From: an uncultured Candidatus Marinamargulisbacteria bacterium
GTDB lineage: Bacteria; Margulisbacteria; Marinamargulisbacteria; CAZFTP01
Reading direction: 5' to 3'
NCBI GenBank assembly: GCA_964521915.1
Contig: CAZFTP010000008.1
Span: 1,497-65,496 of the forward strand
DNA: 64,000 nucleotides
The notes beneath the pieces are model-generated. The model did not search any database and was not told the DNA's origin. It saw nothing but the letters and a program-made list of their open reading frames with translations. Positions 1 through 64,000 of this stretch are shown here, one piece after another; positions within the stretch are counted from its first letter, which is position 1, and each line of letters begins with the position of its first letter. The translations under genes were made by a program, and so were the position numbers.

Positions 1-11229: not shown

Positions 11230-11748
11230 TTATTCCGTTAATGTGAATCTAACAATAGTTTCATACTTACCAGCAACTTGATCTCGCGGTAAATCTAACT
11301 TAAATTTAAAAACATTAGTAGTTCCGTTAGGTAAATTTATGCCTTCATCAGTAGTAGACTCATAAACAGTAAAAGGGACTAAACTCATTGGTGTTTCACC
11401 AGTTGCATACCATTTCCCTTGCCCTTCAGACCAGCCGTACCAGCTAAAATATTTATTATCGATATATTTATCACCAAAACGTAATTCAGAAATAGCATTC
11501 ATTAATAAATACCATCTATTACCGGTATTCGTTTTGGCTTTTACTTTAATACCAGTTGCCGGAATATCGGTTTTAGTTTCACCTGGTCGCATCTCGCCGA
11601 AATCAATATCCGGACGATCTAACGAAATTTCAAATACGGATGCCACTTCAACCCTAGCATTTACTATAGCGGTATCTACATTAACCGCATAAGTAAACCC
11701 TGCCATAAAAAAACTAATTAAACTTAAAACCACTATTTTTTTTATCAT
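11230..11748 (-). CDS. Secreted pilin-like subunit (SCPU/Csu-type), paralog 2
   Basis: 172 aa with a signal peptide. It has an N-terminal 'SLDRPDIDFGEMRPGE' (DFG-x-x-PG) segment and the C-terminus AGKYETIVRFTLTE. Confidence 0.45.
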   Translation of the reverse strand: MIKKIVVLSLISFFMAGFTYAVNVDTAIVNARVEVASVFEISLDRPDIDFGEMRPGETKTDIPATGIKVKAKTNTGNRWYLLMNAISELRFGDKYIDNKYFSWYGWSEGQGKWYATGETPMSLVPFTVYESTTDEGINLPNGTTNVFKFKLDLPRDQVAGKYETIVRFTLTE

Positions 11749-11761
11749 ATTTCCTCCTTTG

Positions 11762-12340
11762 CTACTCAGTCATGGTAAACACAACCGTAGTGTTATATTT
11801 TCCCGGTTTTGATTTTGCAGGTACCGGACCAAACAAATACTTAATCTGAAAAGTATAATAACCATTTTTACTGGCATAAGAACTTTTTTGCGAAGAATAG
11901 ACCTCCGAACTAGTTAAAGCAATAGGACTAAAATCTGAAAAGTTATAATTCAATTTAGAACCATTTACTTCTGCATAAACACACATCCATTGCATAGTAG
12001 AACTAGGCATAGTAGAGACTTGATCCTCATGGGTAAAATCCATAGTTGTTTGGGTTAATAAGTTCCAATCTGAACCAGAATTCGTTTTGCATTCTATTTT
12101 TAAACCGTCTTTATCAGGAATATCGCCCCAATTACCCATACCTGGTTCAACTAAACCAAAATTAAGATCTTGTGCTTCAACAGTCATAGTAAAAACAGAT
12201 TTCACTTTAAGCTGTAGTTTTAAGGTTCCGATATCACTTAAAGCCAAACAATGATTAGCCGTAAAAAAAAGTAATATATTTACCGCTAAAATAATTAAAA
12301 TATTCACATGTAATTTTTGCTTTTTCATAAAATTCAACAT
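11762..12340 (-). CDS. Secreted pilin-like subunit (SCPU/Csu-type), paralog 1
   Basis: 192 aa. The signal peptide probably starts at the internal MKKQKL. It has an N-terminal 'AQDLNFGLVEPG' segment and the C-terminus PGKYNTTVVFTMTE. Confidence 0.45.
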   Translation of the reverse strand: MLNFMKKQKLHVNILIILAVNILLFFTANHCLALSDIGTLKLQLKVKSVFTMTVEAQDLNFGLVEPGMGNWGDIPDKDGLKIECKTNSGSDWNLLTQTTMDFTHEDQVSTMPSSTMQWMCVYAEVNGSKLNYNFSDFSPIALTSSEVYSSQKSSYASKNGYYTFQIKYLFGPVPAKSKPGKYNTTVVFTMTE

Positions 12341-12343
12341 TTT

Positions 12344-13354
12344 TTAATACATTTTTCTAAATTTAATGTGCTCGATTTTTAAATCCATTTTACCAACCGC
12401 TTTACCGCTACCAGATAAACAAACTATTTGCATTGTTAATAAGCCTCCTGACCCTTTTTTATGATCCGGATTCCAAATATTATCGCCAACTTCTGGGTTT
12501 TCATCTAGAAAATCTGATAAAGGAATTTCAACTAGTTTCCAACCAGTCCAATCAACATTTAAACTATAAGAAAATTTATCATCTTTAGTAGGGTCCCAAC
12601 TTTTTACTGGGTTAACATCTACAACCCAATTATTATTATCATCATCATAAAGTTCTATCTTTAATACACCGCTACCAGATCCATTCCCATAAACCATTAA
12701 TTCCAAAGTATCGTAATTAGTTATTTCTTTACCTAAATAAGTTCCAAATCCGCCAATATACCAATTAATAGTTGACCCTTCTACCAATAAAGATTTATTT
12801 CCTAATTTGTAGGTAGTAATATCTTTAGGGTCATTATCTACCACAGTTAAATTTATACGGTCAAATTTCCAAAATTCAGGATCTTTAGTATAAGTACCAC
12901 TCTTAAAATCAGCTATTAATAACTCATCGGTATTATTTACTTTTTTTTCCTCAATTGCTGGTGAGGATGTATTATTAACAGGTTTTATAGGCTCTGATAC
13001 CGCTGGTTCAACAGATTTCATTGGTTCTGGCGCTGTATTCACCGGTGGAGTAGCAGAAATAATTTCTAATGGTTTATTATTTAAATTATTATTATTACTA
13101 ACTGTGATATTTTCTGTCTTTACCAGATCACCGTTACTGGTAGGTAATAATATTTGTTTTAAGGATTCTTGTTCTTGCGCTGAATAAACAGGATCTGTTA
13201 TTTCAACAGAAACAGCCGGAAGAGGTTTATAAGTCCTTTTAATATTAGTTCTTTTTGTTTTTTTTCTCTTAGTAGCCGCATTAATATCATTAAAATCAGT
13301 TACTAATAAAAAAGACATTAATAATACTAAAGCCCAAATAAAAAATTTTTTCAT
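12344..13354 (-). CDS. Large secreted protein with a C-terminal beta-sandwich (carbohydrate-binding-module-like) domain. It is a candidate tip adhesin of the pilus locus.
   Basis: The start is placed at the internal ATG (MKKFFIWALVLL..., a signal peptide), which is preceded by a GGAGGA Shine-Dalgarno 7-8 nt upstream. The ORF-track start at 13402 lacks both an RBS and a signal peptide. It has a Pro/Thr/Asn-rich linker followed by a C-terminal G/W/D-rich beta-sandwich-like domain. Confidence 0.45.
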   Translation of the reverse strand: MKKFFIWALVLLMSFLLVTDFNDINAATKRKKTKRTNIKRTYKPLPAVSVEITDPVYSAQEQESLKQILLPTSNGDLVKTENITVSNNNNLNNKPLEIISATPPVNTAPEPMKSVEPAVSEPIKPVNNTSSPAIEEKKVNNTDELLIADFKSGTYTKDPEFWKFDRINLTVVDNDPKDITTYKLGNKSLLVEGSTINWYIGGFGTYLGKEITNYDTLELMVYGNGSGSGVLKIELYDDDNNNWVVDVNPVKSWDPTKDDKFSYSLNVDWTGWKLVEIPLSDFLDENPEVGDNIWNPDHKKGSGGLLTMQIVCLSGSGKAVGKMDLKIEHIKFRKMY

Positions 13355-13482
13355 TAATTTTCCTCCTGATTTTTTGGTCGCATTATGGGATACTTCCCCC
13401 ATCTAATTTTACAATCAGCTATTTTTTCTTTTTAGTTATCGGTAATAATAAGATCAAATTGCAGAATAAGTGTATTATTTCA

Positions 13483-13511
13483 GTAGAGAGAGTTTTAAAC
13501 CCTCTTTCTAC
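13483..13511. terminator. Perfect-stem hairpin (GTAGAGAGAGTTTTAAACCCTCTTTCTAC) immediately downstream of the lnt stop
   Basis: An inverted repeat is visible in the sequence. It has the same architecture as the hairpin at 54340-54368. Confidence 0.45.
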
Positions 13512-13524
13512 TACAACGATTTTT

Positions 13525-14931
13525 CTATTTTCTACCTATGCGATTATGTACAACAGATTCTATCTTTTGCGGTTTTATTAAGGATCTAATCAAAAAAATT
13601 AAAGATATTAAAATAATAGCAAAATAAACCAAGCTATCACCTAAATAATAATATAAGGTTTTTTGAGGAATAATTTTGATGGAATCACTGAGAATTTCTG
13701 TTTGCTCAATATTACTTTTTTTGATAATTTTTCCTGTATTAGTAATAATGGCAGAAATACCGGTATTGGCAGATTGAACAAAATAGCGATTATTTTCAAC
13801 AGCTCTGAAAATAGACATCTGTAAATGTAAAAAAGCCGCAGAAGAATCAAAAAACCAAGCATCATTAGCTAGAACAAATAATAAATTTGCTCCTTTTTTA
13901 GTTAATTCCCGATAATGCCAAGGATAAATAGATTCTAAACAAACACCTCCTCCTAATTTAATTTCCCCCATTTTGATCAAATCTTTGCTGTTGTAACCGG
14001 TATAATCTGCACCCAGAAAATTTAATTTAAAAAAGCTTTCCCAAATACCCCGAAACGGCGTATATTCACCAAATGGCATTAATTGATTTTTATAATATTT
14101 ATCTTCACTAATACCTTGAGCAGTTGCTAATACAACACTGTTATAAAAATAATTATTTTTTAAAATAGGAGTGCCAAAAATAATATTTACTTTATTAGAA
14201 AAACAAAAATCTTTTGTTTTTGCTATAAAATCTGGGTAAGCTAAATTAAGCGTACTCGTAATAGTCTCTGGCCAAAAAATTAAGGTGGGCTTTGCTTCTA
14301 AAGCAATACTAGTTAAACGGAAATAATCATCTCTAATAGCAAAAATATTTTTCATTTCTTTTTTTTCATCTTCGGTATGGTTGCCTTGTATAACAGCTAT
14401 TTTCAATGTCTCATTATTAATTTGATTATTAAAAGATGAAAAACGGAATGAACCCCATATAAACGGTATAATAATAACCAACAATAAAACAATAATAATT
14501 TGTTTTTTTGTTTTTTTAATTAACAACCAATAAATTAAAACATTAATTAATACTATATAAAAAGAAATTCCGAATACTCCAAAAACAGAAGCTAATTGAA
14601 TTAAAGGTAAGTTACCAGACTGTGAATAACCAAGACTACCACCAGGGTTACCTATTGGGCCTAACGAACGTAACCATTCAAAAATTATCCATAAAAAAGG
14701 GAATGTCCATTCATAGTAAGCTAAATTTCGCAGTTTATTAAATAACCAAAATAATAAGCCGTAAAAAAAACCTAAATATAAAGAATAAAAAAACCAAACT
14801 AGAAAAACACTAATTAATGGAGCAAAATGACTTAACCTAAACATTGAAAGATGAAAAAAACCTTGAAAAATAAATCCAAATAGCCACCCTTTTTTAAAGG
14901 AATCTTTACCTTTGTTCTTTTTAAAATCCAA
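13525..14931 (-). CDS. lnt: Apolipoprotein N-acyltransferase
   Basis: 468 aa. It has an N-terminal polytopic TM domain and a C-terminal CN-hydrolase domain with the catalytic Cys context GGGVCLESIYPW and a WPE motif. Confidence 0.8.
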   Translation of the reverse strand: MDFKKNKGKDSFKKGWLFGFIFQGFFHLSMFRLSHFAPLISVFLVWFFYSLYLGFFYGLLFWLFNKLRNLAYYEWTFPFLWIIFEWLRSLGPIGNPGGSLGYSQSGNLPLIQLASVFGVFGISFYIVLINVLIYWLLIKKTKKQIIIVLLLVIIIPFIWGSFRFSSFNNQINNETLKIAVIQGNHTEDEKKEMKNIFAIRDDYFRLTSIALEAKPTLIFWPETITSTLNLAYPDFIAKTKDFCFSNKVNIIFGTPILKNNYFYNSVVLATAQGISEDKYYKNQLMPFGEYTPFRGIWESFFKLNFLGADYTGYNSKDLIKMGEIKLGGGVCLESIYPWHYRELTKKGANLLFVLANDAWFFDSSAAFLHLQMSIFRAVENNRYFVQSANTGISAIITNTGKIIKKSNIEQTEILSDSIKIIPQKTLYYYLGDSLVYFAIILISLIFLIRSLIKPQKIESVVHNRIGRK

Positions 14932-15017
14932 TAAAACAGGTATTAAAGAAATAAAAGCTAAAAAAGACCAACCTAATTTTGGAAAAATAGCTGATGTTAA
15001 AATTGCAGAAATAAAAA

Positions 15018-15707
15018 CTAAAATATTTTAACCTCCCAACTTAAAATATCTGCTGATTCTGGAATATCTTTTTCAAAAGCATCATCGCCTTTTTTAATAG
15101 TAATGGCTTCTAATTTAATATAGGGATAATCTGCTAAATTATCCAATAATAAATTCATTTTATTATCATCTTTTGAGCAAGTTGCAAAAGAGAAATACAT
15201 ATAATTTCCCATTTTCGAAAGCATATATAAAGGAAAAGTTATATTAATGGTATTACCCGTAGAAGCATCAGTAGGGTTAAAATTAATATTAGATGTATAA
15301 TCATAATGAGTTGTTTCATTAGTATTCTTATCAAAAATATCTCCAGAATTATATAAAGCAAACCCGGTATTAGATAAAATTACATAATCTGACCAAGTAT
15401 AAAAATAATTCTTATAAAAATAATTAATCCCTTCTTGAGGGGCTACTTGCAATAATTTCTCAGCAGAATAAATTTGCCCCGGAGTAACAAAATACTTAAA
15501 TAAATCCGGGAATAAAATCATATTATAATTTGAAAAAACTAAAAGATAATAATAATTATTAGCATCAATATTACCTTTGAATTGAATTTTAATATTAACG
15601 TTTTCGCCAGGAATAACTTTACTAGTTATTGTGCTTGCACAACCGGAAACAAAAAAAACTATTAAACTAAAAACCAGAATCTTTAAACCGATCTTGTGAT
15701 TTATCAT
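15018..15707 (-). CDS. Lipoprotein of unknown function. Its position makes it a candidate LptE-like partner of LptD.
   Basis: 229 aa. It has a signal peptide with a lipobox (FFVSGC). It overlaps the lptD stop by 41 nt and is followed by lnt. Confidence 0.4.
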   Translation of the reverse strand: MINHKIGLKILVFSLIVFFVSGCASTITSKVIPGENVNIKIQFKGNIDANNYYYLLVFSNYNMILFPDLFKYFVTPGQIYSAEKLLQVAPQEGINYFYKNYFYTWSDYVILSNTGFALYNSGDIFDKNTNETTHYDYTSNINFNPTDASTGNTINITFPLYMLSKMGNYMYFSFATCSKDDNKMNLLLDNLADYPYIKLEAITIKKGDDAFEKDIPESADILSWEVKIF

Positions 15708-18066
15708 TTATTAATCCTTCAAATTTAAAACTTTCGTATTTATTGGTTTTAATTGTTGCCGCTTCTTCTGGGAAGGCCTTTATCGTATATTTAAATCTAT
15801 ATTCTTCCAGAGGCGCATTATATTCTAAAGCGATAGTTTGACAATGTAAATCTTTTATTACGGCTAAAGTTTGTAATCTAATACCTTTAGTATTAAAATT
15901 ATAACTCCAAGTAGCATCAAAATCCCACCTGGATTCCCAAGTTTTACCGTAAAAAAATTTAAACCCTTGCTCAAAACGAACTAACTCTGCTTTATCTAAA
16001 TCTTGTACTAAAGTTGTTCTGATATTACTAAAATTCAAATCCTGGTTTTTATAAATTAACGGTATTAGAACAAACATCACACTTAGATCATCCCAAATAT
16101 CATTTTGAGTAATCCGATTTTCAAAATGATACCCAGTTTGAATTTTCAAATGTAGATTATCAGTTGGTTTAATATTAATCTCCGTGGTGTAGTTTACAGC
16201 TTTAGTTTTTAGAAAATCCCAACCCAACTTATTTTGCCAATTATATTTATCTAAACGTTCCCAATAAAAAGTTAAATTATTAATTGCTTGTGAAAGACCA
16301 TATCTTTTTTCATCAAAATAAAAAGGCGTATTACCCAATGAGCTTTCGTTATTATAAGAAATCGTATCTCTAATAAAACTAAATAATTGCATATGATAAG
16401 AATAATTTTGCACAAAAGCAAAAAGTTTATCACCAGTATCATAAGCACGTTGAGAAAAATTAAATCGGATCCCAATATTCGAAGAAACTTCACTTAATTC
16501 TAAATGTTTGATCATTGTAGAAAGGGTTGTATCAAATTGTAGCTTTTGGGCCGTTTTAGAATAAACACCTTCAGCAGAAGAAAGATAATAATTTTCTAAA
16601 TACTTACCAAATTGTAATTGGTTATCTAAAGCAATATTTCCAAATAGATTAACTCTTCTAAAACCAAGGCTAATTTCCGGCATTTTCTCTACATAAGAAA
16701 CATTCATATCTCTAGTAACAGCATCCCCATCAAGATCTAAAAAATAGTTTAAATCTAATTTAAGATTATTAAGATAATCACTAAATAAGTCTTCTTTATC
16801 AAAGGTTTTGACTAAAGTACCCGATAATTGTAGCTGTTGTTCTATTTCTTTATCTGTAATATATTTATTGGCGTTATATTGAAATTTATCAGAAAAAACT
16901 ATTTTATTCGGCAAATTAATTTCTTGCTGTAAAACACCCGCTACAACCTTGCTGGCCATACCATATTGAGTTTGAGAAAAATTTACTAATAAGTCTTTAT
17001 TACTATTATAAGTTTTTTCAAATTGAAAATTATTAACTCTGGTACTTTGAATTCTATTTCTAGTTTCATTTAAACGTAAAAAATAACGATCGCCTAAATC
17101 ATTATATTCAGTAATAAATTCTTCAGTCGTAAAATCAGTTCTACCTCCATTTATTAAATAACCTTTAGCTTCTTCAAAAAGAGGTTTAATTTTTAAAGCC
17201 GGATTTATTTGAAAAGTAGGGTCTACTTTAAAACGATAGTTCTGTATTGCGGTATCTCTTTCTTTCATTGCGTACAATAAAAAAGAACCAGTCATAAAAT
17301 GATTAAAATCATAATTATGTTTAAACCCTAACCCAACTCCTTTTTTATAAGTCCAATCTAAATATACTTCCCCAGTTTGATCTTTAGTTAATAAATAATC
17401 CCAAGTAGTTTTAACAAAATACCCTTCAACGTTGTTTTCTCCAATTTGAGGTACAAGTAAGATAGGATTCCTTTTACCTAAAGCAAAATGATAATATGGT
17501 AACCACAAATGCCCGCCAATTGGGAAAAATATAGGCGAATAAATATACACATTTTCTGCCCAAATTCCGCTATCAGGATAATAATTAAAACGATCCGCTT
17601 TAACATAATAATGCGGATTTTCATAATCACAGGTAGTTAAAGTTGCATTTTCCCCACATTTTTCTTCACCTTTATCTTCTAATTCTGCTACTTTTAAATA
17701 AATATTGCCAGTAGTTACTTCTTTAGGTTTAATAACTAAATTAATCTGTTTAATAATAACTGTAGTGTTTTCTAAATCTAAAAAAAAACTTTGCGATTTT
17801 ATGGAACTTTCACCGCGAATAAGGGTAATATTTCCTGTACCCCATACCACATTTTGATCAATATCAAATTTTAAATAAGGAGCTTTTATTTCAACGTCTT
17901 TAAATTTCAATCTCACATTTTCTGAAGCAATAACTAAACGGTTATCTTCATTATAACTAACTTTTTCTGCCTGTAAATAAGCTAAATCTTCTCCGTAAAG
18001 AGGAATAATAAAAAAAAAGAAGAAGATCAAACAAAAATAAAAAAAATTAAAATGTGCCTTCATCAT
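15667..18066 (-). CDS. lptD: LPS-assembly protein LptD (OstA/Imp)
   Basis: 799 aa with a signal peptide and an N-terminal OstA-like domain. The LptD signature region TTCDYENPHYY...SPIFFPIGGHLWLPYYHFALGKR matches the consensus TTC..P.W.....PvfY.Py...P....R.SGfL.P. The C-terminal barrel is Y/N-rich. Confidence 0.8.
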   Translation of the reverse strand: MMKAHFNFFYFCLIFFFFFIIPLYGEDLAYLQAEKVSYNEDNRLVIASENVRLKFKDVEIKAPYLKFDIDQNVVWGTGNITLIRGESSIKSQSFFLDLENTTVIIKQINLVIKPKEVTTGNIYLKVAELEDKGEEKCGENATLTTCDYENPHYYVKADRFNYYPDSGIWAENVYIYSPIFFPIGGHLWLPYYHFALGKRNPILLVPQIGENNVEGYFVKTTWDYLLTKDQTGEVYLDWTYKKGVGLGFKHNYDFNHFMTGSFLLYAMKERDTAIQNYRFKVDPTFQINPALKIKPLFEEAKGYLINGGRTDFTTEEFITEYNDLGDRYFLRLNETRNRIQSTRVNNFQFEKTYNSNKDLLVNFSQTQYGMASKVVAGVLQQEINLPNKIVFSDKFQYNANKYITDKEIEQQLQLSGTLVKTFDKEDLFSDYLNNLKLDLNYFLDLDGDAVTRDMNVSYVEKMPEISLGFRRVNLFGNIALDNQLQFGKYLENYYLSSAEGVYSKTAQKLQFDTTLSTMIKHLELSEVSSNIGIRFNFSQRAYDTGDKLFAFVQNYSYHMQLFSFIRDTISYNNESSLGNTPFYFDEKRYGLSQAINNLTFYWERLDKYNWQNKLGWDFLKTKAVNYTTEINIKPTDNLHLKIQTGYHFENRITQNDIWDDLSVMFVLIPLIYKNQDLNFSNIRTTLVQDLDKAELVRFEQGFKFFYGKTWESRWDFDATWSYNFNTKGIRLQTLAVIKDLHCQTIALEYNAPLEEYRFKYTIKAFPEEAATIKTNKYESFKFEGLINDKSQDRFKDSGF

Positions 18067-20522
18067 TTGTTGGTTATCTTATACGCGTTTTCTTTAATTT
18101 GGTTAATTAAATCAATGCTAATATTGTTTAACCAACAATTTTGGTCAAAATTGATATTTTTTAAATAACAAACTCGCCTATCAACAAAAATTTGTAATTT
18201 AGGATTTTTCCCTGCTATTTGCCAACAAGTAAAAGCCTTAAGAATTTTACCTAGTTTAAAATAAATATCCCCTAAACTTAAATAAACAAAAGGATTATTA
18301 GGGTCAGCTTTAATTACCTGACAATACTTATTAATAGCTTTTGCGTCGTCTTGTTTCTTTTGGAAAAAATTAGCTTGCAAAAGAAGGACGTCTAAACTTG
18401 CTATTTTAAAACTATTTAACTTATCTAAATATTTACCTGCATTTTCTAAATCGTTTTTATACAAATATAAATAAGTTAGATAATAATAAGTTTTATAATT
18501 TTTGGCATTCATTTTCAAAGATTGTAATAATAAATCTTCTGCCATAGCTAAATTTTGAGTTAACAATGCATCTATAGCTAAAACTTGTTTTTTTTCTGCC
18601 GGCGTTAAATATAATGATTTATTGGCTCCGTTGGGCTTCTCTTGCCTATTTTCTAAAACAATAAGAATATTTTCCCCTTGAATATTGCTAAAAATAACTA
18701 TGTCCTTTGCCAAATTAAAATTATTAGTTTTATAAAACGCTAATAATTCATTTACTTGAGGAAATTTTAAATCAAATTCCAATATTTTTTCAAAAACTTT
18801 TATTGCTTTTATAAATCTGCCCATCAATACATAATTTAAACCTAAAAAATATCTCATTTTATTTGCTAACGGGATATTTTTGTCCTCAATTTGAATAATT
18901 ATCCTTCTAAGATAATTAATACTTAAATCATACCGCGATAATTCCATGAAACATCTTGCCAAAAAAATTTGAGCGGTTAAATCTTCTGGTTTTTCTGCTA
19001 TTATTTGCTGCAAATACTGAATAGCCATATTCAATTCACCTTGATGTAAGGCTAATAAACCAATATCAAAAAGATCATTTAATCTCTTTGTTTTATTTTT
19101 TCCCTTTTCATATTCAAAAATTTTATTCTCAATTTTATTTTTAAGAACTACATTCTTCACTTCTCTTAATTTTTGATGCAAAAAATTGTTAGTCGGGTAA
19201 ACTAATAAACGATCATGAAGAAAAACTATCAATTCTTCATATTTTTGTTTTTCTTCTAAAATTAATATTTTTAGTAAAATAGCTTTAAAACTAATAAGCG
19301 TATTTCGCTGAATAATTTTATCTAATTGAGGTATAAGATTAGTATCATTTTTTCTAATTCTACGAATTTTTAACAATAAAAATTGGCAATACTCTTTTTC
19401 TTGATTAAGTTCATTAATTTTTTTAATTTTATTTTCAATTACATCTAATTCTAAATGATCTAAATCTATGGCAGGCTCCAATACTGATAATGATAATAAA
19501 TATTCTTGTTCTTTATAATAAATTTCTGCTAAAAGCAATAAAGCATATATTTGCTGAGGATTTTTAGAAATAATTTGTTTTAATCTTGCTATTAATATTT
19601 GCGGATCTATGGCTAATCGTTCAAAAATAATTTGTAAATAATAAATACTTTCAGTAAATTCATTGCTGGAAATTAATAAATCACTTAACCCTAATAACAG
19701 TTCCGGTAAATCCGGATACAATAATAACCCATCTTTATAAATCTTAATGATTTCGGAAATATCTGTAGCCTGAGAATTTAAAAGCATTTCTAAATGTTTA
19801 ATCGCTTTATTAGGTTCACAAATGTTAAATAACAATTTTATTACTTTTTTTCGACAAACATAATTTTGAGGTATTTTATCAATAATTTCTTCACATTTAT
19901 TGACCACCGAATTTTTAGAATCAGGTGCCATTTTAAAAATTTGTTCATAAACAGCAAACGCTTTTTCAAATTCTTGATTTTTAACGAATATTTCGGCTAA
20001 ATTATAATAATTTTGCGTATTTAAGGGTTCTTGTTCAATTAATAACTCTAATAATGTAATATTATTCTCAAAATTATTATGTTCTAAATAATATTCCTGT
20101 AATATATTTAAAATTATTGTGTCATATATTTTATTTTGAAAAAGATTATTACAAAGATTAACTATTTGGAATTGGCTATAACCCAAATGATAAATTTTTT
20201 GTAACATTACATAAGCAGGAGAAAACTCTTTGTCTAATAAAAGAATCTCTTCTAATTCATTTAAAGCATTGGCATAATCTTCTAAAAAATAAGAATATTC
20301 TGCAATCAAAAATTTTACTGCAATATTATCTATATTGATTAAAAGTTTTTTATACAAAAAAATTAAAATTTCCGTTTTATCACAGTTATTATGATCAGTT
20401 ATTAATTTCAAGCAGGCTAAGGCTTCTTGATAATTACTTTTAATTAATAAATTATTAATTATCTTTAAATTTATTTTTATATCCTGATTTTCTGAAATGG
20501 ATAACCCGATAAATTTAGTCAA
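18063..20522 (-). CDS. Large tetratricopeptide (TPR) repeat protein
   Basis: 819 aa. It has repeated 34-aa helical TPR-like units (A/Y/L periodicity, e.g. ...LAEIYYKEQEY..., ...LGDIYFKLGK...). It is 4-nt coupled to lptD. Confidence 0.6.
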   Translation of the reverse strand: MTKFIGLSISENQDIKINLKIINNLLIKSNYQEALACLKLITDHNNCDKTEILIFLYKKLLINIDNIAVKFLIAEYSYFLEDYANALNELEEILLLDKEFSPAYVMLQKIYHLGYSQFQIVNLCNNLFQNKIYDTIILNILQEYYLEHNNFENNITLLELLIEQEPLNTQNYYNLAEIFVKNQEFEKAFAVYEQIFKMAPDSKNSVVNKCEEIIDKIPQNYVCRKKVIKLLFNICEPNKAIKHLEMLLNSQATDISEIIKIYKDGLLLYPDLPELLLGLSDLLISSNEFTESIYYLQIIFERLAIDPQILIARLKQIISKNPQQIYALLLLAEIYYKEQEYLLSLSVLEPAIDLDHLELDVIENKIKKINELNQEKEYCQFLLLKIRRIRKNDTNLIPQLDKIIQRNTLISFKAILLKILILEEKQKYEELIVFLHDRLLVYPTNNFLHQKLREVKNVVLKNKIENKIFEYEKGKNKTKRLNDLFDIGLLALHQGELNMAIQYLQQIIAEKPEDLTAQIFLARCFMELSRYDLSINYLRRIIIQIEDKNIPLANKMRYFLGLNYVLMGRFIKAIKVFEKILEFDLKFPQVNELLAFYKTNNFNLAKDIVIFSNIQGENILIVLENRQEKPNGANKSLYLTPAEKKQVLAIDALLTQNLAMAEDLLLQSLKMNAKNYKTYYYLTYLYLYKNDLENAGKYLDKLNSFKIASLDVLLLQANFFQKKQDDAKAINKYCQVIKADPNNPFVYLSLGDIYFKLGKILKAFTCWQIAGKNPKLQIFVDRRVCYLKNINFDQNCWLNNISIDLINQIKENAYKITNK

Positions 20523-20532
20523 AATTTTATCC

Positions 20533-21720
20533 TTATTTTGTAATTAAATGAAAAATAATAATCCCTAGAGATATCATGCCATAAATTATATTAGGTAACC
20601 AAGCTCCAAAAAAGGGAGATAAAAAATCCCCTCTACCTAAAGACCTACAAATAGCAATCAGAAAAAAATAAAACCCAACTAATAACCCTGCTATACAAAT
20701 TGCAATAATTACTCCCCACCAATCTTTTCCTGAACGAACAAAAGTTAAACATAAAGCTAAACCCATTAAACCAAAAATAAGACAAGCCATAGGCATACTA
20801 AATTTCATATGATAATCTACTTTTAAAGCATTAGAGCTTAACCCGCTTTTTTCTAATTCTTTTATTTTGTTTTTTAATTCTTGTGAATCCATTTCCCTGG
20901 CAGTACGTTGTTCGGTATAAAAACTAGCAATTTCTTGATCTACATGAATTTTCATTTCCGAAAATTGATTAGAATATTCTATTTGTCCATTACTATCTAA
21001 AGCCTGCATAGTCCCCTGCTTTAAAACCCAAGTTTTTTTATCCCAATTAGCTATTCTGGCTGTAATAATAGACGGAAAATCCGCAGTTAATTGAAAAACC
21101 ATAACATTTTTCATTTGCTTAGTTTTAGAATCTATTTCTTTAATATAAAAATAACGATTTCCTTCATCTTTAAAAAATATATTAACAGCTATTTGAGGCG
21201 GCGGGGTTTTATAAATTTCTTTTCTTATTAAAGAATCAGAAATTCTATTAGCCCAAGGCACAACTTCTTCTTCAATCATAAAAGAAAAAAACATGGTAAA
21301 AATAGTAAGTACTATTACAGGTGCTAAAATTCTAGCAAAACTAACGCCTGAAGAACGTAAAACCGTAATTTCATTATCCTTGGCCATTCTTACTAACAGA
21401 AGCATGATAGCAAATAATAGAGCCATAGGAAAAAAAAGAACCATTATTGCTGGTATTTTATAAATTAATAACCGGAAAACAACAAAAAAAGAAACTCCAG
21501 AATTAATAAAAAGATCTACTAAAGTAAAAAGGATATCAATAATGCCAATAATTACAAAGCCAAAAACTGCTAACAAAAAAGGTCCGCTATATTCTTGGCA
21601 AATATAAGTATCAAAAATTGAAAGCCGAAACTTAATAATTTTTTTATACCAATCAGATAAATTGATTAGATATATTTTACTGAAAAAAGAATTTAATGCA
21701 TTATCAAACCTAGAGCTCAT
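20533..21720 (-). CDS. LptF/LptG family LPS export permease (YjgP/YjgQ)
   Basis: It has six TM segments with a large periplasmic loop between TM3 and TM4. The start is moved to the internal Met (MSSRF...) to avoid overlap with rpsU. The ORF-track start is at 21795. Confidence 0.7.
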   Translation of the reverse strand: MSSRFDNALNSFFSKIYLINLSDWYKKIIKFRLSIFDTYICQEYSGPFLLAVFGFVIIGIIDILFTLVDLFINSGVSFFVVFRLLIYKIPAIMVLFFPMALLFAIMLLLVRMAKDNEITVLRSSGVSFARILAPVIVLTIFTMFFSFMIEEEVVPWANRISDSLIRKEIYKTPPPQIAVNIFFKDEGNRYFYIKEIDSKTKQMKNVMVFQLTADFPSIITARIANWDKKTWVLKQGTMQALDSNGQIEYSNQFSEMKIHVDQEIASFYTEQRTAREMDSQELKNKIKELEKSGLSSNALKVDYHMKFSMPMACLIFGLMGLALCLTFVRSGKDWWGVIIAICIAGLLVGFYFFLIAICRSLGRGDFLSPFFGAWLPNIIYGMISLGIIIFHLITK

Positions 21721-21907
21721 TCGCTTTATGTTGCAAATAAGTCCTTCTTTCTGCGGCTCTTTTTCTTTTCTTTTTTTCATCAGAAGGCTTTTCATAAAAC
21801 TCTCTTTTTCTTACTTCCTGTAAAACACCTTCCATTTTCATTTTTTTATTGAATTTTCTCAAGAGAGAATCTATTGTTTCCCCTGGTTTTTTTTCTAAAA
21901 TTGCCAT
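21710..21907 (-). CDS. rpsU: 30S ribosomal protein S21
   Basis: 65 aa. The segment LRKFNKKMKMEGVLQEVRKREFYEKPSDEKKKRKRAAERR matches the S21 consensus (...GVL.EVRRREFYEKP...). Confidence 0.85.
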   Translation of the reverse strand: MAILEKKPGETIDSLLRKFNKKMKMEGVLQEVRKREFYEKPSDEKKKRKRAAERRTYLQHKANEL

Positions 21908-21931
21908 ATTAATTGCCCCTTTATAATTAAA

Positions 21932-22273
21932 TTAGCCCGGCGGCCAGTTCATTACACGCCCGCTCAACAAATGAAAATGCAGATGATCAACAGATTGACC
22001 TGCTTCCGAACCAGTATTTGTTACAAGCCTAAAGCCTTTTGATTCTAAATCTAAATCATTATTCAGTTTTTTCACAACTTCAATGATATTTTGCATTATT
22101 TTAACATCTTCAGGGCTAAATTGTAATATATTTTTAATATGTTTTTTAGGAATAATTAAATAATGAATAGGCGCTTGAGGATGAATATCCTCAAAAACTA
22201 AAACTGTATCATTTTCATAAATTTTTTTACTTGGAATTATGCCTTTAACAACATCACAAAAAATACAAGTCAA
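21932..22273 (-). CDS. HIT-family (histidine triad) nucleotide hydrolase
   Basis: 113 aa with an HxHxHxx motif (HLHFHLL) near the C-terminus. Confidence 0.85.
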   Translation of the reverse strand: MTCIFCDVVKGIIPSKKIYENDTVLVFEDIHPQAPIHYLIIPKKHIKNILQFSPEDVKIMQNIIEVVKKLNNDLDLESKGFRLVTNTGSEAGQSVDHLHFHLLSGRVMNWPPG

Positions 22274-23016
22274 TATTTGTCCTCCTCAAATTTTTGAGCT
22301 TCATAAAAACCTGGGTCTAATTTGCCATGATCATAATTTGTTTTTTCATGTTTTAAACAACATTTTAATTTATTGCATTCACCAGTTAATTTATTCAAAT
22401 TAATAGCTAACCCTTGTTCTCTTGCAAATTTCACCGAAATAGCACTCCATTTTTTTATAAAAGAACAACAACATAATTGATATCCGCAAACGCCTACTCC
22501 GCCTAACATTTTAGCTAAATTTCTTTCGCTAATTGCCTCTATATTAACCCGACAATTTAAGGCTTTCCTGGCTTCAGCCATAATTTCTTTTAAAGGTATT
22601 TTTTGAGAATTCTCCTTTTCTATTTCTTTATAAAATACATAAAAAATTGATTTGTCAAAAATTAATTCCGTATGACAAATTTTTATTAAATTCTCCACTT
22701 TGTACTTAACAAAAATATTCTGAATTAATGACTTATACTCTTTCTCTAAGACTGGTAATTGATTAATATTTAATAAATCTTCTGCATTAACTTTTCTGAT
22801 AATTTTTTTTACAAACAAAGTATTTTCATTCTCTTGCCCACGACTATTTCTATTTGCATAACAAAAACAATTTTTAATTTCACCAAACTCAATACCTCTA
22901 TTAGTTTCAACAATAAAGATATCCCCGATTTTACAATCTTCATTAGTTTGATTAAGAGGAATAATTTTCCCTTGATTATTAATTGAAATTCCAAATTTAT
23001 AGTTTTTGTTTTCCAT
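22270..23016 (-). CDS. PSP1 C-terminal domain protein (RicT/YaaT-like)
   Basis: 248 aa. It has a Cys-rich C-terminal PSP1-like region (GGVGVCGYQLCCCSF...CNKLKCC). It is adjacent to holB, as in the holB-yaaT arrangement of Firmicutes. Confidence 0.7.
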   Translation of the reverse strand: MENKNYKFGISINNQGKIIPLNQTNEDCKIGDIFIVETNRGIEFGEIKNCFCYANRNSRGQENENTLFVKKIIRKVNAEDLLNINQLPVLEKEYKSLIQNIFVKYKVENLIKICHTELIFDKSIFYVFYKEIEKENSQKIPLKEIMAEARKALNCRVNIEAISERNLAKMLGGVGVCGYQLCCCSFIKKWSAISVKFAREQGLAINLNKLTGECNKLKCCLKHEKTNYDHGKLDPGFYEAQKFEEDKY

Positions 23017-23019
23017 AGT

Positions 23020-23874
23020 TTAATTTAAATTCAATAATAAATTTTCTAAATGTAATCTTAAATTTAGATTATACTTCATTTGTAGAGTTTTAGCGATAAT
23101 TTTTTCTAATCGTATTTTATTTTTTAATGGTTCATTCAATAATTCTTTGAGCCATAATTTAAAAATAATATTAATTTGTTCTTTATTCTTCTTAGCTATT
23201 TTTTCAGCCATATTCATTTTTTCAATTTCATTATAGTTTAATATTTCTTGTATAGATTGATAATCTAAATTTTCTAAAATCTCTGGGTCTTCTAAATAAT
23301 ACTTTATTAATTCTAAATTATGATTGTTTTTCATTAAAATATTCTGTTGTTCAGTCTCAGAAAAAGTTTTGAGAAAATTAGAAATATCATTATCTGAAAT
23401 AGTAGTTAAGTTAATAATCTGTGAACGAGATTTAATAGTAGGCAAAACATCTAAAATATTTTTAGTCATCAAAATAAACATTACTTTTTCTATTGGTTCT
23501 TCCAGGGTTTTCAAAAAAGCATTACTTGCTTCAATCGAAATATTATTAAAATTTGCAAAAACAACAACTAAATAATTATTTTGAGTAGGTCCATATTTAA
23601 TAAAATCCTGGATATTTCTAATAGTTTCCACATTGATTTTGGTATCATCAGATATAAAATAATAATCTATACTATTTTGATTATTAATACTAAGACAATT
23701 TTTGCATTTATAACAAGGTGCATTTAATTGTTCAGAACAATTTAATAATTTTACAAATTCAAAAGCCGTATTTTTCACAAAAGCACCAACTTGCCCCGAT
23801 AGAATATAACTATGGCTAACGGTTTTATTAAAATAAGATTGTTTTAAAATATGGTATGCTTTATTATTAATCAT
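23020..23874 (-). CDS. holB: DNA polymerase III subunit delta'
   Basis: 284 aa. It has a degenerate Walker A region (YILSGQVGAF) and a Cys-rich zinc module (CYKCKNC), typical of delta'. Confidence 0.75.
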   Translation of the reverse strand: MINNKAYHILKQSYFNKTVSHSYILSGQVGAFVKNTAFEFVKLLNCSEQLNAPCYKCKNCLSINNQNSIDYYFISDDTKINVETIRNIQDFIKYGPTQNNYLVVVFANFNNISIEASNAFLKTLEEPIEKVMFILMTKNILDVLPTIKSRSQIINLTTISDNDISNFLKTFSETEQQNILMKNNHNLELIKYYLEDPEILENLDYQSIQEILNYNEIEKMNMAEKIAKKNKEQINIIFKLWLKELLNEPLKNKIRLEKIIAKTLQMKYNLNLRLHLENLLLNLN

Positions 23875-23879
23875 GTTAT

Positions 23880-24905
23880 TTGTGTTATAATATTATAATA
23901 CCAATGTTGAAAAAATATAATCTTTTCTTATATACTTTAGTTTTACTAATACTTTTAGGTTTCTTAGTAATAATTATTTCCTTTTTACCAATATTTATTC
24001 TAAAAATTAGTTTCTTACTATTTTTTTTAATTCTTTATGTCCTATTATATTTATTAATCAATAAAACTGAACTTTCTCGTTTAAAACCCATAGTTGTTAA
24101 TGTTCAAGAAAAAAAATATCTAAAAGATTTAGAAATGGCTAAAAGAGTACAAGAAGGTTTACTTTCCGTTGAAAATCCAAATATTAAAGGTTTTAAAATT
24201 GTGAAAAAATGTGTTCCTGCAGAAATTATTGGTGGTGATTTTTATACTTTTTCTTATAATGATTTTCAATCTTTAAACGAAAAAACAAAACTACCTGGGG
24301 TTATTGAATATTTGGATAAAAAATCCGCTTTTCTTAATATTATTCTTGGCGATGTTGCCGGGCACGGAGTTACCTCTGCCTTAGTTATGGCTCTAGCTTC
24401 AGGTTTATTACGGGAACTAAGTCTATCTGAAAAATCACCAGCCATAGCGTTAGAAAAAGCTAATGAAATCTTATTCAAATATATTGCTAATTCACAAATT
24501 AGTTATGTTACCGCTTTTTTTGTCTCCATAAATTTAGAAAACCATAAAATTTCTTATGCAAAAGCCGGACACCCTGCTGGGCTACTAATTCACAACAATG
24601 GCAACATTACCACTTTAGATGCCAATGGTATTTTTCTAGGGATGTTTGATCATGAAGAATACGAGGAAAAACAAACTCAATTAAATAAAGGGGATAAATT
24701 ATTTTTGTATACGGACGGTATTATTGAAGCACAAAATGAAAATCATCAAGCTTTTGGTTTAGACAGATTAATTAATGTGATTAAAAATAACTTTGAAAAA
24801 AGTAGCGAAGAAATCATGGATTTTATTTTTAATACCATAAAAAACTTTACAAATACACAATCCGCTAAAGATGATCAAAGTTTAATTATAATCGAATTAA
24901 CATAA
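23880..24905 (+). CDS. Membrane-anchored PP2C-type (SpoIIE-like) serine phosphatase
   Basis: It has N-terminal TM helices followed by a PP2C domain with GDVAGHGVTSALVMA and a DGIIEAQNE metal-binding motif. Confidence 0.75.
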   Translation: MCYNIIIPMLKKYNLFLYTLVLLILLGFLVIIISFLPIFILKISFLLFFLILYVLLYLLINKTELSRLKPIVVNVQEKKYLKDLEMAKRVQEGLLSVENPNIKGFKIVKKCVPAEIIGGDFYTFSYNDFQSLNEKTKLPGVIEYLDKKSAFLNIILGDVAGHGVTSALVMALASGLLRELSLSEKSPAIALEKANEILFKYIANSQISYVTAFFVSINLENHKISYAKAGHPAGLLIHNNGNITTLDANGIFLGMFDHEEYEEKQTQLNKGDKLFLYTDGIIEAQNENHQAFGLDRLINVIKNNFEKSSEEIMDFIFNTIKNFTNTQSAKDDQSLIIIELT

Positions 24906-24973
24906 AAAAGTGCTTGCATTCGAAATAAGATTAGGTAAAATAAGAATATAATCAAATTTTTAAGGAGGCTAAA

Positions 24974-25120
24974 ATGGCTCAAGGTTATTGCGTAAAATGT
25001 AAATCTAAAAAAGATATGGCAGATACTCAAGAAGTTGTAATGAAAAACGGCAGAAAAGCAATGAAAGGAAAATGTTCTTCTTGCGGAACTGCAATGTACA
25101 AAATTTTAGGTAAAGCCTAA
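24974..25120 (+). CDS. Small zinc-ribbon protein (about 48 aa, CxxC...CxxC), absent from the 60-aa ORF track
   Basis: It has a strong Shine-Dalgarno (taAGGAGGctaaaATG). The protein is MAQGYCVKCKSKKDMADTQEVVMKNGRKAMKGKCSSCGTAMYKILGKA, with two CxxC pairs. Confidence 0.6.
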   Translation: MAQGYCVKCKSKKDMADTQEVVMKNGRKAMKGKCSSCGTAMYKILGKA

Positions 25121-25134
25121 AGTTAATTTACTAT

Positions 25135-25229
25135 GGGGCTGACTCAAAAGTTCGTCAGGCGAGGCGTTTTGAGCACGAGCGCGCGAGTGCGAAACGCAAC
25201 GAAGCATCACGGACTTTTGGGATAGCCCC
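25135..25229. repeat. GC-rich palindromic repeat element, copy 1 (ggggctgactcaaaagt ... acttttgggatagcccc)
   Basis: A 95-bp element with about 60% GC sits in an AT-rich background. Its terminal inverted repeats are ggggctg/tagcccc and caaaagt/acttttg. The second copy is at 31556-31697. Confidence 0.8.
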
Positions 25230-25230
25230 T

Positions 25231-26466
25231 TTAATTATTAATCTTCTCAAAATGTTGTTTTGATTTCTGATATGCTTCATCAATAAATGTTACCCAGTTT
25301 AAATTTTTTTCTTCTAATGATCTGCTAAAACGCTCTTTTTTTATTTTTGCCATTTCAGGCGGAAAAATTTTATCAAACAAGGCGTTGATTGCTTCCCTCC
25401 CTTCTTTGGAAGTAAACTTTTTCTTTAGTTGATTATTCAGGGCAAAATAATGCTTTTTGAATAATTGAAGGTATTTTTCCTTTATTTCCTCATCTAAAGT
25501 ATGAAGCATATGTAATTCAACACCATCTTTTAAATAATCTTGCCTAATCCAGTAATCTTCCGGTTTATTTGGTCCCGAAGGATATAAGACAAATTCATGA
25601 TCAATTGGCCAAAGATTGTTTTTTTTATCCACTAAATAATTACCAAAGATTTCTTTATCTAACATACCTAAGTAACGATCTCCTTTATTTATCAAATCAA
25701 AAGCCGCGGAAAATTCCGCTAATTTTTTTATCCAGTAATCTAAGCAAGGATAATATTCTTTTTTCAATTTGTGGTTTTCAAAAAGTTCAGAGGAAGGTTT
25801 TGCCTCTTCTAAATATTGCGTTAAAATAAAATTACCATTTATTACTGACGAAGTTTTAAAACAGTGCTTGAATTCACATAGTTTTAAATATTCGTTAGTA
25901 AAATATTCGTTCATGATTTTTTCAGTTTCTTTTTGTTTTATGATGATTTTAATTTCTTTTTCATTTACCTTATAGTGAAGAAGATAAACAAATTGACCCG
26001 GTGGGGTAGTATCTAAAGAAGAAGATAAATCTGTTACTTCTGTTAAACAAAAATCGGAAATAGCTTTTTCCCTAGTTAATTTTTGCAAAAAATTTTTGAC
26101 CTCTTCTTGATACGGTAAAAGTTTATTGGTAAAAATTTTTACTCTATCTTCTTTACTTAGGTATTCATTAATAAATTTACGACAAATTTTTATATGGTCT
26201 CCTAATTTTTGCTGAAATTCCAGAGATTCAATATTAGCTGTTCTTAAGACTTCAGACCATTTGTAGGCTTTTTTTATAAATAAATCTGGGCTTAATAGAT
26301 TATTTAAAAGTTCTTCCTGGCTCAATAACTTAAAATGTTGTGAGATTTTATCTTGCGCAAATGCTAAAAAAGAATAAATAGATTGATTTATTCTGGTAAG
26401 AAAAACTTGATCTTCTAGCAAAGAAAACGGTGACGAATTTAATAAACTAATTATTTTCTTCATCAT
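25231..26466 (-). CDS. Hypothetical protein, possibly with a protein-kinase-like (APH/CotS-type) fold
   Basis: 411 aa. The segment GDRYLGMLDKEIFGNYLVDKKNNLWPIDHEF weakly resembles the catalytic loop (HxDxxxxN) plus IDxE motif of the APH/choline-kinase superfamily. The similarity is weak. Confidence 0.3.
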   Translation of the reverse strand: MMKKIISLLNSSPFSLLEDQVFLTRINQSIYSFLAFAQDKISQHFKLLSQEELLNNLLSPDLFIKKAYKWSEVLRTANIESLEFQQKLGDHIKICRKFINEYLSKEDRVKIFTNKLLPYQEEVKNFLQKLTREKAISDFCLTEVTDLSSSLDTTPPGQFVYLLHYKVNEKEIKIIIKQKETEKIMNEYFTNEYLKLCEFKHCFKTSSVINGNFILTQYLEEAKPSSELFENHKLKKEYYPCLDYWIKKLAEFSAAFDLINKGDRYLGMLDKEIFGNYLVDKKNNLWPIDHEFVLYPSGPNKPEDYWIRQDYLKDGVELHMLHTLDEEIKEKYLQLFKKHYFALNNQLKKKFTSKEGREAINALFDKIFPPEMAKIKKERFSRSLEEKNLNWVTFIDEAYQKSKQHFEKINN

Positions 26467-26528
26467 TATAATAAATTCCTTTGATATTTATCGGAATAAA
26501 TAATAAAAGATTGCTAGTGAAAGAATTG

Positions 26529-27188
26529 TTATTTTACTGCTTTATGTAAATAACAAGGTTTTAAAGTTAAATAATGACTTTTTTCCTGAGCTTGAAAAGC
26601 AGACTGCGCCATTTCCGCAATTATTGTACCTTTTAAGAAAAAATGACTAATTAACCTTACTGCAGTATTATTAAAAACATCAGTTAAATCTAATTTTGAC
26701 GATAAATTAATTACATAAACCGGCTCTTTAATTTTAATTAAATTATTAGTAATAACAGCTAAATCTGCACTAAAATCGTTAGTTAACCGCATAACTTTTT
26801 CATTATTAACACTAAATACAGCTAAATTAATGAAATCTTGATAAGCTTTCATAACAGGAAAATAGATACCATCATTTTTTTTAAAATGATTTACCGCTGT
26901 TAATAAAGTAGAAAAACCATAAATAGGGATGCCGTATAACATTGCAATAGTTTTAGCAAAAGTAATAGAAACACGTAAACCAGTATATGACCCAGGTCCA
27001 TTGATAATGCCAATACCAGATAAATCTGGATATTTTAAATTATTCTTATTTAAAAACTCCGCTACTTCTAAAACCAAGTTTTCTGAAAAATGTCTTTCAG
27101 GTTTAAAAGAATGTTCTGCTAATGGTTGCCCGCTGTTACTTATGCCAAGAGAAACTATTTCTGTGCTTAAATTAATACCTAAAAACAT
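26529..27188 (-). CDS. tsaB: tRNA threonylcarbamoyladenosine biosynthesis protein TsaB (YeaZ)
   Basis: 219 aa. It has an N-terminal ASKHA fold. The motif YTGLRVSITFAKTIAMLYGIPIYGFSTL matches the TsaB signature. Confidence 0.75.
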   Translation of the reverse strand: MFLGINLSTEIVSLGISNSGQPLAEHSFKPERHFSENLVLEVAEFLNKNNLKYPDLSGIGIINGPGSYTGLRVSITFAKTIAMLYGIPIYGFSTLLTAVNHFKKNDGIYFPVMKAYQDFINLAVFSVNNEKVMRLTNDFSADLAVITNNLIKIKEPVYVINLSSKLDLTDVFNNTAVRLISHFFLKGTIIAEMAQSAFQAQEKSHYLTLKPCYLHKAVK

Positions 27189-27308
27189 AAATTAATTTTT
27201 TCCTCTGTTCAAAAAATTTAATAATACTACAATATCATTAAAGCTCCTGTTTCAAAATAGTTTTTGGGTTTCTCAACAAATTTCAAATAATTTTCCATAC
27301 AAGTTATA

Positions 27309-29657
27309 ATGAAATTTCCCCGATATAAAAATATTATGGAAGTATTACCATTACCAATTCAAACTTCATTACCTAGTAAGGTAGCGCAGAGCAGTGCTGT
27401 AACGGGAGCTAAACCTGTTAAAGTTAGTACAGAAAGTTCCAAGGTTGAAAGCTTGCTATTAACAGGATTTAATATTGAAACAGTAGTGTCTCCTCAAACT
27501 AACAGGACTTTATTGTTACAAGCCGCCAGCGATAAACATTGGGATACGGTAGAATATCTACTTTCAAGAGGGGCAGATGGTAGTGCCAGAGATAGTTTAG
27601 CGCAAACTGTTTTTCAATATTTAATCCAGCCCAATACCAAACTTCCTAAAAATGCCGAAAGAATTTTGTTCCAATTATTAGCCTCTCATGCTATGGAGAT
27701 TAATGAAGCTGATACTAATACAGGTTTACGCCCTTTAGAAGCAGCAATACTAAATAGAAATTGGACTATAGTAGAACATTTATTAAACGCAGGAGCAGAG
27801 CAAATTAATACAAATAATCTGGAAATACTTCAAATAGTTAATGCTCTTGGTTTAACCGCTACACATGATCCAAGTTTACAAATGATTTTTTATCCCTTAG
27901 TTAATAGAATTGCCCGTAGTGTAGAAAATTCTCAAGAATTAATTGATTTATGTATTACCAACAAACTATTTCATTTGGCCGAACTTTTTATTGGGCAAAT
28001 GGTAGATGGCATAGATAAACCTAATGATAAAAAAGCTTTGTTATTATCATATATTAAATCGCAAGATTACCCAGGGAGTTTTAGGGTTAATTTGCTAAAA
28101 ACTTTTGCTAATTTATTTTCTAATAACCCGATACAAATGCCACCGGATGTAGCTATTTTAGTTGATATTTGTTTTCAAAACAAATTGTATGATTTAGCTA
28201 ATGCTTTAATTACCAGTAAATTAAAAAGTAAAAATAAAGCGGAAAAAATAGCTTTTCTTAAAAAAATGTTTTCCTTAAAATCTATTAATTCAAATTTCAA
28301 GGTTGAATTATTCTTAGAAACTAAAAGCATTTTTAATAAAAAAGAAATTATTCAAATTCTAAACGACATTGTAACAGATTATTTAGAAAATAGAAAAATG
28401 GGTAGCAGTAGTTATAAAGAAAATTCAAATGAAAAAATATTATGGGACATGATGAAAAAAATTTTTGGGACTAATAATCCCTCTCAAGTATTACGAAGAT
28501 TATTCTCTTTACAAGTTCAACCGCCAGTAGAAAATCTAGTTGATTATCTCTTCCTCAGAATTCCGTTAGAAGAAAGAGCAACACTATTAGAACCAGATCA
28601 TTATGGTCGCAGTATAATAGTAATGGCGGTTAGTCAAAGAAATGACGTTTTTTTAAGAGAGAGATTACTGATGCTAATTTTGGAACAACAGAGTAAAAAC
28701 CCAACTATAAGTTTTCGTAGCCTATTATTAACTCCTGATAGTAGCGGTTTTTCAGCTCTTTCTGCCGCTATGAATAGAGGAGATAGATCTTTAGTATTTG
28801 ATCTTACCAACCTCGCTATGAATAAGGATATTAACCCAGAACCACCAATTGATACCATTCTTACAAAACAAGATGATATAGTTCATTTAAATGCAAAAAT
28901 AGATATTTATCCTAAAAATAACCAAGGGAAAACTCCATTTGTCTATTTATTAGAAAATGAGACAAAAAATAAAGAGATCATACAAGAACAAGTAATATTT
29001 TTTTGTACCCAAAAATTAGTTACATATCAAGAAAACTTTGCGGAAATAATGAAAATTTTAAATCACCCTAATTTGAACAAAGCTCAAAAAAGAGAAAGAT
29101 TACAACTTTATTTAACGGCTTTTTTATCTATTGCTTTACAGATTGAAAATCCAATGCAATATGAAGGAATTAGAAATGCTGTTGATGCTTTAACTAATCA
29201 ATTATTTCTTTTCAATGAGTTTCCTTTAAGACAGGGTATTGTAAGCGAGAGATTTGGAAGAAAAACTTCTTTGTTTGATTTATTTATCAAATTTTTTACA
29301 GATACTCTTAATGAGGAAATAAAAAAAACCAAAACCAACTTTTCTACTGAGACCCCGGCTGAAATTCAACTGCCAGTTCAAGAATTTGTCAATTTGGAAA
29401 GCCAAATTAACAGCTTATCCTTCCTAATGAATCAATTTCAAACAGATCATCTAACTCGTCTTGCCCCTGATTCTCAATTAGCCACGGATTTAAGAGCTAT
29501 GCAATCAAAAATTAAAACTTTTCAAGCAGTAATTACTGGTAATCCTAAATTTCAAGAAATGAATACTAAATTAGAAAAATTAGTTAGAGTTATACAACTA
29601 TTTTTAGATAATGACGAACAATTTTTTAGTACTGCTAATCAAGCAATATTAGCTTAG
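27309..29657 (+). CDS. Ankyrin-repeat-containing protein (eukaryote-like), large C-terminal region of unknown function
   Basis: 782 aa. It has N-terminal ANK repeats (TLLLQAASDKHWDTVEYLLSRGADGSARD; LRPLEAAILNRNWTIVEHLLNAGAEQINTNN; later FSALSAAMNRGDRSLVFDLTNLAMNKDIN). There is no signal peptide. Confidence 0.65.
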   Translation: MKFPRYKNIMEVLPLPIQTSLPSKVAQSSAVTGAKPVKVSTESSKVESLLLTGFNIETVVSPQTNRTLLLQAASDKHWDTVEYLLSRGADGSARDSLAQTVFQYLIQPNTKLPKNAERILFQLLASHAMEINEADTNTGLRPLEAAILNRNWTIVEHLLNAGAEQINTNNLEILQIVNALGLTATHDPSLQMIFYPLVNRIARSVENSQELIDLCITNKLFHLAELFIGQMVDGIDKPNDKKALLLSYIKSQDYPGSFRVNLLKTFANLFSNNPIQMPPDVAILVDICFQNKLYDLANALITSKLKSKNKAEKIAFLKKMFSLKSINSNFKVELFLETKSIFNKKEIIQILNDIVTDYLENRKMGSSSYKENSNEKILWDMMKKIFGTNNPSQVLRRLFSLQVQPPVENLVDYLFLRIPLEERATLLEPDHYGRSIIVMAVSQRNDVFLRERLLMLILEQQSKNPTISFRSLLLTPDSSGFSALSAAMNRGDRSLVFDLTNLAMNKDINPEPPIDTILTKQDDIVHLNAKIDIYPKNNQGKTPFVYLLENETKNKEIIQEQVIFFCTQKLVTYQENFAEIMKILNHPNLNKAQKRERLQLYLTAFLSIALQIENPMQYEGIRNAVDALTNQLFLFNEFPLRQGIVSERFGRKTSLFDLFIKFFTDTLNEEIKKTKTNFSTETPAEIQLPVQEFVNLESQINSLSFLMNQFQTDHLTRLAPDSQLATDLRAMQSKIKTFQAVITGNPKFQEMNTKLEKLVRVIQLFLDNDEQFFSTANQAILA

Positions 29658-29667
29658 GTAGTTAATA

Positions 29668-30036
29668 ATGGAATTAAATATAACTAATTTATTAATGCAA
29701 AGAGAAACTGGTAAAAAAACAGCTTACCAATTTAGCGAAATTATCAAAAAAAAAGCAATTGATAGTATAAAAGATATTAGAAAAGCGATAATTCAAGATG
29801 ATATAGCTCAAGCCGTATCTTTAACAAGAGACAATCTGGCAATTATTTATCAGTTTAATGTGGCAGAAGCAATGGCATTAGCAAATCAATTATTAAGAGT
29901 TCTTAGTATAAAAATTGCTGATAGTCATGATGAATCTTTAAAAACCGAATATCAAAATAGTATAAAAAAAATACTAACTGCTATGCCAGATGATCCAGCA
30001 AAAAAGTTGTTAATGGCTAGATATGGAAAAAGTTAA
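29668..30036 (+). CDS. Hypothetical small helical protein, probably co-transcribed with the ankyrin protein
   Basis: 122 aa. It starts 10 nt after the preceding stop. No domains were recognised. Confidence 0.35.
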   Translation: MELNITNLLMQRETGKKTAYQFSEIIKKKAIDSIKDIRKAIIQDDIAQAVSLTRDNLAIIYQFNVAEAMALANQLLRVLSIKIADSHDESLKTEYQNSIKKILTAMPDDPAKKLLMARYGKS

Positions 30037-30058
30037 AATATTTTAATTTAATTACGTT

Positions 30059-31510
30059 TTATATCAACTTTTTTGCTACATTTAATAGTTTTTCCGCTTC
30101 AGTTTCTTTTAAAGCTTCCGCATAAATTCTGGCAACTGGTTCTGTACCTGATAACCTCATTAAAACCCACGCATTATCTAAAATAATCTTTAAACCATCT
30201 AATTTGTTTAATTCTTTAATTTTTAAGCCAGTTAGGTTTTCAATTTTATCTTTAGTTAAATCTTGAAAAAGCTGTATTAAGGCTGGCTTTTGTTCAGGTT
30301 TAAAGTGATATTCTTCTTCTTTAAAATAGAATTTACCGTATTCGGTAAAAATTTTATTTTTTAATTCTGAAAGTCTTAGCTTTGAATCTTTTAAAATATA
30401 AAGTAAAAATAGTGCTGGTAAAAAACCGCATTTTTCTAATACGTGAAATGAAGCTGTGAAACCACCGCTAGATTCTACCGCTAAACTTATTTTATTTTCT
30501 TTACGAGCTTTTTCCAGAAAATCACAAAAATATTTAAAACCTACTGCTGTTTCACAGTATTCTTTATTGTTTTTTTCTACTACAGAACGCACTATCATAG
30601 AAGAAGCTACGGTAGTAGCAACACCTAACATGGGTTGGTTCTTTTTCATTAAGTAATCAAAAATAATGGCTGTAACTTCTTCAGGAGTAACTAAATCTCC
30701 GTTTTCATCAAGCACCACATGACGGTCTCCGTCCGGGTCATTGGCAATGGCAATCGGGGATTTAAGCTCTTTCTGCTTCTTTTTGAGTTCATTCAAAGAA
30801 TTTGGTTTAGTTGGGTTTGGTTCGATATTACCAAAATCTGATTGGGGTTCTTTATCAAGAATAACGAAATTTGTAATGCCAAGAGTATTAAAAATAGCGT
30901 CCCAATAACTACCTACAGTACCGTGCTTGGCATCAATAGCAATAGGAAAATCCAAATTTTTGATATTAATACCGGTAATTTTATCTAATTTTTCAAGAAG
31001 ATCTGCAACAAATTCTTTTTTAATATCAATATCTTTGACTTGAGTTGTGAAATCCAGCGAAGCAATGCCTTCCTCAAAATATTCATTGGCTTTATCTTCA
31101 ATAATTTTGGTGATTTCGGTATTGCTTGGCGCGCCGTTTGGTAAATTAAATTTAATCCCGTTATATTCTGGGGGATTATGTGAAGCAGTAAGAATAATAC
31201 CTCCATCAAGTTTTGCTTGCGGAATATGCCAAGCAACTACTGGAGTAGGGGAATAAAAATCAAAAAAATCTACTTCCACATTTTCATAAGCGAGAACATC
31301 ACAAATTGCTTTGGTAAAACTACCATCTTCTAAATCAGGGGAATTACCTTTTCTTGGGTCATAACCCAGAGCTATTCTTGGATTAGTTGAAATAGATTTT
31401 ACGTAATCAGCGACCGATTTAGCAATGGCTTTTACGTGCTGTAATGTAAAATCTTTACCAATGATACCACGATGACCGGAAGTTCCGAATGAGATTGGTT
31501 TTTTTGACAT
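30059..31510 (-). CDS. Phosphomannomutase/phosphoglucomutase (alpha-D-phosphohexomutase family)
   Basis: 483 aa. It has the active-site Ser loop TASHNPPEYNG, the metal-binding loop DPDGDR and a sugar-binding loop. An AAGGAG RBS precedes the start. Confidence 0.85.
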   Translation of the reverse strand: MSKKPISFGTSGHRGIIGKDFTLQHVKAIAKSVADYVKSISTNPRIALGYDPRKGNSPDLEDGSFTKAICDVLAYENVEVDFFDFYSPTPVVAWHIPQAKLDGGIILTASHNPPEYNGIKFNLPNGAPSNTEITKIIEDKANEYFEEGIASLDFTTQVKDIDIKKEFVADLLEKLDKITGINIKNLDFPIAIDAKHGTVGSYWDAIFNTLGITNFVILDKEPQSDFGNIEPNPTKPNSLNELKKKQKELKSPIAIANDPDGDRHVVLDENGDLVTPEEVTAIIFDYLMKKNQPMLGVATTVASSMIVRSVVEKNNKEYCETAVGFKYFCDFLEKARKENKISLAVESSGGFTASFHVLEKCGFLPALFLLYILKDSKLRLSELKNKIFTEYGKFYFKEEEYHFKPEQKPALIQLFQDLTKDKIENLTGLKIKELNKLDGLKIILDNAWVLMRLSGTEPVARIYAEALKETEAEKLLNVAKKLI

Positions 31511-31555
31511 TGTATACTCCTTTATATATATACCCCCTCATGGGGGGGAATTTCA

Positions 31556-31697
31556 GGGGCTGACTCAAAAGTTCGTCAGGCGAGGCGTCTTGAGCACGAG
31601 CGCGCGGGGGAAGGGGCGAACGGCCGTTCGCCCGTACCCCAAATGAGCACGCGAGTGCGAAAAGTAACAAAGCATCACGGACTTTTGGGACAGCCCC
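31556..31697. repeat. GC-rich palindromic repeat element, copy 2 (expanded, with a nested perfect palindrome gggcgaacggccgttcgccc)
   Basis: Both ends match those of copy 1. It carries an internal duplication of gagcacg(a)gcgcgcg plus a 20-bp perfect palindrome. It lies in the divergent promoter region between pgm and the DUF4143 ATPase. Confidence 0.8.
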
Positions 31698-31857
31698 AAA
31701 CCCCGAGCTCAGTATACCCAAAGTAATTAATTTTTAATAGAGTAAGAAAATTTGTTCAAATCCTAAAATTAGACTTGCTATTATTACTTGACAAATTTTA
31801 AGCCCACTTGAAAAAAGTCTTGACAAATTTTAAGTTGGGTTTAAAATTATTATTAGG

Positions 31858-32994
31858 ATGACTACTATAAACCGATACTTAAAAGAAGCGGTGTTAGAAG
31901 ATTTAGATTCAAAAATTATTATGGTTAGCGGTCCGCGGCAAGCGGGCAAAACAACTTTTTCAAAATTTTTAAAGCCATCTTATACTTACCTAAACTACGA
32001 TTTAGCTGAACACAGAAAATTACTACAAGAAAAAGCTTGGGCGCACCAAACCTCCTTAGTAATTTTTGATGAAATTCATAAAATGAACGAATGGAAACGC
32101 TTTTTAAAAGGAATATATGACACTAAAACCAACAATCAAGCTATGCTAGTTACTGGTAGTGCAAAATTAGATATGTTTCGTAAAACTGGCGATTCTCTGG
32201 CAGGACGTTATTTTAGTTTTCGTTTACACCCTTTTGATATTAAAGAGTTAAATAAAGTTGGTTTATTAGCTAAAAATCCTCAAGAAACCATTGAGCAATT
32301 ATTAACAGTTTCAGGGTTTCCTGAACCCTTTTTAAATGGTAAACAACAATTTTACCAGCGTTGGCGTAAAACTTATTTAGATGTAATTTTAAGACAAGAT
32401 TTATTAGATCTTACTGCAATAAAAAATATCTCTGTTATGGAAACTTTAATTGAAATGCTCAGATATCGCGTTGGTTCACCTGTTTCCGCTTTGTCATTAG
32501 CACAAGACTTGCAAATCAGCCCACAAACAGTGCAACAATGGTTATCAGTACTTGAAGGGTTATATGTAATTTTTAAAATATCTCCCTATCATAAAAATAT
32601 CGCCAGATCACTCCTAAAAGAATCAAAATATTATTTCTATGATACCGCTTATGTTTTAGGAAATTCCGGAATAAAATATGAAAACCTAATTGCTAATTCC
32701 TTACAAAAAGAAATTCAACGAATAGAGGATATTACAGGTAAATCAACAAACTTATTTTATCTTAGAAACAGAGCTGGGAATAAAATAGATTTCTGCATCC
32801 AAATTGAAGATCAACCTTTTATTCTTATTGAAGTAAAAGAAAAAGATGATAATCTATCATCTAATTTAGTTTATTTTTCACAATATTTTCAAAACCCTCA
32901 ACTAATCCAATTGGTAAGATATTTAGAATATCCTAAAGAATATCCAAACGGAGCTAAAATTGTTTCTGCCACAGAATGGCTTATTGAATTCTAA
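31858..32994 (+). CDS. AAA-family ATPase with a DUF4143-type C-terminal domain
   Basis: 378 aa. It has a Walker A motif (SGPRQAGKTT) and a Walker B motif (LVIFDEIH). Tandem -35-like direct repeats 'cttgacaaattttaag' lie upstream. Confidence 0.7.
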   Translation: MTTINRYLKEAVLEDLDSKIIMVSGPRQAGKTTFSKFLKPSYTYLNYDLAEHRKLLQEKAWAHQTSLVIFDEIHKMNEWKRFLKGIYDTKTNNQAMLVTGSAKLDMFRKTGDSLAGRYFSFRLHPFDIKELNKVGLLAKNPQETIEQLLTVSGFPEPFLNGKQQFYQRWRKTYLDVILRQDLLDLTAIKNISVMETLIEMLRYRVGSPVSALSLAQDLQISPQTVQQWLSVLEGLYVIFKISPYHKNIARSLLKESKYYFYDTAYVLGNSGIKYENLIANSLQKEIQRIEDITGKSTNLFYLRNRAGNKIDFCIQIEDQPFILIEVKEKDDNLSSNLVYFSQYFQNPQLIQLVRYLEYPKEYPNGAKIVSATEWLIEF

Positions 32995-33128
32995 TTTATC
33001 TTAATAAATAGTAATTAGGTAGTTTTCCAAGATTTTGAAGCTCATCGCCTACTATATGCTCTCGAACTTATTGAAAATTGAGATTTCTCATTTCGCGACA
33101 GACTCAACTTTCAGGCTTTCTCTTCACT

Positions 33129-34145
33129 TTAAGGCACCCGTACGCCATCTAGAATTCTCTGAATAATTTCATCTGCCGTAATTTCCTCTGCTTCTGCCTC
33201 AAACGAAAGAATTATTCTGTGCCTTAAAACATCTGTTGCCATAGCTTTAATATCCTCTGGTAAAACGTAATTTCGACCATTTAAAAAGGCATGAGCTTTA
33301 GCCGTAGTAATTAAAGCTATAGATGCCCTAGGAGAAGCACCAAAGGTAATTAATTTTTTAATTTCTGTTAATTGATAAAATAATGGGTCTCTGGTTGCCG
33401 TAATTAGGTCTAAAACATATTCTTTTAATTTATCATCAACATAAACTTTTTTGACAGCTGTTTGTATTAATTGTAAAGCAGAAACATCACACACCGGGTT
33501 AATTTTTTTGGCTTTTGCTTCCGTTTGCCGAACAATAATTTCCTGTTCTTCTGATTTACTGGGATACGTAATTAATAATTTCATCATAAATCGATCTAAT
33601 TCAGCTTCAGGTAAAGGATAAGTACCCTCATGCTCAATAGGATTTTGGGTTGCAAAAACTAAAAAGGGTTTTGGTAAAGGATAATTTTTCTCCCCAATAG
33701 TAATTTGATATTCTTGCATAGCCTCTAATAATGCGCTTTGAACCTTAGCGTGTGCTCGGTTTATTTCATCTGCCAAAACAAAATTTGCAAAAATCGGACC
33801 AAGGTGCGGAGTAAAACGCATATTTTTTTGATCATAAACCATAGTGCCGATTAAATCTGCCGGTAATAAATCTGGCGTAAATTGTAACCGTTTAAAAGAC
33901 AAATCTAAGGCTTCTGATAAAGTTTTAATAATTAGAGTTTTAGCTAAACCGGGTAAGCCTTCAATTAACACATGTCCATTGGTTAAAAGGGCTATTATTA
34001 AACGCTCTATAACATAATCTTGCCCGATGATGTTTTTTTTGATCTCTGAGCGAAGATTATGAATAATTTTTAAACTTTCTTGCATGATAATAATTATATC
34101 ATTAATTTTACATATGAGTCTGTTACAAAATGGCTGTTTTTCCAA
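33129..34145 (-). CDS. MoxR-family AAA+ ATPase
   Basis: 338 aa with Walker A (GLPGLAKT) and Walker B (LADEINRA). The overall length and motifs are typical of MoxR/RavA-like proteins. No adjacent VWA partner gene is present. Confidence 0.8.
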   Translation of the reverse strand: MEKQPFCNRLICKINDIIIIMQESLKIIHNLRSEIKKNIIGQDYVIERLIIALLTNGHVLIEGLPGLAKTLIIKTLSEALDLSFKRLQFTPDLLPADLIGTMVYDQKNMRFTPHLGPIFANFVLADEINRAHAKVQSALLEAMQEYQITIGEKNYPLPKPFLVFATQNPIEHEGTYPLPEAELDRFMMKLLITYPSKSEEQEIIVRQTEAKAKKINPVCDVSALQLIQTAVKKVYVDDKLKEYVLDLITATRDPLFYQLTEIKKLITFGASPRASIALITTAKAHAFLNGRNYVLPEDIKAMATDVLRHRIILSFEAEAEEITADEIIQRILDGVRVP

Positions 34146-34201
34146 ACTAGTGCGTTAAAACTAATTTTTGGTACTCATTTTGCGACAAACTCCATATCTG
34201 T

Positions 34202-36049
34202 TTATCTCTGTGGTATTAAACGTGATATACCTACATCAAAAAGACCAGTTTCTCTTTCTAAAAAATATCCTTCCGGCATAGCAGAAAGAATTAAAAGTAA
34301 TACTCCAAATCTTATTTGTGTATCAGAATCTGCGTCTAAATAATGTGCTATTTTCTCGTGATGGGTATTTAATGTTGCTGAATAATTGGCTAAAGCTCCA
34401 GCTCCTCGACATATATCCGGAGGCCTAGTATGATGAAATTTATCATCACGCGCACATTCAATCATTCTTTGAGCTAATGTTATTTCTCTACCCTCAGTAT
34501 GGGTTATTGAATTTATATCAAATTTATATACATGAGTAGCTAATGCTATTAATCTATCCATTTTAGTTTGAGGGGTTAAATCAATATCATTTATAATTCG
34601 TAGAACCTCAGGTAAAATATGTGAATCTAAATAGGGTATAAGGGCATTTCCAGCTACATCTAATTCACGAATCTCTTTCATATAAAGTTCAAACATATTC
34701 ATACGTAAAGATTGCGACATTTTTCGTGCCCAATCAATTTCGCGACTTTGAGTTCCAAAATTAGCAAAAAATTCATCGAATAAACTTTCTGGCAATTTTT
34801 CATCCAAAAATTCTTTTAATCTAGTTGTATAAGAAACTCCTCTTAATGGAAAAGAAGGTCGCTCAGCTTCCGCCATAAAACTATGAACATCATATAAAGA
34901 AAATTCTCGGGCAATATCTAATACTTCAGGATCAACCGGATTTGCTATGTCTAAAATTGTTCTGAATTCATCTAAAATCAATCTTTCTGATCTTTGAGCA
35001 TTAAATAAATAGGTACCGCCAACAAGAATAGTTGAAGATAAATTTTTTAAACCAGAAAAAAAATCTTTTATTCTATCATAAGTTAAACCGTAATGTTTTA
35101 ATAAAGGTATAAATAACCGCTTAAAATCTTTTAAAAAAACATTTCCACTCTCAATTTCATTGTATGGCGGAGCTAAATTCTGTACAATATCATGATATAA
35201 AGCCATTAAAGAAGCTAAAACCCTTAACACATTTTTAAAAGAAGTAGCATTTACTTCATGATCTAAAACATCAATACATAATTCAAGCGCATGAGCCGTA
35301 TTATGATACGCCCCTTTATTACGTACGTATACAGGATTACCAGGAATAGCTCTACAAGCTAAACGCATATGTGTACGAATTTGTGGTAAAACGTCTGTCT
35401 TCATTTTGGTTGCCAAACTTTTAAATTCTTCGACAAAATCTTGATTTTGCATTAAATCATCAATAGTAGCAACCGTATTATGCATACATAAAGCTGATTC
35501 ATTTTCTCTGTGAATTTCATCAACAAAACGTTTTAATTGATTAAGCGCCAGTGTAATATTCAGCGGAGCTAGTGAAGGCATAAAAGGATTACGTCCAAAT
35601 TTATAACGATCTATAATTTCTGCTTTTAATCTTGCTTTTTGTGCAGTATCTAATTTTAATAACATTATTAAAGCCGTTGAAAAACTATACGATTTCATTT
35701 GTTTTGGATTTTTTATTAGCATGCCACTTGCTATTAAATGATCAATCAGAGTTTGATTATCCGGCATATGAACAAAAGTAAAAATTTCACGCAGAAAATC
35801 ACATGCATCAAGATAACTCGTATGTAACCTTTGTATTTGCATACTTCCTATAGAATCTGTCGAAGCACTTGGCGTTACTCTCTTCTTTTGAGCAAAAGGA
35901 AGAATATCATCTAATCTACTTACAATACTAGATACCCTTGATCCCATGGTTACCCTTTCCGCCTCAATTCCTTTTCTTACCATAGCTGGATGAGATCTTA
36001 CCTTAAAAAAATCGCTTGATAAATCACCTGCTTTTGATGGTCCCCTCAT
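34202..36049 (-). CDS. Large hypothetical protein (615 aa), function unknown
   Basis: It has no signal peptide or TM segment. Composition is more GC-rich and Arg-rich than the neighbouring core genes. It lies between MoxR and tRNA-Gly. Confidence 0.4.
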   Translation of the reverse strand: MRGPSKAGDLSSDFFKVRSHPAMVRKGIEAERVTMGSRVSSIVSRLDDILPFAQKKRVTPSASTDSIGSMQIQRLHTSYLDACDFLREIFTFVHMPDNQTLIDHLIASGMLIKNPKQMKSYSFSTALIMLLKLDTAQKARLKAEIIDRYKFGRNPFMPSLAPLNITLALNQLKRFVDEIHRENESALCMHNTVATIDDLMQNQDFVEEFKSLATKMKTDVLPQIRTHMRLACRAIPGNPVYVRNKGAYHNTAHALELCIDVLDHEVNATSFKNVLRVLASLMALYHDIVQNLAPPYNEIESGNVFLKDFKRLFIPLLKHYGLTYDRIKDFFSGLKNLSSTILVGGTYLFNAQRSERLILDEFRTILDIANPVDPEVLDIAREFSLYDVHSFMAEAERPSFPLRGVSYTTRLKEFLDEKLPESLFDEFFANFGTQSREIDWARKMSQSLRMNMFELYMKEIRELDVAGNALIPYLDSHILPEVLRIINDIDLTPQTKMDRLIALATHVYKFDINSITHTEGREITLAQRMIECARDDKFHHTRPPDICRGAGALANYSATLNTHHEKIAHYLDADSDTQIRFGVLLLILSAMPEGYFLERETGLFDVGISRLIPQR

Positions 36050-36187
36050 AAAAATCCCCCTAAATTATTTTTCACTTTCTTATAATAATCTAATACCATT
36101 AAAAAAAAGGATTAAAACATGTTTTTTTAAATTTATTAAATAAAAAATTTGATTAATCAAATTTTTTTTGTTATATTACCACTTGCG

Positions 36188-36263
36188 GCGGGATTAGCTC
36201 AGTTGGTAGAGCGTCTGCTTGCCAAGCAGAAGGTCGCCAGTTCGAGCCTGGTATCCCGCTCCA
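36188..36263 (+). tRNA. tRNA-Gly (anticodon GCC), with encoded CCA
   Basis: The cloverleaf was folded by eye. The acceptor stem is gcgggat/atcccgc, the D-arm is gctc-agttggtag-gagc, and the anticodon stem is tctgc/gcaga with loop ttGCCaa. The T-arm is gccag-ttcgagc-ctggt, the discriminator is U, and the 3' end is CCA. Confidence 0.85.
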
Positions 36264-36292
36264 TATTCATACTAAAAATTAAGGATTAATCA

Positions 36293-37591
36293 ATGAAAAT
36301 ACTTAAATCAAAAAGAGAGGGAGATACTTTTCAATTAGAAATTGAAGAAGATCAGGTAAAATTAACGCCATTTTTAGATAAAGCTTTTCAAAAATTATCT
36401 CAAAAAGTTAAACTACCTGGTTTTAGACCTGGTAAAATCCCCAGAAATGTTTTTGAAAAAAATTTTGGTAAAGAAGTTCTTATCGAAGAAGCAGTTATGG
36501 ATTTAGCTAATGAAATGTATAGTGATGCAATAAAAGAATTAAATTTAAAAGTTGTAGATATACCTAAAAACGTACAATTTTCAGAATACAAAGAAAATGA
36601 ACCCGTAAAATTTACTTGTGAAGTAGATGTTTTGCCATTAGTTAAAATAGGTAAATATAAAGGCTTAAAAGCCAAAAAAGCTAACAGTGAAATTACGGTA
36701 GCAGAAATTAATTCACATTTAGAACAAGAAAGAACTAGAAGATCAAAAATAGAAATAACAGACAAACCAAGTGCCAAAGATAGTTATGTCATTCTTAATA
36801 TCACGGCTAAATTAGAAGACGCCGTATTTGAAGAATTTAATCGAAAAGATTTTATGTATCAAATAGGGACTAATCAATTTCTCACACCTGAATTTGACTC
36901 TGAGTTAATTAATTTAAATAAAAACGATAAAAAAAATATCAGTTTGAATTTACCTCAAGATTTTCCTAATGAAAACTTAGCCGGAAAAACCCTTGTTCTA
37001 GAAGTAGAAGTAGTAGAAGTTAAAGAAAGAGTTTTACCAGAATTAACGGATGAATTTGTTAAAACTAATCTTAACTTTGACACCTTGGCTGATTTTAAAA
37101 ATGATGTTGAAAAACGCTTAAAAGAAATGAAAGAATTCCAAAATCGTAAAAAACTAGAAGACGATTTAATTAACCAGATTATAGCTGATATTAAAGTTAA
37201 TCTGCACCCAAGTATGATTGATAGAGAAATTAATTCAAGATTAAAAAATTTAGAAGCAAGGTTACAGCCTTATAAAATTTCTTTAGAAGATTATTTAAAA
37301 TATAATCAAAAGCATATTGATGAATTAAAAAACGAAATAAAAGTGGAAGCAGAAAGAGCTTTAAAAAGTGAATTAGTAATAGATGAAATTTGCGAGAAAG
37401 AAAACATCAAAGTTACGGATGAAGATTTAACTGCTGAAATTGCAAAACTAAATTTCCCGGAAGTAAAAACTTTGGAAGAGTTTAAAAACAAATTAGGACC
37501 TCATGCATTGATTAATTTAGAAGCTAGTATTAGAGAAAAAAAATTCTTTGATTATATTATTAAAGAAGCTAAAATTAGTGTAGAAAAATAG
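36293..37591 (+). CDS. tig: Trigger factor (ribosome-associated PPIase chaperone)
   Basis: 432 aa. It has the N-terminal ribosome-binding signature LPGFRPGKIP. Gene order is tig-clpP-clpX. Confidence 0.9.
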   Translation: MKILKSKREGDTFQLEIEEDQVKLTPFLDKAFQKLSQKVKLPGFRPGKIPRNVFEKNFGKEVLIEEAVMDLANEMYSDAIKELNLKVVDIPKNVQFSEYKENEPVKFTCEVDVLPLVKIGKYKGLKAKKANSEITVAEINSHLEQERTRRSKIEITDKPSAKDSYVILNITAKLEDAVFEEFNRKDFMYQIGTNQFLTPEFDSELINLNKNDKKNISLNLPQDFPNENLAGKTLVLEVEVVEVKERVLPELTDEFVKTNLNFDTLADFKNDVEKRLKEMKEFQNRKKLEDDLINQIIADIKVNLHPSMIDREINSRLKNLEARLQPYKISLEDYLKYNQKHIDELKNEIKVEAERALKSELVIDEICEKENIKVTDEDLTAEIAKLNFPEVKTLEEFKNKLGPHALINLEASIREKKFFDYIIKEAKISVEK

Positions 37592-37616
37592 AAGGGCTTG
37601 AACCATGAAATTCTCG

Positions 37617-37647
37617 TATCCCCAGGGTGCTCCGCACCCTGGGGATA
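37617..37647 (+). promoter_or_regulatory. GC-rich perfect hairpin (13-bp stem tatccccagggtg/caccctggggata, loop ctccg) between tig and clpP. No U-tract follows it.
   Basis: The inverted repeat is visible directly. It is followed by the GGAGGG RBS of clpP. It is not a canonical intrinsic terminator. Confidence 0.5.
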
Positions 37648-37673
37648 CATAAACAACAAACGGAGGGTAAAAC

Positions 37674-38261
37674 ATGTCTGTACTAATTCCAATGGTAATT
37701 GAACAAACCGGTCGTGGTGAAAGAAGTTACGATATTTATTCTCGTTTACTAAAAGAAAGAATTATTTTCGTTACTGAACAAATTGATGACCACATGGCAA
37801 ACACCATTATTGCCCAATTGTTATTTTTGGAAGCAGAAGATCCTGATAAACCAATATCTATGTATATAAATAGCCCTGGTGGTGTAGTAACTGCTGGGTT
37901 AGCAATTTATGATACTATGCAATATATTAAAGCTAAAGTTTCTACCATTTGTTTAGGGCAAGCGGCTTCCATGGGTGCATTATTATTAGCCGCCGGGGAA
38001 CCTGGTAAACGTTATGCTTTATCATATTCACGTATTATGATTCACCAACCATTAGGTGGCGCCCAAGGTCAAGCAACAGATATTGAAATTCAAACAAAAG
38101 AAATTCTAAGAATTAAAAAAATTATTAATGATATCTTAGTAAAACATACTCATAAAAGTCTTAAGCAAATAGAAAAAGATACTGATAGAGATTTTTTTAT
38201 GAGTGCCGATGAAGCTGTTAAATACGGGCTCATTGACGAAGTTATAGTAAAAAAAGACTAA
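37674..38261 (+). CDS. clpP: ATP-dependent Clp protease proteolytic subunit
   Basis: 195 aa. It has the active-site Ser context [11 protein letters not shown], the His in MIHQP, and an N-terminal [11 protein letters not shown] motif. Confidence 0.95.
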
Positions 38262-38262
38262 G

Positions 38263-39534
38263 ATGAATACTGAAGATCAAAGTCAAGTGTTATGTTCATT
38301 TTGTGGAAAACCGCAAAATTTAGCATACAAAATGATTCTTGGTCCTGGTGTTAATATTTGCGATGAATGCATTAATTCTTGTCATACTTTGATTTTAGAA
38401 GAAATAAAAAAAGCAGAAATAGCTAAACACAGTAAATTATCAGATCAAAAACTACCGAAACCTAAAGAAATTTACGCATCCTTAGATTCTTATATTATTG
38501 GGCAAGAAAAAGCCAAAAAAGTTATTTCTGTGGCCGTTTATAATCATTATAAACGGATTTTCTATTCAACCGATGAATATAGCGATACTGAATTATTAAA
38601 AAGTAATATTCTTTTAATCGGACCTACCGGAACAGGTAAAACGCTTTTTGCCCAAACTTTAGCTAAGCTTTTAGATGTGCCTTTTACTATTGCTGATGCT
38701 ACTACCATTACAGAAGCAGGATACGTTGGAGAAGACGCGGAAAGTATGTTATTTAGATTACTGCAAATTGCCAATAATGATGTAAAAAAAGCGGAAATTG
38801 GTATAATTTACATAGATGAAATTGATAAAATTTCTCGTAAATCAGAAAGTGCTTCTATTACCAGAGATGTTTCCGGAGAAGGGGTACAACAGGCTCTTTT
38901 AAAAATGCTCGAAGGTAGTATTGTAAATGTGCCCATGAAGGGCGGTAGAAAACATCCTCAGCAAGAATTTGTAGCTATTGATACTTCCAACATCCTTTTT
39001 ATTACCGGCGGTGCTTTCCATGGGATAGAAGAGATTATTTCCAAACGAATAACCGATAAACAATACGGTTTTAAAAACAAAAAAGAGCAGGAAGATAAAG
39101 TAGCTGAAGATGATCTATACGAACATTTACAACCGGAAGATTTACTTAAATTCGGTTTAATCCCCGAATTAATTGGTCGTTTACCGATTATTGCGCCGTT
39201 GCGTAACTTAGATGCCGATGCATTGGTAAAAATACTAAAAGAACCGAAAAATGCTATTATCAAACAATTTCAAAAATTACTTTCAATGGATAATATTAAA
39301 TTAGAGTTTGAAGATACGGCTTTAGAATTAATTGCCAAAACCGCAATTCAAAGAAAGGTAGGCGCCAGAGCGTTAAGATCTTTAGTTGAAGGAATCATGC
39401 TCAATTTTATGTACGAAATGCCGTCAGGGGAAGAAAAAGAATTAAAAATCACTAAAAAAATTGCTGTAGATTACATTAAAAACAATACTTCCAAACATAT
39501 TATTAAGGCTTTAGAAAAAGAAGGAGTTTTGTAA
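38263..39534 (+). CDS. clpX: ATP-dependent Clp protease ATP-binding subunit ClpX
   Basis: 423 aa. It has an N-terminal C4 zinc finger (CSFCGK...CDEC), a Walker A motif (GPTGTGKT), a Walker B motif (IIYIDEIDK) and a GYVG pore loop. Confidence 0.95.
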
Positions 39535-39584
39535 ACTATTAATTCCCATAATTTAATCACAAAATATCATTCAATTTCCTTAAA

Positions 39585-40130
39585 TCATTTTTTATATCTT
39601 TCAATAGTTGCTATCGGAATTTCATATTTCTTCCCGTTGTCAGACCCACTTGTATATTCATAATAAAAATACCAGTTCCCTGCTTTGTTTGAAGCATAAT
39701 TTAAAATTATTTTTGCTGTAAACGTTTGTCCATCCGAAGGGGATGAAAATCTAAATGGTTTACTAGTTACTCTTCTATACCGAAGCCCATCCGAATCACT
39801 ACCATAATACTCTACCTGAAACTTATATATATTGTCAGTATTATGTGTTGTTCCTAAGTCTACCGAAATAAAAGAATTTCGCGCTCCAGGAGCAGCCTGC
39901 TCAGAAAAATAAGTGCCCCCATATAAGTTTGGTAAGAACGTTGGCGTTGTAGGTTCTTGAGCGCTTACTAGCTCGAAAGAAAAAAGTGGTGTTCCCTTGG
40001 TAAGATCTCCTTTTGGCAGTCTGCCTACTAATGAAAAAGTTACCGAAAAACAATAAGCATGACTGATCAAAAGCATCAGTAAACATAACGCGGTTAATTT
40101 TAATGTTTTCATAAATTTACTCCTTATCAC
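39585..40130 (-). CDS. Secreted hypothetical protein
   Basis: 181 aa. A signal peptide probably starts at the internal MKTLKLTALCLLMLL. The protein is G/S/Y-rich and has no recognisable domain. Confidence 0.4.
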   Translation of the reverse strand: MIRSKFMKTLKLTALCLLMLLISHAYCFSVTFSLVGRLPKGDLTKGTPLFSFELVSAQEPTTPTFLPNLYGGTYFSEQAAPGARNSFISVDLGTTHNTDNIYKFQVEYYGSDSDGLRYRRVTSKPFRFSSPSDGQTFTAKIILNYASNKAGNWYFYYEYTSGSDNGKKYEIPIATIERYKK

Positions 40131-40227
40131 AAATTTTTATCTTGTCTGCACAAAAAATATTATCGTATAAAAATAATTAATACTTGTATAGAAAATTTCT
40201 ATTGTATAATTTTAGGTTACTTATTAT

Positions 40228-40272
40228 TAAGTATACCACTTTTTGACATTTAAGTATACCACTTTTTGACAT
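40228..40272. repeat. Tandem direct repeat (2 x about 22 bp 'taagtataccactttttgacat') upstream of the secreted 181-aa gene
   Basis: Two near-identical adjacent units are visible. On the gene strand each unit reads ATGTCAAAAAGTGGTATACTT, which contains a TGnTATACT extended -10-like element. Confidence 0.6.
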
Positions 40273-40521
40273 AATCTTTTTATCAAAAAAAAGCTGATTT
40301 TTTATTTACAACATGAGTTTGTTTCAAAATGAGAAATAACCATTTTGCAATTAGTTTTTTGCCCGCCCTTTTAACTCCGTGGACCTATTTTGTCTGAACC
40401 TCGATTCTCAGGATTTTAGGATTTTCTTGATTAATTTCTTTCTTCTTTTTTCTTTCTTCCCTATTCCTGTAAATCCTTTAATCTTGTAAATCCTGGTTCA
40501 GACATTTTTCTTAATCATAGT

Positions 40522-43266
40522 TCAAGACATTTCCTTAGTTACATAATTATTTCTATAATTTTCAACTTCCTTCAAAAAATATTTACCATAATATTTTGTA
40601 ACTAGACGTGTATCTAAAACATATATAGAACCAGTATCTTGTTTAGTCCTAATTAATCTGCCAATACCTTGTTTAAATTTTAACACTGCCAAAGGTAAAG
40701 AATAATTCATAAAGCTATCTTTACCTTCTGTGGTTAATAAATCCATTCTAGCTTGATGTAACGGATCTGAAGGTACTGGGAAAGGCATCTTCTGAATAAT
40801 AAGGCATTTAAGCAAATCTCCTGCTAAATCTACGCCTTCCCAAAAACTATCTAACCCAAAAATTACAGCCTGGTCAAACTGTTTAAACCGCTCCAAAATA
40901 CTTTCTCTAGATCCATGTATATTTTGGCAAAAAACCGTTGTAGGATAATTATTTAACAACTCTTTCAAATAATGATATGTACGTCTCAAACTTTTTTGTG
41001 CAGTAAATAAAACTAAAGTCTTTTGAAAATTTGAAGTAACAATTTGAAAAATACTCTGAGCAATATCAGCATAATACTCTTCTGTATCTTGAAATACTGG
41101 TAAATCTGTAAATAAATTAAACTCTGCCTGGTTATAATAATCAAATTCAGATGCCAAAATTAAAGTCTTAAAATTTTCAGTGATACCCAATCTATTTAAA
41201 AAATAATCAAATTGTTGATTAATTGATAAAGTAGCAGAAGTAAAAATACAACTTTTCTTTTGATTTATATAATCTTGAAAAATGTTTTTAATATTAATAG
41301 GCACTGAAATTAATTTTAAAAATTTTGCTTTATTTGTATTTTCTTCTTCTAACCAAGTGATAAAATTTTCCGGTAAAGCTATTTGTACTTCTAAATCTAA
41401 AATTAATTGTTTTAAAAAATCTTCATTATCAATAAAAATATGACACATGTTTTTAATCACATTATCTTTATTAAACTTATTTAATTCTTCAATAATTTGC
41501 TCAAAAATCTTTCTAATGGTTTTTAATTCTAAAATTAAATCATTAAGCCGATATTTTATTTCTGCAAAATTATTACCATTACCTAATTTAGCAGAAAAAA
41601 TAATTTGCTTTTTTTCTCCGGATAATATTTTGGTATCTCTAAATAATGTTTTGAGATAATCGAAAAAAACATTATGCTGTTCTTTTAACTCATTAATTTT
41701 ATCTTTTAAATAACGAAAATATTCTGAAAAATCACAATTTTTTTCAGTTACTAATCTTTTATTTACTAAGTCTATTTGTTCTAAAAAAACAGATTTATGC
41801 CTTAATGAAAAATTAGAAAAAAGTTCTTTTAAAGTAAAATTAGAAAAAACTTTACCAGTAGAAAAACCCACTATATCTTCTAAAGAATGTGCTTCATCAA
41901 AAATTATATAATCATATGCCGGTAATATTTTATTTCCATTAAAATAATCAGCAAACACTAAAGAATGGTTAGTGATAATTAAATCTGCCTGTTTTGCTTT
42001 ACGTCGCATTTTTTGAACAAAACATTTGTTTTTAAATACCCGGTTATCGTTATATTCAGAAAAAGTTGTAAAATTTATTTTATAATAAAATATTTTGTAA
42101 ATAGTGGGGTGTAATTCAGTTAAATCGCCTAATTTTGTAGTTAACAACCAATTAAATAACCCTAAAAATTCGATGGCATCATTTTTATGAAGACCTAAAT
42201 TAAACTCTTTTAATAAAGAATCAAACTTTCTTAAATCAAGAAAATTTTCTTTTCCTTTAACTAAAGCAAAGGTAAAATTAGGGATATTTTCACAACTAGT
42301 ACGTAAAAGATCTTGAAACATAATTTGATTCTGCAAATGCTTGGTTTTAGTACTAATAATAATTGGCTTCCCTTGCTTTTTAGACCAGATTATACTGGGT
42401 ATTAAGTAAGCTAATGTTTTACCAATACCTGTACCAGCCTCAACAACCCCGTATTCCGCATTTTGAAATCTTTCAAAAATAAATTCCGCCATATTGGCTT
42501 GGCTATCTCTTATTTCAAAATTAGTAAAATTATTATTTAAGGGTGATTCTTCTTGAAAAAAACTCTTTATATCTTTAGGCCAACTTTTAAAATTAGTATC
42601 TTTTTTGGGTTGAGAAATATCTTTTAAGCCGTTTAAATAATCTAAATAATTTAAACTTTTACCTTGATATATCTCTTGATAAAATATTGCTAAAAACTCT
42701 TTTAAAGCCTGCTTTTCCAAAGGTAAAATTTTTAAAGCTTGATTTAATATTAAAGGATTAATTTTTAATAATTCTTCATGCATCTTCAAAAAAATCTCTG
42801 CAACCGCTAATGCATCATTAAGAGCTCTATGGGCTTTTAAAAGAATATTAAAATTTTTGGCTAATGCGCTTAATTTATGGCTATAAAAATGAGGGTATAA
42901 AATTAAAGCTAATTCTTGAGTATCTAACAATTTATTAGTTAAAGAAGGGGACCCTAATCTTAAAAATTCTTGATTCAACATATCAAAATCAAATTTGATA
43001 TTATGCGCCACTAAAATATTTTGCCCTATAAAATTTTTGATTTTAGGATATACCTCTGAAAAAACTGGCGCATTTATTAATAAATCATCGGTTATACCTG
43101 TAAGTTTAGTAATAAATTCTACTAAAGGCTTTTGGGGTTTAATTAAAGTAGAATATTTTTCTACAATTTGTCCGTCAGCTATTTTGACTAAGCCGATTTC
43201 AATTATTTCATTATCTTTATAAGATAATCCAGTCGTTTCAATATCTAAACAAACAAACTCATTCAT
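40522..43266 (-). CDS. dinG: DinG-family ATP-dependent helicase with an N-terminal DnaQ-like 3'-5' exonuclease domain
   Basis: 914 aa. It has an N-terminal exonuclease motif (CLDIETTGL; HRALNDA), a helicase Walker A motif (GTGIGKT) and a DEAH box (FDEAHSLED). Confidence 0.8.
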   Translation of the reverse strand: MNEFVCLDIETTGLSYKDNEIIEIGLVKIADGQIVEKYSTLIKPQKPLVEFITKLTGITDDLLINAPVFSEVYPKIKNFIGQNILVAHNIKFDFDMLNQEFLRLGSPSLTNKLLDTQELALILYPHFYSHKLSALAKNFNILLKAHRALNDALAVAEIFLKMHEELLKINPLILNQALKILPLEKQALKEFLAIFYQEIYQGKSLNYLDYLNGLKDISQPKKDTNFKSWPKDIKSFFQEESPLNNNFTNFEIRDSQANMAEFIFERFQNAEYGVVEAGTGIGKTLAYLIPSIIWSKKQGKPIIISTKTKHLQNQIMFQDLLRTSCENIPNFTFALVKGKENFLDLRKFDSLLKEFNLGLHKNDAIEFLGLFNWLLTTKLGDLTELHPTIYKIFYYKINFTTFSEYNDNRVFKNKCFVQKMRRKAKQADLIITNHSLVFADYFNGNKILPAYDYIIFDEAHSLEDIVGFSTGKVFSNFTLKELFSNFSLRHKSVFLEQIDLVNKRLVTEKNCDFSEYFRYLKDKINELKEQHNVFFDYLKTLFRDTKILSGEKKQIIFSAKLGNGNNFAEIKYRLNDLILELKTIRKIFEQIIEELNKFNKDNVIKNMCHIFIDNEDFLKQLILDLEVQIALPENFITWLEEENTNKAKFLKLISVPINIKNIFQDYINQKKSCIFTSATLSINQQFDYFLNRLGITENFKTLILASEFDYYNQAEFNLFTDLPVFQDTEEYYADIAQSIFQIVTSNFQKTLVLFTAQKSLRRTYHYLKELLNNYPTTVFCQNIHGSRESILERFKQFDQAVIFGLDSFWEGVDLAGDLLKCLIIQKMPFPVPSDPLHQARMDLLTTEGKDSFMNYSLPLAVLKFKQGIGRLIRTKQDTGSIYVLDTRLVTKYYGKYFLKEVENYRNNYVTKEMS

Positions 43267-43730
43267 AAATTTTTACATAAAAAACAAAGGACATCTTTAG
43301 TTAAGACAAGCTTACATTTTGTACAAAAACGATAACCTTCTTTTATTTTTCTTTCTTGCTCCATTTTTATTTTATCCGCTAAATTTAATTTTTTATTACT
43401 TTTTAATGATTTATTATCCAATAAATTTTTATTTTGAGGTAGTGTCTCTTTTTGGTAAAAAACTTTAATATCTTGAATTAATGGTTTATTAAAAATTAAG
43501 TTAATTTTTTTAATTAAATCTTTTTTAAAAAAGTTTATTTCCGTAACCCATAAATAATTTAAAGCTTCTACATACAAAGTTTGATTTTTTAAATAACTGA
43601 ATTTTAAATCTTTTGCCAAATTTCCAAAAATACCTTCCCAATTAGCTTTTATTTTTTTAGCAATTTCGATATTAAATATAGTTTTTTTTAAGGATTTTGT
43701 TTCTTTTAGAAGATCGTATAAATTAGACAT
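43263..43730 (-). CDS. DUF721-type protein (the small zinc-ribbon-containing protein usually found next to recF)
   Basis: The start is placed at the internal Met (MSNLYDLLKE...), which overlaps the recF stop in the form ATGTCTAA. It has a C-terminal CxxC...CxxC motif (CTKCKLV...CFLCKN). Confidence 0.5.
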   Translation of the reverse strand: MSNLYDLLKETKSLKKTIFNIEIAKKIKANWEGIFGNLAKDLKFSYLKNQTLYVEALNYLWVTEINFFKKDLIKKINLIFNKPLIQDIKVFYQKETLPQNKNLLDNKSLKSNKKLNLADKIKMEQERKIKEGYRFCTKCKLVLTKDVLCFLCKNL

Positions 43731-44820
43731 GAAAAATTTCTCCGTTAACAATTTTAATTTTTTTAGCCTCTTTGAAAAACTGATCTGTGGTGTCTTGAAT
43801 AGTAGCATAAAATATTTGCGTTTTAGGTGCAATAATATCTAATAGTTCTTTAATAATTTCATTATCTAATTCGCTAAAAATATCATCAAGTAAAAGGATG
43901 GGGAAGATTTGCTTAGTTTCTTGTAAAATAATTAATTGACTTAACCGATACAATAAAGAAAAAAGGAGATTAATACCTCTTGAAAAAAACAAATTAATTT
44001 CTTTATTATCAATAAGAATACTAAAATCATCTCTATGCGGACCATATAAAGAAATTCCTAACATCTGTTCATGATGAAAATTATTATCAAGTTCTATAGC
44101 TAGTTTTTCTTGATAATTATTATTATCAATTTGTTCGGCAAAGTTCTTAAACTGATAATTAATTATTAGCTTTTTATCTTTTAATTTATTAAATCTTTTA
44201 AAAAAAATATTAATAGTTGTTTCTATTTTCTTTAAATATTGCAAACGATAATTGATTATATTGGTAGCTGATAAAATCAATTTTTCATTCCATAATTCAA
44301 TTCTTTCTTTTTTTGATTTTTCTTTTAATAAAAAATTTTTTTGTTTAATTATTTTCTGATAATCTTTAATAATTTTAGTATATTCATTAATATCATTTTT
44401 GATAAAACTATCTAAACTTAATCTACGATATTCAGGGTTATCTAAAAATAAGCGTAAATTTTCCGGTGAAATATTTTCAATCAAAATATTATTTTTTAAT
44501 ATTTCTATTTTCTTAACTGGTTTATTGTTAATTATTAAAAACTTATTATTATTTGAAGTTAGTTTGGTGTATACCCTTAAATTTTGATTTTGATAAAAAA
44601 AATCCCCGCCAATAAAACTTTCTTGCTCTTTAAAATTTATTAGATTATTAATGCTTATGTTTTTAGGTGAATTAATATTACCTAAAAAATAAATAGCTTC
44701 TAATAAATTAGTTTTACCTTGATTGTTTTCTCCAAAAATATAAATCAATTTTTGATTATTAAAATCTATTACTGTTTCTTTTAAATTACGAAATCCTTTT
44801 AACCAAATCTTTTTTAACAT
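43723..44820 (-). CDS. recF: DNA replication and repair protein RecF
   Basis: 365 aa. It has a Walker A motif (GENNQGKTN), an SMC-like signature and a Walker B motif (LLLDDIFSELD). Confidence 0.9.
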   Translation of the reverse strand: MLKKIWLKGFRNLKETVIDFNNQKLIYIFGENNQGKTNLLEAIYFLGNINSPKNISINNLINFKEQESFIGGDFFYQNQNLRVYTKLTSNNNKFLIINNKPVKKIEILKNNILIENISPENLRLFLDNPEYRRLSLDSFIKNDINEYTKIIKDYQKIIKQKNFLLKEKSKKERIELWNEKLILSATNIINYRLQYLKKIETTINIFFKRFNKLKDKKLIINYQFKNFAEQIDNNNYQEKLAIELDNNFHHEQMLGISLYGPHRDDFSILIDNKEINLFFSRGINLLFSLLYRLSQLIILQETKQIFPILLLDDIFSELDNEIIKELLDIIAPKTQIFYATIQDTTDQFFKEAKKIKIVNGEIFHV

Positions 44821-44886
44821 CTAAAAAAATAAGTTTGGGGTATAAAATATTTTATACTTTTTAGATATTCCCAATCTCTATTATCA

Positions 44887-46047
44887 TTAAGCAGGGCTAG
44901 CAACTACTTGTTCTTTTTTAGTTTCATTGACCGTATTTTCATTAGTTCTAATAGGCATAAGGACATAAATAAATTCATTATTCACTTTACCTTTAATAAT
45001 ACAAGGTTTAACATTACTATTAAATTCAAAACATATTTCATCATCTTCAATAATTCTTAAAGCATCTAAAAGTAGTTTGACATTAAAAACTATTTTGTTT
45101 TCTACTTTTCCTTTAGTTCTATTAATTTTAATTTTTTCTTTAAATTCTCCTAAATTTGGTGCTTGCGCATTAATAGTCAAATTTTCATCAATAATAAATT
45201 TGATAATATTATTTGATTCTACAGCCAAAATACTGGCTCTTTCACAAGCATCTAAAAATTCTCTTCGGGATATAATTAAATTATTTTCTGTTTCTGATGG
45301 AATAACTTGCTTATAGTCTGGAAATTGACCTTTAATTACTCTTGTTACTAAAATAAAATTATTCATTACAAAACTAACTTGATTTGGTGCAATGTTCATT
45401 TCAATTTTAGTATCTTCTTCAAAAATTTGACTAATTTTAGCTAATTCATTAATAGCTTTAAAAGGAATGATAACTGAAAAATCATCTTTTAAATCAGCTA
45501 CCGTTTTACTATTTAACGCTAACCTAAAACCATCTGTAGAAAGGAATAATATTTTTTTATTTTCACTTTTACAAAGTATACCGTTTAAAAACTGTTTAGT
45601 TTCATCAAATGAAACGGCAAAAATAGTAGTTTTAATTAGTTCTTTTAGATCTTTTAAAGTAAGTTGAACTTTAATACCTTTTTCAATTTCAGGAAAAACA
45701 GGGTATTCATCAGCATTAGTACCAAATAGATCAAAATCTACTTCCTTAGTTTTTATTTTAATTTTTTGATCTTGTATATTGAATTCTAAATTTTCATTTA
45801 ATAACTTACTAACAATACTACTCAAAGTACGCGCTTTTACTAATATTTTTCCGTTTTCATTATTATTTTCTATAGGCATAGTATATTCTATTCCCATTTC
45901 TAAATTATGCCCGCGTAATTTCAATTGATTACTTACTATTTCTAAAAATAAATTTTCTATTATTGGTAAAGTACTTTTTGCTGGTACTGCTTTTTCAACA
46001 ATATTAATACTTTTTTGTAACAAGTTACTTTCACAATTAAATTTCAT
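44887..46047 (-). CDS. dnaN: DNA polymerase III beta sliding clamp
   Basis: 386 aa with a three-domain beta-clamp layout. It lies between dnaA and recF. Confidence 0.9.
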   Translation of the reverse strand: MKFNCESNLLQKSINIVEKAVPAKSTLPIIENLFLEIVSNQLKLRGHNLEMGIEYTMPIENNNENGKILVKARTLSSIVSKLLNENLEFNIQDQKIKIKTKEVDFDLFGTNADEYPVFPEIEKGIKVQLTLKDLKELIKTTIFAVSFDETKQFLNGILCKSENKKILFLSTDGFRLALNSKTVADLKDDFSVIIPFKAINELAKISQIFEEDTKIEMNIAPNQVSFVMNNFILVTRVIKGQFPDYKQVIPSETENNLIISRREFLDACERASILAVESNNIIKFIIDENLTINAQAPNLGEFKEKIKINRTKGKVENKIVFNVKLLLDALRIIEDDEICFEFNSNVKPCIIKGKVNNEFIYVLMPIRTNENTVNETKKEQVVASPA

Positions 46048-46276
46048 TTTTTATATACCTCCTTATATTATTATTATTATTATTATTATAAATTAAATAT
46101 ATAGTAATAGTCATAGTACCTGTTAATTTGTTAATAACTCTCTTTTTTATTTTTATTATAACAAGTTTTGGTTTTAAAACTTGTTAATAACTTTATATAA
46201 AAAATAATAATAATTTACTTCTTAATTGTTATTAACAATTTGTCCACAATAATTAACAGTTTTTACACTAATTATT
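46048..46276. promoter_or_regulatory. dnaA-dnaN intergenic region with a DnaA-box-like site (TTGTCCACA at 46240-46248), repeated TTGTTAATAAC motifs and dyad symmetries. It is the candidate downstream half of a bipartite oriC.
   Basis: TTGTTAATAAC occurs at 46128-46138 and 46181-46191. There is a hairpin aacaagtttt-ggtttt-aaaacttgtt and a palindrome aattgttaTtaacaatt. There is a one-mismatch DnaA box. Confidence 0.5.
46066..46089. repeat. (ATT)8 trinucleotide microsatellite in the dnaA-dnaN intergenic region
   Basis: A perfect 'tattattattattattattattat' run is visible. Confidence 0.7.
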
Positions 46277-47617
46277 TTATTCTTCATTTTTTATGTTTAA
46301 AATTAGAACATTAATAATATTTTTAGTTTGATCATCTTTATCTAACATCAATTTTATTTTATCACAAGAATGCATAACAGTAGTATGATCTCTGTTGCCA
46401 AAATTTTCACCAATTTTTGGTAAAGAAACATTAGTTAATTCTCTAGTTAAATACATACAAATTTGTCTAGCATAAACTAATTCTTTAGACCTATCTTTAG
46501 AAGATAAGTCATTTTCTGGTATTTGAAAATATTCGGCAACCTTTCTTTTAATTGTTGCAATAGTTAAAGGTTTTTCTGCTTTTATACCAATCATGTCTTT
46601 TATAACATTACTGGCGATAGATAAAGTAACATTTGTTTGTAATAAAGAGGCATAAGCCACAATTCTGGTTAGGGCGCCTTCCATTTCTCTAACATTATGA
46701 GGAATTTGGCTGGCAATATAATGTAGTATTTCATCGGAAATATTAAAATTATTTATTTCTATTTTTTTTCTCAAAATAGCAATTCTGGTTTCTAATTCAG
46801 GTGGTTGAATATCAGCAATTAATCCCCAGCCAAAGCGAGTTCTTAACCTTTCTTCTAAAGTAGGTATATCTTTTGGCGGTCTATCTGAAGTAATAACAAT
46901 TTGTTTATTCTTACCATGGAGTTCATTAAAAGTATGAAAAAATTCCTCCTGAGTTTGTTCTTTTCCAGCTAAAAATTGAATATCATCAACTAAGAGAATA
47001 TCAACTTTACGATATTTATCTCTAAAATTTCCGGTTTTTTTATCTTTTATGGAATTAATTAAATCATTAGTGAATTTTTCAGAAGAAACGCAACTAATTT
47101 TTAATTTTGGATGCATTTCTTTTATCTTCAAACCGATCGCATGTAAAAGATGCGTTTTCCCTAACCCTACAGAACCATAAATAAAGAGTGGATTATAAGC
47201 TTTAGCCGGTGCTTTTACGACAGCTTCTGAAGCGGCATATGCGAAACGATTGTTAATTCCGACAATAAAATTTTCAAAAGTATATTTATGGTTTAATAAT
47301 ATTTCCTCATCTTTTTCTTTTTGATTTTTATTAAAAGGTAAAGATATTTGGTTTTCTTCAGTTTGTTTAAATTCATCTTTAACTAAATAATCAAAAATAA
47401 TAGTGTTATTAAAAAAGTTTTTAAGGTAATCTCTTAAAACCGGTTCACATTTCTCCCTGATCCATTCCTTTGAGAAGCTATTAATAACTTCAATTTGCAT
47501 AACATTGTCAAAAAAAGAAACAGGTTTTGCAGATGACAAAAATGTTTGGTAACCGGGATTAGAAAGATGATCATTCAAACAAGTTAAGATGTTTGTCCAT
47601 ACTAATTCTTTGTTCAT
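46277..47617 (-). CDS. dnaA: Chromosomal replication initiator protein DnaA
   Basis: 446 aa. It has a Walker A motif (GSVGLGKTHLL), a Walker B motif (LLVDDIQFL) and a C-terminal helix-turn-helix DNA-binding domain. Confidence 0.95.
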   Translation of the reverse strand: MNKELVWTNILTCLNDHLSNPGYQTFLSSAKPVSFFDNVMQIEVINSFSKEWIREKCEPVLRDYLKNFFNNTIIFDYLVKDEFKQTEENQISLPFNKNQKEKDEEILLNHKYTFENFIVGINNRFAYAASEAVVKAPAKAYNPLFIYGSVGLGKTHLLHAIGLKIKEMHPKLKISCVSSEKFTNDLINSIKDKKTGNFRDKYRKVDILLVDDIQFLAGKEQTQEEFFHTFNELHGKNKQIVITSDRPPKDIPTLEERLRTRFGWGLIADIQPPELETRIAILRKKIEINNFNISDEILHYIASQIPHNVREMEGALTRIVAYASLLQTNVTLSIASNVIKDMIGIKAEKPLTIATIKRKVAEYFQIPENDLSSKDRSKELVYARQICMYLTRELTNVSLPKIGENFGNRDHTTVMHSCDKIKLMLDKDDQTKNIINVLILNIKNEE

Positions 47618-48153
47618 AAATATTTCCTGGTAAATTGTTATTATACTATAATTATTAATAAAGTAAAATTATTTATTTTTATGGTTTGAAATTATCTATT
47701 TTATTATTTTAAGTATTTTTATGCACAGTTTTTCCACAGGAAAAATTTTGTGGTAACAACGATATAAAATAACCTCATAAGTTTAAATTTACGAACAAAT
47801 TTATATTTAATAATAAACGATGGGTTTTTACTATGTTAAGCATAAAAAAGAGTTTCCACATAGTTTTCCACAATACGGTGAAATAAATGTGGATAATTAA
47901 TTTTATGTTTGTACTTATTGGTGGTAATCATAAATATAAAAAATAATTTACTATAATGGAAGTTTAATGGAAGCAAGGAGATTAGTTGATCAATCAACAA
48001 TAATAATCGGGGAAATAGATATCCATTCTACAAATTTTATTTAAAATAGTGCTTACCAAGAATTTTAGATTGGGTAAATCATTAAAAAATTTTTGTATAA
48101 TACTTAAAATTATTTGCTATAATTAAACAAATATTAGTTCAAAAGAGGTAAAA
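47618..48153. promoter_or_regulatory. Candidate oriC (upstream half). It is a 536-bp AT-rich intergenic region with DnaA boxes.
   Basis: There is a perfect DnaA box, TTATCCACA, on the minus strand at 47888-47896. One-mismatch boxes TTTTCCACA lie at 47730-47738 and 47864-47872, and TTTCCACAT lies at about 47853-47861. The region is very AT-rich throughout. Confidence 0.7.
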
Positions 48154-49419
48154 ATGAAAAAATTAATATTAGTAGCATTTTTTTCTTTTATTATAATGAT
48201 TTTATTAATAGGTGGTTGCGGAAGGACACAAGTTGGTCCAGCTGAACCAAAACAATGGACAGTTATGTTTTATGCCGCAGGTGATAATGATTTAGAACAA
48301 GCTATTTTAAATAATATTATTGAATTACAAAAAGCTGGTTCAACTAATCAGGTAAATATTATTGCCCAAACTGATTGGTGGCATCATAAAGGTGATGCAG
48401 GTACTTTAATTCCCGGGGAAAGTGTAGGTAGATGGTATATTGAAAAAAGTGATAGCATAACCAGTATTACTTCAAGATTAGATGAGACTGTTACAGAAAT
48501 TAATACTGCTTCAGCAGATGCAATTAAAAACTTTGTTATTTGGACGGCGCAACGTTATCCTGCACAGCATTATATGTTAGTTATTAGTTCGCACGGTGGC
48601 GGTTGGCGGAGTTATAATCCATTAAACGCTCAGGGTGTTGGGCAAGATTATACTACTGACCCAACTAAACAATTGATTATTTCAGTACCGGAAATAAAAG
48701 CGGTTTTACCAGCCATGAAAACTGCTCTTGGTAAAAATATTGATCTTCTGGTTCTGGATTCTTGTAATAACGGAGCTATTGAACTTGCTTATGAATTTAA
48801 AGATTATGTTGATTTTTTGGTGGCATCAGAAGAAACTATCCCCGGGACAGGTTTACCGTGGGATCAAATCTCTGTAAATTTAGTATCTAACCCTACTACG
48901 GCAATAGTAGATATTGCTAAAGATATGGTTAATAAATATTATAATTTTTATTACCAAAAATATAATACAACTTTATCAGCAATTGATTTATCCAAAATAT
49001 CTGCTTTGGCTGACGAGGTAAAAGCTTTAGTTCTGCTTTATAATACTACAGCTAAAGATACGGCTTTTACCAATTTAGTGAATACGCATACAGGTGATAA
49101 TTATACTATTCAGCGTTATCATGATGTTACGTTTAGAGATCTTTGGCATATGGCAGATAAAATTATCGCGGATAAAAGCTCTGACCCAAATTATGCTGAT
49201 ATTGTTGCTAAATGCACGGATATAAAAACTGCTGTAGAACAAGCGGTGGTGTTATCTAAATATACTACAGGGGCTAATATAAAATACACCATTACCAATT
49301 CATATGGACTTTCAATTTATATTCCTACTAATGGAACTATTGAATATGATACCAGTTATGATAATTTAACTTTTACTAGCTATACTGGCTGGGGAACGTT
49401 TTTAAAAAGATTACCATGA
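48154..49419 (+). CDS. Clostripain-family (C11) cysteine peptidase lipoprotein
   Basis: 421 aa. It has a signal peptide with a lipobox (LIGGC). The catalytic His is in VISSHGGGW and the catalytic Cys is in LDSCNNG, as in the C11 His-Cys dyad. Confidence 0.7.
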   Translation: MKKLILVAFFSFIIMILLIGGCGRTQVGPAEPKQWTVMFYAAGDNDLEQAILNNIIELQKAGSTNQVNIIAQTDWWHHKGDAGTLIPGESVGRWYIEKSDSITSITSRLDETVTEINTASADAIKNFVIWTAQRYPAQHYMLVISSHGGGWRSYNPLNAQGVGQDYTTDPTKQLIISVPEIKAVLPAMKTALGKNIDLLVLDSCNNGAIELAYEFKDYVDFLVASEETIPGTGLPWDQISVNLVSNPTTAIVDIAKDMVNKYYNFYYQKYNTTLSAIDLSKISALADEVKALVLLYNTTAKDTAFTNLVNTHTGDNYTIQRYHDVTFRDLWHMADKIIADKSSDPNYADIVAKCTDIKTAVEQAVVLSKYTTGANIKYTITNSYGLSIYIPTNGTIEYDTSYDNLTFTSYTGWGTFLKRLP

Positions 49420-49435
49420 GAAGCGTTACCAGGCG

Positions 49436-50110
49436 TTAAGAATAATCTAAGATAGTGTTTTTAAGAATTACATCTAAATCTTTAACTTTTTCCGCGAAAT
49501 CTGCGGTAGCTTGCATAAACGTCATTAATTCTTTTTTTTCTTTTGAGTTAAGATCATTTTTGTATTTATTTAGAATGATACTGCTTAAGTAAATTGGAGT
49601 AAGCGCATTTCTAAATTCATGATTTAGAGAATGAAATAAATCATTAAAAAGTTGTTTTTTTTCGTTTAATAAGTAATTGGCAGTAGCTTTTTTAGGGTTT
49701 TCTTTTAATAATTGTTTTTTTAATAAGAGAAAATTTTCTAAAAATTTTAATTTTTCTTTAATTAACGAAACTGGTAAGGGATCAGTGATAATTTGTGTTG
49801 GTAAAATTAATTGGTCTAAAAACTGAAAATTATTAATTTTTTCCGATTTAGATATAATTAACAATAAGCAAGCGGAATCATAAATTTTTTGACCTATAAT
49901 TATTTTGTTTATAACATTCAGTAAATTTTTATCATTATGGAAAAAAATAAAACAATAATTTTTTTGTTGAGAAAAAGAGGTTTTTTTTAATTCAGGTAAA
50001 TTTAATATTTCTATAGCATAATTTAAGTTGCTAAAATAATTCAGCAGTAATTTTGGATATATTTTGTTAATTTTAGTTACTAAAATTAATTCTAAATTAC
50101 GTATCAACAT
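49436..50110 (-). CDS. HisKA-domain-only protein, with a phospho-acceptor H-box but no ATPase domain
   Basis: 224 aa. The segment LFHSLNHEFRNALTPIYLSSIIL matches the HisKA H-box (hElRtPLt). No HATPase_c region follows. The N-terminal region is weakly receiver-like. Confidence 0.45.
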   Translation of the reverse strand: MLIRNLELILVTKINKIYPKLLLNYFSNLNYAIEILNLPELKKTSFSQQKNYCFIFFHNDKNLLNVINKIIIGQKIYDSACLLLIISKSEKINNFQFLDQLILPTQIITDPLPVSLIKEKLKFLENFLLLKKQLLKENPKKATANYLLNEKKQLFNDLFHSLNHEFRNALTPIYLSSIILNKYKNDLNSKEKKELMTFMQATADFAEKVKDLDVILKNTILDYS

Positions 50111-50230
50111 TGTATCCCCTTAAAAATACACATAATAGTAGATAATTGTAAAAACTGCAATTTTAACAATAATTTAACGATAATGTGCTAGAAACGTAAA
50201 AACCTGGATAAAAACAGGGGGGGGGTAAAC

Positions 50231-53200
50231 ATGAAAAAAATAGTATCAATTAATCCGCAAAGGAATGAATATGTTTCTTATAGTCAGTTTTTAAGTGTTT
50301 TAGAAAAAACCGTTAATAGATATTGGGGCTTAATAGATCAAGAATTCTATTTTGAAAAAGCCAAAACAGAAATGGCCAAATTAAAGCATGGTGATTTTTT
50401 TGGCGGAGGTAAATTTTTACCGCAAGAATTTTTTGATGAATTTAGATGGGTTACGAAAAAAACATTTCTTTCAAAAAATTTTCTTTTTCATCATAATTTT
50501 AGAGAAAAAGTAAAACTATATTTAACCGGTTTAATACTTTATGAATCTCCGCCTAAATCTATACAAGATTTACTCTCTATTTATTTTCATGTTGATGGTC
50601 CGGAAAAGGGTGTAGTACAAGCTGTTATTGAGGAACTTTTTATTGAAGATGTTAAAAAAGGACATAATTTACTTTCGCACTATGATGGTGCCTTATTTGA
50701 TAAAGCACCAGAAAAAGCAAAAACGTCTGAAATTGGCGGGCTTAAAGCAATGTTTAAAGCTTATAAAGATAAAGATATTGAAGGAATATTGGATTTAGTA
50801 AAAAAAATAGATGGAGATGCAACTTTTAGTGTTGCTAAAGATCCTATTTCTAATTTGCCAAGAAAAGAAACTCGACCTGGTGCTAAATATCCTTTATTAA
50901 TGACCGTTGTGCCGTTAGCTCTTTTTAATCCGGTTTTTAGAATTTCTTATAAAAAAGAAGATTTAATAGAATATTTTATTAAGAAAGAACAAAAAACTCA
51001 TAAGCATAGTTTACATTCTAATAATGTTAAAAGAGCTGAAAAAGATTTTGAAATCTGGAAACAAAATGCGATAAAAAAGCAGAAAGCCATGTATGAAGCA
51101 ATATTAAGGATGGATTTATTGCATCCTGAAATACATAGTATATATAAAGAATTTCAAAAACAAATTGTTAGAAATCTTTATAATTTAGAAGGTGATGAAC
51201 AAAAAGGACTTGAAGAGTTATTTAATAGTTTTATCAATAATGATCCTTTTGCAAAACCTTTTGAAAAATTTCGTGAAGCTTTATTGGCTGAAAGCCAAAA
51301 ACTAGCTGATATGGTTAAAGTTATTAAAAAAGGTGAAAGTAAAAATGAGACTATTCAAAAATTTCGGGTAAAATTACGTGAAGCAGTACGAGGTCCTTCT
51401 GCGGTTTTGGGGGCAGGTTGCTTTGATAAGGCATTAGAAGCTTTTTTTATCAGCCGTAATATGAAACAACCTAGCCAGCAAGATTATGATAATTTTCGGG
51501 AAAATATTGATAGATTAATTGAAAGCGGTTATTTTGATTCTCTAATTACGAAATATTATGAAACAAAAGTGCTTACGACTGACCCGGATGATCAAGAAAA
51601 TGAAAAGTTAGAACAAGTAAAAACAGAGTATACTGAAGAATTGGTTAAAGCCGGTTTATTAGATAGATTTCTTTCTAATTTCCCTTTTAAGATAGTAGAA
51701 CCAAATAAAGAAGCTTACGATCCGGAAAAAACGCAATGGGCTTTTGGTAACCATGCAAGAACAACTTTAGCGGAAGCCTTTATTGATTTAGCTAAATTTA
51801 AAATGGAGCCAAGATACATTTTAGGTTTACTTGATAAAGCAAAACAAGGTTTTTCTCGTTTAGGTGTAATTAATTTAGAAGCAGATAAAAAAACTCAAAT
51901 TTATTTAAAAGCTGTTAATGCTTTAATTGATATCGCTGTAGTAAAAAGCAAGGTCGAAAATCCGGTTTCTAAATCAATAAGAGATGCGTTATTTAAGGTA
52001 GTAACCCAGACAGATTTGAACGCTGAAGTAAGAAGAAAAGCGTTAAAACAATATGTGGAAATTGCTGATAAAACTGATGCTGTGAATTTAGCTAGTCTTT
52101 TAAAAGATAAAATTTGTTTAGATACTGATAAACAGAAAAAAGGGCGTTTAGATATTGATGCGGAAACCATGAAAAAAATGGTGAATAAAGCCAGTGATTC
52201 TAATTCAACAGATGTATTGCAATTATTAGCAAATATTGATGGCGCATTAGAAAAAATGCCGGATAAACTTTTAGAAGAAATGTTCAAAAAATTTGAATCT
52301 GCTGATAGTGCTTTACAAGCCATTAAATCTAAACCATCCGCTAGTGATGCTGATATTAAAAAAGCGGTTCAAACATTTAATACTGCTAATGAACCTATTT
52401 CTGCGTTTATCCATTCATTTGGTTATGATATTTTCAATATAGAAGAATTAGCTACTATTTCTGCCACAATTGCAAAATTTAAAGGTGGGCTTGATAGTAA
52501 AACCAAAGAAAAATTTAATGATTTATTAAATAAAACTATAAGTAGTTATCAGCAACGGGTTGAATTTGTTTTGAAACCGGAAAATTTAAGTAGAATAAAA
52601 ACTGTTTTAGAGCATTCAGCTAATAAAGACGATATAACTAAATTATTCCGGGATATTTTAAAGAGTTTGCAAGTGGTATTATTTGATTTAGCTTTATTAA
52701 GAATTGAAAAAGTTTTACCGCAATTAGGAGCTAGTTTTGCTTTAGACAGACAAAAATTTATCGAATCTTTAAAAGAAGCAAATAGTGAAACCATTGCCTT
52801 TAAGGGTATTAAAGCAATTCAAGATATTATTGAAAAATATAAAGACAGATTGCACACTTTAAAAATTCAAGATCAGGATATTGCTAAAATAGAAGCATTA
52901 AACAGTAAAACTTTAGAACTTTATAATGATACCTGTCGATTATATCTGCAGAATATAAAAATAGATACTTATAATCTTGAAGGTGTAATGAAATATATCA
53001 TTAATAATCCGGTTATTAACACTGCTTTTCTGCAAAATGCCGCTGAAAGAATTATTGAAATAGCCAAAACTCATAAACCGTCAAAAGAAATGATAGAGAC
53101 TTTAATGAAAATACTGGCGACGAAAGGTTTTGATAAAGTATTGTTTTACCAAAAAATAGCTTCTATGTTAATAGAAATGGGTGGGGAAGCTAAAAAACGG

Positions 53201-54331
53201 TTGTATGACGAAATGAAAAAATTATCAACTCCAGATAAAAAAGTAGCAGAAAAAGTATTTGCCAGTGATGATGCCAGAATATTTATAGCACAAGCGATAG
53301 TTGATAGTGCAGATAATGATTTAGACGGTTATATTGCTGTTATGAATGCGACTTTAGTTGCTAGTGAAATGGATGGGCCAAAAGAAGAATTAGTGAAAAC
53401 TATTAAAAGACATGCCGGTACTAAAATTGCGGAAAGAACAGATGAAGAAATGAGGAAAAAAATACGGAATCGTGATTTTGCCAGAGATTTAGACCCGGAA
53501 ATTTTTGTAGAACAGACTTATATGAGTATGAGTAAAACGGAAATTCAAGAATGGTTATTAAGTGAACATACTAATCCATTATCTTTTGATCTTTACAAAA
53601 AATTGGCAGATAGATTGCTTTCTCCAACTGTAGATCAATATGCACCAGCAAATTTATTAAAAGTATATGCACAACTTTCAGGCAGAGTTTCTAATGTTAC
53701 TATTGCTATTATTGAAACAATTCTTGATAAAAGACTAGAATTATTTAATCAAGATGCTTTATATATAGATTCACTTAAAGAGACTGTATTAAAAAAAGTC
53801 TTTGAAATACCTTCTACTAAAGAAAAAGAAATTGGTATTAATGAAAGTTATTATAAAATAGCCGCAGATCTGTTAAAAGAAAAATATCAGTTAGATTTAT
53901 ATGAATTAGGAGATTATAGTAAATTTACTACTGCGGCTAGAAATGTTTTAGCTAATGTATTTATTGAGCTAGAACAATCTGGACAAGTAAAACCAAGAGG
54001 TGCCTTAGCTTTAATAGCAAGTACTCGGCCAATAGGTCATTGGCTAGACGATAATTTGAAGGTACATACAGCAAGAGCTAGCGCAGGCATTGGGGCAAAA
54101 CCATTATTAAATATTGATTATGCATTATTAAGCAGATTATGGGAAATTGCCGAAAGAGCAAAAAGAGTAAACCCAAATATAGTTTATGAATTGAAAGATC
54201 ATCAATGGCAGAAAACATATATTAATTTAGATAAACCCATGAACCCTTTTATGCCGCCGATTCATAATGTTGAAGCACAACAGTTGAGAAATATTTTAGG
54301 TTCTGCTGGGGCTGGAATTCCCGGTGCTTAA
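50231..54331 (+). CDS. Very large hypothetical protein (1366 aa), predicted all-alpha, function unknown
   Basis: It is a single uninterrupted ORF with no signal peptide or TM segment. It is K/E/D-rich and helical. A G9 homopolymer lies immediately upstream of its start. Confidence 0.5.
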   Translation: MKKIVSINPQRNEYVSYSQFLSVLEKTVNRYWGLIDQEFYFEKAKTEMAKLKHGDFFGGGKFLPQEFFDEFRWVTKKTFLSKNFLFHHNFREKVKLYLTGLILYESPPKSIQDLLSIYFHVDGPEKGVVQAVIEELFIEDVKKGHNLLSHYDGALFDKAPEKAKTSEIGGLKAMFKAYKDKDIEGILDLVKKIDGDATFSVAKDPISNLPRKETRPGAKYPLLMTVVPLALFNPVFRISYKKEDLIEYFIKKEQKTHKHSLHSNNVKRAEKDFEIWKQNAIKKQKAMYEAILRMDLLHPEIHSIYKEFQKQIVRNLYNLEGDEQKGLEELFNSFINNDPFAKPFEKFREALLAESQKLADMVKVIKKGESKNETIQKFRVKLREAVRGPSAVLGAGCFDKALEAFFISRNMKQPSQQDYDNFRENIDRLIESGYFDSLITKYYETKVLTTDPDDQENEKLEQVKTEYTEELVKAGLLDRFLSNFPFKIVEPNKEAYDPEKTQWAFGNHARTTLAEAFIDLAKFKMEPRYILGLLDKAKQGFSRLGVINLEADKKTQIYLKAVNALIDIAVVKSKVENPVSKSIRDALFKVVTQTDLNAEVRRKALKQYVEIADKTDAVNLASLLKDKICLDTDKQKKGRLDIDAETMKKMVNKASDSNSTDVLQLLANIDGALEKMPDKLLEEMFKKFESADSALQAIKSKPSASDADIKKAVQTFNTANEPISAFIHSFGYDIFNIEELATISATIAKFKGGLDSKTKEKFNDLLNKTISSYQQRVEFVLKPENLSRIKTVLEHSANKDDITKLFRDILKSLQVVLFDLALLRIEKVLPQLGASFALDRQKFIESLKEANSETIAFKGIKAIQDIIEKYKDRLHTLKIQDQDIAKIEALNSKTLELYNDTCRLYLQNIKIDTYNLEGVMKYIINNPVINTAFLQNAAERIIEIAKTHKPSKEMIETLMKILATKGFDKVLFYQKIASMLIEMGGEAKKRLYDEMKKLSTPDKKVAEKVFASDDARIFIAQAIVDSADNDLDGYIAVMNATLVASEMDGPKEELVKTIKRHAGTKIAERTDEEMRKKIRNRDFARDLDPEIFVEQTYMSMSKTEIQEWLLSEHTNPLSFDLYKKLADRLLSPTVDQYAPANLLKVYAQLSGRVSNVTIAIIETILDKRLELFNQDALYIDSLKETVLKKVFEIPSTKEKEIGINESYYKIAADLLKEKYQLDLYELGDYSKFTTAARNVLANVFIELEQSGQVKPRGALALIASTRPIGHWLDDNLKVHTARASAGIGAKPLLNIDYALLSRLWEIAERAKRVNPNIVYELKDHQWQKTYINLDKPMNPFMPPIHNVEAQQLRNILGSAGAGIPGA

Positions 54332-54339
54332 TTTAAGTT

Positions 54340-54368
54340 GTAGAGACGGGTTTTAAACCCGTCTCTAC
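54340..54368 (+). terminator. Intrinsic-terminator-like hairpin (gtagagacgggtt-tta-aacccgtctctac) followed by a half-site copy and a T-run
   Basis: It is a perfect 13-bp stem. The 3' arm is duplicated at 54369-54388, and ttttttcc follows. Confidence 0.6.
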
Positions 54369-54423
54369 CTAAATAAACCCGTCTCTACACATTAAATCTT
54401 TTTTCCGTTAAAATAATTAATTA

Positions 54424-56505
54424 ATGAAGAGATTATTTTTTTTCTTAATTCTTTTAATTTTTGCTTTTAGCGGTTCAATTTTTGCTGTTCAAAATCAAAC
54501 TACAGTTAAAATATTTTCAGATACTAATGAAATTAAACCAGGGTATCCTTTCTGGTTAGCAGTTAAAATAAAAGTTCCTGCAGATGCACATATTTATTGG
54601 CAAAATCCTGGGCAAGCCGGAATTATTTCTACAATTACTTGGCAATTGCCTAAAGGTTTTAAAATAGAAGAAAGCCATTGGCCTTATCCCAAAGCATTTT
54701 TAGAAGGAAATTTAGTAACTTATGGTTATAATAACGAAATTTATGTGTTATATAAAGTAAAACCTTCTGAATTTTTGTTTATTAATGATCAAGTTATTTT
54801 TAATGCTAAAATTAATCTTTTACAATGTTATAAACAATGTATGCCGGTTGAAATCACGGCTAATATTAGTATTAAAACTGGTCAAGAAATTAAAAGAAAT
54901 TTAGAAGCGGAAAAAATTTTTGGTAAGGCTTATCAAAAAATTCCGAAAATTAATACTAATTGGCAAATTTATGCGGTTAAAAAGAAAAATTATTTTTTGA
55001 AATTACAAATAAATCCGCATAATGTAATTAAAACTAAAATTACTGATTTACAATTTTTTCCCATAGATTCAAGTTTAGTAAAACCTCGGTGGAAATATCA
55101 ACTTAAAGCAAAACAAAACGAGTTCACTTTTTTTCTGCCTTTATATCGCGATTATTTTGCCCAAAATGAACACTTAAAAGGAGTGTTAGTTTATAAATAT
55201 CAAGATGGGAAATTATCAAAAGAACAAGCAATATTGATTGATATTCCTATTAGCCAAGGGCAAGTATTAATACAGAATAATTTGTCTTGCAAAACAATAT
55301 TGATTTTATTGTTATTTGCTTTTATTGGCGGAATAATATTAAATTTAATGCCCTGTGTTTTCCCGGTAATTTCTCTAAAAATTCTCCAACTGATTAAAAC
55401 TAATGAATTACCAGATAGTAAAAAATTTTTTAGGTTATCATTTAATAAAAATCTACAAATAATTATAAAAACTTTATTTTTTATTTTTGGTATTTTAATT
55501 TCCTTATGGTTTTTAAGCCTAGTGATTTTTTTTGTTAAAGCAATTGGTGAAGAAATAGGTTGGGGTTTTCAACTTCAAGAACCATGGTTTCTTGTTTTTC
55601 TTATTATACTTTTTTTCTTTATTGTTTTAAATTTGTTTGGTTTCTTTGAAATAGGGTTGATTTTTACCAGATTAGGGTCTTTATTTTCTTTAAATAGTAA
55701 TATTGGGTCATTTTTAAGTGGAATTTTATTGGTGATAGTGGCTGTCCCTTGTACTGCGCCTTTATTAGGAATAAGTTTAGGGGTAGCTTTACAAGAAACG
55801 ACTGTAGTTACATTTTTAATTTTTACTTTTATGGGTTTAGGTTTAAGTTTGCCTTATTTAATATTTGCGTTAATACCTGGCTTAATAAAGTTTTTACCAA
55901 AACCAGGGGAATGGATGATTTGGTTCAAACAATTATTAGCTTTTCCTTTAGTATTAACTATAGTGTGGTTATCATATATTTTATTAAAGGAAACAAATAC
56001 TAGAATAGTATTTTTAACTTTAATAGTATTAGTTTTTTTCTCTTTTTTAGTTTGGCTTTTTAAATTTTTTAATAATAATTCATATAAATTCTTTTTTGTT
56101 GTTATTGTTATTATTTCTTTTATTTTATTAATAAATGCAATAAGTAAAACTGAATTATTATCAGCCAAAATAGAAAATAAAAATTTTTCTTTTACTGAAT
56201 TAAAAGATTTAAGAAATCAAAATAAAGCCGTATTAGTAAAAGTAACTGCTGATTGGTGTATTTTATGCAAAGTAAATGATCAAATGGTTTTTAAAAGAGA
56301 AAAATTCAAACAGCTTTTAAATCAGAAAAATATTGTATTTTTAACCGCAGATTGGACAAAGAAAGATAAAGCTATAACTGATTTTTTATATCGTTATAAA
56401 AGAGCAGGGGTTCCTTTTTATATTTATTTTCCGGCTAATTCTGATAAAACAGTAATATTCCCGGAAGTATTAACGTTATCAATGGTAGAGAGAATTTTGA
56501 AATAA
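54424..56505 (+). CDS. dsbD: Thiol:disulfide interchange protein DsbD (three-domain: N-terminal periplasmic, TM with CxxC-like Cys pair, C-terminal thioredoxin CxxC)
   Basis: 693 aa with a signal peptide. The TM cysteines are in MPCVFPV and VPCTAPLLG. The C-terminal thioredoxin-like domain has WCILCK. Confidence 0.75.
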   Translation: MKRLFFFLILLIFAFSGSIFAVQNQTTVKIFSDTNEIKPGYPFWLAVKIKVPADAHIYWQNPGQAGIISTITWQLPKGFKIEESHWPYPKAFLEGNLVTYGYNNEIYVLYKVKPSEFLFINDQVIFNAKINLLQCYKQCMPVEITANISIKTGQEIKRNLEAEKIFGKAYQKIPKINTNWQIYAVKKKNYFLKLQINPHNVIKTKITDLQFFPIDSSLVKPRWKYQLKAKQNEFTFFLPLYRDYFAQNEHLKGVLVYKYQDGKLSKEQAILIDIPISQGQVLIQNNLSCKTILILLLFAFIGGIILNLMPCVFPVISLKILQLIKTNELPDSKKFFRLSFNKNLQIIIKTLFFIFGILISLWFLSLVIFFVKAIGEEIGWGFQLQEPWFLVFLIILFFFIVLNLFGFFEIGLIFTRLGSLFSLNSNIGSFLSGILLVIVAVPCTAPLLGISLGVALQETTVVTFLIFTFMGLGLSLPYLIFALIPGLIKFLPKPGEWMIWFKQLLAFPLVLTIVWLSYILLKETNTRIVFLTLIVLVFFSFLVWLFKFFNNNSYKFFFVVIVIISFILLINAISKTELLSAKIENKNFSFTELKDLRNQNKAVLVKVTADWCILCKVNDQMVFKREKFKQLLNQKNIVFLTADWTKKDKAITDFLYRYKRAGVPFYIYFPANSDKTVIFPEVLTLSMVERILK

Positions 56506-56636
56506 TATTTAAAACTTTGAGCCTTTTTAACTAATTTTATGAGCTATGGCTGAAAGTTACATTAAAACAGTTTACCAAGATAAGAATATTTTGTTACAAT
56601 GACAAAAGATTTTTTGATATAGGAGGTTATATAATA

Positions 56637-57638
56637 ATGTCAGAAAAAGTAAGTTATAAAAATTTAGGTTTAGTTAATACTAAAGAAATGTTTAAAAAAG
56701 CTATGGACGGGAAATATGCCATACCAGCTTATAATTTTAATAATTTAGAACAACTGCAAGCCGTTGTTTTAGGTTGTATTGAAACAAATTCTCCGGTTAT
56801 TTTACAGGTTTCTTCTGGTGCAAGAAAATACGCTAACCAAATATTATTAAAAAATATGGCTAAAGGGGCAGTAGAATTAGCTCGTTCTTTGGGTTCAAAT
56901 ATTCCTATTGTATTACATTTAGATCATGGGGATACTTTTGAATTATGTCAAAACTGTATAGATTCCGGATTTTCTTCCGTAATGATAGATGGCTCGCATT
57001 TACCTTATGAGGAAAATATTTCTTTAACCAAAAAAGTAGTAGAATATGCTCATCAATATGATGTTACCGTTGAAGGAGAATTAGGTGTTTTAGCTGGTAT
57101 AGAAGACGAAGTTCAACACGAACATTCAAATTATACTGAACCCGCAGAAGTACAAGATTTTGTGACCAGAACCGGGGTAGATTCTTTAGCTATTTCTATT
57201 GGTACATCACATGGTGCTTATAAGTTTAAACCAGAACAATGTACTGTGAATGAAGAAGGGGTTTTAGTTCCACCTCCTTTACGATTTGATATTTTAGACG
57301 AAATTGAAAAATTATTACCGGGTTTTCCGATTGTTTTACACGGAGCTTCTTCTGTTGTACCTGAATATGTGAAAATAATTAATGAGAATGGAGGCAATTT
57401 AAAAGCCGCTGTTGGCATACCAGAAGAACAATTAAGAAAAGCCGCAAAATCCGCAGTTTGTAAAATTAATATTGATAGCGATGGTCGGTTAGCATTTACC
57501 GCTATTATAAGACAGGTAATGAAACAACATCCTGAAGAATTTGATCCGAGAAAATATTTAGGTCCAGCCAGAGAAGAACAAAAAAAATTAGTAATGCATA
57601 AAAATTTGGAAGTTTTAGGCTCTGCCGGTAAGGGATAA
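56637..57638 (+). CDS. fba: Fructose-bisphosphate aldolase, class II
   Basis: 333 aa. It has the zinc-binding motif LHLDHG and a class-II FBA layout. An AGGAGG RBS precedes the start. Confidence 0.85.
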   Translation: MSEKVSYKNLGLVNTKEMFKKAMDGKYAIPAYNFNNLEQLQAVVLGCIETNSPVILQVSSGARKYANQILLKNMAKGAVELARSLGSNIPIVLHLDHGDTFELCQNCIDSGFSSVMIDGSHLPYEENISLTKKVVEYAHQYDVTVEGELGVLAGIEDEVQHEHSNYTEPAEVQDFVTRTGVDSLAISIGTSHGAYKFKPEQCTVNEEGVLVPPPLRFDILDEIEKLLPGFPIVLHGASSVVPEYVKIINENGGNLKAAVGIPEEQLRKAAKSAVCKINIDSDGRLAFTAIIRQVMKQHPEEFDPRKYLGPAREEQKKLVMHKNLEVLGSAGKG

Positions 57639-57670
57639 TTTGAAGATATCCCTTATATAAAAGGAGTAGC

Positions 57671-58624
57671 ATGTATACTATTGGTATAGATCTTGGTGGC
57701 ACTAAAATTTTAGCCGCATTAATTAATCAAAAGCAAGAAAAAATAGCAGAGCTTAAAGTAGAAACTAAAGCTTTTCAAGGTGTAAAGGCTGTTTTAGAGC
57801 GAATTGATGTTTTAATAAATGATCTAATTACTTCCCAGAAAATTAAAAAAACAGAGTTAGCTGGTATTGGGTTTGGGGTTCCTGGTCCGGTTGATAAAAA
57901 TACTGGTATAGTTTTGGTGGCGCCTAATTTAGGTTGGAAAAATGTTGATATTTGTAGTTTTTTAAAAGATAAATATCCTGTTTACATTCATGTTGAAAAT
58001 GACGTAAATGCTGGTATTTACGGTGAATATATACTTGGTTTTAAACAAAAATATCAAAATATGGTAGGCATGTTTGTAGGAACTGGTATTGGGGGCGGTA
58101 TTATTATAAATGGTAATTTATATAGCGGTTGTAATGGGCTTGCAGGTGAAATTGGGCATATGATTATCAAATATAAAGGAGCTAAATGTAATTGCGGGCA
58201 ATTAGGTTGTTTAGAAGCTTATAGTTCTAAAACAGGGTTAATTAATCACATTAAAAAATCGAAAGATAAACAAGCGGATGTTCTAAAAAAATACTTAATG
58301 GAAAAAAATGATGTTTTAAAAAGTAGCTTTATTAAAAAACAAATTGAAGAAAAGAATCAGTTTTTAATTAAACAAATAAAAAAAATGGCTGGTAAAATGG
58401 CAATTGGAATTATTAATATTGCCAATATTTTGAATCCGGATGCTATAGTTTTAGGGGGTGGTTTTGTTACTTCTTTAGGGGATATTTTTTTAAACCCAAT
58501 AAGAGAAAAAATTACAACTTCGGCTTTTTCTACTAATGTAAAAGGTTTAAAAATAGAATTATCTGTTTTAGGTGATTCTGCAGTAATGATGGGAGCGGCT
58601 CTTTTAGCAAATAAAAACAAATAA
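57671..58624 (+). CDS. glk: ROK-family glucokinase
   Basis: 317 aa. It has the N-terminal motif GIDLGGTK and the ROK zinc motif CNCGQLGCLEAY. Confidence 0.85.
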   Translation: MYTIGIDLGGTKILAALINQKQEKIAELKVETKAFQGVKAVLERIDVLINDLITSQKIKKTELAGIGFGVPGPVDKNTGIVLVAPNLGWKNVDICSFLKDKYPVYIHVENDVNAGIYGEYILGFKQKYQNMVGMFVGTGIGGGIIINGNLYSGCNGLAGEIGHMIIKYKGAKCNCGQLGCLEAYSSKTGLINHIKKSKDKQADVLKKYLMEKNDVLKSSFIKKQIEEKNQFLIKQIKKMAGKMAIGIINIANILNPDAIVLGGGFVTSLGDIFLNPIREKITTSAFSTNVKGLKIELSVLGDSAVMMGAALLANKNK

Positions 58625-58626
58625 AG

Positions 58627-59256
58627 ATGAAGGAAACCGTCTATAGCCAAATCCTTACTTCTACCATTACACATTTAACAAATGTTTTTGATAATATTAA
58701 CCATGCCTTAGAAGTAAGTCGTTTAACTCATTTAATATTTAATGCGGTAGAAAAAAAATATCAACTAGTAAAAGAAGATAAATTCTTTTTAGAAATAGCC
58801 GCTTTATTGCATGATATTGGGGTAATTTTTGGTGAAAAAAAACACCATAAAAATTCTTTGGAATATATTTTAAACCTTAATTTACCCTGTACTAAAACAG
58901 AAAAAATAATTATTGCGAATATTGCCAGATATCATAGAAAAGCAGAGCCTAATTTAAAGCATTTATATTTTCGCCATTTATTGCCACATCAACGTTATAC
59001 TGTAATACAGATGAGCGCTATTTTACGTATTGCAGATGCTTTAGACAGAAGCCATACTCAAAATATTAAAGATTTAGATATTATAATTGAACCTAATAAA
59101 ATAACTTTTAATATTATCCCTAAAACTGATGAGAATCAAAATAATATGTTTATTTGTAATAGTTTTCAATTAGAAAAATTTGCATTTGAAAAGAAAAAAA
59201 AACTATTTGAAAAGGTTTTTAAAATTAAAGCTATTTTTGGCAAATTTAAAATATAG
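58627..59256 (+). CDS. HD-domain phosphohydrolase-like protein
   Basis: 209 aa. It has an HD motif (LLHDIGVI). It resembles the C-terminal HD region of Ppx/GppA-type proteins. Confidence 0.5.
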   Translation: MKETVYSQILTSTITHLTNVFDNINHALEVSRLTHLIFNAVEKKYQLVKEDKFFLEIAALLHDIGVIFGEKKHHKNSLEYILNLNLPCTKTEKIIIANIARYHRKAEPNLKHLYFRHLLPHQRYTVIQMSAILRIADALDRSHTQNIKDLDIIIEPNKITFNIIPKTDENQNNMFICNSFQLEKFAFEKKKKLFEKVFKIKAIFGKFKI

Positions 59257-59485
59257 AATTTTGGGAGGCTTTTTTATAAGCGGGGCATCTTTAATGCTAA
59301 ACCACTTCGAAATTCACCAAAATAACCGGTTTGGTAACACAATTATTACTAACATATCATCCGTTATTAATAGGAATTAAATAAAATTCGGGAATGTATA
59401 ATTGATAATCCCAAAAATTGGAAAATAGATAAAAATTATTGTTAAAATATCATAGAAGCAAACCTATTTTTAAATTTTTCTAAAT

Positions 59486-60670
59486 TTAATTAAGAAATAA
59501 AGGTTTTAGCTTAATCTCTGTCCAAGTTTGAAAATCGGTAATATTAAGCCAAATTGTTAAATCTTTTGGCTTAGCTACAATTGAATAATAAGTAATTAAA
59601 CCGCTATCTTTATCAAAAGTTGGTCCACCATTAGGGATAGTGGTTGAAAAAATTTTCATCATAATATCTGGAGTGATTTTACCCTTATACTTCTTCCCCA
59701 TGGCTAAAAGATTTTCAGTTCTTTCTTTAGTAAAAGCTGCTTGTTTGCCTGCTGGAATTGAAATTATTGCAGGCCATGAATTATCTGTAAAATGATTTGA
59801 AGAACCAACTAAACCTTTTTTATCATCAATGCGTTTACGATAATCATTAGTACCCCATTCAAAACAAGCGCCTTCTTTAGTATCGGCAACATTGATTAAC
59901 GCCCCTTCTTGTGCCCGTGTAGCATCAAAAAATGCATCAACTTGATTAGAAGAAGTAGTCTGAAAAAGCATCGTCATTAAAGCTGAATTTGAATTCAGTC
60001 TGTTTTTGGCATTCAAAGGGTCACCTAGCAGACCATTTTGTAAATCGTAAAAAATGCCGGCTTTATTTATGCCAGATTGCCAAGTAATCTGACCAAGATA
60101 ATTGATATCAGCTACGCTTTGCCCAAAACCTATTGGGTTAAAAACAGCTACGGTTAAAAATTTTTGAAAAGGTAACAATGTCTTTATTGGTAAATCCCAA
60201 TTTCTACCAATCACAACTTCGCCATCATTAGTATATTTATCCCAAGCAATCATCCCAGAACAATTTCCAGAATTCATTATGAGCAATAACAACATGTTCG
60301 AAAAAATAAGTTGTTTATCGTAACCTAACCCAGATGTCTCAGCCATACCACGAACCCATTCTTGTACGTAAACTGGTTGTTCAGCTAGCTCTTTTTTTAC
60401 TGCAGTTAAAACTAGATTGTAGGGTAATTTATCAGTACCTAAACCGACTTGTTTTGAAGCTTCTGCATAAAACTCTTTAATTTGATCTTTTAATAATTCT
60501 CCATATTGGCGACCCATTTGAAAGAAATTACCTTGCATTACTACAACGTTGATTTTACCTGCTATATACAATTTCCCCCCTTGAAATTCACGAATTAGCT
60601 TTAAATCATCTGTAAAAGCTAAAGAGCTTAAAATAAAAATAGCGATTAAAGCAATAAATAGATTTTTCAT
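59486..60670 (-). CDS. Secreted Ntn-hydrolase-like protein (peptidase C45 / acyl-CoA:6-APA acyltransferase-like)
   Basis: 394 aa with a signal peptide. It has an internal GNCSGM motif compatible with a Gly-Cys self-processing site. Confidence 0.4.
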   Translation of the reverse strand: MKNLFIALIAIFILSSLAFTDDLKLIREFQGGKLYIAGKINVVVMQGNFFQMGRQYGELLKDQIKEFYAEASKQVGLGTDKLPYNLVLTAVKKELAEQPVYVQEWVRGMAETSGLGYDKQLIFSNMLLLLIMNSGNCSGMIAWDKYTNDGEVVIGRNWDLPIKTLLPFQKFLTVAVFNPIGFGQSVADINYLGQITWQSGINKAGIFYDLQNGLLGDPLNAKNRLNSNSALMTMLFQTTSSNQVDAFFDATRAQEGALINVADTKEGACFEWGTNDYRKRIDDKKGLVGSSNHFTDNSWPAIISIPAGKQAAFTKERTENLLAMGKKYKGKITPDIMMKIFSTTIPNGGPTFDKDSGLITYYSIVAKPKDLTIWLNITDFQTWTEIKLKPLFLN

Positions 60671-61015
60671 ATTACACCTTTATTAAGAAATTTTTTCAAT
60701 TATATCATTTTATTTACGATAATTAATAGATATGAATAAGTACATTAGAAATAAAATTGTGAGCTTAGCTTATAATGAATTATGTATAAATAAAAAAGAA
60801 GATGAGTTTATCAAATTTGTTTATTTAGCCGATCAACATTTTCCAAATCAAAAGTATGAAAATATTGCTAATAATGCACTTGGAATTGTTTTAAGAAATA
60901 ATTAGCATTATTCATATCAATGATCAACATTTTCCAAATAGTAATAATCTAAAAAAAATTAAAGTTTCAAATTATTTATAAGGAGGTAAAAAATATATAG
61001 GGGGGATTTTGATAT

Positions 61016-64000: not shown

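Follow-up and report, generated by a model that had tools for sequence, protein, structure and literature searches.

Genomic context of the element

The window, by which we mean the whole 64-kb stretch of DNA analysed here, has a background GC content of 29.0% and contains two copies of a GC-rich palindromic element. The positions of copy 1 and copy 2, of their internal parts and of the adjoining genes are given in Table 1. Copy 1 is found within the 3' untranslated region of a short DUF5679 gene, in sense orientation and starting 14 nt past the stop codon. A 411-aa ORF converges on it from the other side, and the stop codon of this ORF is located 2 nt beyond the last base of the element, leaving one intervening base. 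A sequence-only reading of this DNA had placed the element between convergent genes and directly beside a stop codon, which is the arrangement found. The same reading gave the unit as approximately 95 bp with approximately 60% GC in an AT-rich genome, in good agreement with the values measured for copy 1. The 411-aa protein has no homologues at E<=1e-5 in a word-indexed search of 5.8 billion protein sequences.

Copy 2 occupies the divergent intergenic region between a phosphoglucomutase/phosphomannomutase-family gene (pgm) and an AAA_14/DUF4143 ATPase gene. It is antisense to pgm, 45 nt upstream of the pgm start codon, and the ATPase gene begins 160 nt downstream of it. The best promoter-like site of the ATPase gene (TTGACA-16-TAAAAT, 31820-31847) is situated between copy 2 and the gene. 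The segment separating the two copies is of genome-typical GC content and encodes tsaB, pgm, an orphan gene and an ankyrin-repeat gene. Pfam analysis of the ORFs of at least 150 aa in the 64 kb, and of the two smaller genes adjoining the copies, revealed no transposase, integrase or HUH protein. All seven window proteins that were found in the protein collection, ClpX and ClpP included, are more or less singletons at 90% identity, so the lineage is very poorly sampled.

Table 1. Positions of the two element copies, their internal features and the adjoining genes within the window
Feature	Position	Strand	Remarks
DUF5679 gene	24974-25120	+	48 aa; PF18930, E 2.5e-16
Copy 1	25135-25229	+	95 nt, 58.9% GC
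Left terminal inverted repeat, copy 1	25135-25160	+	pairs with 25204-25229
AGCGCG, copy 1	25178-25183	+	six extra apical-loop bases compared with the P0128 form
Right terminal inverted repeat, copy 1	25204-25229	+	26-nt arm
Orphan ORF	25231-26466	-	411 aa; convergent on copy 1
pgm	30059-31510	-	phosphoglucomutase/phosphomannomutase family
Small C5/G7 hairpin	31533-31548	+	CCCCCTCATGGGGGGG; 7 nt left of copy 2
Copy 2	31556-31697	+	142 nt, 62% GC
GAGCACG, first	31592-31598	+	7-nt direct repeat bounding the nested module, copy 2
Nested GC-rich hairpin module	31599-31644	+	46 nt; apex of copy 2
GAGCACG, second	31645-31651	+	7-nt direct repeat bounding the nested module, copy 2
AAA_14/DUF4143 ATPase gene	31858-32994	+	

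Boundaries and composition of the two copies

Copy 1 opens with GGGGCTGACTCAAAAGT and closes with ACTTTTGGGATAGCCCC. When the two copies are aligned pairwise, the similarity extends exactly from GGGGCTG to exactly AGCCCC, and the flanks are unalike (...TTTACTAT and TTTAATTA... around copy 1; ...AATTTCA and AAACCCC... around copy 2). Outside a single indel there are 5 substitutions in 95 positions (approximately 95% identity). The first 32 nt of the element, GGGGCTGACTCAAAAGTTCGTCAGGCGAGGCG, occur twice in the window, both times on the + strand, where shuffled sequences lead to an expectation of 0.00. The sequence-only reading had reported a longer, rearranged copy 6.3 kb away. Copy 2 is indeed longer; however, it is collinear with copy 1 rather than rearranged, the difference being 47 nt inserted internally where the hairpin has its apex, and the two direct repeats are 6421 nt apart from start to start. 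No direct repeat of 2-10 nt that could represent a target-site duplication surrounds either copy.

The two copies and a tRNA are the only long non-coding islands in a GC scan of the 64 kb (40-nt windows, at least 60% GC). Neither permissive blastn nor the GC-island scan revealed further diverged copies, whether in the window or in the other loci compared. One further short, terminator-like GC-rich hairpin was picked up by the same scan at 37603-37654. In Logan assemblies of SRR4343444, contigs of this genome terminate inside the element, as is expected where a repeat interrupts k-mer assembly. One contig, L032, begins at element position 23, which suggests an additional branch.

Terminal inverted repeats and folding

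Terminal inverted repeats had been noted in the sequence-only reading and are present in both copies. They are imperfect, 21-26 nt long (GGGGCTGACTCAAAAGTTCGT / ACGGACTTTTGGGAYAGCCCC), and taken as 26-nt arms are 77% complementary in copy 1 and 81% complementary in copy 2. The outer stem of the RNA folds has 20 pairs; it shows a single A.A mismatch and either two or three G.U pairs, copy 1 having an A8.A88 mismatch and three G.U pairs. Folding of both copies, which the sequence-only reading had put forward as a check, produced rods from the + strand RNA, at -45.4 kcal/mol for copy 1 (shuffles -28.4 +/- 3.2, z -5.3) and -75.7 kcal/mol for copy 2 (z -6.3). The - strand folds of both copies are weaker by about 8-10 kcal/mol (-35.4 kcal/mol for copy 1), because the two or three G.U pairs of the + strand become C.A mismatches. 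The hairpins also form with DNA folding parameters.

Three imperfections recur in every copy, also in the third one described below: the A.A mismatch, U10.G86 and U18.G78. Between the copies a T-to-C change at position 89 converts a G.U pair to G-C, and the substitutions within the inner helix (positions 34, 61 and 63) break pairing without compensation.

A third copy within a protein-coding gene

GC-rich segments in AT-rich genomes often lack stop codons, and for this reason a protein collection was searched with translations of the element. The query consisted of the concatenated open-frame translations of both copies (six-frame), and the collection held 5.8 billion proteins. A single protein matched: P0128, a 304-aa singleton encoded on a 262,883-nt NCBI contig. 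Residues 224-253 of P0128 read GADSKVRQARRLEHASAKSNEASRTFGTAP, which is the frame-1 translation of the element, and this segment is set in Lys/Glu-rich sequence of the kind typical of an AT-rich genome. In tblastn searches of the window with P0128, copy 1 was matched in frame 1 with 52.8 bits (E 3e-10), while the match was identical at 14/14 residues in the 5' half of copy 2 and at 17/18 in its 3' half (EHASAKSNKASRTFGTAP). Each residue of the P0128 segment is accounted for by the DNA of either copy 1 or copy 2.

The ORF of P0128 runs on for 51 codons beyond the element. At 29% GC the chance of 51 open codons is estimated at approximately 0.01 (using a stop frequency of about 0.08 per codon), which argues that the insertion is genuinely in frame. 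One reading frame of the element is open, and it is used in frame in one host ORF. All three copies are in sense orientation with respect to an adjoining or host gene.

P0128 has no Pfam domain, and a profile covering all 304 positions recovered only P0128 itself from a representative library of 1.84 billion proteins. P0128 is an orphan, and a profile of its full length tests only weakly for other proteins that carry the element. Most likely P0128 is encoded on another contig of the same MAG: the window proteins have no near relative in the collection, yet the element within P0128 is nearly identical to those of the window.

Length variation at the apex

The length of the apex varies among the three copies, between 4 and 57 nt. 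In the P0128 peptide the sequence is ...LEH-ASAK..., the ER codons that AGCGCG adds in copy 1 being absent. It demands a junction of GAGCAC with GCGAGTGCG, i.e. the sequence of copy 2 from 31645 onward, and this GAGCAC-GCG junction occurs once in the P0128 form. We infer a basic unit of approximately 89 nt. Compared with this form, copy 1 has 6 extra nt, the AGCGCG that is equal to the first 6 nt of the copy 2 module, and copy 2 has 53 extra nt, made up of the 46-nt module and the second GAGCACG. The module holds a perfect 20-nt palindrome, GGGCGAACGGCCGTTCGCCC, at 31614-31633, and its arms (31607-31623 and 31624-31640) are 88% complementary.

When the sequence of the basic form is reconstructed it too folds as a rod, at -44.5 kcal/mol (z -6.1), with the cap GCAC-GCGA-GUGC, so that the hairpin ends in a GNRA tetraloop. 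The basic unit would consist of the 20-pair outer stem, an inner loop-and-helix region and this apex, which would have been enlarged in both window copies. The module bounded by its 7-nt repeat and the 6-nt remnant in copy 1 indicate that insertion and deletion have occurred repeatedly at the apex. The simplest reading is that a second small hairpin inserted in the apex of the first and was then fully or partially lost elsewhere. Small elements nested in one another are known for BOX, RUP and SPRITE (PMC10969869).

Empty sites in related genomes

The sequence-only reading had suggested a comparison with the orthologous intergenic regions of relatives, and the element is absent from both regions that were compared, L033 for copy 2 and L034 for copy 1. 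L033 is a JGI landfill-metagenome contig (sample 3300014208) which encodes a PGM 89% identical over 279 aa. Its upstream region aligns to the window on either side of copy 2. The RBS-side anchor, TATACTCCTTT, matches exactly over 11 nt, and the right flank has a local score of 43, compared with 18.3 +/- 2.6 and a maximum of 31 for shuffles. Between the anchors L033 has 11 nt, none of it element-like, where the window has 184 nt. These 184 nt comprise a TA run, the C5/G7 hairpin (the fold of which is no better than that of shuffles), the 142-nt element and 10 more nt. The extra DNA at this site exceeds the element, and we count this against the reading as an insertion element.

L034 is a Margulisiibacteriota MAG contig with 29% GC, in which DUF5679 follows SpoIIE as it does in the window and the promoter is highly conserved. 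The stop codon of its DUF5679 gene is followed by a canonical intrinsic terminator (GAGGACGATTTT...AAAATCGTCCTC, then a T-run), with no element, and the 17.7 kb of L034 contain no comparable non-coding GC island. Because both relatives are diverged, a deletion on their side or a complex local rearrangement is a conceivable alternative. Taken with P0128, these comparisons establish a discrete hairpin unit with fixed ends at three unrelated places, absent from two orthologous sites.

A composite transposon or island bounded by the two window copies was ruled out, as the flanks of copy 2 are contiguous in L033. The copies could also be conceived of as a non-mobile leftover. On this view GC-rich DNA taken up horizontally, or a pair of the attL/attR type, would have been copied once when a local rearrangement set the limits of the 6.3-kb segment at 25230-31555. 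Such an origin would suit direct repeats which are only 6.4 kb apart and which enclose an orphan gene and an ankyrin-repeat gene. However, the contiguity of the copy 2 flanks in L033 points to a simple local insertion and not to an island edge, the intervening DNA is genome-typical in GC and carries the housekeeping genes tsaB and pgm, and the third copy is on a different contig and inside an ORF. We regard this origin as very improbable.

Searches for known families and for copies elsewhere

With Rfam 15 the only match in the whole window at the gathering score was the tRNA. Searches of each copy at E<=10 yielded nothing beyond generic matches to miRNA hairpins and snoRNAs, far below gathering (e.g. 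mir-3926 with 23 bits versus 82). The sequence-only reading had proposed such a search, naming membership of a known RNA family as what would speak against it, and no Rfam family was matched.

Several specific candidates were considered and rejected. A faint likeness to helix 8 of SRP RNA (GUCAGG...GAAGCA) did not hold, since the SRP model gave no match, the element is multi-copy and absent in relatives, and one copy lies in an ORF. The 5' sequence GGGGCUGA suggested tmRNA, of which ARAGORN and Rfam found none in the window or in the loci containing the 18-mer. The position beside a stop codon prompted a comparison with integron attC sites, which are recognised by RYYYAAC and GTTRRRY cores, one at either end, and by a neighbouring integron integrase. 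The ends of the element are GGGGCTG.../...AGCCCC, with no R''/R' core sites, and no integrase was found in the window. The flanks and end sequences also rule out models of the Tn3 type (5-bp duplication) and of the TA-duplicating MITE type.

Wider copies were sought by exact words in the GTDB, JGI and IMG/VR collections, scans which diverged relatives of the element could escape. The 5' 20-mer gave 3 exact matches in GTDB representative genomes, all due to chance (a coding region and Bacillaceae terminator hairpins), and the 5' 18-mer gave 22 exact matches in JGI metagenomes, 0 of them with the remainder of the element. Within IMG/VR both arm words gave a few chance matches, and the degenerate two-arm pattern and the nested module gave 0. 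A blastn search in 'distant' mode with copy 2 against plasmids and phages returned short GC-rich chance matches only.

The Rfam results bear on whether the copies are paralogous genes for a structured non-coding RNA, or a cis-acting RNA, made GC-rich by selection on the fold in the way of tRNAs. The resemblance in GC to the tRNA island and the strong z-scores of the folds speak for this. Copy 1 is 10 kcal/mol more stable on the + strand than on the - strand owing to its three G.U pairs, the change at position 89 improves a pair, the reconstructed basic form has its GNRA tetraloop, and all three copies are sense to the adjoining or host gene. Yet neither copy has an Rfam match at E<=10 that would identify a family, and one copy is read in frame within an ORF. 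Copy 1 follows a stop codon by 14 nt and has no promoter of its own, the orthologous sites of two relatives are empty, the substitutions at positions 34, 61 and 63 disrupt pairing, and the apex differs in length between 4 and 57 nt. An RNA gene family is, on this balance, unlikely.

Comparison with known repeat families

In-frame fusions of a repeat with protein-coding sequence are known for the Rickettsia palindromic elements (RPE; Ogata et al. 2000, as summarised in PMC10969869), which appear to be the closest functional match. Both are palindromic hairpin repeats of roughly 100-150 bp in an AT-rich genome, found in intergenic regions and in frame within genes, where they add a conserved peptide, and in both cases there is no associated transposase and no evident target duplication. 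The host, though, is unrelated, its nearest relative by gene order being a Margulisiibacteriota MAG, and the likeness is functional; no homology to RPE is claimed. The present element also differs in being markedly GC-rich relative to its genome and in having a nested hairpin module. Three copies are known here, one of them genic, against dozens in a Rickettsia genome.

Bacterial MITEs (Correia/NEMIS, ERIC, BOX, RUP and SPRITE) are similarly small and bounded by terminal inverted repeats, form a stable hairpin as RNA or DNA and do not encode a transposase. They share with our element the occurrence of length variants due to internal indels, nesting and possible terminator activity. However, Correia elements duplicate TA and no target-site duplication was found here, copy number appears to be very low, and this element has no known parent insertion sequence whose ends match.

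The REP/BIME sequences mobilised by RAYT/HUH proteins are alike in being imperfect palindromes with conserved mismatches, extragenic and often between convergent genes, in lacking target duplication, and in acting as terminators or mRNA stabilisers. They differ in that REPs are 20-40 nt long with a GTAG/CGTC head, number tens to hundreds of copies and are accompanied by a RAYT gene. Our unit is approximately 89-142 nt and occurs twice in 64 kb, the window showed no Y1/HUH gene, and the CGTC that the unit contains (element positions 19-22) is internal, not terminal.

The mobile GC clusters of yeast mitochondria are hairpins of 30-60 bp present in hundreds of copies in an organellar, eukaryotic genome. 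They too are GC-rich palindromes in an AT-rich genome, differ in presence or absence between relatives and are at times found in frame in a coding gene (VAR1). They are shorter, far more numerous and belong to an organelle of a eukaryote, so the comparison is one of analogy only.

Possible origin and function

We consider it fairly probable, with considerable doubt remaining, that the repeat is a low-copy, lineage-restricted, non-autonomous hairpin insertion element resembling RPEs and MITEs. The sequence-only reading had spoken of a mobile or structured-RNA repeat family comparable to RPE, REP/BIME or MITEs. A dispersed palindromic repeat of the RPE or MITE kind is upheld by the sharp ends, the empty sites and the in-frame third copy, and the word family is too strong for three copies. 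Points which count against mobility are that only three copies are documented, that there is neither target-site duplication nor a transposase in the window, and that selection on an RNA structure could likewise explain the G.U pairs of the + strand and the high GC content.

If the element is indeed mobile, its copies would have arisen by insertion at the DNA level, with an enzyme acting in trans and encoded elsewhere in the genome. The lack of a flanking direct repeat at either window copy argues against a classical cut-and-paste MITE that duplicates its target. Recognition of a single-stranded hairpin (HUH/RAYT or IS200/IS605-like) would, speculatively, fit somewhat better, given that there is no target duplication, that the same mismatches recur in all copies and that one strand folds better than the other. 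The recurrent mismatches and the strand bias are also compatible with descent from one imperfect master copy. Once inserted, the element would be tolerated because it is harmless, having an open frame and lying in a low-complexity region of a protein, or because it is useful.

Of the roles which the sequence-only reading had allowed for (terminator, mRNA stabiliser or small-RNA locus), only that of a terminator, at copy 1, has indirect comparative support. No other stable hairpin was found between the two convergent genes, copy 1 takes the position held by the terminator in L034, and it is followed on the + strand by UUUAAUUAUU. On these grounds copy 1 probably terminates or stabilises the DUF5679 mRNA, and the transcript of the convergent gene may be blocked by it as well. 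Canonical terminators have far shorter stems, and the U-tract does not stand out from the AT-rich background. A terminator scan did not call copy 1 and found no terminator in the gap between the DUF5679 gene and the 411-aa ORF. At copy 2 a -10-like TATACT, conserved with the relative, is now located just beyond the element, and speculatively the 5' leader of pgm may include the element in antisense.

Such roles raise the alternative that the repeat is a terminator or insulator module selected at gene ends, comparable to SPRITE or REP, with mobility incidental or extinct. Copy 1 would serve well as an example, in that it spans a convergent gap, stands in place of the canonical terminator of L034 and precedes UUUAAUUAUU on the + strand. 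The other two copies do not follow this pattern: copy 2 is in the promoter region of two divergent genes and has no obvious terminator role there, and the P0128 copy lies within coding sequence. Even for copy 1 the U-tract is at background level and the terminator scan made no call. Selection as a terminator module thus seems to us an improbable account of the repeat, and an insertion element which may have been put to use at one site is preferred.

A bolder proposal, which we put forward as doubtful, is that the insertion element belongs to a class of hairpin elements not described before, GC-rich and compatible with translation, in a Margulisbacteria-like lineage, with RPE-like behaviour outside Rickettsia. 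These elements would invade intergenic regions as well as ORFs in frame, and would move as strand-specific single-stranded hairpins without target duplication. A smaller hairpin module would use the apex as its landing pad, giving a 7-nt duplication on insertion, and could be excised precisely (the P0128 form) or imprecisely (the 6-nt scar of copy 1).

Implications

In-frame palindromic selfish DNA within protein genes has been documented mainly for Rickettsia, and how it moves is unsolved. An independent example would show that the phenomenon of in-frame palindromic elements is not peculiar to Rickettsia, the host in this case being an uncultivated, AT-rich, free-living lineage found in landfill metagenomes. 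The three forms, namely the basic form, the one with a nested module and the one with a 6-nt scar, would offer a small system for the study of hairpin insertion, hairpin excision and the origin of terminators. Care should also be taken with genomes that harbor such elements, as they break short-read assemblies, which is seen in the Logan contigs here, and may pass for non-coding RNA genes in screens of GC-rich intergenic regions.

Breakpoints of the element in assembled contigs

The Logan contigs of SRR4343444 break within the element, with L031 ending at position 27, L032 starting at position 23 and L001 starting at position 4. The break in L001 is located at the point predicted, for k=31, from two copies having 33 nt in common. 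The breaks in L031 and L032 are located off the point predicted in this manner, which hints at extra variant copies of the element, or at strain variants, within the SRR4343444 sample.

Sequences flanking copy 2 and other repeats

A 16 nt sequence, CTTGACAAATTTTAAG, is present twice directly 5' of the DUF4143 ATPase gene (31787-31802 and 31819-31834, 32 nt apart), and the best promoter-like -35 site falls within the second of these. The pair may represent tandem promoters or an operator pair. On the other side of copy 2 lies a small C5/G7 hairpin (Table), which is not present in L033, the landfill-metagenome contig of a relative, and folds no better than shuffled sequences. It may have arisen by another insertion of a small GC hairpin, or belong to the element in a longer form.

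The GC-rich perfect hairpin at 37603-37654 looks like a terminator and has no sequence relationship with the element. A repeat of approximately 150 nt found in metagenome contigs (BNJT01/BNJV01, 28% GC) opens with the same 19-mer, GGGGCTGACTCAAAAGTTC, and is present in two distinct genomic contexts, L011/L018/L028 versus L022/L029, all of which are long AT-rich contigs. Beyond the 19-mer nothing is common to this repeat and the element, and the two are unrelated.

Two open reading frames of the window contain repeats of their own. The 906-aa ORF carries diverged internal repeats belonging to families D1-D4 (65-79% identity, spacing about 111-249 nt); it has no match in Pfam, and its product is probably a repeat protein. 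The 243-aa ORF (6642-7373), likewise without a Pfam hit, contains three tandem 42 nt (14-codon) repeats at 7107-7229 with 72-77% identity.

Features of the window outside the two element copies
Feature	Position	Strand	Description
C5/G7 hairpin CCCCCTCATGGGGGGG	31533-31548		TA run before it; 7 nt left of copy 2
Perfect hairpin GTATCCCCAGGGTGCTCCGCACCCTGGGGATAC	37603-37654		GC-rich; between trigger-factor gene and ORF 37674-38261
DciA gene	43263-43832	-	Origin-region gene cluster
recF-like SMC_N gene	43723-44820	-	Origin-region gene cluster
dnaN	44887-46047	-	Origin-region gene cluster
dnaA	46277-47617	-	Origin-region gene cluster
906-aa ORF	61016-63736		Internal repeats at 62712-63629

Genomic context

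Orphan or fast-evolving genes are clustered close to copies of the element. The 411-aa ORF (25231-26466) gave zero homologues in a word-indexed search of 5.8 billion protein sequences, the 782-aa protein (27309-29657) contains ankyrin repeats, and P0128, the orphan protein from another contig that encompasses a third copy in frame, has no homologue among 1.84 billion representative proteins.

The window also holds the chromosomal replication-origin region (43263-47617 and about 47.6-48.2 kb), where GC skew, negative up to about 47-48 kb, turns positive. Copies 1 and 2 share the same replichore and the same orientation.

The 5' region of the DUF5679 gene (24913-24973) is near-identical to positions 7450-7510 of the Margulisiibacteriota MAG contig L034, reading CTTGCATTCG...TAAGATTAGGTAAAAT...TTTTTAAGGAGG, and is more conserved between the two than the gene's own synonymous sites. 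The region is a candidate for a strong conserved promoter, or for a 5' leader.
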